Shown here: positions 1 to 64,000 of the stretch, piece by piece
How the letters are laid out: every line of letters starts with the position of its first letter
Numbering within the stretch: position 1 is the stretch's first letter
Assembly (NCBI GenBank): GCA_904063045.1
Contig: CAJFCJ010000003.1
Span: 3,086,504-3,150,503 of the forward strand
DNA: 64,000 nt
DNA from: Dimorphilus gyrociliatus
Taxonomy: Eukaryota; Animalia; Annelida
Direction of reading: 5' to 3'
Notes under the pieces: model-generated
What the model was told of the DNA's origin: nothing
What the model saw: only the letters and a program-made list of their open reading frames with translations
Databases searched by the model: none
Position numbers and translations under genes: made by a program

Positions 1-594
1 AATATAGCTGACTATGATTATATAAGATTCATCGCTTCTTTTTTTTCATTTAGCCCTCTACAGTTGATTTTCTCGCAGAAATATAGACAATATCAATAGA
101 AAATCGTTACCAAGTCAACCGAACACTGTTTATTTCAAGTTGGAGAGATCCATCACAATGTATAATAACTTGACTTATCATAATAGAAGGAAAATAACTA
201 TCTTAATTCAACATATAGTATTTGAGATATTCATATATTTTTATATGATATTTTGAAATTGTATCGGGTTTTTAAGTGTTCGTAGAGTTTCCTACTGAAA
301 CGATTTGCTATATTCACATGCACATGTTGAGAGTAATATCAAGGGATGCTTAATATAATATAGACATAATATAAAGTATAATTACTTTGCAAGCAAAGAA
401 AAATGCACATGGCTACGTTAATTATAAGAATTAATCCCGAACTACTTAAAGATAAATCTTGCTTTTTACGTGTATATTGGCATATAGTAGAAATGCAGGC
501 ATTGGTCTATGTGAATTATGTATTGTATATGTATGCTGTATATTAATATATAAATATTAGTATATGTATATATATATAATGTATCTAATAGTAC

Positions 595-632
<38 letters not shown>

Positions 633-3600
633 CTTTAAATCAGTATGCGGTAGTCGGCAGGTGGCGTTTATATCGATGAATAAATTTAATCGGTAACTTG
701 TAACGAAAAGATTGTTTGCAGAGTAATGAATCATACTAAATATTTCAATAATTCTTATCTTTATATTATTTGAAATCATTTAAATCATCCATTGCAGAGT
801 TTTATTCTTTGCAGTTATTTTACTATAATATTTTACAGTAGCGTTTCGTGAACGTCGTACAATATTTACGTAACACCATTATTTGACGTGATAAGATGTA
901 TTAGTTTGATCTACATTCAAGGGCCCTTAAGCAGTTTGCTGTTTTCTTTGTCTAAAACATATAATGAATGATACATGAAAATATATATAAGTATATATAT
1001 TTCACGTTGAATGTTCCATCTTTAGCAGACTTTGAACTTGAAATAAAAGAAAAAAGGGTTGCACTTGAGGAGAGATCAATAATTAAATACAATTTATATC
1101 GCTGAATATGACTAAATCGTAAATCCTAGTTGAATAATAATAAATATATTGGTGACGCAAACCTCTTTTTAACGCCTCGCGTATATGAAATTAGCGTATT
1201 ATGGGAAAAAAGGCCACCCACCGATGCCACGCTATTCTGCCATTCATCAAAACGGGTGACGGACGCTAAATGAATGCTGACGTTGGGCGATCATATAATG
1301 TATAAAATTGGCGATTTCGTAGTGGCAGTGCGTAGAGAAAGTATTGTTAATGATATTCGTAATTATAATAGTAATACTTTGCTATAGCTTATTAAGCTTT
1401 TCAATATATTGAAAGAATTGGATAAAATGGATAGGGTAGAAGGACTTTCTTTTTCTATTATTTATATTATACTTTCCCTGCCGTTTATAAAACTAACTTT
1501 ACGATTCATACTCTTCTGGAAAATAACAGAGTTGCGCAATCACTAATTATAGTAGAAAATAGCAAAAGTTTCTTATAATTTTCCATAATCAAAAGAAAGA
1601 TTAAAGTAACTTCTTGTAAAGGCAGCTGTACTGCTGTTTAAATCTATGAAACTTTACGCAAGACAATTTTATTGGTAATGTATTTAATATATGCTTTACT
1701 AAGTATACACTCATATATAGATATGCATATACATACATGTATATATAAATGTATATATATATATAAATTTATATATATATAGATAATGTATACAAAATAT
1801 AAGTATCTTTGTATACATTGTCTAATAGTGTACATATTTTTTCTCATTTAAAAGTATATATTAAGTAAATAACTATGAATTTTCTTAGTTTTCCCTTTAT
1901 GTTTATATATGTAAAAATATAATGTATCTGCAGAAGACAATATATTTTATAAATATATACAGTATAGTTTATAATATAAAGTAATATATACATCGATACT
2001 TATTTACTGTTTATACCGTAAAGTAGATCGGCCAAAAACGAATGAAGCTTTGTAGAAATCAATGATATTGAATGAACAAGGAATCGAGAAAAAAGAAAGA
2101 AAAAGAGAGACAGAGAGCGAGAGAGAAAGAGAGGAGAGAGGAAAAGTGTCAAGCTTGTACGTAGTAAGATGATCCGAAAAAATTTCGACTATATGCTTCT
2201 CTATGGCTTTCTAGCACCCAATACTAGAGGATATAGAATTTACAGGAATTTATCATATAATATTCTTAGGAGGCAAGGAACTCAGAAAGGGGGTACATAT
2301 TATAACCACGCCCTACTACATAATATTGCTTTCATACAGCCGATACGTAATGGCGTTTAATCGGACTATTCGCCGATTAGCGACGTCATAGCATCATTTT
2401 TGAAGTGCTATTTATGCTAGACTACAGCGTTATAGATAGGATGTTAGTTTTTATATTTATATGATCAGTTATAGTTGCAACCCTTTGTTTTTCTGTATCA
2501 GCCTGGTATGTTTAATTTGATGAATATCCTTTGAAAATATTCATTTTTTTACGCTTAGGCATGATAATGACGCGTAATCGAGTTACAATCTGACTAGCAA
2601 TGTCTGGGTGTCGTCGCGAGACGTTATTAATGCAAAACTGGGGAAATGGATATTCTAATAGCGTCTCTTTGGCTAATAAGATACTTTAAAGCGCTAAAAG
2701 ACGCCGCCTGCGAGACGGTAGTGGAAATAACAATTCCATTATGCAGCCATTAACGGCGCGGTCAACTTTATAAGCCGATATAGACGTCAGCGCTCCGTCG
2801 TGCTGACAAGCCGAAAAGAGTCTTTCGTGTTCGCCGTAAAGGATTTTGCAGTCATGCAACGCTGTATATGAGCGTTATGTATCGCAAAAAAAAATGCTAC
2901 GTCTCTTAGAACTAAGCATTTAGCTCGGCAGATTTTTGTAACGCGGCAGAAACGAGGTTAATTCTTATGCATTGAATAAGTGTATGGGCTTAATATTCTT
3001 TTCCCTTTAACTTTTTACTTTTTATATTTTATACGAAAAATACCACTCGACACTGGTCTTTACTTCAAAGAAGTTGCAACAAGATCTGCAATAGTAGTGT
3101 TAATAGTACTATTGTATATTATTTCAATGAGTTTACTTTTGAAAGTACACTTGACTATAATTGATAGAAAAGGGAGGTCTTACAGCTGTTTATTATTTTT
3201 GAGCTTATCTACACTATATCTAAATAAAACGTAAATTATTTGCTGTTATCTCAACGAACCCTCCCTCTATGCCTTTTTGTTCTTTGCTTGCTTTAAATTA
3301 TACATACAGAATATTTTTTGAACAAGCAGTTTATAGGTTGATTAAAGGTAAAAATTTAAAACGGAGAAATCATAGATAAATAGATAGATAAAGATAGAGA
3401 AAGGGAAGAGAAAGAAAGAAGTAGAGAGAGAGAGAGAGCGCGCGAGTAACTGTTACATAAAAAAATACCGGATGGTAAGTAAATATTAAGTCGAAAGTAA
3501 TGGATTTAATTTTCTTAAATTTACTAAAGGCAATTTTACAATTCGTTGCATTTAACGATCTGAAACATTTACAAAATGTAAAAGGAATAGTCAACTAGAG

Positions 3601-5864
3601 AAATACGTGTAATGATACACAACATAAAACTGCTTAACGAAAAGAATATTATACTAGGGGTTTTATAAGAAATGGGTAAAGGGTTAATACTAAAGGCTTT
3701 GAAGGGAAAATATCCTTTCCGAATTATCAAGATTTTTTTATTCTTTCTTTCTTTCTAATGCCTAATCTTTATTTCTTACATATCTCTTTTCATTTTGTTT
3801 AGCTGTGTTGCAACTTATGATTGAATAAATATTAAACTTATAATTAAGTACTTATGAGACTAGTGACGCTAATGAATAGAACTCAACAGCAAGAACATAT
3901 TAGGCTAACTCTTTTTGATTTTACCATATTTCTCTATTGTTATTTTCTTTCTTCCTCTTCCCTCCCATATCCCCCTTCCGCGCCCTTCTCTCTCTCATTC
4001 ACTCAAACTTACTCATTCATTTATACCCCAAGTTTGCTATCCATTTTCCCGCCTCCTAACATCATTTTTTCTTTTCCATCTTGTGAAAATCCTTAACTGT
4101 CTGCTACAGAGGAAAATGTCACGCTTTTTTATATAATAAAAGCTTAAGAAGAATTTTTATTTATGGTTTTTTTCTACGACATAATTGATTGATGTCATTT
4201 TCGTAAAGAAACGTTCAAAAGGCTGGATTTACGAAATAATTTTATAGAATCAAATTTTGAGCAGATTCTAATGAAGATGTGTCATTACAAAGAAAAGAGT
4301 TTATTAGAGTTGGTCATTATTTATAAAGATACATACCAAATTAAGAGATTTTCTTTTTTAAAACTATTCTATTATTGGTTTATACTTACTTATTTAGCAT
4401 ATAATAGGTTAATATTTACAAAACTTTTTTCGCTATATACTTTTATATATGAAATATGCAAATATGCCTTTTGGGAATTCCCAATATGTATCATTTTTTC
4501 TTCGAAAGTATTCATTTTCTTTCTAGTGATCAATGCATTGTAAACAACCGAAACAGTTTGCGTACATCATAAAAAATGTAAGAAGAAACATAAGATGTTT
4601 GAGATAGCATACTAACCAAAAATAGTTTTTATTTCTTCTTTCTTTTTTTTGTTATTTTAAATTCTTCATGAATATTTAACTAGAAATCGGTCATATTTTT
4701 TTTATTATATATCTATTTACTGGATCTGATTAATACGATAATAAATCTTAAATACTTGAATTTTTTCTTATGTCTCTTAGCGTCTCCTTTACTTTCCGTT
4801 ATTCTTGTTTTATATCTTCCTACTCCCTTATCCGCTTTTCTTTGCTTTATACGATAACAATTATTGACAGAAAACTAATGTTTTTCTTTATCTTACTATC
4901 TCATTTTCTTGTCAGTGAAAATGATGAAAAATTGCTAACGTTTAAAGAGTAGAAGCTATTTTGGACCAATGTTCTTATGATAAAGTCAATATTTTTAAGA
5001 TAACGAGGTTTTCTAAAAAATTTATAAATGTTTCTTAGGTTTCTCTCCCTTTCTACTTTGGTTTCTATCAACAAAATTTCTACCCAAATCAAATATAATA
5101 AAATATGATTATAATTATTAATTTTCCTTATCGGAAAATAGCGATATATTGAATTTTACGAATATCCACTTAGCAAAAAAAAATGCCCAAGGTGGAATTT
5201 TCACCGTCCAACGGCCTTCAAAGTGGAAGCCTAAGCATTCAATTATCGATAACGTACGTATAAGGAAAACATCTCTCCTTTTATCTTAGTTCCACAAGTT
5301 TCTTACTTGCGATTAATTTGTTAACTAAATGCGTAAAGCGACAAGTTTTCGATTCGTGTCTGACATATTGCGCTTGGAAAGAAAAAAACACGTAAAATAC
5401 AATTAGTGTTTTTTGTTTCACTTTTACTCTGAGTAGAAACGGTGTTGATGGTCTATTTTCCAAGTGAATATTTCAATACAAACTCCTTTTGAAGGCATCC
5501 TATCGATTATATAGGTTGAAGGAATAAATGAAGTGAATGAAATTTCTCTTGCTTTTTACTTCATTCTAGTTAGACTTTTCAAATATTCCAATGCTACTCC
5601 AGTAATGAACAGTATAAGAAAACTAATTAGATAACTTGAGATCTATTTTGTTCTCAAAATAATAATTAACAAGAAGCGATCTTTATTCTTTTAAAGGATA
5701 AACTAAATATTTTTTCTACATACCACTTGGCCACCAAACTTCAAAACCGTCGATTTCTAATTTTCTAAAGGCGAATGAGAAAAAGGCAAGTAAGCGTAAG
5801 GCGTCCATATTTTCCTTTATCCGGCGTTTAATTAACGATTATTAATTAGTTGTACCGCCGTTAG

Positions 5865-6870
5865 TGACGCTGGCGAGAGAACGACGTTTATGTCGTTAAA
5901 CTTTCGATTTGACTATGAGGACTCCTGGCGGATATTTTCAATAAACACCTATTTAACAGTGACATCTGCCGTCATCCTTCAATATTTTTTAATATAATTT
6001 ATCAAAGTAGGCCTACTCTATAAGGAAAAGTTTGCTTATTCGAAAAGATAATCGCCTTCTTCTGTTTACTCACTCTTCTGATTGATTGAATGGGTTATGG
6101 AAAATGGAATCAATCTATTCAGGAAATATATTATTAAGACAAAAAACACCATCCAAAAAATAAGAAGTTGAACTAACAATAGAAAATTAAATGGAAAATT
6201 TAAACATTTATTAATAAGCCTAATGTAACGTTCGATAAAGAACTACTAAGCAAGAGAAGAAAAAGGAAAAGAAGGAGAAGGAGAAGAAGAAATAAATTAC
6301 GGATATGAGATTAAGGGGTGAGGGATTGAAATCATTAAATAGACTAATTATGAATTAATATTTTTCGAGAGTATATTTGCATTTAATCACATAGAATAGT
6401 TTGTTCATTTCTAGTTTAATCTATTAAATATATTACAGTTTTGTGATGAAGGCTTATATTTTATTTAACAAAACAATTTTTTTCAATTGACAAACAAAAA
6501 ACAATACGACTTCGTTAAATAGTCTGAAATATTCATTTATTCTTTTTGTAAATAACTTATTTAAACTTAACGAGTTTGTTACTCTTTTCAATATCAGTTT
6601 TAATATACGAAAAAGACTTTTAATATAAAAAATATAGTTTATTGAATATTTATTTATCAGTATTGTAAGATTATTACATGTATTTGTTTATATACTAGAG
6701 TATTACTAACTTAACCCTGACATTTATAATTTTAGACATCAAGTTTAACTAAATAGTAATACTAACACGAAAAGGTTACCTTGTAAAGAGCTAAGGTTTA
6801 TTGCTATACTATATAAATAACTCGCAGAAGAAACTAAAGATGGCGATATGGAGAAACGAAAGATAGAGTC
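5865..6870. repeat. Diverged direct duplication, copy 1
   Basis: Alignable by eye to 9575-10660; near-identical core around 6040-6140 (gaaaagataatcgccttcttctgtttactcac...), further shared blocks at ~6340-6520 and ~6830 (gaaactaaagatggcgata). Confidence 0.85.
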
Positions 6871-9574
6871 ATTAATTTTAAGTCATATTTAGAACATTTT
6901 AAGCCCTTTACAACAATATCTTGCTTTTTTTTTAAAGAAAAAATTATATAGTGTAAATTTATAAATTTATTTACAAGATATAGTTACTAAACGTTTTAGG
7001 ACATTTAATTTCTTAATCAGTGAGAGAGAGAGAGAGGTGGAGTACAAATGAAAAAAAGGAAAGCATAATTTGAGGAATAACCTGAAGATATCAGTATAAA
7101 AGCATTAAATAAAATTTAAATATAGGAAATTCTAAACTGAATAGAAAAAGTGTAGAAAGTGTTAACCATTAGATTACAGAGACTCTATATTTGTTAATAA
7201 ATATAATCTATAAGAATAAATACAATTAGGCTACTTACTTTTTAGAATCTGTCAAGTCCTATGGTACTAAGAAACTCTTTGCTGTTAGTTATAGTGTTGG
7301 AGAATGGTAGTTATGTATTTATTCTTAAGGCCTTTTTCCTTTTTTTTAAGTGTATAATTCTTATTTAGTCATAACGTATGGCAAGAGTCATAAGATCCCC
7401 TAGGATTTGACAAATAAGCCTCATTGAAGGAATACATCGTCCTAAAAAGGTTCAATTCCCTATATTTTATCTTAGTTTCAAATAACCTTAATGGATTTTT
7501 ACACACCTTACCTGACAAGACCAATAAAGGGCTCTAGATTTCTACTACTAAAAGCTAAAAAGGTGCTTATCCTTTCTAATTTTCACAATTCTTCCTTTAT
7601 ATAGATCTGAATATAATGTCTTATTGAGCTAAAATTTAAATCTAGATTCACAGGAAAACATTACAGCTTTCTGAAAGATTTTCTCAGAAAGCCTAATACA
7701 GTTCTTGATAGAGAGGAATTCTTTTCTTTAGTATAATTTACTGCTGTAAAATTTACACTACATACTTTTTCAAAGTATTCTTTGTTATTCGTCTAAGAAG
7801 ATATTATTTGCGAAAATGTCATTCTTTTTAAACATTCTTTGCTATTCAAAAGAGGGTTTTTTTCTGACTTAAAGAGTAGATTGTAGTGTTATCACAGATG
7901 TTCAGTTGCGATCATTTTCTTTCCTCCAGTAGAAAATATTTATAAAGCCTTCATACAAAATATATTATATTCCGTATTGCTGTTTCGCTTAGCAAGTATT
8001 ATAAAAGAGGTGATTAGACCATCTATTACTGTATTTTTTAATCAAATCATTAATTAGTTCAATTAACAGAATTGACAAACTAATAATTTTAAAGATAATT
8101 AAATAATTAACATATATTAGTATATATAGCATATATACTACTATATAAATATATATATATACAGTATATATATATATATTTTTTATATGCAGTATACTGT
8201 ACTTTACATAGATATATTCTATCTTTTATGCTATTTATAGAAAAGTAGAAGAACATTTCCTGTGTGTCCATGTTTTCTTCTTAACAATATCTGAATCATT
8301 TAGAACTGTTAGTAACTAAACATAAATTTGATAATTATCAGACGTTATTTTACAATTAGAATACAGCAAACATTTTAAAAGGTTGTATCACATGACAAGC
8401 TATCTAAGTAAAATGTATTCTAAAACGTACTTTTGATATAGTTAGTCTGATACTCAAGAGTTTTGTTAATCTAATGGGAGTAATGTTAATTAAATCTACC
8501 TTTAATCATTCATAGTTTTTATCGATGTTACACTAGTTTACAATAAAAAAAGTATTGAGTAATAAAACAGTCTTTATTTAGAAGACAGAAGTATAACAAT
8601 CCCAATGAGTAAAGCTTATTTATTTCCTGTTGAATCATGTTAGATGATGACTGAGTAAGTTTTCGTTCTATAAAAGTATTTTTGAGAATAGTAATGGTCG
8701 TTTTGTCAATACAATCTTTATCCGTCCACAGCACCTTGTTCTCAAGTTACTTTACTTTATCAGATATCCATAAAAGAATATTTATGTATATTTTGTATAT
8801 TACATTCTACACAGTTCGTATAAGAAATATATTCATTTTTTATTACACTACTTGTATTGTAATATATTGAAATTTCTATCCAGTTAAAAGAAATTAGAAG
8901 AAAAATGACTATATAAATTGAATTTTTTGCATACTAATAAAGGACAACTTAAGTGAAAGGAGCGTAATAATATTCAATTACATATATTAAAAAATTTCTA
9001 AATACTTTAGCTATTTTCAACTTCCATTAGGAAAGGCATTAAAATTACTTAATTCTCTATTTCGATAAAAAAAAATCTATAAATAATACAAAAAAGAAAA
9101 AAATTGTATTTTCCTCTATTAGGAAAATGTAAAAGACTTTGATTTAGAGTATATAATACATTCGTTAAAAGATAATAGATGCTTTATAATTAGGGTCATC
9201 GAAGATTTTCATTGATATAGTCTGTTAATATATAACAGAGTGATTAGCCGATGTTGTAGACAGAATGTCGACAGTTCTTTATATTAATTTAAACAAATTT
9301 ATTCGAATAGCGATCTTATGATCTTATGCATATAAGCATTATTTGCTAATTTATTATAACTTACTAAGACCTATCAAGTAAAGAGTCGAAGAATTTTATG
9401 ATAGATTCCAATAGATATCGTTCAAAGTACATGCTATGTTGTTTTTTATACTTGATTACTGAACTTTCAAACAACTAATTTATTCGAGACATTTTAAAAA
9501 CAAGCTATTGCAGTATATCCATTCATCTTACACATAGTACCATTTATTAATCATTGAAAAAAATTACTGCAACA

Positions 9575-10660
9575 ATGGCGCTGGTCAAATAACAACGTTT
9601 AGATCGTTAAAGTTTCAATTGATCAAATACAAACCCTAGCGGATATTTTAAGGCAGTATGCCATTTAACAGTGGCATCTGCCGTCATCTTGCCATCGTAT
9701 ATTCTTTAATATAATTTATTAAAGTAGGCCTACTTTATCATAAAAACTTTGCCTATTTGAAAAGATAATCGCCTTCTTCTGTTTACTCACTTTTCTGATT
9801 GATTGAATTGGTTATGGAAAATGGAATCAATCTGTTAAGGAAATTTATTATTAAGCCATAACTTCCATCCGAAAACATAAGCGCCATTAACAAAAGAAAA
9901 TTACATGAAACATGTAAAAATATATTTCGAAGCCTTGTATAATGTCAGAGAATAATGGGGAGCAAAGAGAAAAGAAAATTAGGAAATAGATTGAAAACTC
10001 AATGAGTTAGATAAGAAAAACAAATGTAAAGGTTAAAGGATTGTATTTTTCATTAGATTTATATAAATCAACAATATATAATAGAGAAACATCCTACCAA
10101 GAATGAAAATGATGAAAACTTAAACACATTCACATTCATCTCAAGGAACTAATTAAAAATACTAAATATGAATTACTACTTTTCTAGCGTATATATATGT
10201 TTAGCGACATGGAAAGTTCATTCATTTCTCACACAATCTATTAACTTTATTACAATTTTGTGTTGCGCTTATATTTTATTTAACAAACAATTTTTTGAAT
10301 TGACAAACAAAGCTATTTGATTTCGTTAAAGTATTTACTTTGGCCTAATGCATTATATTTCATTATTTCGCTAATAAGATAACTATGTGTAGTAACGACT
10401 GGACAATATATATATATATATACAGTATATATATACTGTATATTTATATATAATTTATGATTCAGAATAAAACAAAGCGTTGTTTTTTTTCTATATACTG
10501 TATTTGACATTTAGTATATATCCAATTTGACAAAATTGTAGCCTATAGAGAAAACGGCTACAATGTAAGCACAAAATTCTGTATATATTTTTTACTCATT
10601 CGTCTTGTTAGAAACTAAAGATGGCGATACGAGGAAGGAAGGAAAATGATTAATTATTCT
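9575..10660. repeat. Diverged direct duplication, copy 2
   Basis: Homologous to 5865-6870 at an offset of about 3.7 kb; boundaries approximate. Confidence 0.85.
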
Positions 10661-13600
10661 GTTAGTCTTTGTTCTACAGATAAATAGTCTATGGAACTTT
10701 TAAGAGATGTTTCTGCTCGATTCCTACTGGAAAAATTAATCAAAACACAAAGGCTAGAGAAGAGAGAATGAGTGGAAAGACTAAGAAAAAAATAAAGAGA
10801 GCGAAAATTCTTTTCTACATGGTTTTTAACAGAACTTTCTCATATCAAATATAATAAAAGAAAAGCGTTTCCCTTTTCGATTCAATCTGGACTTGTAAGT
10901 TGGATATCAAAAAACTAATTTGAAAAGTGCTTCCGATAATATTCTAGGTATGCCTTCGTAGACATACAAAAACTGTTCTTATTTAATTTATCTTCTTAAG
11001 TTTAGTGATATTAAAGCATTTTTCCTCTTCACCAACTCGTTCTTCTCTCGCCAATCTTTCTTGATCACTTTCTGCCTCTACTTCCCTCCAACTCTTTCTC
11101 ACTCTCTCTCTCTCCCTGAAAAGTGAATTAAAATCTTATTTCATGTTTCATTATTAAATTTTTACCCTTTCTTTTATTTATTGTTTGAAACAAAGTCTAA
11201 AAAGGTAAGAAAAATCAGCTTTTAATTAGAACTATTTAATTATTCAAATTTAACTGCCTAAAAAAAGAAATTTAAGGGAAATGAAGATAAAAAAGAAATC
11301 TTTACAAAAGATTTCTTACTCAATCACTCACCTATTAAAAATGTGGAAGTGATTTCATCTTTGAAATTTTGGGGCATCATACAAATTTCTCACGAAAGAA
11401 CAAGCTTTTCATACCAGAAGAAAGCATTATATATTAACCAGTTTCAGGGTCAAGGCTAGATTAAAAGTGCGTAGAAGAAAATGTAAAGTAGGCCCCTTTC
11501 ATCACTACCGTGTAAGAAAAACGTGTTTAAAGGCTTTATAGAGGTAGTTACTTATAGAGAAGAATAAAAATCAGAGATAATGAAATTTTTAAAAATTTTG
11601 TATATACTGATATATAAATATCCTGTATAAATACATATATATATATATAGAGAGAGGTAGAGATTTGTTATTGATAAGTATAAGAATAAACTGCACTTTT
11701 CATTTCTATATATAAATTTATATATATATATATATACTGTTTATGAGTAAAAGCTAAGGAAAGATTGAATTTTTCCTTAATCTATAGTTGTACAATTTCG
11801 GAATTTGATATGTTGTACAGACTCATTTCCATCGAATAGTACTTTTTGAAGTCTAGTAGCGATCGATGAAAAAATAATGCTAGTCAATTGGGAATTGATG
11901 AATTGGAAGTTTCCGAAACGAGTCTGTAAGAAAATTTTAAGGCTTTTTTTTGTAAAATTACAAATTCTAATAGTAATAATAAAATCAAATAACTAAAAAA
12001 TGAGAGTAGAATAGAAGAAGAGAGAGAAAGGGCAAAGAACTGTAATAAAAAGAAAAAAAGAAAGAACGGGGGTGGAAACAGAGAGAGAGAGAGGAGGGGG
12101 GGGGGAATGTTAAAAAAAACTTCTACGAGAAAGAGCAATAATGAAAGACGAAGTAAAAAAGATAACGTAAGAGAAGTCATCGATGTTTGAATTGTGTTTT
12201 AATATATCATTGTTATCAAGTACATTTATTAGTCTTTTTTATAATTGCTTGGTTTTTTTTTTATTTTAAATCATAATAAATAAACTAAAAGGGAACTTAT
12301 TGATTGGTAGAAAGTAAGGTCTGTCTTTTTAAAATTAATATGAGGAAGGTTAACACGTGCAGTAAACATCGGTCTCAGACTAGAGACTATTTGGTGGCCA
12401 TTTAATTTAAGGTTAAATTGATAGATGGCTATAGGTAATGGTAGATTCTTTAACAGAACATAAACCTTGAGATTACGTTATTCCAAAGCGTGTCAACAGA
12501 AGAACTTTGAATATCGGGAATCGTTCAATTTCACAAGATTCAGGCAATCATTGATAATTTTTATATGTATGTGTGTATATACATATATCAGATTGATTTT
12601 AGCTGGGATCAAAAGGTTTCATCCGCTATATATAAACCTTTCCCCAAATCTTGAAAAAATTTGCTTCGTTAAGAAATACTTTCTCATCTCTGTCAATTTT
12701 AAAAAAATTTGTCTCCTAAATAATTTATCATTGTTATTCTCTCTGCGTTTCAACTGCATACAACAAATGTCCATATATAGATAGATGTTTACTATGTATT
12801 TTCTACTATCTTTAATTGTCAAAACCGTCCGTTTTTTAATAAAATAATAATAGCTGAAATAAATATATCTTTTATCTCAGTTGTCTCTATTATATTTGTT
12901 AAATGAAGATTTAAAGACGGAATTAGTTGCGTTGACAACGCCATCTAATGTTCGTAGACGTCAATCAAATTCTTATCAGTTTTTCAGTTGATGGAACAAC
13001 GAAAGTATTTTTCAGCTACCTCAACTGATAGAAGATAATTTCGTTCTTAAAAAGCGCCAACAAAATTTTTCGTCTATTACTTGAATACAACGTTGATTGC
13101 AGTCGCTATCGATTAATGCAGTACGCGACGCTGCGGTTGATAGGCCTACGATGACGTCAGAAAAGGGTGTGGTGCAGTGCGAATATGCTGCCGTTGTATT
13201 ATTTTTTCTGCAATAGCACCAAAATTTTTTATTGGTTTTTAAAAGAACAAACGAAGATAGTGAACGAGTGGTGGAAGGAATGTTTTTGTAGAGTGCACGA
13301 AAAAGTATAACTGATTATCAGAGGTGGAACTGATTACTTATTATTAGAAATATTACTTATAATAGGAATTTTAAACGTTTTATTTATTACATTATATATT
13401 CTTTCTCCTTTTATTAAGATATATATATATATATATATTGAAGAATGAAGAGCGAAAGGAGGAAAATTGATTTTTAAAAATTACATTATTTAAAAATTGT
13501 AAAATTATGTTTGCCCTATATCGAAATTAGTATTGACTTTTAATAATAACACTGTTACAATATATACAGCATATATATAGATATATTTATATATATATAT

Positions 13601-14266
13601 ACTGTATAAAATCCTTAAGAGTAGAATAAGAAGTCATGTATTGTATCACGATTATCTAGGTCAATACACTAGTGGGATTGGGTCCGAAAACAGTCCACCA
13701 TTATAGTTCTAGATTAGAATTATTCGCTCAAGACAGTATAAGATATGCATACGTAATTTCTAGAATATACGCATATCTTTTCTTCTTTTTTTACCTAATT
13801 GCCGTAAAATCTTTAGGCGGTATTAGTTTAAAATTAAATATATAACAAAAACAAAATTATACGTTTAAATGATCACAACACAATTTTAGATATCAAGAAT
13901 ATGAAAAGAGAGAAACAAAGCCGATGGCTTAATAAAGTATTTCTTTATAAATAATTATAGAAATGCACGCAATATCTCGTTTTTAAAAAAAAAAACAGAA
14001 TTGAAAAGAAACTCTAAACTAAAACAGAGATTCAAATTTATTATTTCCTTCATTTTCTTGTTTTTTTTTTCATATTCCCTAGAACCTGTTGATAAGAGAA
14101 TTGCTAACTATATAACCCGACCTAATAGATTATTAGAAGACGTCTGAGAATTTTTTATTAACCTAAATTCGGTTAAATTGCAAAAAATGGACGAGTATTA
14201 GAACCACTTCCACCTCTGATTGTACGAAATTTTTGCAGACAAACGCCCATAGTATATATATAAACA

Positions 14267-14301
<35 letters not shown>

Positions 14302-14503
14302 TGTATATAAGGAAACATATGCACTTTATACACATTTATGTAATCATATATACGTATACAGGTTAAATTTTTACCCTATACGCAGACCCTACATCTAAAT
14401 CGGATGCAGGATTAATTAATTTATGCATGTATACTATCAACTAGTTTTCCATTTAAAGATTAAACGCATCACAAAACATTAAAATGCATATATATACATA
14501 TAC

Positions 14504-14510
<7 letters not shown>

Positions 14511-14548
<38 letters not shown>
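14511..14548. repeat. (TA)19 microsatellite within a TA/CA low-complexity block (~14230-14800)
   Basis: Direct reading; one of many (TA)n tracts. Confidence 0.9.
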
Positions 14549-14552
<4 letters not shown>

Positions 14553-15525
14553 CATATGCATGTATATACAAATATACACGCAGTGAACGGACACGGTGCA
14601 TAGTTTATTACATAGGTAGAATATACATAAATAAAATAGACCTATTTTATAAATATGTATAAATATACATATACACATACATACATACACTTATACACAA
14701 ACACCAATATATATATATATATATATACTGTATATATAGAAGTGTAAGTGTAATGAAACAGAGATATGTTGTTATATATATTGTATATGCATATATTTAA
14801 TATAAAGTAATATGTAAAAATTTTTCGATCTTTTTTTAATTGTTTTTTTTTTCTTGAACAGCTAGCCTAGTAATTAAGTAATACAACCTTATCCGCCTTT
14901 CATTCCCCTATCTCTATTTTTTTGACAAATTAATTAATTAAGTTTTTATCTCTTTAACCATTCTCTAAGTCTTTCCGTCTTACATCCTTAGGTCATCATT
15001 GAGAGATTGTTTACCCTTTTCTTTTGAATTATTTAGTAAAAAGAAAATTTAATATATTTACTAAATATATTCGGCCTTAAAAGAAAATGACGATGGGGTA
15101 ATTCGATAGTGCACAACTAGGGAATGATCAATTATGATGTTTTTTCATGAGCTTAGCAGTGACCTTTTACAACAGATTACCCCTTCTGGGTGGCTTTAAG
15201 AAGAATCAATTAATATTAATGCTAAACGATTATTTTGTTTTTATAGTATAAAGCTACACGCTATTGACACAGTAACACCTAGTAATTTACAGTTTGTTTT
15301 TTACTAGGCATAATTTTTTTCCCTCTTGTAATCCTCAACAGCTATCTATTGAATAATATCCATTTCTTTTCTTTCTTTTAAACCTCTTCCTTTTCTTCGC
15401 TTTATTCATCTTTACTTAAACATTGTATAGATTATTCATCAATTCATCAAATGGATAAACGATGTTTTTGAGGCTTCTTAAGAATGCATTTATAAATATA
15501 AATGTTATGTTTTTAAATTGTAGTT

Positions 15526-15534
<9 letters not shown>

Positions 15535-15570
<36 letters not shown>
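15535..15570. repeat. (TA)18 microsatellite
   Basis: Direct reading. Confidence 0.9.
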
Positions 15571-15576
<6 letters not shown>

Positions 15577-16242
15577 TATATATATATATACATATAGATA
15601 TATACTGTATATTTCTTAATAAATATATAGCCTTATATTCCTTATCTTAAGTATGTTTTTTTATTTCCTCCTCTCTGTCTTATTAGATTCAATATTTTTT
15701 CTTTCACTTGCTTATTTATAACAAAAAGACGGTTTAAAGTTGTATATTCCATAGTTGCTTGTTGTTTTAAAAAAATATTGCTTTGGCCTATACATAGCGT
15801 TTTTTTTTTTGATCGAAAAATGTAGAATGTAAAGAATGTAGTATTGTTTAACACAGTATGATGATAATTAATTAGAAATTGTCCCTTGCCGACGGTATAT
15901 ATAGAGAGAGATCCCTGTTGCAGACACTTGCCGAATGGGATAGTAAATTAAACAGTTTCTGAATTGAGTTTCTTCCTTTTTTTAATAAGTTTAGGGCTCA
16001 TCAAGAGTCAGAATGTTAAATTGTATCCTTTGTCTGACCATAAAAGATGATAAATTGAGGAAAGCCAGTTCCAGAACATATATATATACATACATTTATG
16101 TATTTAAATATATATTTATACATACATATATGTATTTTTATATATATAAATATATATAAATGTATATATATAGTATATATATTTATGTATATGCATTTAC
16201 GTATATATATTTATATATATATATATATATATACTAATCTGA

Positions 16243-19200
16243 TTAAACAACTTCTTTCCTTCTTGTTGTATCATGTCTAGTGGCGGTAGCCGTCCGTTCA
16301 CTTGGAGCTGTTGGAATTTTAGGAGCCCTACCCGCTTTTTCTGCCAACATCCGCCGTTCGGGTGTATAGTTTTCCCATAAACCCAACATGGCTTCTGCCG
16401 CCACCAGATCATCTACATTCTGAGAAATGAGCCTGATGATAAACATACCGTCTCGACGAAGGTAGAATTGCGTAAATTTTGTCAAAGCTGCCGTTTGTCT
16501 CTTGGTCGTTTCAAACGACCTTAATTGCTTCTTTACGTACCTAATTTGACTAGACCAATAAAGGGCGCGCATAACCCAGCGGGCAAAGTTGAAAGAAGTG
16601 GCTATAGACACGAAGACAAACCAGAACCAAATGAAGATAAATATCTTCTCGTTGAAGAGATTGACGGTCAGTACGCATTGGATAATGTATTCGTGTAGTC
16701 GATTATTACTACGGATTTTGAAATCGCATAGAGTAACACGAGGAAAACGCTCGCTAACCGTCCAATCTTCGCCCTGGATGAGTTTATTGAGTACGAAAAT
16801 ACCGTACCAGTGATAATTGATGCCTAAGAAGAAATCGAGGAGGAATAACTGGCCTATAGCGTTGAAAAGGTAGACGAATTTGACGACAAGATAGCTGAAG
16901 GTTAAGTAATTCCCGTAGAATCTACCTCCGACGAAACAACAATAGTTTGCCAATGCATGTTTCATCCTTACACAGCAGCCTGTTCTCAAGTCTCGCTGCT
17001 TCAGCAGATACCTGTGGGAGAAAGATTGTGCATTTCATATCTTATCAAAAATTTATAAGTGATCTCTCCTATTCGCTTTCACTTTACATTTTCCATCTTT
17101 ATATTCTACGTGGGGGAAATATTTTTGTCAGGGGCTTATTCCCATATCCTCCTATAGCTTTTATAATGGAAAGATAGTTTGACCAATTCCTTGTAAGATC
17201 GATTTAGCCCTTTTATCCAAAAATAATTCACTCAGAAAGCTTGCTAAACCCTTTAATTCTTAAGGGAATACAAGAAAACTGTTTCCGATTATCATATTTA
17301 AAAAAAAGAGTCAGATTAGACGAAAAGAAAATTAGTTTAAATAGCAGTTTTTTTTCTCTCAGTATGTGTCTCTCTCTCTCTCTCTCGCTCTATTTATGCA
17401 TATATATATATATATATATATATAAATATAAATACACTTTCCCTCATTCTGCTTCCATTAAATTGCTTAATAATAGAAAAGAAATACTAAATATTGTATA
17501 TATTAAATTTTCAAATAAAGAAAGTTAAGAAATTATTAGTTTGCAAACGATGAATATTAAATTATTTATCAATAAAAAACATTATAATTTAGGGGAACTT
17601 TTCATAAAATCAACCTCGGCAAATAGATCAAACAACTTGTTTATAGTATTCCAGCACGGACGTTGTGAATTATACATGCGAGAAGACTGTTATCGAAAGT
17701 GGGTTGAAATAATAAAGATTACATAAAACAGGATTTTGTCGTAAAGTGAACATACATAAAACTTTCTTTAGGACATTCATAATACTATATTTTGCAATAT
17801 TTTTCATCTATTTTTATATACTGGAAAACCTCTTCCATTCTATGACAAACATCGATTACTAAAACGCTAGTTATCAAATAAGACCTATGATTCATTTAGT
17901 TTCACGCTACATAGTAAGCAATCATATGACGTCACAAAGCACACAGTAATAAAGGCAGTTCTATTATTTTTGCTTTTGTTCAATCTCGTGTGTAATAATA
18001 CGACACACCGTAGTATATCAATATAATAAAAAACTTTGTTTTTCTAAATTTCATAAGATGGCGTTGTTATGCATTGTTTACAAGGAAAAAATTCACTTTT
18101 ATCGATATACTTAATTATTGTCTAGTTTATAATTTATGAAGCGAAAAGAAGGGAGAAAGAGAGAGAGAGAGAAAAAGAGATAGAGAGAGAGAGAGAGAGA
18201 GGAAAAGGGAGAACTAGAAAAACAGGATTTTAATTAACTCTTTCAAAAATAGAATTTAGAGAAAACATTAACAAGCAAGGGAATATACTCAATAATTATA
18301 TGACATATTTTATTTATATTATATATAAATAAGTAAGCTAAATAATATATAAATAAGAATATAGATATCTATATATATATAGGTCTCTTAATTCTTGTAT
18401 AATTACTACATTAAACATCTACTTAAACACAAAAAAGAACTAAGTAGAAAATATGGGGGCAATTTTGTAGTTATTTTTTTTTTACACAGTCATCAATTTT
18501 TAGAAAGAAAATCGTATTTATCGATCAAATCATATCCCACTGTTAGATGACTGATGGTAAAGTTGGAAGAAACAAAAAAAGAAAAAAAAAGAAAAGTGAA
18601 GGTCAGCATTCGCTGCTTATTGGACTGCTGAAGAGAAGTTGTTTCAGGAAAAGAGGGATGTGGTCGATCAATAACTTTGCTACCATCGTTTAAAAGGTAG
18701 ATAGATTTGGCAAGGGATATGAGTAACGACAAAGGAAAATTTACACCATTTATCCTCATAATATTTGCTGTCTGTTCTTCTTCCTTTGGCTGTATACTAT
18801 TGCAGAAATATCGTTTGAAATCTGATAGTAATTGAGTAAGATATTGAAGGATGCTGAGATGGATAAAAACACAAAATAATGATTTAATGTGTATATATCC
18901 ATTATACAGAATATTAAATGGGAGCTGTGTGTCAAAATGGTGTGACTAAAGTTATGAATATATGTCTATATGTGTCTATACAATAGTACATATATATATA
19001 TATATTTATACAGTATATATATACATGTACATATAAAGAAAATTATAACTACAATATATCATATGAACTAGTATATAGGCGGTATACAATGAAATTTGTT
19101 GATATCTACATAATTTATCTCAAGTAGTATAGATATTCATGTAAATGCACATATATAAATTTATACATATGTATATTTCTCTGTGTATATTTATTAGTAT

Positions 19201-20644
19201 ACATTTATAGATGAAAATTAATCCAAAGAACACAGGCCACATATGTATGTAATATGTACATTTTGTATTTGTACAAATATATAACAAGATATTGTCTATA
19301 GGCAACTTTTTATATAGCAAGATGACGCGATCGATCGATAATTTATCAACGTCATTTTATTTAGGCCTATTCCTGCCAAACTGTAGCAAAGCGCTCTGCT
19401 TGTAGGATGCTTAACTAGCAGATGGCACCTCAATATTCGACCAAACAGTTAATAAAATGAATTATTTTACCAAGATAATTCAATCTATTAGAATAAGTTA
19501 AATAAATTATTTGCTCAATTTTTATGTGCAAGCTTAATACTATTGACCAAATGGAGACTCATTAGTAAGAGAAAACAAGTGAGAAATCAGTAGCTTAGGT
19601 GTTAATACCAATATTACCGGAAGTAAGAATCCATAGTAAATATTTAACAATGTTAAAAATTGCTGGGGAAAATACTAGATAAAAAGGGTTAAATACTATT
19701 AATATCCGTCGTAAAAAATATATTTTAAGCCTTTACTATAAGCGTATTATGATATAGACCTTAACATTTTACATCTGACTCTTTGACATTTCGTTTACTA
19801 AATCTACATGGAATATTTTAAATTTAAAGGTAAATTTACCAAAAAATTTAACAAAGACAGAGGGCGTTGAAATCGATAAGTATCTTTAAAACCAAATTAT
19901 ATATATTTTTGGCATTTAGTTGTAGAAAGATGGCGAAGTAACTTTATAAAATATAAATAGAGTGACAAGTAAAAGTCTGAAAATGGGGAAATAAAAGTTG
20001 TACGACTTGTTTGCCTTTTTTTTCCTAAACAGTAATATGATGCAAATTGATTTGGAGAACTCTCATGGAAAAAAAAAGTGCGGTTTTGCGTCAATAATTC
20101 TACAGCTTAGTGATACTCATGCAGTAAAATATACTATACTAAATCGGTACCTGTCCATCTGGTTGACAATATATCTTAACGTCTTCTCTCTCATATCCGT
20201 ATGACTGGATCGTTGGCAAACCTTTGCAGCATCCATCATAGCGCCGACATCAATGCCAGCTCGTTTATTGAGAAAGCGCCAAAGAAGGCATGGAATGAAA
20301 TATACTGCTGCTTGAAAAAGGAGAACAAGGGGCACCCATTGATAATAGCTAACCCGTTTGATCCGAGCCTGTTCAGCTGGCCTTGGTATGTTTTTAGTTA
20401 TAGGTTGATAGTAGTTATTCGAAACCCAACAAATTGTATTCGCATAATCTCGATGCGAAGCTGTGAAATGTGCTGGACACCAGCAAGAAATCGGTTTTCC
20501 GACGAGTTGTTGGGTTGAGATGACGCAGGTGAAGAAGACTAGAAGTATAGTTGTGTATCGACGACTGAGCCGGTCGGCAAAATCGTCATCAGTCCGGATT
20601 TTTACCTCCTTAAAGGAGAGTAACGCCTTGAATAGACGATCCAT
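16243..20644 (-). CDS. inx: Innexin (invertebrate gap-junction protein), 420 aa, join(complement 20151..20644, 16243..17011)
   Basis: Innexin hallmarks in translation: DDDFADRLS, SCWCP and CW extracellular cysteines, YYQWV, FPRVTLCDF, QCVLTVNLFNEKIFIFIWFW. Donor GACAG|GTACCG at 20151/20150 and acceptor ttctcccacag|G at 17012/17011 are both phase 2, giving ...QMDR-YLLKQRDLRTGCC... in frame. Confidence 0.96.
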
Positions 20645-20840
20645 CGCCGTTTTAGCTAGCTGCCATTCTTACGTTGCGGCGTTTCGCATGCGACTGAAGC
20701 GACGCTAGGCGTCTGGCATAATCAGCTGCGATCGTGGCGTTCTTTTTTTTTTAAATCTTTAGACGCACCCGTCTATATTGTCGTGTATAATTTATAGTTT
20801 GAATAGATCGGCGTCTCGGCTTATTTGCATTAATTATGGT
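20645..20840 (-). promoter_or_regulatory. Innexin promoter and GC-rich 5' leader
   Basis: TATAAAT at 20796-20790, POU octamer ATGCAAAT (20830-23) flanked by TAATTA, CpG-rich leader containing three short uORFs. Confidence 0.55.
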
Positions 20841-23064
20841 GAGGGGAATATTCTCCTTTTTTTCCCCATCGTTCTATCGTAAAACGATGTTGCCCACTTT
20901 TTGAATGAAAGGTTCCTATTCCATTTCATATTTCCGATGGTAAGCTTTTCTAAAAGCTACTTAACTCGATATGTCTTTTAAATTCTTCCTTAAACCTTTT
21001 TTCAGAAGGTGACAATATTTTACATCTAAAACAAAAAGCTTTTACCAGACAAACGATCTATCAAAGTTTAACAATAATATATGTAAATATGATTTACACA
21101 CTGGACACATATACCATATACTTTATATTTATATATAATTTACATACTTTAATTTACTATCAAAAAACGTCCCTAAATCCATCAGGAGTATAGAATATAT
21201 TTACAATGAACATTTGTATGGAAACATTAACTTTTTTAGCCTGGCTCATTCCCTTTGAAATGCTGATGCTGAGGAGTAAAAGGTCTCTCTTTTGCTAGCT
21301 TTTCCATGTTTCCTAAATTTACATAGAGAATATACGCCACATAGTTCTTTAGTTCGGTTCGACTCATCATTCTATTAATAGACGTAAAAAATACCAACAG
21401 TATTTGTGAAGACCTGTGAACAAGCTACGTTTCCTGAGTTTACTGGTCTTCCCAGCACGTCCTTCTATTCCTATTGGAATCATTATCACTTGTTTTGTAT
21501 GTACTTTCAACGTTCTGAAAAAAATAATAAAATCCTGTTTTGACAAGATATTATGGGTCAAATTAGTCCGCTAAAGGCCGTGTACGGAAAAAATACGAAT
21601 TTATTTACATATTATCCTCGTGGATTTTATTTTCGCTTTGAATGGATCACGACCAGAGCCTGTTTATTAATAAGTAGAATAGGGATGAAGGGAGTAGGGA
21701 TATAATGTTTACTCTAATCTTTTCCTTCCTTTTCATCTTTGTTCTCCTATTTTTAAGTTTAAAGTTTGCACTTGAAATATCTTCATCTCTTCCAATATAT
21801 GCTTACTCCTTTCATTTTCTATTTTGTCATCCACTTCTTTAAATCTACCAATTAACTATCGACTGTTAATAATATATTAACCCTATGAACTATGTATTAA
21901 TTAACACACGCTCAACTAAAACTTCCTATTAATCTATTACTTTGACTGAAACTGTACATTGTAAAGAATTTTGAATTGTTTAATTTTAACTAATGGTGTC
22001 TAAGAGTTTATATTAATAATTAATGTTATAAACTATGTATACAATATGGTATAACAATAAATTTAAAATAATGTGATACAGAGCCTGGGTTTGTTTTTAT
22101 TAAAAAAAGATGTTTGTCTACCAAGAAAATGATTAATCGAATAAGTCTCTTGTTAAGAGAAAGTTAACCTAAAGTTTGGTTGGTTTATTAATATTCGTTA
22201 TGTCAACAAAAGGATTATGATCTTTTTAAAAAACCAGTCAATTCTTTTTCTATTAAATTTATTTCTTTTTAGTTAATCTCTTGTAAAATTATAGTAATTT
22301 GCATCTTTAATTCAGCTGTTTTCAATATGTATATAATTATTTATTAATCTATAATAAATTTGTATATACATTTGCAATAGACCCTTATTATAAACTATTT
22401 AAAGAGATATGCTAATAAGGAAAATATAAAAGGAAAAAAGACTTCTATGGCGTCACCAGCTAGAAAATATTGCGCGAGTAGGATTTATGATTTTGACATT
22501 TAAATTTTATGTGCAGAAAGCAAGATGAATAGATAGACTAAGGGAGTGAAAGAGACAAAGATAGAAAGACGAAGATAAAGGGCTAGAGAGAGAAGATGAA
22601 AATTGGAAGATAGCTTTGATATTCATCTGAATGTAAATATGAACAACGTAGTTCTATTAATAAAATAATTATAAAGATTATGATATAAAACACATAAAAT
22701 TTGTTATCTAAATATAATTAAGTCTATGTCTATATATATCCACATATTTGGGTATAAATATAAAGATATAAATGTATATATTGTATAATAATTTTACATA
22801 TCGGTAAAAAATATAGTAATATGATTAATTTCAGTTTATCTTTATTTTTCTTAATGGGGGTGGCTTAGAACACGTATGAGAACGCGACGTAAATTCTATC
22901 TTAATTGAATAAATGCTATTTGTTAGTGGGTGTAGTAGGTCTATTTGACGAATGTAATTTTTTCCAGTCATCTCTCATAAAAATATATATATATATCTTT
23001 TATAATTTTTTATTACTTTCTCTTTCTAAATAGCTTCTAAAAGTTTACTACAATAGGCAGAATA

Positions 23065-23066
23065 TA

Positions 23067-23101
<35 letters not shown>
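23065..23101. repeat. (TA)16 microsatellite preceded by a TACTGTA interruption
   Basis: aatatactgt followed by (AT)15. Confidence 0.9.
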
Positions 23102-23105
<4 letters not shown>

Positions 23106-24479
23106 AACTATATATCTAGGATATAAAAGTCGCTATTTAATTAAAATATACAAGGAAGAATGAATTATTCTATTATTTTTTATAGTCATTATAAAATCAT
23201 CTTTTAAAATTAAAGATCATAGATATCTCTAAGCTCTCTCCTCATTTAAAAGAATACACAAACTGAAAGATGGCATATTTATCTCTTAAATGTCATTTAT
23301 TGATAACTGAGACAAGCGGATGTTAAGAATATTTTATTGAGTTAAGGACACTTTGAATTAATGTTTGAAGGTTTTTTTTCCTTTTCGGTAATGAGCGTTA
23401 TCAACTTTGTGTTTTAGTAAAAAAAAAAGAAATTTCTTAGTAACGAAGTCATGCTAAAAAGAAATATAGTTATTAATCATTTCCCGTATTGCAATAATGG
23501 TAATTAGTCAACAGCGAATTATTATAATAAATCTTCGAGTAGTTATAAGACTATCTAATAAAAAACTTTAGAATATATAATTTCCTATTTCTAATGATGC
23601 TCTAAACAAAATGATTGCTAAATAAATTCAAAGGGAATTAAATTATTAACGCAGATCACTCGGGTTTTTATTTCGATCTATTTTTAGACTTCCTCAGTAC
23701 TATATAAGCAAAACAAAAAAACAAGAAAAAAGGTTTTAGTATTACAAATGTAAATTACAATTTGTAAATATGTAAATTATATGACAAAACATTCTGTTTG
23801 TTTGTTTTGGATTTAGAGTATAAACAGTATATATATATACTGTATATATCTGCTAATACCTTATACTTTCACACTGTATACATTTTTTCACTATATCATA
23901 TGATATACCCATCGCTTATTTTCTCTTGTTTATAAAACAAACAACTATTACTATAATATATAAATAATTATATTGTAAAAACAGGTAAATTGAAGCTCAT
24001 TATTATGTTATTTCAAGTTCATCCCTTCTTTTAAAATAGGCCTACAAAACTTTTTTATCTGTGTAAGGATGTCATTAAATTTGTACTTATTGTCTATCTA
24101 TATAGTTTGGCTAAGCTAATTAAAAGTTTTTGATCGATTTGAAATTTCTTTATAGTGAAAATTGTAATTAATGTATAAAGACAGCTGGAAAGTCTGAAAG
24201 AAATGAATGAGAGAATAAAAGTACTTGAATGAGAAAAGTAAGAAAAAGAAAAATATTTTAAACGAGGGAGTATTACTTTATCTGAAAAATAGAATACCGC
24301 CAGGAAATATCCCGTTTCCTTCCACTTTTCCTAATTCCTATTCGAGAGACCTCCGTGGTGGCTAATGAATAGCGACAAGGGTCAACGAGTGCACATATTC
24401 GTTTTAATAATAAAAAAGTAAGCAAAAATAAGATGAAAGTGATAAATTCCTGAGAATTACTTTAGACGAAGTGATATTT

Positions 24480-25245
24480 AAAATATTCACCCGCCGTATA
24501 ACAAATAATCGAGCAAATCGCCGAGTGCAGTTTGTCGACAAACCACGCGTTGCCAACGGAAACCCGATCAATAAGCGTATACTTATTCACCTGCAATAAC
24601 GTGGCGTCAAAAATTTTGCGTCTATTGTTAACAACCTAGTATGATGACCGGCGGTCATGAAGCAGTAGAACTGTTTTACAGCTGAAGCGCTAAAGCGAAA
24701 AAATCATTTCCGTACTAAATGGATTTCTGCTTTGTCGGCGGCCTCTCGACCGCGTCTAGGAGCGTCGCCGAGAAACATGAAAGGCGGAAAGCTAATAGCC
24801 TGTTATTTTTTTTTACAAAATTTCTATTTTTCCACTTCGAACCTTCTTCGTTTAACGAGACTCTACTTTTTTTCATTCTTTACTTTCTTTTAAAGAAAAG
24901 AAAATCGAAATTGATTTGGTGAGGCGTTTCTTTCTTCATCTATAGAATCATCCTTTTTGATACGCCTCTAACTCAATTCTTGGTTTCCTCTGATCTCCTT
25001 CATTCTATTCAATTTTTTGAAGTAGGCATGAAAGCAGTAGTTGAATGAATAACTGATATTATTTTAATAAATATTTTCGTTTTTTTGACATTTCCACTCA
25101 ATTTGTGGGTGATGGATGAAATTTGCGGTTGGGCGAGAAAAAAGGTCGAAGACGGTCTTATTATTCCCCTCACGTTCGCGGCGTCGAAAACGGCCAATGA
25201 GGCGTCTGTATACGGAACGTAAAAAGCCCATGGCGAGGGTAAGCG
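24480..25245 (+). promoter_or_regulatory. Likely syt1 promoter and 5' exon region
   Basis: CpG-rich island upstream of syt1; donors TTTG|GTGAGG (24918/19) and AGG|GTAAGC (25238/39); the syt1 ATG exon begins with an acceptor ttttag|ACCATG at 30386/87, so an upstream exon is required. Confidence 0.5.
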
Positions 25246-28200
25246 ATCAATAGTTCGATAGCTTTTCGTACGCCGTCAGAAATAATTAATAAGGCGGCGT
25301 TTGGTTAATTACGAGACAAGATGGGATAACTATTAGAATCTTAGTAAAGATTCAGATAAGAACTACACTACTTTATACTATTTCATCTAACTCCTTGGAG
25401 GGCATATTTACTCGTAAGAAGAAACTTGAAAAAGGGATTTCAGCTGAATCTTTAAGTAAGTCGTAAGTCGTAAGTCGTTCATCCTAATAGCATTTTTTAT
25501 GTGCTTGTTTTTCCTTAGTTCCTTTTCCATCTTCCAGAAGGATTCTGATTGAATTTCTAGAATACAAGTTGAATTATCATTGCTTAAATGCATAATACTT
25601 TATCTAGTTTTTTTTCTTTTTCCACCACAGGAAACATCGTTAATTTAGACTACCAAATTATTATTGTGCCTAATATATCTCATTCGATGCATATTTTACA
25701 AGAAAATATCTCTCTGACTGATATTTTTTACATATAAAATCGCTTTAATTATGCTAGAAAAGCATAATTAGACCTTAGGGTGTTTTATCGTCTAGTTCTT
25801 TGTAGATGGCGGCACCTTTTCTTTCTCTTGAAAGTTAGTACTATTCTCTCTAGAATTATAGATCATAATGAGAAAAAGTTTATAATTGGCATTAACACTA
25901 TAAAGATTATTGGAAAGGTTAATATAAGAATTATTGTCAAAACCTGGGAGATTAACCTTACCAAGACTATTTACTGGTTTTAGTTCACAATACAAAACAA
26001 AAATAAATATATTTCAATAGAGTCTACTTAAAGTTGTATAACACTTTACTACAAAATTTATTGATAAAAGCACAACAAAAGATATAATAAGGGGATCAAC
26101 AGGATTTCCGGTGAGTTAATTAACCGATGAAAAAGTCTCTCTTTTCGCTCTTTTCTACTATTTACTACATCGACTTGAAAGTTTTTCACTCTGTAAAAGG
26201 AATAATTCAACTGAAGAGAAACTTAAAAGATATAGTATATGTTTACGTTTAAAAAGTTTCTTCCTTCACAAATTGACCGAACAATAAAGAAAGGGAGGTT
26301 TAGCCTTTTATTTCTTTTTAGTTTTCCTCAAAAGACAAAAAATATTGACTAAAAGGATGAAATAAAAAGAAAAGAAAATGTAGAAAAATGATAAGAACTT
26401 TAATGTGTATTTCATTTAAATCTATATTTTTACTTAACAGTTTGAAATAGTGAAAGACTCTTATAAAAGACTCGAATTCAAATTTTTAACAGATTTATTT
26501 TATAAATAAACAAAAGAAAAAAGGAGACAAAGAAAACAAAAACTGTACAATAAAGCATAAACTGCACGAAAATCATTAAAATTCTCAATCTACTAATTTA
26601 ATGATTTTTTAATTAAAATTCTTAGATAAATTGGTCTTCTGTTGTTATTCGATTTTTATTCTTAACATCTTCTTCCAATCTTTAAGGATAGTCTTCAGTT
26701 TTTTTATACATAATAGTTGCAGTTTTGTCTTTTTGATGACCCAGAACCGGAATATGCAATTTAATTGATTAAAGGAGAAGTAAGATGGAAATAACAGTGT
26801 TGGAAAAGGCAAGAGAAAGCCTTTAAAAGAGCCCCGCAAAAGTTTACTTATAGAAAGAGACGTCTATTATCATATATAATATAATTAATTCGTCTTAAAG
26901 CTTTTGACTAAATTACATAGAGTTCAAATGCAAAAAGGTATAAAATGAAAATCGTTGAAGGAAAAGTTAATTCTCATCAGTTTATTCGCCAACTTGGTCT
27001 CTTGTTTTTCTTAAAAGAGAAAAAACCTGACCGATGCTGATCGACATTTTAAGTAAATAAATAAAATAGAAAGCTTTTAAGAAAAGAACAAAAAAAAAAG
27101 AGAATAGAGGATAGAGAGAAGGAAGAAAGCAAAAAAAAAGGATACGGTAGATAGGATAAGAAGAAATCGAATATATCTACTTATAGAAATAATAGTAATG
27201 ATAAAAATCTTATGCAAGAATAGAATTAAAAGTTAATTATTTATTAAATAAATTCCTTATTTTATAGAAAACTCTTATGAATTATAAAAATTTCTTAATT
27301 ATCATGTTTTTATACAAGTCTTCTTTTGTATAAAAATCCAATATGGTGTGTATAATACCTATAGATAAGCAATAAATATATATATATGTATATATATGTA
27401 GATCTATGTCTTTATACATACAGTGTATATATTTTCTACATTCATTTTTACATAAAATCAAACGAAAAAAAACTTGTAAACATATAGTATCGTAAACGAT
27501 ACAAATATAAAAATGTTAAGCATAAAAAATGGATAAGACTACCAAATGAATCATTCTTACTATTTGTTCGCAATTTTGACTTGTAATGAAATTATAGTAA
27601 CATCGATGAATATTTTCTCTCCTTCTCACCTACCAATTTATAAAATCTTATCTTTCTTTTTTAATTAATAGTCGTCAATATAATATCTCTTTAAGTAGTT
27701 TTTTTCGATAAAGCTTTCAATATCATCTATCTTAGGTCCCTTTTCTCTTTTACCCTTTCCCCTATTTCAAAAAAGAAAAACAGTCTTAATTGGCCTTTCT
27801 TTCTTCTTCTCCCACTCCTATTCCATCTTTTGTTTTGTATCTATATATCTATTTATCTTTTTTGGGTTATTTTTAGAAATAGGGGAATTTCTGTGAATAA
27901 GAATAAATCATTCAGTTGAAATTTTTCACTTTTAAGCACTTTCAAGTTACAGGACCACTCATGCGAAACGAGTCTTGGAAAATAAACCCCTGGACGCTAA
28001 ATCGAAAAAATACCATAATTGACTATTCTAAAAATAGAAAAATCCCATTTTTATCCACCAGGAACGCCACAATTCAGTAAAATTAACTCTAAAAAACAAA
28101 TGCTCTAAAATCTTGTAAGAAAAATGTTCTCTTCCTGCAGAAAAGAAAAGCCTCTTCAACGAAGGAGGCGATTGCAAAAAGTTCCAGAATTGAATTAGAC

Positions 28201-30389
28201 GTCGCTGTTGCAGAACGCCTTGGTACTTTACGCATTTCGAGTAAAAGCAAGTCTCGGTCGATCACCAATCAAAACGATTTTGATATCGATCTTTCTATGG
28301 AAATATCTATAGGTGGCGGGATGTCTAGATTTGCCAACAAAATCATTTTTCTTTTTTGTTAAGGAGTTGATACTTATCCAAAGCAATTCATTAAAAGATG
28401 AAATGAAATAGTTTACATTGGTAGTCTATAGCCGAAACCAATTTAAAGATGAAACTGGTCTCCAAATAAATCTACAGATGGCGAACACTGCAAACTTTTG
28501 CAGATGGCATTGCTGACACATTATGCCGATCATATATTACCCATAATCCAATGCGGCGTCGCGGATTCCATGTTTGGTAAGATGTTCATGAAGTTATTGC
28601 TTTAAGACATCACAATTAAAGGTCCTCTTTGAAATTGAGAGACGAGGTTTGTTTCTTTTCTAGTTAGAGAGAAATTTTATTTAATTTTTATAGTCGATTC
28701 TCCACTCTATCGTTCAGTAATTACATTTAATATATAAAGTAGGATATAATAATATGAATTTAATGAATTCATACTTAATTTTATTCGTAATTTGCTACTA
28801 ATGATTCCAACTAGGAAAAGAACAATTCTCCGTACAATAAAAGCTTTGAATGATCAACTTATGATCTCAAAATACTATAAAATATGGCAACATCTGTTGT
28901 TATATATAATAATTGACTAATTAAGACTGTTGATAAGTTCATATCTACTTTAATTTTTCTCTTATTGGTGAATTATGAAAGGTAAATTGAAAAAATCTAA
29001 CTAAAGAGAAACGTAGCCACAGTATTTATCATCGATTTATTCATGACCATAAGAATTTCGTATCCATTTTATAATTAAAAGCCTCAGAGTCGTGGGCTGT
29101 TTTTATTAATTATTCCCTATATGGTTATAAATATTCCTTGCAAATTTCATGCCTAATATGTAAAATCTTGTATTCGTGTCTTCTTTTTTCTAGCAATTGC
29201 TCTAACAATGTTTTATAAACAGAAAGTCGAGTTTTATATTGTAAGCATATGCAACATACATTTACTTCGGTAAAGTGACGCTTACAAACAAGAAAAGTGA
29301 GGGGGTGGTTATAAAGTAACGACTAATAATTCTATAAGTTCAGTGTAAGTTGACGAAGCCAGAAATGTGAGAGGAGTGAGACAATTATCTTTTATATTTA
29401 AATACTATCTTGTGTTCACCTTACCTAAAAAATATTCTAGTGATGTATCGGTATAAAAATGGAAATCTTATATTTATTACATACTATTTCTTTTATTTAT
29501 AAAATCTTATGTACACATTTTATAGCAAATGGTCCTTCACTTGATAAGAATTTGTCAAGAGGTTTGACTCTAAAACAATATGATTATATATATATATAGA
29601 TATATACTATATATACATATACATTATATATATTATATATATATAGCTAGGGATATCCTTACATTTTTAACATTTATAAACACGATTTATGACACTAATT
29701 TCTTTTTTCTAATCACTTACAGTTATTCATTTCAAATCAAACAAAATATTTGCTCTGGCATGTTGAGTTCTTTGATTTTTTCTTCTTTTATGTCACAGCT
29801 GTAAATGATTATATGTTGGTACTTACTTACATAAAATAAGATAAACAATATAATTTACATATTTTAACAATAATTCAAACGTCCTTGAATAGTCTTTAAA
29901 TAGTAAACGACTAAAATATTAAAACATTAAAACTTGGAATTATACTATTTCTATATATATTAACATATGGCATTGGTCAACCGCAACGTCTATTAATATT
30001 TCATTTATCAGAGAGAGAGAGAGAGAGAGAGAAAGGGGGGAGACAGTAGAAAGACACATAGTCATTAGTTTATGCTATGTATCAATTATTTTTTCCATCA
30101 ATAAATCATTGAAACTCTTCTCTGGAAGAAAAAATAATAATGCGTAGAATAATAGGATGAAAGTAAAAATTGAATTTAATATTTTCGAATTGTGTTTTTT
30201 ATGTGAATATATTAAAAAAGGAGAATTTGAAACGCTTCCTTTTATCCAGCTGTTCATTTTTTTTTGCTCTTTAAGTAAAGGTAAACGAAGTGGAGTCAAT
30301 GTTCTATTTTAGAAGTTTTTTTTGCTATCAATTTAGTTTCATCTTTCAATATTTTTCTAAATGATTATTCTTAATCTATTTTTTAGACC

Positions 30390-33300
30390 ATGCCGAACTT
30401 CCATCGGGTTATCCGTGCTAGCGAGAGAACTGACGAAGAGTTAGCAAAGGAGCCAGTAGATGATACGGGTATCACAAATGAAACCCCTAAAGAGAGTGGC
30501 AGTGGAAATGCCTGGGATACAACCAAGAAAGTGCTGGGTGAATTGCCTAGTACGTAAACAGATATTTTTTTTAGTTTATTAATAGAATATATCGATTTAA
30601 AATAACCTTCTATATTTCAGTACCGATATGGGCTAGTATTCTCATTGCCATCGTGGTTATTATTATTCTGCTAGCCATCTTGTTTTGCGTCTGTAAAAGA
30701 TGCTGCAGGAGGAAAAAGAAGGACAAGGGAGGAAAGAAGGGCATAAAAGGAGCCGTGGATTTAAAATCAGTTCAACTGCTGGGATCGAGCTATAAAGAAA
30801 AGGTTCAACCGGATATGGAAGAATTGGAAGTAAACATGGAAGATAATGAAGGCGCCGAAGAAGAAAAGGAAGAGGTTAATTTAGGAAAATTGCAGTTCTC
30901 GCTCGATTACGATTTTCAGAAGGGAGAAGTAAGTAAAAATAGCACAATAATTATATATAGTATATATACATATATATTTTCATGGTTAAAAAAACATTAA
31001 TTACTTCTGTAGCTGTCTGTCGGAGTCATGCAAGGAGCTGACTTACCAGGAATGGATATGAGTGGAACGTCTGATCCATATGTAAAAGTCTATCTATTGC
31101 CTGACAAAAAGAAGAAGTTTGAAACAAAGGTTCACAGAAAAACACTTAACCCAGTCTTCAACGAAACATTTACGTTCAAAGTTCCGTATGCCGAGATTGG
31201 GTCAAAAACATTAACCTTCGCTGTATACGATTTTGATCGTTTCTCCAAACACGATCAAATTGGTCAAGTTAAAGTTCCGTTGAATTCGGTAGATCTTGGT
31301 AAAGTTGTTGAAGAATGGAGAGATCTTACTTCGCCTGATACAGAATCTGAAAAGGTAAGGGAAAAACTTTTCTATTTTTTACATTTATTATTCTTCTTCT
31401 TCAATTTACTAGTGATTGAAACTTTTTCTTATTACCCGTTTTATCTTCTGCCCTATTCAAAAATAAAATATGGGCGATTATACAGATTTTCATTAAATAG
31501 GATTGATATTCCACTTGCAATAAAATATTTACTTGCAAAACTTATCATTAATTAAATAATCAAAGAGCAGGATAAGAAATAATGAGATTTTCTTGGAAAA
31601 AAACAGCATACGTAAGAGCATAATATCAGAATATATTTCTATAAATATATATATATATAAGAATATAGAGAGAGCAAGACAACGAGTGAGCGAAAGATAA
31701 AAGACAAAGTATATAAAATATTATATTGGAAATGAAGAAAACGATTAAATTAAAAAGAAAATGAATTATATTATATAAATAAATATTCTCTTTATCTGTA
31801 GAATCGCCTATAAAAGTTTTTTTTATAAAATTAACTGCAGTATCATCAGTGCATGAAATTTTATATAACTTTTCATATTTCAAAAAAAAAAAGACAAAAA
31901 AAAAAAGAATGAAAATATTTCACTTATCTTAATAACAAAAGAAAAGAAAGATATATTTATATATATTTATGTAAAATATATTTAACTTATTATATATAAT
32001 TAAAAAAAAAATAATTATTATAATTAAAAAAGAAAGAAAAAAATTGGCAAGCGATTTTTTTTACATTCTTAAACTTAGTTCGTGTTGCATATTGTTAACT
32101 CGGTGCCGTAAACGTTAATTGGTTTATTTCTCCCACATGGTAAGTAAAATATCCTCTGCACCCAAAAATCTCAAAGGATGAACTACAGACCTAATCAATC
32201 TACTGTTAATTTTCATTTCTATTTATGTTTCTAAACATATTGTAAAAGATAATATAATGAGAAAACAAAAAGAGATAGCAATCAAAATGATAAAAGAAAT
32301 GAGAGGATAAACGAATGCAATAATGACTAAGAACAATTACTTATTTATTCAATTGTGTTTATAAATCAGCGATAATTCAATTATTTATTTAATTAAAACA
32401 GGCAAATTAATTACAGCTTTGTTTTTATTACTAGCTTCAACTAGAGGATGAATGTATAGAGGGATAATTAATAAGCATAGACTTGAATATATAAAAGCTA
32501 CAAAGAATGAAATATATTAAAAAAATTGCCTATAAAGATATATTTTTATATCAACATGATAAAACTAAATAATAAAGTAATTGATTATTTCTGCATAGTT
32601 CATTCCTACATAAATCGGCAGTGGAACTGTGTGTAACATATAACAATATTAGGCTGTTATCTATTTGCGGCATTAGTAGCTTCAATATGCAAAAAAAAAA
32701 AAATATATATATAATTTAATAAATGGAGAGAATTCGCTTTTTTGTTTTCGTACTAAAGCTAAAAGTTTTCTTTTTTTGTTTATTTCTATCTTTATTTAGA
32801 ATAGAAATTTATTATTTGTTGTGTTTAAGAAGGCACCTTTTTTTTTTCTTTTCTCATTTTTGGAGGTTTTTTTTCTTCTTTTTAAAGCACACAATTGTTT
32901 TGCACGAGTTATTCAAAAAAAAAAGATATAACAATATATTTATAGAGCTAAATTGCATTCAATGTTTAAACATGAAAACTTTATAAAGAGAAAAATAGAA
33001 AAAAAAAGAGAGAAATATACGAAAAAATATAATGATGATGCTATCAAAGAAGAAACAAAAATAAAAGGATAATTAACTAATTAATCATAAATATTAATTA
33101 TTAACTCTGTTAATAGAATTTTATATTTTATACATGGTTTCTTTTTTGTTAACGTTATCATGATAAAAAAAAGAGAATTCTTAATTGGCACTAAATTAAT
33201 ATAGCATATAATTTAGCGCATGGTTAATAGCTGATAGCATTTTAGCTTTTACATTAAAAAGATATCATTTCTAATCAATCTGAATGATTTTTTGTTAACT

Positions 33301-34276
33301 CATTAACAGGAGAACAAACTTGGCGATATCTGCTTTTCACTACGTTACGTTCCAACGGCTGGAAAGTTGACAGTTGTCATTTTAGAAGCTAAAAATCTCA
33401 AGAAAATGGATGTTGGTGGCCTATCTGGTAAATTTTCTATATTTATAAACTTTGATATTCTTGCTATATTTATTCAAACCCAAATGGGACCAAATTTAAC
33501 GATTTATTCTATGCTATTAAAGATCCTTACGTCAAACTGTCGCTTATGATGAATGGAAAGAGAATTAAAAAGAAGAAGACGACCATTAAGAAATGCACAT
33601 TGAATCCTTACTATAATGAATCCTTCACTTTCGAAGTGCCATTCGAACAAATCCAGGTAAGATTTATAAATAGTATCTTTTTACTTCTATTATGAATCAT
33701 TAACTAGCTTCACTCTTAAGATGTGAGAGAATGATAGTAAACCTAGTATTTTTTGCATCTATTTATCAACCGAAGTACTGTGTACACTATATAAAATAAA
33801 GCCTGCAGTAATAAATATTGCTCTGAAAATAGAAATGATTAAATGTTTCAACACTTCCTATTTTTATATTGATGAGCTATTATTTAATATCTCCGAAAAC
33901 TAGTCCCAATTTTTTCGGTAATCTATAGCTAACCTTAAATAAAACGAGTAGGGCTTAGTGTATATAGATATATACTGCATGTATACCTAAATGATGTAAT
34001 GTAAAATAATAAGTATCAATACCAGTAGATGGCGCTATACAGCTTATCTGTTTATCATACTTATAGAACTCGTTCACATTGATTTTACAGAAAGTGACGC
34101 TTATCATTACGGTCGTTGATTACGATCGTATAGGAACGTCCGAACCAATCGGAAGGATTGTTTTAGGATGTACCGCAACTGGAGCTGAACTACGCCACTG
34201 GAGCGATATGTTAGCTAATCCTCGTCGACCTATTGCCCAATGGCATACTCTACAAGAGATGCCAGAAAAAAGTTAA
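30390..34276 (+). CDS. syt1: Synaptotagmin-1, 415 aa, join(30390..30549, 30621..30928, 31013..31354, 33310..33427, 33523..33656, 34091..34276)
   Basis: Luminal N-terminus with NET sequon, TM helix ([23 protein letters not shown]), basic juxtamembrane linker, C2A ([20 protein letters not shown]), C2B ([28 protein letters not shown]) and terminal [10 protein letters not shown]. All five introns are GT-AG with matching phases; exon lengths sum to 1248 nt. Confidence 0.97.
34022..34035 (+). promoter_or_regulatory. CTCF-consensus motif in syt1 intron 5
   Basis: CCAGTAGATGGCGC is a full match to the CTCF consensus CCASYAGRKGGCRS. Confidence 0.55.
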
Positions 34277-36379
34277 ATCTATTCCCAAAAGGGAATGAAG
34301 AAGTTAAAAAAAAAAAAAAACAAAGATTTAAAAAAAAACACATGCCTCTGCTGTCTCCCAGTTTCAAACAAGTTTTTTTCGGTGTGTCTAACATATATAT
34401 ATATATATATATTATACTTATACAAAAAAAGAGAGAAATATCAAAAGAAGGGAAACTGCACAATTGAAAAGAAAAAAAACTGATATTTTTTTTTTTTCAT
34501 AATTCTTCAAAAGGAAATCGTTGATTATTACAAACAAATGACAAGAAATACTAATATATATATATATATATATATATCTATATCTATATAAAAATTTAAT
34601 TGATTATTATTTATTTATTTAGTTATCTTATTTGTTTACTTATTCTAAGCAAATGATAATGTTTTGCGTTACAAATGTTCTTAATCGTAATTGAAACAGG
34701 AAGAATTATAGATATTAGGTTTAATTAAAAAATTGAGGAAAATGTTTAATGTTCAATCAAGAAAAAACAAATCAAATGCTCTAATTAAAGTTAATTTGAG
34801 TTAAAAAACAAAAAACTAATCTTAAAATAATTCTAATTTAAGGAAGAAAGAAAAACTGTATATTTTAAGATCAACAAAGACATTCTTGAGCAGATTTTTA
34901 TCAAAACAGTTTCCTAATTAGCTATTTCTCTCAATTATTAACCTAGTCCTTTTAATTCTATGTCTATAAATAGCATTCATTATGTATTTACATATATACA
35001 TATATATCTATATATTTATATGTGTATATTTCTATTTTTATATATACATATATATATATATCTATATATACATATATATGTTTATATATATATATATGTA
35101 TAAGTATGTATGTATATTACCGGATAAAAAGAAAAAATTACAAAAAAAAATACACTTGAGCAAACTCTATACAATAATAAAGGCCTACAGACGGTGATGT
35201 TGTAGTTGATTTGTTTCTTTGTTATTTTAAAATAACATTCCGTTCTAGTCCTGCACAATTGTTGTGTTCATACTTTTTTAACAAATGTGTCGTTGTGGTA
35301 ACTTATTAGGAGAGACGAGTCTTTGAAGACACGTATACTCTCCGATGTGCAGTGTTTTATGGTCACAGTAAAATATAAACAGTATACTCTCCTATATTCT
35401 CAATATATATCTCTACATATATATATATATATATATATTAATATTACATATATTGAATTATAATGTCTATTTTTTTTCAATGTATATGAGTTTGTCTCAA
35501 CAAACTTTATTCCGAATACAATTCAACGGGTTTGTCCATTCCGAAAAAAAACAGCTTTTCAACAGAAAAGATATTTAATTTCACTTGTCAATCCTGAAAT
35601 CTACAATCTTTTTTTATTTATTTATTCCACCAAAAACCTAATCAGAAATTTCTAAAAACAGGCTTACCTTACCTAAGAAAGAGAAAATACGGTTTTTAGT
35701 TGACATATTTGCATCACTCTTTTTTAATTTTGTCCAACTTATTTGAATAATATATTCAAATATTATCATAAAAAAGTAAGAGTGGCTTTTATCAGTTACA
35801 CTATCTTGTACGGGACTACTTATCTTACATTAAGGACAAGCGATATAACTGAAGCCAGATGATGTTTTGCATTTTACCTCAAACACGTGTGTTATAGAAG
35901 AACCTAGATGCTTATTAAAACACCTCTGGATTATAATTTTTGACGCCAAATTTAAATGATAAAATTTGATGAATCCCTACTTCATAGGCTATAAGAGATT
36001 GCAAAAGTTTATCAGTATGTCTAAATACTATCTGGGTTATAAGTTAGTTGTTTACTGTTTCTTACTATTTCATATCCCTACTTTCATAGTAGATAGGAAT
36101 AGATAAATAAAAGAAATAACTTCTTGGAATAACATATTTTCCAAGTCAAGTTTATTTACATCCTTACGTTTCAAACAACAAACTTTTGGCTTGAAAGGAG
36201 AACAGAAATCTTTTATATTAGAATCTCTAATTAATCGTTTTACTTTCTTTTCCGTCCTCTTTTTTTGCGTTCACACCTATACTTTCCATATAAATTTGTA
36301 CGGAAGTAGTCTAATTTTATTTAACTTTATTATTAGTTTGCCAATTATTAATATTAAATAAATCAAAATTCTTCTCCAA

Positions 36380-36494
36380 CTAATTAAACTAACTTCCGCC
36401 AAACTCAGCCAGTCACAACTTGATTAACTAGTCAAAAGAAACGCCCGCGTCTTACTAACGCATCACTTTCAGTCAGTTCAGATGACACTCGACT
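36380..36494 (+). promoter_or_regulatory. Promoter of the neuropeptide-like gene
   Basis: ACTTCCG ETS-type site (36392-98), GC-rich CGCCCGCG, overlapping TCAGTC/TCAGTT initiator-like motifs (36469-78) about 20 nt upstream of ATG 36495. Confidence 0.45.
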
Positions 36495-37935
36495 ATGAAA
36501 CGTTGTGTAATAACCCCCGTTTTATTTTTCATCATAGTATTGTCTCAATACGTTCGGATTGCGACAGGAACCCTGGAGATAAAATGGAATGGGTTTAATA
36601 ATCGTAATTTTATTGGTTTGGAGGATAGTGTAAGGGTGGTAAGTAAGTAAAACAAGAAATAAGTACTTATGTTTATATGTAATTATATAGTATTTTGTCT
36701 GTCTATCTATATATATATCTTAACGTATATAAATATATAGATATAAAAAACACGAGCATGTTATTTATTTACTTTTAACATGTAATTTTTTTAAGGAGGC
36801 TATGTCTTATTCATTAACCTTTTCTTTAGTTAGGAGGTTAATTAGATACAAATTTTAGTTACAAGAAGTCAACTGCAAATCTTAAGAGAACAAGTAAACT
36901 TAAGATATTAAAGAGATTTGCATAAATATGGTGAAAAACTAAATAGAGGAATTAAAAACAATAAAGTGTTACTTTACTTTTAAAATTATATTGTTATCCT
37001 CTTCTTTCTCTATAAAGAAAATAATTTTCATAAAATGATAGATAAAAACTAGTTAACTACATTAAATTTTCAATTGTAGTACAATAGCTAGTAGCTAACA
37101 GATCTTCAAAAATAACTTTTCCTACTTATACATTCTTTCCATCTTTTTCATCTATATTCATTCAACTATTCTCTTTTGTAATTCTAACAATAGTTAATAA
37201 ATTTTTACAATTATAGCAATTTATTGTTAGGGCTTTTATAACATACTATGCATAAAGATGAGGATGTTTTACGAAGGGAATTCTCTAAGGATACCTTATT
37301 TTGAGTTTTCATACAATTATAAAAATAAGTACTATATTATACTATATAATACTTCTAAATAGGTAAATTATATGAAGAATATATAGCGTATAATATGTAA
37401 AAGTATTCTGAATATATTAACCATATTAATTAAAAAGCTTAGACTTTCTTTTTTATATATATAACTGTAAAATACCTTTGAGTAATGTCAGACAAATTTG
37501 TTATTAATACATAATTAATATTAATGGTAAAGGTTTCATTAAATAAAGCATCATCTTGTTTTTAAAAGCTATACAATGTTTGTCAAAGTTATCATTTACA
37601 GTGTAACTGTAGAGACATAAATTTGTAGTAGATTAATAATACTAATAAGTTTACGAATATGTTAAATATACTATAAAAGAAAGTATATAATTGTATTATA
37701 ATTCTAATTATAAGAGTTGTCTCATACCGTAATTTCTTATTAAATGGAAAAATAACTATTAAGATTATTACAAGAAATAAACTTCTATATTAAATTCTTT
37801 CGTATTCTTTTTACGTTAGACGCCGCCTACAGAGATCCGCTAAGGCGTAGAAGAATATGGAAAAAGCAAGCTCAACAAATGAAAGAAATGTGTATTTGGA
37901 AAATATGCCTGCCTAATGGACGAAGGTTTCTGTAA
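36495..37935 (+). CDS. Putative neuropeptide precursor (~87 aa) with CIWKIC core; best model join(36495..36642, 37820..37935)
   Basis: Exon 1: MKRCVITPVLFFIIVLSQYVRIATG (signal-peptide-like) then TLEIKWNGFNNRNFIGLEDSVRVV ending at GTAAGT donors. Last exon after pyrimidine tract ttctttttacgttag: AAYRDPLRRRRIWKKQAQQMKEMCIWKICLPNGRRFL*. Junction phase is uncertain (see findings). Confidence 0.72.
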
Positions 37936-39370
37936 AAGAAAGCGTAGGTAGTTTATTAGTTATGCTAATTAGTTATTTCATTTAAACTTAGTCATCTTCT
38001 AATTTTAAAGTAAGATAACATGATAAATAAACGATTAAAACTTAGTAAATGAAAGTAATTGAATATATTCTACGTAGCCAGCTTTTATGTGCTAGAAAAT
38101 GCAAGTTTTGTCATTTCTCCCAGATTACGTGGACGATATCTAAAGAAAAAGTAAATAAAACAACTCTGAAATTGAAATCAAAATCGAAAATGAAATTGAA
38201 GACGCCGTCGCCTTTTGAATATTTCTCTTTTTCTCCAAAAATATAATACAAATATACATGAAATAAAATGAAATATAACTGTCGTATTGTAATAATTAAA
38301 TAAAACTACTATATTTATAGTGTATCTTCATTCATAAGCTCTTTCATTGGCTCTTTCTTTCTCTCTTTATTTACTTTCATCTTTTGTCCTTTTTATACAT
38401 ATATATTTGTTTATTATAAATGTACAAAATGAGTGTAGTAGGCTTAATTTTTATTTATCACACCATATGTTTATACTAAATTATTCAATATGAATCAAGA
38501 TAATGATAATAATTTTGGCCTATATTTAATCATAGTTCAGTTGTTTTTATTTGCTAGTCTTGTATATTTTCCTAAGAGATTCATGGTAATGAATAAAAGA
38601 GCTTGTGTGTACGTTTATCTAAATAACTTCAAACATTCTACATAGAAACTTATATAGTAATAAATTATAAATGGATTGTGTACACAGTTTTTATACTTCA
38701 TTATATTCTACATGAAAATATACTGAGACGTAATGATAGTTTCCCTCATCAACAATAGATGGCGGTAAGAAGAAAATGCAATTTTTAGCAAGCCTTTATT
38801 GTGTATACTTGAAACGGTATAAATAAATACAATGTAATATATTGTATACATGTATACTCTGTATAATAGGTACTAAATAATATATTAAGATTGCATAAGT
38901 ACGTCCGCATATAGATATTTATAGTCGTTTTATACAGCAAACACTGCAACGGAAAAATCAAGAAAGAGAGATCAAATTGAAAATTTATCTTCATAAAGGA
39001 ATCCATTAGACAGTTGAAATTTCTAAAAGAAAAATATTAAGCGTGCTATGTTATGTAAAATTTACTAAATTTATTGTCACATATAGAGCTCTGAAAATAA
39101 TTAGAAAAAAGATGGATAGGAAGTTGCTTAAAAGCCTATTCCGAAATGATTCACATATTTTTTATATAGAAAATGCAACCACTGACAAAAAAGAATAGGA
39201 AATCTATATGAAATAACTTTCTTGCAAGTTAATCTAACATGTCAAAGGTTAATTAAAACACTTAATATGCTTTACGTTCATTTGCATACAATCATAGGTT
39301 ATATTATATTCCCTATTTCATATGTATATATATATATCTATATATATATTAATATATGCTTCCCTATTAG

Positions 39371-39506
39371 ATATCAGAGAATAAATCATGTTTTTAGGCA
39401 GTATATAGAACAACAGAAAGAAATTATTTTAAATTCAAGGATGAAAAGGAGCGATTTGCAAAGCAAATGTGTCGAAAAATGCATCAAGGGGATATATATT
39501 GACGAG
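39371..39506 (+). CDS. Possible internal coding exon of an unidentified gene (YQRINHVFRQYIEQQKEIILNSRMKRSDLQSKCVEKCIKGIYIDE)
   Basis: Acceptor ttccctattag at 39370, donor GAG|GTAGGG at 39507, protein-like composition within a 146-codon open frame; partner exons not established. Confidence 0.3.
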
Positions 39507-40866
39507 GTAGGGGTATTGCTATTATGGAAAACATATCTCCTTGTATTGATCACGATGAGTATTAAGCAGTTTTTGGTAAGTGGAAACTCAGCAGCAATAG
39601 ATGAAGGAAAGTTGATATTCTATTCAAACATCTTGAGAATTCTGTTAATTGGCATAGAATAATGTGAATTAAGCAAAATCTAGTATTCTAATTCATCTAC
39701 TCCTCTTTTTCCGTCTTATTTACACTTAGTAGATAAACTCGATTTTGTTTCCTTCTACCAGATGGCGTGTTAAGAATAAACTAGTTTTTACTCCAGTTCT
39801 CTTTTGCCTTTTACTTTGGGGAAAGAGAGGATAGTATGCTGACAACTAAAAAAATATTGTCTATTGTTTATCCGACTAATCCTTGCCACATCCATTAATA
39901 ACTTTTGACCTTATTTCCTTTTATTTAGCTTTAACAAGCTAAAGGATTCTTTCTTCTCTTACTATTTTTAGATAGATGCATTCATGCATTGTACACTAAA
40001 GAAAAGTATTAGCTATAGCTACAATCGGAGCTATCGAAGAAACAATAAATTAGGTCACGTAGAGAGAGTCTTTGATCGTTGCTGACTACTTTCGACCGTA
40101 ACGAAATGAGTAATCTAATTTTCAACCGAAAAAAGCTCGATATTGAGTATCATTTTTACCCCCAGCAGAGAATTGACGTCTCTAGGATTTAATATATTCA
40201 TAGGCTTTATAACTGTTTTTTATCCGTGTACAAATGCGTATTAAAAGCTTTCTACTACCACTATGCTACATCAATGAATTACTTATCAACATTTTCAATA
40301 TATGAGTGACTTAACGAAAGAGGGCGTTGGCTGTCGATCTCATTAAGGTAGGAATGATGATTATATAAGAAAACTGAAAGCATTTATTTGAAGAAAGGCT
40401 AGGCGGTTTCTGAAAGAAGCTGTATGGAAGTTAAATAGTTTCAAATGATCTTTTAAATAATGGAAATTTTTCATTTAAAGACAATATTTCGAGGTAAACA
40501 ACATGCGTTTTCTCTAATTATTGCCTATTTCATTTCCCGTATTCAGGTTAGTTTGCTATTGGGTGAATGAATGATCACGAAATTCATCTATTAACTCAGC
40601 AAATTTCAACAAGGTAAACGAAGTCATATTATACTCCTTTTCTTTTTCTTTATCAAACTAAATAAAAGCTTCAAACCGATTAACAAATATGTAATCTCAT
40701 TTAAATATTTAATTAAATCCTATATAATAAACTTCTCAAATGTACAATAAATTTAAGCACATAAAAATGTACAATATAAATATAAAGTATTAAATAATGA
40801 ATGGAATACTGTAATAAACAGTAAAGATCAATAAATGTATTTAGATGGAACTAGCTGCCACTAATG

Positions 40867-43800
40867 TTAGGTGGTACAATTTCTATGTCTCCGGCTCCGA
40901 ACATGCTGGCTCATATCATTTTCGTTCGAAAACGAAGCTTTACAGGATGGACAGTAAAATTGACCGCTAGGTAATTTGTAGTTTGCAGTCGATGAATCAC
41001 GTTTATCGTTAGTTGATAGTTTTAAAATAGGATCGATATCTGTTAAGCGAAAGAGACAAGAAATAGAAAAAAAAGCAATTAAGACCAGTAAAAATCGTTT
41101 AGTTAATTTATTCTCGACATACTTACCAACTTTTTCAGTTTTTTGAAGAGATCGAACAATTTTTTTCTGTTCTTCCACAGCCTGCAAATGACTTTGTAAA
41201 CGGACGTGAAATCGAACTGCAGTATCATCATTCAATCGGACGTCGCAGACGATGCAAGCAAACTTTGCACTTTAAAAGAAGAAAAGAGCATTATAAAAGA
41301 CTGTATAAGCAATCAACTTGTTGAATAAAAGCCATAAGAATATGATCAAGTTACAAGTTGAGGGGTAAAAAGGGCAATAAAAACAAAACTACGCTATACA
41401 GGAGCAATTAGGATGCAACCGTAAGCATAATAGACACTTCACTCTCGTCTCAAAGTGCTATGATTGTACTGTAAATGAAATATATTAGAAATAGGTTTAG
41501 GCTGTAGAAAGAAATGATAGATTGGTAGAAAGGGAAAGGGAGGTAAAGAACGACAAAGAGAAGAAAAATAAAAGATAAAGTAGAAATGTATACACACGCA
41601 CATATACATTATATATTATATTAATATATATATGTAGAGAGAGAGTATATATAGAGTATAATTTAAAGGATTCTATAAGACATGCATGCTTATGAACTAA
41701 GTTAGCATTGTTTATTCCCTTCCCATTGAATCTAGCAAGAAGAAACATAGAAAGAAAAGGACTAGGGATTCAGGCGATATTCGAAAGAATAATTGATTTC
41801 AAACACTTTCTCGCCTTAATCAATATTCATTAGCATGATGAAAAAAACTGATCAGTTGATTCCAATTTTTTTCTCTAATGTATAGGGTAGTTTTTTATAT
41901 TGAAATATAAGAAATTCATAAAAAATAAACCAGATTTAAAGCTATTAACATATAGTATCTAAGTCTTTTTCAGTTTTCAAAAGGAAAACATACTTACACT
42001 TATTAATTAGCATTATATTTTGAATTAACTTACTCGCATATACATTTCTTTTGACTGTCTGTTTTCCTTCTTACTTTTCCTTTGGTTCTTTTTGCGTGAT
42101 TTTTACCACCGTAGTGTTGTTGAGCTTGTTTTGTTGAATTGAACGAGACATCACATACGGCACAATATACGTCCGCACTTGGCGTCTTTTCCTGGGGTTT
42201 TTCTTCATTCTATTTGAAAGAGAAAGAGAAGGCCGGATTAAGCGAACGTTTCTATAATCCTCTTATATATCACGACTCAACACAAAGACGTCCCACTCGT
42301 GACCGTCACTTTAGAAGCTTTATTGAGGAAAATGTCATACTGCTTAAAAATCTCAATACTCTTTTTTTCCCGAGATGATTAACTTAGCGAGAAATAGTCT
42401 TTGAAATACTAACTGAGCAGAAATCATCTTTTGTTCTCTCCCTTAAATCGAATCATATGAAAGGAATCAGGTCACGAAAACAAACTATACCCTAACAAAT
42501 TTCCACTGATAGTCTAAAAATTTGTCTATGTACCTATCAGATATTAATACAAACTCTGTAAATATTAAATATTGCTGATACAAAGTTACATAGAGAAACC
42601 AGAGAAATAGATATATAATACATCTACTAAAATAAAAGAGAAAAATGGAATAGAATAAAGAAAGAAGAGGAAACGAATGAAAAATACATGACATTCGTTT
42701 GCTCGTGCTTCTGGATGTAATGGAAATTTTATGCATTAGAGGAAGAATGTTTATTTTATTTGTTTCATGATATATATTTAAGCTCACTCCTCCCTTTTTT
42801 ATTATAATCATTAATAAATATTTCGTAATTTTAGATGGTAATTTTTACTAATTCATTTATTTCACTTAATAACGATTATAGTAATTGGTCATAAACTTTT
42901 ATGTTTTTCAAAAAGATGTGTCTAACAGTGCATGAAACATTCACTAATCGTTTGGAAGCCTTAGTCATAGAAGACAAAGATACAATGCTATAAGAAGATT
43001 CTCTTTCGTTTCTTCCCCTCTTTCCGTTCTCCGAAGACAACTACATAATTTAAAACATTTATATTTCTCTATCGTTTACTTGTAAAAGATGACAACCAGC
43101 TGAACAGATTAAACTTTGTAAGAGTCAACTAGAACAATACTAGGTTGGTATGGCAACAGCTTATACACATTTAATATGCAGGATGATCGATAATTGAAAA
43201 CACGGCAGCACTGAAATGTCTTTTTCTGCTCGACCTCATCTTCCCATTAGCCTCTGGCTAAATAATAGTTTCTTGAAGCTATTAAATAGAATTCTCTTTC
43301 TTAAAACAAGCTGTTCAATATAAGCTTTGCATTTTGTTTATTAAATATATACTTGTCGCTAAATTATTGGACAATGCTAATGGCAACGAAGGCGTAAAAA
43401 ATCCTGTTCAATAAACTCGTAAATAATTCAAACGATTCAGCGTCATCGAAGCAAAGCGTTTAACATCAGGAGTAAGAATGATCTTCATTCTATTCTTAGT
43501 AGTTAATTTCTCTTCAAATGTCGACAGTTGGCTAACGGTAACACTCAACCAGACTAAATACTGTATTGGCAGTCGGAATTTAATCAGGCCTCGTTATACG
43601 TCTACAAAGCTCCTCGAATCGGAATGGACGCTTTGGATAGGCGCTTCTCAACAAGCCTCCTTACACAAGAAAGCATTCGATGGCAATGAACTTTCATATA
43701 TGAAACGACAAAATATATTTTCTGCTGACAGCGATTTATCTTATTGTGTACCACTTGAAATTATTGACAGGACTGTGTCAGTAAAAGCTAGGAATCTAAA

Positions 43801-45269
43801 CAATATATCCGTTGTGCTCAAAGGGGAAAATTTAGATACCGGACTCTGTCAAGATTTTTACGTTTATAATCGTTTATCAAGTAGAATCGAAGAGGGAAGA
43901 GAGATAACAACTAATAAACTCTGCAGAAATACTAACTACCACTTAAAAAATGACTTGATTACTTGTCAATATAAATGTACCGGTTATATAGATTCTCTTA
44001 GGTTTAACACTGTTTTTGAACCTGCTGTAGCTTCTAAATTAAGATTATGTAAAATCTCTGTTGAGTAGTTTTACTTTATACTGTATAATATTGTTTGGCG
44101 AAATAAGAATGATAGAAAGAAGACATAAATGTATGTATACTGTTTCTTTATCTAATATAGTAATGGTTTTTGAAGTGATTCATCCTAATTGAGTGTCTTC
44201 GAAAAAATCCCTGGAAATGCGTCTAAAATGAGGTGAGAGAGCTACCTGTTCCGGTTTGATATTGCTACTAATTTAATTGTTTGACAATCAAGTTCCGGGT
44301 TATTTAAGCAAACAATACAGATGCTATAAAAATTATAAATCATTCATGCTAATGGATTTTTTTCAAGTTTCGCCGATTAGTTTGAGTAATTTATAAAGAA
44401 TCGGTAAAAGTACCGCAAATTGACCACGAGCTAGGAAGTTTTCGGTTAACGATTCTACCATTTGTCTTCTTTAATGTTTCACGCATCTGTGCTTGTCGAT
44501 AACTTCTTTCTCACTTGTAAAACTTTTCAGTAAATATATACATAGATTTTCTTTCCTTCCTTCCCTTTTTAAGTCTGTATTTCGAAATATCCTTCCGCTT
44601 TTAATTTTCATATCAAAGGAAGTATCATGTGATTACATTTCCCTTTGCATTTTTCATTTTCTCTCTATCAGTTTTGACTTTGAATATGTTTCATGATTAG
44701 GACTCTGCCATTTAGACTAAGTATATACTAATATATATATATATATATATATATTTCTTTCTTCTCTTTACACCTTAATTTTAACTTTTTATATTAAATT
44801 CCTTTTATTATTATTAAAGAATACAATTTATAAAAAACAGTAAATAAATGAAAAAATTTAGACAAATTACTGTCAGTAAGAATAATTAGACGAGAATTTT
44901 TGTTTTTCTTGTATTTAGCAACTTGTTTTTTTTGTCAGTCTCATCTCTAGTTTCACTAGTTGAAAGATTACAAGACTTTATATTAGTCTAAACACCTTTT
45001 CAACCTACTTTGTTATTCTGTTTGTCAAGAAGACCAAATCGATATTTGAACAAATTTATTCGCTTTTATGCCTGGTGTATTTAACAGATAGAGTTAATGG
45101 GTTCAGAATCCCCTGATATGTAATATCAAGGGAATAATGAGGCTTAATCGAGGTTACTTTTCGAATATTCTAAGAAATAAGCTAATCATTCTGTTTAACA
45201 GCGGATAAAAATCTTCGGATTTAGAATGTATACTTTTCTACTATCTTCAGCATTAAAAGAAGCTTCATT

Positions 45270-45334
<65 letters not shown>

Positions 45335-48300
45335 ACAAAAACCATATACTGTAGTTATGTCTATGTATTTAATATGAATACTACATGCATTTTTAAATAT
45401 GCATTTTTCTACTGAAATGAGTGTCTGCTGTCAGAATTTTTCATTACACCTACTTTTTACTAATGTAATACATTCCCTCTTGTACGACATTTCTCTGCTT
45501 TTCTTTCTGCAATTCGCTGTGGTTCACCTATATTTACTTAGTTTATTAACTAATTTAAATTGTCTGAAAAGATGAAACTACAGACAGAAATATAAATAAT
45601 ACAACAGAAAACGTACTAACTGGGAAATTTCATTCACTTAGTCATAACATAGTGATTAAGCTCTTCTTTCATAATTGAAAAGGAAAAGGAAAGGAAATGA
45701 TTACCTGTTTACAGGACGATTTATACTTAATCTAAGGGAAAATTAACGAGATACCTTACCTATTCATTTATCTTTTAATAAATTATACCAAATAGATAGC
45801 ATATAACTAAAATAATAACCTAGTAACATAGAAACTAGGATTTTAACTGAAAAGTCCATCTATTTTTATATCTATTTACAATAGTTTAGTAGGTAACAAA
45901 AAGAACATAACCAGTAAATATTACATTATTAAAAAGTAGTAATAAAAGCAATATTATAGCACGTATCATAAATGTCTATAATTTATATGTTTATTGCATC
46001 TTAGAATCCAGTTGAGAAGCATAATTTGTTTTTACGTTCTATTTTATATAAAGGATGTGAAAAAGGAAAAAGGTATATCTAAATAAATTAGCAGAAATTA
46101 TCTTTAGGTTATTATATTTCAGTGGTAACGTGTTGAATTGGCAAGATTCTTGGAATTTATTACTTTCTTCGAAATTGAAAGAAATTAATATTTTTTTACT
46201 CTTTCCAGTCTTAGTAGTTTTTTTCCCCTACTCTTTGTTTAGTCTTAAGGAAAGACAAATATACAGTAAGAATGAATGAAAGAGAATGAAAAAGTAATAA
46301 AATAAAGTAGAGAGATTTACAATACGTGAGAAGAAAGCAGGTTTAAGCTAAAGTTCTTGTATAATCAAACTGTTGTCAAGTGATAAGGGTAGTAATAAGG
46401 GGATCGTACATTTATTAGATTTATTTGGTGTTCATTTTCTACTAATAACATGGTTGCCAACCTACAAACACTCTCAGTTGTTTAGTGTCACTGGGAACAT
46501 CGGATTTAATGGTAAGGTACTGCGCTATTATGTAACTTTTGCGCTAGTTATTAGCTATAAGAAACCTTAAAAGCCTTCAACACGCTGGTTAATCATCGTA
46601 AAAATTACGAGATAATACCGGCAGAGTGTCACAAGTCTGTGCTATAAGGCGTCACTCAGAGGAATAAACTTCACAATAAGCGTCCAATAATTTTTTTTCG
46701 TAGGACTGCTAAGTTTTTTTCCATAATTTACTCTAATAATTATTGGTTTATTATTTTTTATATTTTCTACAACAAGGTCATTAACACCTGGTACTATTAA
46801 TTTTCTTTGATTTTTTTACAACTTATGCCCTCCCGAATGAACTAAACTATGCGTTTATTAGACGTTTGTTATGATATATATGAGAATATAAAAAAGGACG
46901 AATAAATATCTTGAGAGATATTCTTACCAATTATTTATTTGATTTTCTTTTTCGTGCTAAATTCTAACTCTTCAACTGCTAAAAATAAGCTAACAAATGA
47001 ACAGAACATATGGGAGTAATGTTTAAGCAGGAGACGATATACATTTAGTTTCCAACGCTGTTTAAAGTCCATTTGATCAAAGAATCTACTAGGGAATATA
47101 AGAATTTCCATGAGATAGTTACAGATGGTTAAATAAATGGAAAACAGACGAAAGGAAAAATGAAAAAAACGTAGAAATTTCTAATTTACATAAATTTTTT
47201 TCTTTCATTTTTGCCCAAAAAAGATTGGTTAATGAAGAACGATTAAATTGATTTCATTACACGGTCTCATTAGCGTCTCATTTGTCAATTCCATTTTCTG
47301 TATTGCACGTCATTGCATCTTAATTAAGTGGAAAGGGATGACAAAGGTAGGAGACAAATTCTACATCTTCAACGCTCTAATTTTTAATATAAAAATTCTT
47401 AATGGCATAGAGAAGAGTTTTGTTGATAGATTGGTAGTTTTAGTATTAAAGTATTACATCTCCTTCACTAGGATTATTCTGAGGAAAGGAAAAAATAAGA
47501 AAAGGGTCTATAATAGAAGAAAGAGAAGGAAGGAAGATGTTAGTTTCTGATTAAATTAGTCTCATTAAGTGTTCTACAACCGGCTTGTCAATTAGATTTC
47601 GTTTCTCTGTATAAAGCGACAGATTCCATTCAGCCTTAATAGAAACACCGTTATGTGTCGGCAAGCTAAAAGCAAAACCAGTCTGCATCTTAAAAGATCG
47701 ATGGGAATTTTTTAAGCCCGCCAGTCTCAAACCTTTCAAGTTTCTCTTTTATAGAAAATTGACGACTTAAAAAAAGCTGTTGAAAATGTACTTATAATTT
47801 TCATAATACTCGGTATAGCAGCTGCTCTATCGAATTTTCTATAAAACAATGTAATTTTTTACTAATAACGATTTTGCATGTTTGAAATAGAAAGTTACTA
47901 AATTCAAACCTTTTGCCAACTCTTTATGTCTTATTTACTTTATATATTAATGATGTTACATTCATATATATGTATACAGTATATTTATATATAATTAATT
48001 CTTGTCAAACATATTTTACTTATCTAAAATAAAAAGTCAATCAATTCCTCCTTATAGTATTTTAAGAGCCTCTGTATCAATATAAGTACCAGTTTTTAAA
48101 CAATATTTTCAATTTAACTGCTACTATATAGTAATAGCTCATATTATAAATAGCTATCTTCTCTCATAATCAATCGCTATTAATCGCTGTTCTTCGGCAT
48201 ATTTAACAGAAGAGAAGCTTTTTTTCGCCATGATTAATATATTTTAATCATTTATATAGGCTTTCACTCTGGCATTTTCTGTTACATAGTTAAAATCTGT

Positions 48301-50856
48301 TGGTATATGTCCTTCTCAGATAATTAGTTTGACTTTCATATGTGCGGTAACATCAAAGGGAAAATAAAAGAGAAGTAACATACTTTAACACTATTATTCT
48401 ATACCCAAAAAATTAAATAATTTCCTTTTTTTCCCTTCTGTCACCTTTCTTCATTCTCTATTTATTTTTTTTTTCGTTTCTATTCCAATTCCCTTCATCC
48501 TGGTTATTAATTATGAAACGTGAGGATTAGCTACAAATTCCTATGGTCTTCATTGAACCTTTAAATTAGGGTTTACGTACTCTTATTCTATCATTAAAAT
48601 ATCCCCATAAGGTATCCATACGGTTTGACATGTTTTGAAGGAAAATAAATCTAAACTGTAAAATCCTTTATTTATGAAAAGAGTAGAGGAAAAAATGCTC
48701 TTTTCTTCTATTCTATGCCAAAAGAGTCTCCTTGATAAATGTTAAGAAAATAAAGATTATCCTTCAATTTCGAACACATTTACTGTTTGTCTAAAACCAT
48801 TTTATCCTTTAGTGTACTGACTTTTTACCACAGACAATACAAAATAAAAATAGCAAAGTAAGTTTTGCACATGTTTACCACATAACCTGCTGACACATCA
48901 AATTTTTTATTGAAATTTATCTCCCTATATTTTTAAGTTAAGTTATAAATCATATAGATGTATGAAATTGATTTCAGAATAGATTATCTGCAGAAAGTTA
49001 GCGTTTCATTGATTTAACTAATATATAACATATACATACTGCATATCTATGCATTTGTATAAATATATTAATATTAAATATATATATATATATATATACA
49101 GTATATTTGATATATACATTTGTACAGTACATATATATATATATATATATATATTTTTGCAATGGTGCATAAGAGAGTGTATATATTCATTAAGGAAAAA
49201 TATATTGACTTATAAGAAATTTTGTGTTTAAAAAAAAAATAAAGTAAAGAACTTGTAAAGAAAAACCTATGCACGTGTTCAGCACGCTCCGTTTCGCCCT
49301 CTTCCTATGGTTTTTATGCAAGTAAAAAGAAACTCGGTCTGTATCTTTATAGTCGAATGTTTTCGGCAGGTGTGCATTGCAGCCTTCTGCTAAAAGGTCG
49401 TTAGCAAACGGTCAGGTGAAAGCGGGCCTATTAGTAAATTATAGCGTAGAAAAATCGAATTATTCGCAATTAGTCGTGCAGAGAATTTAATGCTGTTAGC
49501 AAATATTTGAAAAATTTCCACTCTTCTATGTCAAATCAATAGGATAGAACTGCTGGTCTATTCCCATGATTTATAACTGATACGAATTAATTAATGTTTT
49601 CCTTCCTTCTCTACTAGTGTTATAATCCCACGAACAGATATAATTTTTGCTCAAGTAAATAAATAAATAAAGCCCGAGTAAAACGGGTCTGAAAATAGAT
49701 GGTCGATTTAATAACCCATTCACGCATCACGCCAACAGATCAACTTAATTTCTCATCTATTCATAGTACCGTATACACGATAAATTTTTGTACATTTACT
49801 TTATAGTTCCGCTATTTATAGAATAAAGTATATATACTAAACAATACCTTATATACATATACAGTATATCTGTATATATAGAGAGAGCTTTGTCTTATTA
49901 TGCTTTATGTGTAAAAGCGTCTATGCCTATTTTTGCCAATGTTCTCGCTACAATTATTATGTTCATCTAATTTTTCTCTTTATGAAAATTTCCCAATTTA
50001 TTATATATTTTCCAGTTCAAATTACTCAACCCTAAAATACAAGTCCTGACTGTTAAATAGAATTAATTGCAGTAGGGTAAACTTTGACAATTGAAAAAGA
50101 AAGTATGAAGAAACGTCTCGTTGTACTGCTAACCTTTTTATGCAGATAACAGTAACGCCCATGGCATGATAATGCTTGGCAGGGGACTGTTATGATCAAT
50201 CACATAAAAGTCTAATTCATTAATTATTCATCCGTAGAGGGAATTTATCACTATTCATAGCATTGTATCTTTCTGATAAATATAAATTAAGCCCACCTTT
50301 TTGCTTTTATTAAAGTATGGACTACGCAGTGCATTTGTTGGTAATTTTAATAAATTATATTAATATTCTACGGATCTCTAATGGATTTTGATATATAATT
50401 TTATTACTTGTTATTATTACCATATTGGATTTATGATGTAAATAAAAAGAAATATCTAACATAGTCAGTTAACGTGTTTGCAAACCCTCTCCTATATTTG
50501 ATTTCACTGATGCCTAATTGATTTGGCTACGAATCGATTGATCGCAAACAAAGTTCCCAAGTAACATAATGTTGTGAAATACGTTTATTACTGGTAATAT
50601 CCAAAGAAATAACAAAATAAGGCAACGTTCCTCAACTGACCATTTTAAATAGTTCTTTCCTTCTTTTTTTTCTTTTTTTTTCTCTTGGCAAACAAAGTTG
50701 ATATAAAGTTTCTAATTTTTTCAATCAAAAATGTATACCTTTTCACTTTATACACAATATAGTTTGTTTCTTTTTACTTCTCTATGTACAACACAGATTG
50801 TCTTGTAAAAAAAAGTTATGCACTTTTTACGATCTACAGAATGGTATATGTATAAT

Positions 50857-50894
<38 letters not shown>

Positions 50895-52061
50895 AATTTT
50901 CATAAACAGATTATATATAACAGCTTCTCGTTGCATCCTAATTCAGCTTTTGTATAGAAAAACAACTTGTCTAGCATGACAAACAATTTACAAGATGACT
51001 ATTTAAAATTCCTAGCGGTTATGCACTCTTATTAGTATTCTAATGAGATTTCCTTCCTTCTTAACAATAAACTCGCAATTAGTAAATTCTCAACAAAAGT
51101 AACATTTCCTATTTCCGAGTGAACAGTAGATTTTTTTAACGGGCATTTTACAAAGGAAAATGTAAAATTGTGGTAAGTTGATTACTCTAATTGATAGTAC
51201 ATGCTTGGCATTTAAAAGCGTCATTCAGTCGATTGGCTCATTTATTTCAGCTTTGCATAAAGGAAAAAGTACAGTTTGAAGTTTCTCAGAATAAAGGCCT
51301 AATTAATGAAATCGATTTTCATCAAGTCACTCTAAACTTACCTTATTTAATAACTTTGTAGTTGCTTCGTGAAGTCTAACACGTTTTGCGTGATTTTTTC
51401 CTTCATAATGTTGCTTAGCCTGAGCTGGAGCGTTTAAACTAACTCTGCAAACATTGCAATAGAGAGGTTCATCGTCCGATTTCCTCTTTGAGGGTCTTCT
51501 CTGGTTTATCGAAAGAAGAGGAGGAGTAGTTGGCAATCCTGCATTTGAAACATCAGTCTGCTTATAATAAGTCGAGCGAAGAAAGATTTAGAGATAAGAA
51601 TGGCACCTGTTTGTCAATGTTAGATTTGTGGAGAGAGAAATAAGTTTTTGTTTCCACATCTAACGGAAAGATGAGAATAATATTTCTTTTTCTCTAAGCA
51701 TTTCCCCTTCTTTTTCTACATCTTTTTCTCCTAAGTAAAGTGATATGTAAAGTAGCCTAAAGCTATACGCTAGTGCCATATTGCGAATAACTGGTTAGAA
51801 TTTGTTTACTTTTTGATTACGCAATTTTTATATTTAAGTCATGCGGATTCAATTGTGCCGCAAAGGCGATACGTCACTCTCAATTAAATGTAACCTATAA
51901 GCAGCTTTTTTGAGAATTTGATGAAATTGACTTTGTTGCGGTGTTCTGACTTATTTTCTATGTTGCAGAAATTTTGTATATTCTAAACGAGAAAAAACAT
52001 ACGAAATTGGAAAAGAGAAAATAAAATAAGACAGAGAAATAAAGCGAGAGAGAAAGAGGGA

Positions 52062-52092
<31 letters not shown>

Positions 52093-54492
52093 CGATAAAG
52101 GGAGAGAGAAAGAGAGTAAGAGAGGGTTAGGTATATTTAAATTGAAAGAATATTCAATTTCACGATTTTGCGTGTTCTAGTAACAGAGAAAATATTTAAA
52201 ATATTCTGGAATCTCTGTTAATGAAACAAAGACAAATTCAACTAGGCTTTTCATAAACATTTATGAATAAATTATCAAATAATAATTATAATATTTTAGT
52301 TAAAAATGCATATTGCAATTACTAGTGGGCAATTAATAGTGGGCAATTAATAGTGGGCAATTTATTGCGCAATATACGAATATATACTAATATATATATA
52401 TATATATATATAGATAGATACTTCGCTTTGTATACATTTGTTGTAACGTATTTATACGTTTAATCTTGATTAATGATAGCAATAGGGCGAATCTTTGCGC
52501 ACCTTTCTCAACCTGTTCTGACGTAACATATTACGAATATTTATTTTCAGCAAAACGTTAAAACTAAGCTTCTTACTTAGCTTAAAAGAGCAGTTGGTTG
52601 GCTTCATTCATTTGGCTTCATTCATTTCATCATCTTTAAGAAAAATCTATATGCTATGTACAATCTGCGTGTACCTTAATAACAATACAGAATTTTACAA
52701 TCGGATATAAATTATCTATATTGCTCATGAAATCATATATATAGAGTATATACTAATATATATATATGCAGTATGTATACTGTATATGCAGTATATATAT
52801 ATATATAATTTCTCACTTATTTTGCATGTTCACCGCTATTAGTATTAATGAAAACTTTATACTGCTTTTCTGATTTCGTACTTTTCATTCCAGGTTTCTG
52901 TATAAACTTAGGAGAACATTTGCGATTTATTTATCCCAATCAAATTGTAAGTTTAACCTTCATCTAATACTGGCCACTAGGGTAGTATACTCCACTTGAA
53001 TATTAATGAAACTCGATTAATGGAGTTATTGTCACTTGTTTCGGAATGGTAAATGGATAAGGATTATGAAAATTTTAATTTTTTTATAATAAACCTTTAC
53101 TCTGTACAATAAATCTTCATTCATAAATAAACTATTTCCTTTTTTTTCAGCAGATATATCATTTACAGCTTAGCCTACTTATATTCTTAGTGATTAAAAA
53201 CCAATTTCAGTTTAATAGAGATATTGTATTTTCTACCCTAATTAATATTTGTCTATGCTAACAATGTGTACTAACATTTAAAAAGGATGTTGCATTATGC
53301 AAAGTGAGGACCTATGACATGACCTAAAATCAACTCATAAATATTGATAAAGCCAACCAGCTATTTCAAAAAACCTTTGGGGAATATACTATCTATGGTA
53401 ATAGTAGCTCTTATCTACCTCTCTACCGCTAACACGTTTGTATATTTGACTTATAGGCGCAGTTTGTTTTGCAGTCGGCCACTTGCGAAGCCACCTGATA
53501 TCTAGCTACTGCAAAGCGATTAAGTCACGTTATCTTTTCGCCGAGTAAAAACTTAAGAAGATAGAAATTTTTTTTAATATCTCTAAAAACAAAAAAAATC
53601 TGGACTGGTGAGTTAGAAAACAACGGTTAGACATTTATATATAGAAAGAGGTTTGCTCATTCTATATTCATAATTTAATAAATACAACGAAACAAATACG
53701 AATTTGTAAGTTGTATTTGCATAAAAGAGTGGGAAAAATTTTTAATACGGAAGATAAACATTTTTTGGGGTTAGAAATAAAAAACAAGAATAAAATCAGA
53801 AGGATCTTGTCGAAAAAAAATGAGATAATAATCCAAGGGAGCAGGTTCTATACGAAAATAAAGAGACATTTTACATCCTCTTTCGTCTTTTAACCTTTTT
53901 CTATGTTTGTCTATATATATATATATACACAGTATATACATATATACATTATATATATACCTCTCTCTTTCTCTTTCATTCGCTCTCCCTATTCCTATTT
54001 CACTTTTTAATTTTGATGCTATTAATAATATTTATTCATTTTTCCTTTCATTTAAGGTAAAAGGAAGCGTTATAAAGGTATTTACAAAGAAAAAAGGTTT
54101 AAAATTAATGACCAGAAGTGCTTGATACTCTAACTTCCGCGAAAGGTTTGCAAATTATAAAATTGTTATTTATATTCGAGTATTTTTTTCCATTATGGCG
54201 GGAAATAAATAAACAAAGATGAGATAAAAAAAAAAGAATAAGTTGAAAAAAGGCTAAACAAATGAAAAGAAAAAAGTTGATGAGTTTTGATATCTTCTTT
54301 TCTTTTATATATATTTCCCCCTTGAAAGTAAACTTTACTCTAGACTGATAGTCATCTTCGTTTCTTATATTAACAAGAAGAAATGAAAGTAAACCTACCT
54401 GGAAAAACAAACCGACTAGGTAGTAATAGAGTCGGCGTCGGCCGTCTTTGCAGAAAAAAGAAATCGGAAGCGGGTAACGGCGCCGTTATCAT
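40867..54492 (-). CDS. Matrin-type (U1-like C2H2) zinc-finger protein, ZMAT3/ZMAT4/ZNF346-like, ~244 aa, join(complement 54399..54492, 51342..51538, 42075..42209, 41127..41262, 40867..41039)
   Basis: Four fingers: YCNVCRVSLNAPAQAKQHYEGKNH, YCAVCDVSFNSTKQAQQHYGGKNH, CIVCDVRLNDDTAVRFHVRLQSH, YCPSCKASFSNENDMSQHVRSRRH. Donors CCAG|GTAGGT, AAG|GTAAGT, AAA|GTAAGA, TTG|GTAAGT; phases 1,0,0,1 are consistent. Exon 1 assignment and the exon 4 acceptor (41262 vs 41269) are less certain; extra exons in the 9 kb intron are possible. Confidence 0.86.
43478..44068 (+). CDS. Intronless 196-aa predicted secreted Cys-containing protein, nested antisense in ZMAT intron 2
   Basis: 591-nt ATG-initiated ORF, far too long for chance in this AT-rich DNA. 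Hydrophobic N-terminus MIFILFLVVNFSSNVDS, 7 Cys, NQT and NIS sequons. No family recognised. Confidence 0.75.
   Translation: MIFILFLVVNFSSNVDSWLTVTLNQTKYCIGSRNLIRPRYTSTKLLESEWTLWIGASQQASLHKKAFDGNELSYMKRQNIFSADSDLSYCVPLEIIDRTVSVKARNLNNISVVLKGENLDTGLCQDFYVYNRLSSRIEEGREITTNKLCRNTNYHLKNDLITCQYKCTGYIDSLRFNTVFEPAVASKLRLCKISVE
45273..45328. repeat. (TC)28 microsatellite
   Basis: Direct reading. Confidence 0.95.
52323..52364. repeat. 14-bp tandem repeat x3 (TAGTGGGCAATTAA)
   Basis: Two perfect units and one with a single mismatch, abutting the palindrome ATTGCGCAAT (52364-73). Confidence 0.9.
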
Positions 54493-54699
54493 GCGTCCAA
54501 TTCCGCGCGAGTTCTGCTTTGAACATTTAAACTGGCTCCTCCTTTCGGCGAAAATTTATATTAAATTTTTGATTCGACGGAGTCAGTAACCTGTCTGATA
54601 GCAGGTGTACGACGTCTCCTAGGAATCTGTCGTTCTTTACCAGGTATTTCTGGTGTATCTTCAGAACCGCCTGCACTCTGGGGAGACGTCTAAAAGCGT

Positions 54700-54830
54700 C
54701 TAACGTCACTTACAATAAAAAACAATGGGACGGAAGTTAGGCGATTTTCGAATTCGCTAAGCCTATAGCTTAGCAATAACGAAACGGATATTTGCAGGCG
54801 GAAGTTGCAGCGTTTAGGGTCGATTTTCCA
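54700..54830 (-). promoter_or_regulatory. Likely ZMAT promoter (CpG-rich, two ETS-type CGGAAGT sites)
   Basis: CGGAAGT at 54731-37 and 54799-805 in a CpG-rich island about 250 bp upstream of the modelled ATG (54492). Confidence 0.45.
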
Positions 54831-56197
54831 GTTTAATTAGGTTTATAAGTATGTGGGAGATGATTTATATTGAAAAAGGTAAATTATGTCGAAAGCGTGA
54901 AGCCTCTAAACTATCGTCATCACAGTAAATTACAGTAAAAATGCTTTTTCTCGTTCATATCTCAATTAAGCCTATTTAGAAAAACAGCAAGTGCCAAAGT
55001 GAAAGAAGCGCCATCTTTTGTCTTCCTATTGCGGTATTTTCATCACAAAACATTAACTATTGTAGTTTGTAAAGTAAACAAACAAATAAGACAGATTTTT
55101 TTTATAAATTCATCTAAGAATTCTTCTCTTATGTTTTGTTAATTTTTGTTTTGAACATTTCTATTTATAGAAATGTACATATATATATATATACAGTATA
55201 TTAGTATGTACAAATATATACATATACTTCTATACAAAACGTGTATTTACTGACATTTCTATAGTAATGCATTACATGAATTTTATTAAACGTTCCCATT
55301 TCACTTCTTACTCCTTTATTTACATTTCTTTTATTTCTTAATTGTTTTAAATGATTTATCGTTTAATCAAACTCCATCATTCTCTTCTTAAATGTTCAAG
55401 TACACTCTTCAATCATCATGCCTTATTTCATTAAACATTCGCAAATAATTTTCTCATGTAGATGTCGCCACTTTCTTAGAAATTTTGAAATATTTTTAGC
55501 AATATGCAATAATGTTCACAATTTTACTTTTAATTTAATCTACTAAAAAAATATTACTTTTTTTTTATAAAAAACAAATTTAATTAATATTTTACTAAGG
55601 AAGAAAAAAGTAAAGATCAAAGTTATTTTCTTATTATTTTGGCAAACATGATCGTAATACAGAAAAGAGTGGGTTGAAAAGGCAATACTATTTAGGTGAC
55701 GTCACTTTAACAAAAGACACTCTAAAAGATTGATTCAGGTTTTTGAAATGGTATGAAAGAAAATTATTTCCAGGGTAGAAAGGCGAACGGGAAATTTTCT
55801 TTCCAATTTTCTTTTTTTCTTTTCCTTTAGAATGATATTTATCAAATAAATAGTAGTTATCTTTAAATAGATTTAAATTTTATATAATCCTTAAATTCTT
55901 TCTCAAGATAAATGAGATTTTTTAATTATTTAACTAAGTAATAAAAATTTTCTTACTGATCCTTTTAACCTTTTCTGTCAAATATCGTTAACTTTAAATA
56001 AAGAGGAATTCCATTTTTGGAAAAAAAAATAGATATAAATAATAGAATTTTTTTTTTTTGCTTTATAAACACTAAAAATTCTTTTCTAAAAAGCATTCAA
56101 ACATTTTTTTTGAACAATTTGAACAGTCTTACAAAAGAAATATACATTTAGAAGAAAGTCATATTTTTTTTCAATATTTTTGTTATTTTTTTTCTTT

Positions 56198-59100
56198 TTA
56201 CCACGGCCTCCAAGGTTTATCTTCTAACCTCACATCGTTATCTAATCTAAAGCGTTTAACTGGTGACGACTCGCCGTCGGAAGAGAGTGCTGAAAAAGGT
56301 CGTCTGCAGTTAGTTGTTTCCTCTTTATTGTTATTAAGATCTAAGGTGGGAGTTGCTAAAACTGGTAATTGCATTACAATTGTTCTCTGAGCAGAGGGAG
56401 GCATATTAATCATAACGTAATTGGTTTGTTGCTCTTTACGAGGGGTACTTTCTTCTCCCGGTCGTCTAGCAGCCATGCAATTGCTAAGATGCTCTAATAA
56501 TCTGGATCTTATTTCAACATCAACTGAATCGATATTTGCTAAATATCTCGAAACTTCGCTAGTGCATTCATTAAAGCCAGCGTAGTACTTATTAAGAACA
56601 GCTGGATCTGTTGTGGCAATGGCTGAAAGGAAAAAAAGGAAAATTAAAGAAAGAAAATTGAACAATGCTATTTTTCAATTTCAATAGATGTTTACATAAG
56701 GGGAACTGCGATAAATTATTCGTTAAACTTTACCAAACTTAAACCTGTTGAATAGTTGCCAATTTTTATTTATTATTAACAATTTCTTATGTGTATGCAG
56801 TGCGTTATTATGCGTATATATTTATATATACTATATATGATTTGTACATGAAAAAAAAACAAATTTGCACTTTTACTATATTGATTTTATATATAACAAT
56901 ATATAAGGATTTATTTACACTTACCCCTTTATATAAAAAATACCAAGGTGTCTTAAAAAAATGTTAATGTTTTCTTAAATATATAAAAGTCAAGTGTTTG
57001 AGACCGGAAAAGTGTATATTCTTTAAGGGAAGAAGAAAATAACCCCCTTAGGCTATGAAATTACCAACGATGATTTACCTCTATTGGCAATTGACAAAAT
57101 CAGCTACTTGACGTCATCCAAAATGGCTATTGAACAATAGGTGAATATTTTATGGGTCGTAAATTGAATTGTTTAATGCTTTTTAGAGTGCTTCCAAAAA
57201 GATAAAGCATCGATAGTGTGAAAAAACGTACCTGAAAATTGCTACCTTCGTATTCAAGTTAAACGTTTTTATACTAAGTGAATTAAAAATAGTTAGAAGA
57301 TATCTGTCTATTCCAAACTTTATCGCCTTTCGTTATTATTCCTATTGTTCTAGTTAAACATCAGTGTTTTTTTTTTAAATTTACCTGAAAATTGTTGTCG
57401 TTGAATTTGTCTTAGATGTCTAACCGTATATTCTAAAATATCAGCCTTCTCCATTTTATTATGCCTGGCACCCTATTAAAAGAAAAATTATGCAATTAGA
57501 GTGTACTATTAGAATGTTAGTTCCTTAAAAGCCGTTTTAACAGCGCGAACTAACAAGCATCTAGTATTGAAATTTCTGTCTATTTATCATTGTAAACGTA
57601 AAGAAATATATATAGATTCCTAGCATTATTATTTATTGAATTACATTAGCCGTATGAAAGACGGAAATAATTAACATAGTTCCTTTTTTTTGACAACACA
57701 CACATATAAAAAAAAGTCTCTTCAATTATTATCTTATAGCTTCATCTTATTATTTAATCTTTTTTTTATAGGCTGATAAAAAGTTTCTTTACCACAGGAA
57801 GTCGTTTTTTTTTTAACACAAATTAGAAGTATTAAATTTCCACTCGGAGAGAAGTTTTTTAAAGACAAAATTTCAAACACCACTACTAATTACTCAGCTT
57901 GAAGCTGCTCCTTTCCCATGATTTTACCCTATAATCAACTGTTTAAACGATGCCGCCAATGCGATCCGATAACTCCTAACGAGTACTTATACTTGAACAA
58001 AAACAATGAATGAATCAAGAAACGAACTTTCAAAATAGAATTTAAATAGAATGATAAAATAAGGAATACGTTTTTTATTTAATTTAATAACATTTCTATT
58101 TTTCTTTTGCACGTGTTTAACTTTTACTTTTTATCTATAATTTTTTTTTAACACCTATAAATAGATAGAGCATTGAAATTTCTCACAATTAAACTATGGT
58201 AAAAGTGTGAACAGAGGTGAACAATTAATTCGTAACTAAACAAAAGACTGTTAAAAATCTGGTCAATGTTTTTACCCTTTTAAATTATTTAATTTTCAAC
58301 TATCTAATTATGACTAGAATGAGCTAAGAGAGTCAAAAGTTCACTTTTATTTGAACGGAAAAAGTAAGGGGAGACAGACAGATAGACAGACAAATTTAGT
58401 GAGAGGAAGAAGTTTTTAACACTTATTTAAATAGAAAAATTTAACTTACTTCTTTTTTCATAGTATCTAATAATAAACCCTTCAACTCGCAAAGACAAGC
58501 ATTAATTCTTGCTCGCCTCTTTTTTTCCATTATAGGCTTGCTGCTCTGTTACAGAAATAAATACATATATATGTATATATATAAATTTATATATATATAT
58601 AGATAGATAGATAGATAGATATATAAATATATAGATATATCAAGAAGAAAGATAGACAAAGAAAGAAAGAGAAAGCGAGAGAGAGAGAGAGAAACTACAG
58701 ATGATTAGGAAATTGGGCAGTTTCATGAAAAAAGAGCGTGGGAAAAAAAGAGAAAATATTTTTTTGTAATAGACTTTTATATTTTGAAATGAAACGTTGC
58801 ATGAACACGTAATTACTGAGGCCGCTTACTCAATAAGGAATTTTCTTGAATATGTTCAACGACGCGAAATAATGTGATTTAAGTCTCTTATATGTTATAT
58901 ACAGTAAGCATTCAAATAGCTATTTAACACTCTATAGCTATAAAGAGTCCAAAAGGTTCATCAATCGTCTATATATTTTCAGCTCAAGAATATCATATTC
59001 GTTCGAAAAAGATTCAGTAGCAACTGATAACGCTAAATATAGATAATGAAATGTATATTTTTATACGAAGAGCTTTGTCATAATTGCAGCGTGATTATTC

Positions 59101-59236
59101 ATCATAGCAATATGCTAATTGCTACAAATATCCGTCTTAGGATACTAATCATTACAGTTCTAGAAAGAATTAAATAGCTAACCTTTTTAGCGGAATCTGG
59201 AGACATAGCTTCTGTTTCACTATTACCTTCAGCCAT
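56198..59236 (-). CDS. hes: Hairy/Enhancer-of-split (HES1/hairy-like) bHLH-Orange repressor, 220 aa, join(complement 59183..59236, 58450..58545, 57385..57472, 56198..56622)
   Basis: [15 protein letters not shown] basic helix with the HES proline, [15 protein letters not shown], Orange domain [18 protein letters not shown]-terminal WRPW. Internal exons of 96 and 88 nt match the canonical HES1-type exon structure; all GT-AG, phases 0,0,1. Confidence 0.96.
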
Positions 59237-59299
59237 TATTTATCAGAGAAGATTAATTGATTTATAGAATCACTTCAAACTTTTTTGTTAATTTCAACA

Positions 59300-59470
59300 A
59301 AACGAAGATTGAACACGCGCTTGTCGTACGGCCTTACACGCGACTGACCGTATGACTGACCCGCCGAATATGTGCCTAAATAAAGTTAGACTCCGCCCAT
59401 ATTCTATTGGCCAATAAACGGTGGTTGAGTAATAAAACTCGCGTGCTATATTCTGATTGGGTAAGTTATT
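59300..59470 (-). promoter_or_regulatory. HES core/proximal promoter
   Basis: Minus strand: CCAAT boxes (59456-60, palindromic TATTGGCCAATA 59405-16), GC box TGGGCGGAGT (59390-99), TATA-like TATTTAG (59382-76), TCAGTC initiator-like motifs (~59357, ~59345), three CACGCG class-C sites (59314, 59337, 59440). Confidence 0.7.
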
Positions 59471-60739
59471 ACCTAAAATGTTTGACCACCGGTCAAGAAT
59501 TCAGTTTACATTACGTAATAGAGTATCTATAAATATTTGGACATTGGAAATAGCCTTTTTCACTTTTTCCTTATCTTTTTCCTTTGTATTAATTAACACA
59601 TAAGAAGTTTTAACCTTATCAAGTTATAAATTTTTTTAAAACGCCACCATCTTTTGCGTACTACTGATAAGATAAGCTTTAACAATATTTTCTCACGGGA
59701 AAAAACAAAAGTATCTAATTTTATAAGAGGAAAGCATATAAAAAAAGTATTGATACGTCCGTTCTAACAAAGCAGTTTAAAGAGCTAAGCAAACTATTCA
59801 ATTCTTATCTGTAAAAAAAATGGGACTATTCAAAGAATGTTACAAAAATGGTTTCCTTGCAGTTAAAAAGTAAAAATTCGATAGTCAAAAGATTGAAACT
59901 CCTGCTGTTTTGGGTCGCATACCTACAGCAACCTTAACCTTTGCCGTATTATTTCATTTTGTATACACCTCAGGCACTGCATGACTAGAGGTAATTTTTA
60001 AGATGAAGAATATTCAAAACCCGTTTATTTTCATACGACTACTTTGCAGCGTGGTCAATAAAAGAAAATAGACGTCCAATCGAGATATTGTACTTATATT
60101 GTTACTGGTAGAACGACAGGGTCGCGTAGTCTTGACCTATACCTATAGATATGTTGAATAGGCAAAAAACCCTTGATAAATGTTAATTTGACAGAGAAAT
60201 CTTATTTTGTTAAAGAAAAGAACTATTGGAGAATTAAAGCCAGATCTCTATTCATTTCTATACTATCAAAATTTATATTTATATATTGCTTTTCATATTA
60301 TAAATGAAGGCGTTGTTACCTTTATTCATAGTCGTATGAACAATAAAGAAAGTAGACGAATTTGAAGATATACTGGGCAATTAAAGCGAAGTTTCAAATG
60401 GAGAAAAGTTCTATTTAAACCTTCTTCTTTATTTCATCTTTTAACAAACGATCGTGATTTATAATCTGTCAATGTTACCCGTATGGTACTTTTAACATTT
60501 ACAATAAAAACAAGTAGGTGATATCTCTTTTTTTGACCCCTTCACAGAATATCTTTCAATCCTTTATTTAATAAAGAAATTTTCCTTTTCTGTTTTTTTG
60601 CAGGTGTAAAATAGACCTATTTTTAAAAGTGTCAATTGTATCCAGTATCTTTTTTTTATTGGCTTTAACAACAAAAAGAGGAACTTTTTTCCCACCTCTT
60701 CAATCTTGTCATTCAACTTTTATATCCGAGAGATGACGA

Positions 60740-61034
60740 TGTGAACTGATAGAGCGCCACCTATAGATATACATGAAAAGGATATGTTAAAAAAAAGAGC
60801 GAAAAACATAACACTAATGAATATTTGATCGATTCGCTCAAAGCTTTTTGCAAGCGTTTGTATCGTTTCAGGAAGCTTTATACTCTGCACTGTTCGTTTA
60901 CCGAATTGATTCACCCTGAACGTTGGCGGCGCGCCGCACCCTGCCCACTTGTTTGCGGCGCGTTTATCGACGGAAGCCGCCTGTGAGCAGGGAAGGGTAT
61001 AATAGCGCCACCTACCCGCCGTTAAGGCGTCACA
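60740..61034 (+). promoter_or_regulatory. CpG island promoter with two CTCF-like motifs
   Basis: AGCGCCACCTA at 60753 and 61004, palindrome GCGGCGCGCCGC (60926-37), high CpG density directly upstream of ATG 61035. Confidence 0.5.
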
Positions 61035-61168
61035 ATGGAAGCGGACGACTTCGACGTCTTCTGCCAACAAGCCGGGCGCAGAAGGTTAAGCAGCGCATCG
61101 GAATTTGGCGGTAGTATGCCATGTATAGTTCAACCAGTAGAGACAAATTCACCAGGAACTGATACTAG
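61035..61168 (+). CDS. Putative first coding exon of a gene continuing beyond the window (MEADDFDVFCQQAGRRRLSSASEFGGSMPCIVQPVETNSPGTDT...)
   Basis: cacaATGG start in a CpG-rich promoter-like island, 44 open codons, strong phase-2 donor CTAG|GTAAGC at 61168/61169. No matching downstream exon recognised before 64000. Confidence 0.6.
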
Positions 61169-64000
61169 GTAAGCAATAAAGTACCTATAAAAGTTATTAA
61201 TTGTAATTAATATTTTATTACTATAGTAGTTATTATGATAATTGTTTTATATAACATAGTTTAACATTTTTCCTTTTCTTCATTTATCGGAAATGTTTCA
61301 CAATCTGATTGTTAATGCACATTGATTTTTACATTGTAGTATATTATTTACCTACTTGGTTCAATATTTTTTTTCAACTGTATAAGCTATGTACAATTTT
61401 CCATTGTTTTATGAATTCTTACTTAACATTTCCTACATATTAATTTATTGAAGTATAGAGGCGTCCTTATTCTATTTTTTACCACATATACTAAGGCTTA
61501 GTCGAGGAAATCTTTGGTCACGAAATCTATGATAAAGCTCCTGTGATTTACTTACTAGAGTATAATTATTAAGACTTTATTCACTGCTTTTTACTTTATA
61601 TTTTGCTACATATTTTCCTTCATACTATTATTCTTTCACCTTCCAGAATTTATCTTCTTCTCTCCCTATCTTTCTTCCTTTATATTTTCTATTTAGTCCT
61701 TTCTGTATCCTCTTACTCTATATACATATATACAGTATATATATATATATATATCTATATCTTTAGTCGTTTTGATAATAGTATAGAGATAGAATTTATA
61801 GTGAAATCTTAATTTAATAGCTTTCATTCAAAGTAAAATATTTGATTGTTTGATAAGAATTTTTTAATATTGTTCGTTCTTTTTCAAATTCTCATCCTTT
61901 ATTTATTGTTTCTCCCTTTACAATTACAATTTCCATTTCTCTTTCTTTCTTTTACTCTTTTATTTTCTTTGTATTACTTAATTGTTTATTTTACTCCGTT
62001 TGTCAATTTATACCGTATCATAGACATAATAAATTATTAATAATATATAGGCCTACAAAAAAAAGAAACAGCAAAACTATATAATAAAAAAAATGACAGT
62101 TCAACTGAATAAATAAATGACGTCACTTGACCGTGATTTATATTTATTTAGTTTGTTGGAAATTACAAGGTAGACGATACTGTAGATAGTGGTAGATAAA
62201 AATAGAATTAAATAAAACGTTATTCTGAATATTCAATACCTTAAGAGATGTTAAGTGCATAGTCTCTACTGTAGTATATAATCATAAACTTATAAATTGA
62301 GTTAATAGAATAATATTAATTGTATTTGTGTATATAAGATGCCATGTAATATGAAATTCAGGTTATGCTTATTTTTCATCTACGCATTCTGTTTTATTTA
62401 TTAAAATATATATGGAAGGAAAACACTATTATTAATAATTTGTGTACCTGAGTTGGGGTAACTGCAATAGGAAATATATAGCGAATATAGGGGGGAAAAA
62501 GTTGTTCTCTCACTGTTTTATTAAGATAGTGTACTTCCTGTTAATATTACCTTTAATGCACGTATACTTATTACTTCTCTTTTACTTTCTTCCTGTCTTT
62601 CCCTCTCTCATACTTTCTTTCTTTATATAAAGATATAGTGTACTGCGGAGCGATATTTCTTTCTCTTTTTCATCCATTTCCTCAGCTACCTTATGCCTCT
62701 CTCTCTTTCTCTCTTTTCTCTTTTCTGGATACATATAAGGATAGCGTGTAACCGATTTTAAAACTAATTTCTCTAAATATCATTTGTAATATATATATAA
62801 CATAACTTGATTGAACTAATTTATTTTACTAAGTTGGAAATATGGTTAATTAATTATGTAAATTGACTTTGATCTAGATGGATAAGAAAAATCTCCTACC
62901 AAGGCCTAGTAAATAGTGAGACGAGTATTTTAGCTAATATCCAGTCTCATCCTCCCTTTATAACATCTCACATCCTTAAAAATATAAAACATATGTGAGA
63001 AATAGTTTCGAATGATAGAAAGAAAAGAGAAATAGACCAAACTATATTTCTAAACATCAAGTAATTAGTCATTTCATTTGGACGTCAATATCTTTCTAAG
63101 ACCTGAAAATAACTCATCGTTCTTATTAAATTCTATAAATAGTATACAATTTCAGCATATATTCTATTAGGCACGTGTAGTAGAGAATAGAAGTATATTT
63201 ATTACCAAAGAGAAAATTTTGAAATTTTTCTTATCAATTAATTTAAAAGATGGCAAAGAATATTGCATGGAAGAAGAGCAACAACAAAAGAAAGATAGAT
63301 AGATGAATGTAAAGAAAAAAAATTCTCTCTGTAGCCAAACATAAAAAGTAATACTAACTTAATTCATTCTGTTAATTCCTCATGGGGAGAAAAAAGTAGG
63401 TAATTACGATACTATACTAACTACAATTAAGATTGACCCAAATATCGCTATTTCTTATGCTGTTATAGCATCTTTTCAGTATATTTGTGCTTATATCAAT
63501 TTTTAATAGATATATAGGGAATGTAAGCTTATAATAGAAGAAGAATTATAAAATCACTAACATAAATTTTTTTCGTCTTTTTCTTTTTGTCATTTAAATT
63601 AAGCTTTATATTTTGTTACTGTCAGGTTGTCAAAATTAATTTTTTCGTATAGTCCCTTTTTCTCTAATGATGAAAATAAAAACCTTGATAGTTGGCTAGA
63701 GGAGAAGAGACAAGAAACACGTTCGAGAATGATGTACATGTGATGACAAAAATAAGCTAGCTTACACGTTTAAACAGGCTCTGCCTTATTCAAACGGAAT
63801 ATATCTTATAAAGTACATAATAAAATATTTATTCACTATAGCACGGCAGCTCGTTCAGTGATGTAGATGATTATTTTTGAATACTGGTTAAAAATATAAA
63901 AAGCCATAATGACTATTATGACCTTCTATGAAGATGATGATGTTCACGGGATATTTTTATATTAATAACTTAAAAGACACCATAAGCAAAAACAACTTCA

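Follow-up and report, generated by a model that had tools for sequence, protein, structure and literature searches.

A locus on the plus strand of the window, by which we mean the whole 64-kb stretch of Dimorphilus gyrociliatus DNA analysed here, is very probably a genuine, expressed gene of three exons (two coding exons and one 3'UTR exon) that encodes an SSRP-like preproneuropeptide with a predicted CIWKIC ring. An ATG at 36495 opens the reading frame, and translation of the window gives a spliced coding sequence of 264 nt, corresponding to a precursor of 87 residues. The gene model is made up of the following parts:

36495-36642, plus strand: coding exon 1, with the start codon, the signal peptide and the N-terminal proregion, ending on codon base 1 (phase 1); from sequence, translation and an RNA-derived joint
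36495-36569, plus strand: predicted signal peptide, about residues 1-25; from translation and a hydrophobicity heuristic
36643-37819, plus strand: intron 1, 1177 nt, GTAAGT...TTAG, phase 1, in the proregion; from the GT..AG joint 36642>37820
37820-37943, plus strand: exon 2, with the remaining proregion, the processing sites, the mature peptide, the stop codon (37933-37935, TAA) and 8 nt of 3'UTR; from sequence and RNA-derived joints
37944-38123, plus strand: intron 2, 180 nt, GT..AG, lying wholly in the 3'UTR, 8 nt past the stop codon; from the joint 37943>38124
38124-38249, plus strand: exon 3, non-coding 3'UTR; the RNA-derived contig reaches 38249, and there is an AATAAA further on, at 38262

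The N-terminus of the translated precursor consists of an n-region MKR, a 13-residue hydrophobic core VITPVLFFIIVLS and A-T-G at positions -3/-1, and the 9-residue Kyte-Doolittle mean within the core rises up to 3.3, a profile that the heuristic takes for a signal peptide. Tandem GTAAGT donors are present at 36639 and 36643, and the frame fits the acceptor TTAG/A (37819/37820) only from 36643, giving the junction codon a/ac (Asn). The only coding intron is thus of phase 1 and ends 7 codons 5' of the RRRR site, while the mature peptide is uninterrupted by any intron.

RNA-derived contigs of one public run (X1, 2017; type not on record) were examined over 36000-38600. This was the only run containing the locus (32% of the words sampled from it), and spliced RNA of the CIWKIC gene is present in it: a 355-nt contig (depth 49, 0 mismatches) covers 36538-36642, 37820-37943 and 38124-38249, with joints at 36642>37820 (1177 nt skipped, GT..AG) and 37943>38124 (180 nt skipped, GT..AG). 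The first of these joints is precisely the in-frame junction predicted from sequence, and the gene model and reading frame proposed in the first-pass annotation are thereby borne out. Inside the 1177-nt intron, run X1 holds patchy contigs only, at depths of 0-6. The first-pass annotation had made its proposal depend on a spliced transcript that reads in frame from the signal-peptide exon into the CIWKIC exon, a check that is largely passed: the joint is seen, but the junction-bearing contig starts at 36538, within exon 1, and the ATG and part of the signal peptide (36495-36537) lie on a separate, unspliced contig (36109-36567, depth 12.6). The link from ATG to peptide is therefore a 30-nt overlap of two contigs and not one molecule, and not one contig or read in run X1 runs from the ATG and signal peptide into exon 2.

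Translating the 64-kb window in all six frames yields a single C.WK.C, where 0.035 occurrences were expected from 200 first-order Markov simulations, and the composite pattern of a dibasic site, the ring and G[KR][KR] appeared in 0 of 200 such simulations of the window. A chance ORF is ruled out by these simulations together with the splice evidence.

The C-terminal end of the precursor reads ...RRRR-IW-KK-QAQQMKEMCIWKICLPN-G-RR-FL-stop. The signal-peptide-like N-terminus, the spacer, the RRRR and KK sites, the peptide and the G-RR described in the first-pass annotation were all found in the sequence and its translation, each where it had been placed. The processing features are:

37843-37866, plus strand: N-terminal processing region RRRR-IW-KK (RRRR 37843-37854, KK 37861-37866); from translation, with use of KK suggested by alignment to Ct-SSRPL1 of Capitella teleta
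37867-37917, plus strand: predicted mature peptide QAQQMKEMCIWKICLPN, with a predicted N-terminal pyroGlu and C-terminal amide; from translation, motif count and alignment
37918-37926, plus strand: Gly-Arg-Arg, a putative amidation donor and dibasic cleavage site, followed by Phe-Leu-stop; from translation and general prohormone-processing rules

The precursor has one copy of the peptide, at its C-terminal end, preceded by basic sites and ending 5 residues short of the stop codon. Its putative ring, C-IWKI-C (Cys9-Cys14, 37891-37908), has exactly 4 residues between the cysteines and an IWK core. We infer that the gene is expressed in neurons. The signal peptide would direct the precursor into the secretory pathway and be cleaved off, prohormone convertases would act on RRRR/KK and on the C-terminal RR, and a carboxypeptidase would then remove the basic residues. 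The Gly thus exposed would provide the C-terminal amide, the first residue, Gln, would cyclise and the Cys9-Cys14 disulfide would form, yielding pGlu-AQQMKEMCIWKICLPN-amide with a six-residue ring and an I-W-K pharmacophore. Its target would presumably be a somatostatin/urotensin-related GPCR of the Ct-SSTL1 type. The predicted [M+H]+ values are 2043.964 for the pGlu/amide/S-S form, 2060.990 for the Gln form and 2616.343 for the long form cut at RRRR, and the mass routine reproduced the masses of two published peptides.

The point at which the precursor would be cut on the N-terminal side allows a second mature product from the same gene and family. KK is rarer as a cleavage site than KR or RR and weaker, as a furin/PC-type site, than RRRR; cleavage at RRRR only would release the 21-residue IWKKQAQQMKEMCIWKICLPN-amide, which would carry no pyroGlu, or both forms could coexist. 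On the other side, a Gln right after a dibasic site is the classic start of a pyroGlu peptide, and the 17-mer counted from this Gln matches Ct-SSRPL1 exactly in N-terminal length and in its first two residues, Gln-Ala. This agreement supports KK cleavage and an N-terminal pyroGlu, the choice already made in the first-pass annotation, at the level of the alignment. Ct-SSRPL1 is, moreover, a peptide that was predicted, synthesised and found to be receptor-active (Koch et al., 2022; PMC9048919). In favour of the longer product, N-terminal lengths differ among members of the SSRP-like family, and in Aplysia both long and short forms of apUII are made (PMC3493602). Taken together, we consider the RRRR-cut product, alone or beside the shorter one, rather unlikely, and we retain the 17-residue pyroGlu peptide as the predicted product.

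At the 5' end of the gene, run X1 contains a second type of transcript that skips the start codon. Two features are relevant here:

36000-36042, plus strand: non-coding upstream exon (its 3' end), joined by splicing to the acceptor at 36538 within exon 1; from the joint 36042>36538, GT..AG, run X1
36311-36494, plus strand: conserved 5' flank and 5'UTR; from an 84.5% alignment to a related taxon, with conservation increasing toward the ATG

The joint 36042>36538 sits on a 656-nt contig (depth 20) that reaches more than 580 nt upstream of 36000, and the isoform it defines lacks ATG 36495 and the greater part of the signal peptide. No ATG in the upstream exon reads into the peptide frame, that phase being closed by a stop at 35991 beyond which no ATG follows, and the isoform therefore cannot yield a secreted peptide. 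The phase-0 frame of the upstream exon ends on a TAA at 36040-42, and the third frame hits a stop at 36596-98. The coding sequence of a synaptotagmin gene on the same strand ends at 34276, 2.2 kb upstream, and the upstream exon may represent synaptotagmin read-through or an alternative non-coding leader. The conserved 5' flank contains TAATTA (~36383), GAAACGCCCGCGTC, TACTAAC...TTTCAG and Inr-like TCAGT repeats (36470-36481), followed by an out-of-frame ATG at 36482, 13 nt before the start codon.

Four Logan genomic contigs from other runs (L001-L004, 20% GC), evidently from a related taxon, carry a 51-aa exon-1 ORF with 86% identity and align to 36311-36661 of the window at 84.5%, with no alignment upstream of 36311 or elsewhere in the intron. 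In exon 1, 8 codon changes are synonymous and 6 non-synonymous, and the relative retains the start codon, the tandem donor and the internal AG. Its version of the overlapping ORF that begins with the out-of-frame ATG (36482) is truncated. The 30-nt bins over 36431-36520, that is, the 90 nt around the ATG, agree with the relative at 27-29 of 30 positions, which is above the coding average. C.WK.C is absent from these four contigs in all frames; they stop inside the intron, before exon 2.

These observations bear on whether the locus could be a decaying or poorly productive paralogue, transcribed in part by synaptotagmin read-through, in which most mature transcripts would use the 36538 acceptor and give no secreted peptide. 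The contig carrying the ATG-skipping joint is deeper than the unspliced contig carrying the ATG (20 vs 12.6), the synaptotagmin coding sequence ends close by on the same strand, the out-of-frame ATG precedes the start codon, and both the peptide tail and the intron phase are atypical, all of which would fit such a paralogue. However, the ORF is intact with all processing signals present, and the related taxon shows strong conservation of exon 1, its ATG and donor and the 60 nt leading up to the ATG, with an excess of synonymous changes, whereas the region of the upstream exon is unconserved. The depth past 36538 (49) also exceeds the sum of the two paths feeding it (~33), and these mean contig depths hint at an additional, and main, transcription start near the Inr-like TCAGT at ~36470. 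A decaying paralogue is thus improbable, and we return to the locus as an expressed gene for a secreted peptide precursor.

The protostome SSRP-like family is known from Aplysia, where apUII' is SGGMSLCLWKVCPAAPWLIS (Romanova et al., 2012; PMC3493602), and from the survey by Koch et al. (2022; PMC9048919), who proposed orthology of the protostome peptides with vertebrate urotensin II/somatostatin. According to these authors, SSRP-like peptides lie C-terminally in a small precursor, have a 4-residue Cys loop in which WK is preceded by an aliphatic residue (I, V or L), and carry N- and C-terminal extensions, the tail commonly holding several Pro and a single Trp (PMC9048919). All SSRP-like genes that they examined have a phase-0 proregion intron in common, and gene structure was called variable (PMC9048919).

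Membership of the CIWKIC gene in this family is supported on peptide-level and architectural grounds, as predicted from its sequence. In an alignment with three published members (Ct-SSRPL1, apUII' and Conus Cr-SSRPL1), C9, W11, K12 and C14 are invariant. The precursor is small and, by the heuristic, secreted, the peptide is a C-terminal single copy, the loop has four residues and IWK is its core; the N-terminal extension is of 8 residues, as in Ct-SSRPL1, and the tail is only LPN, with one Pro and no Trp, before the Gly-Arg-Arg. The canonical phase-0 proregion intron was not found in the gene, its coding intron being of phase 1 and its second intron lying in the 3'UTR. This departure weakens the claim of a canonical gene structure, not that of family membership. 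The urotensin-II/somatostatin-like assignment made in the first-pass annotation agrees with these results, since the peptide fits apUII' and the SSRP-like peptides and aligns position by position with Ct-SSRPL1, and the amidated C-terminal extension is atypical, as the same annotation had suspected, because the described members have Pro-rich, Trp-containing, free-acid tails. Koch et al. make no mention of amidation in their main text (PMC9048919). The first-pass annotation's view of the family as poorly characterised does not hold for annelids, from which 19 SSRP-like sequences were reported, with three genes in D. gyrociliatus (PMC9048919). Likewise, its expectation that the receptor would be unknown is outdated by the Capitella GPCR Ct-SSTL1, which is activated by Ct-SSRPL1 with an EC50 of 13 nM, though the receptor was identified in Capitella and not in D. 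gyrociliatus (PMC9048919).

Database searches returned a homologue for the exon-1 part of the precursor and none for the exon-2 part. The source species is confirmed by an innexin exon of the window, at 16243-16986 on the minus strand, which matches the D. gyrociliatus entry DgyrCDS2610 of NCBI with 100% identity; public proteins of this species are therefore contained in the collection searched. For a neighbouring intronless ORF of 196 aa, an exact look-up returned no entry. For the 87-aa precursor, a word-indexed search of this collection found no identical or paralogous public protein, the sole match being the 51-aa exon-1 ORF of the relative, and the public proteins of D. gyrociliatus do not include the product of the CIWKIC gene. 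A word search with the exon-2 ORF gave no match, and there were 0 matches among PDB sequences and among the Pfam models, those for somatostatin and urotensin included. An exhaustive phmmer search of 1.84 billion representatives with the exon-2 peptide gave three matches, of which two (P0002 and P0004) are translations of tandem repeats, owe their inflated scores to the repeated stretches and are not homologues, while for the third (P0003, 1273 aa) no matched stretch was reported and it was not counted as a homologue. Since no sequence search recovered an exon-2 homologue, the family assignment rests on the 17-residue alignment together with motif rules and architecture. A lack of statistical search support is usual for peptides this small. 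The string CIWKIC is absent from the literature text searched.

In peptides of the vasopressin/oxytocin type, a ring of six residues is followed by an amidated tail of three, and the topology of CIWKIC-LPN-amide is like that of such nonapeptide hormones down to the Pro in the tail. A ring-peptide family of this kind, or the allatostatin-C type, is nevertheless hardly credible and is ruled out by precursor architecture and loop size, because the peptide lies C-terminally in the precursor behind an 8-residue N-terminal extension, a neurophysin domain is absent (0 Pfam matches), the ring is without the conserved Asn5, protostome allatostatin-C has six residues between the cysteines vs four here (PMC9048919), and the WK core fits the SSRP-like family.

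The peptide family as such is already known in molluscs and in annelids including D. gyrociliatus, as is an annelid receptor; because family, species presence and receptor are published, the picture of somatostatin/urotensin evolution is unchanged by our analysis. What is unusual about the CIWKIC gene is the Gly-Arg-Arg behind a short Trp-less tail, the phase-1 proregion intron and the absence from public protein sets. Whether the locus lies outside the three published D. gyrociliatus SSRP-like genes, as a further and divergent paralogue, is in our judgement evenly balanced. If it is a further paralogue, it would be the first family member with an amidated, Trp-less tail and a phase-1 proregion intron, and would point to a lineage-specific somatostatin/urotensin-like expansion in this miniaturised annelid, perhaps one with a receptor of its own. 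A locus outside the published three would also mean a higher copy number of SSRP-like genes in D. gyrociliatus, and an amidated variant would become available whose receptor selectivity could be compared with that of the canonical Pro/Trp-tailed peptides. Independently of this question, a transcript-supported, unannotated gene joins the neuropeptide set of a model miniature annelid, and small two-exon prohormones are seen to be lacking from the public protein set of D. gyrociliatus.

Among known systems, Ct-SSRPL1 of Capitella teleta (pQASSGAQICIWKVCPPTPW) is identical to the Dimorphilus peptide at 8 of 17 residues (47%), namely Gln1, Ala2, Cys9, Ile10, Trp11, Lys12, Cys14 and Pro16. Both are single C-terminal peptides of a small secreted precursor with 8 residues before a Cys9-Cys14 ring, an aliphatic residue before the second Cys and a Pro two residues past the ring. 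Whereas Ct-SSRPL1 ends in PPTPW as a free acid, the Dimorphilus peptide has the tail LPN, no Trp, and a Gly-Arg-Arg with a two-residue postpeptide. In annelids the canonical gene carries two introns, one of phase 0 and one of phase 1 inside the peptide, in contrast to the phase-1 proregion intron and the 3'UTR intron of the Dimorphilus gene. Within D. gyrociliatus itself, two of the three published SSRP-like genes are without an in-peptide intron, as is the CIWKIC gene, but according to Koch et al. the published genes have a phase-0 proregion intron where the CIWKIC gene has one of phase 1 (PMC9048919).

The Aplysia californica peptides apUII/apUII' and the Conus peptide share with the Dimorphilus peptide the ring C-[LI]-W-K-[VI]-C, the C-terminal position and dibasic processing, and the Aplysia ring was confirmed by mass spectrometry (PMC3493602). 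Outside the ring, apUII'/Conus and the Dimorphilus peptide are 27% identical, and the Gly/Ser-rich N-terminus and the unamidated PAAPWL[IV]S tail of the mollusc peptides are missing from the latter. The vertebrate peptides differ in having an aromatic residue before WK (FWK), where the predicted Dimorphilus peptide has an aliphatic one (IWK) together with N- and C-terminal extensions and an amidation signal. Vertebrate urotensin II/URP nevertheless has four residues between the cysteines, as in the Dimorphilus peptide, and urotensin II/URP and somatostatin alike share with it the W-K pharmacophore and the position of the peptide at the C-terminus of its precursor.

The sequence surrounding the start codon of the neuropeptide gene (ATG at 36495, forward strand) was compared with L001-L004, four Logan genomic contigs with a GC content of about 20% (runs SRR23372229, SRR31984831, SRR23372231, and SRR23372216), whose source is evidently a taxon closely related to D. 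gyrociliatus. The orthologue of coding exon 1 on these contigs shows 86% amino-acid and 84.5% nucleotide identity, and positions 36431-36520 matched at 27-29 of 30 nucleotides per bin, a conservation above that of the coding region. This block probably represents the core promoter and 5'UTR, and the following elements were located in and near it:

about 36383: TAATTA, conserved between the window and the related taxon
within 36431-36520: GAAACGCCCGCGTC
within 36431-36520: TACTAAC, branch-point-like, followed by TTTCAG
within 36431-36520: TCAGT repeats, Inr-like

At 36482, 13 nt before the start codon, an out-of-frame ATG begins a reading frame of 38 codons (36482-36598) that overlaps exon 1. 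This upstream ATG is kept in the related taxon, where its reading frame is shortened, and its context is weak, with C at -3, a position at which the ATG at 36495 has A. At the other end of exon 1, two GTAAGT donors are arranged in tandem 4 nt apart (36639-36648), of which only the downstream one (36643) preserves the frame, and it is this donor that is used in the RNA-derived contig.

The RNA-derived contigs also revealed a second form of the transcript, in which an upstream non-coding exon (36000-36042) is spliced into coding exon 1 through a GT..AG joint, 36042>36538 (mean contig depth 20). Both the start codon and the greater part of the signal peptide are missing from this isoform. The contig carrying the joint extends more than 580 nt 5' of 36000, in the direction of the 3' end of the synaptotagmin-type gene, which is the upstream neighbour on the same strand. 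Other genes in the window include:

30653-34276, +: synaptotagmin-type gene
30653-31555, +: its C2A exons
near 33367, 33546, and 34079, +: its C2B exons, with the coding sequence ending at 34274-76
16243-16989 and 20117-20644, -: innexin exons, the first of which confirmed the organism as D. gyrociliatus by its match to DgyrCDS2610

Two further open reading frames were observed. The first (43478-44068, +) is intronless and encodes 196 aa with a signal-like N-terminus; an exact-identity look-up of its product in the public collection returned no gene. The second (56198-56665, -) terminates in WRPW and has the appearance of a C-terminal exon from a bHLH repressor gene of the hairy/E(spl) type. 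The innexin exon at 16243-16989 showed 100% identity to DgyrCDS2610.
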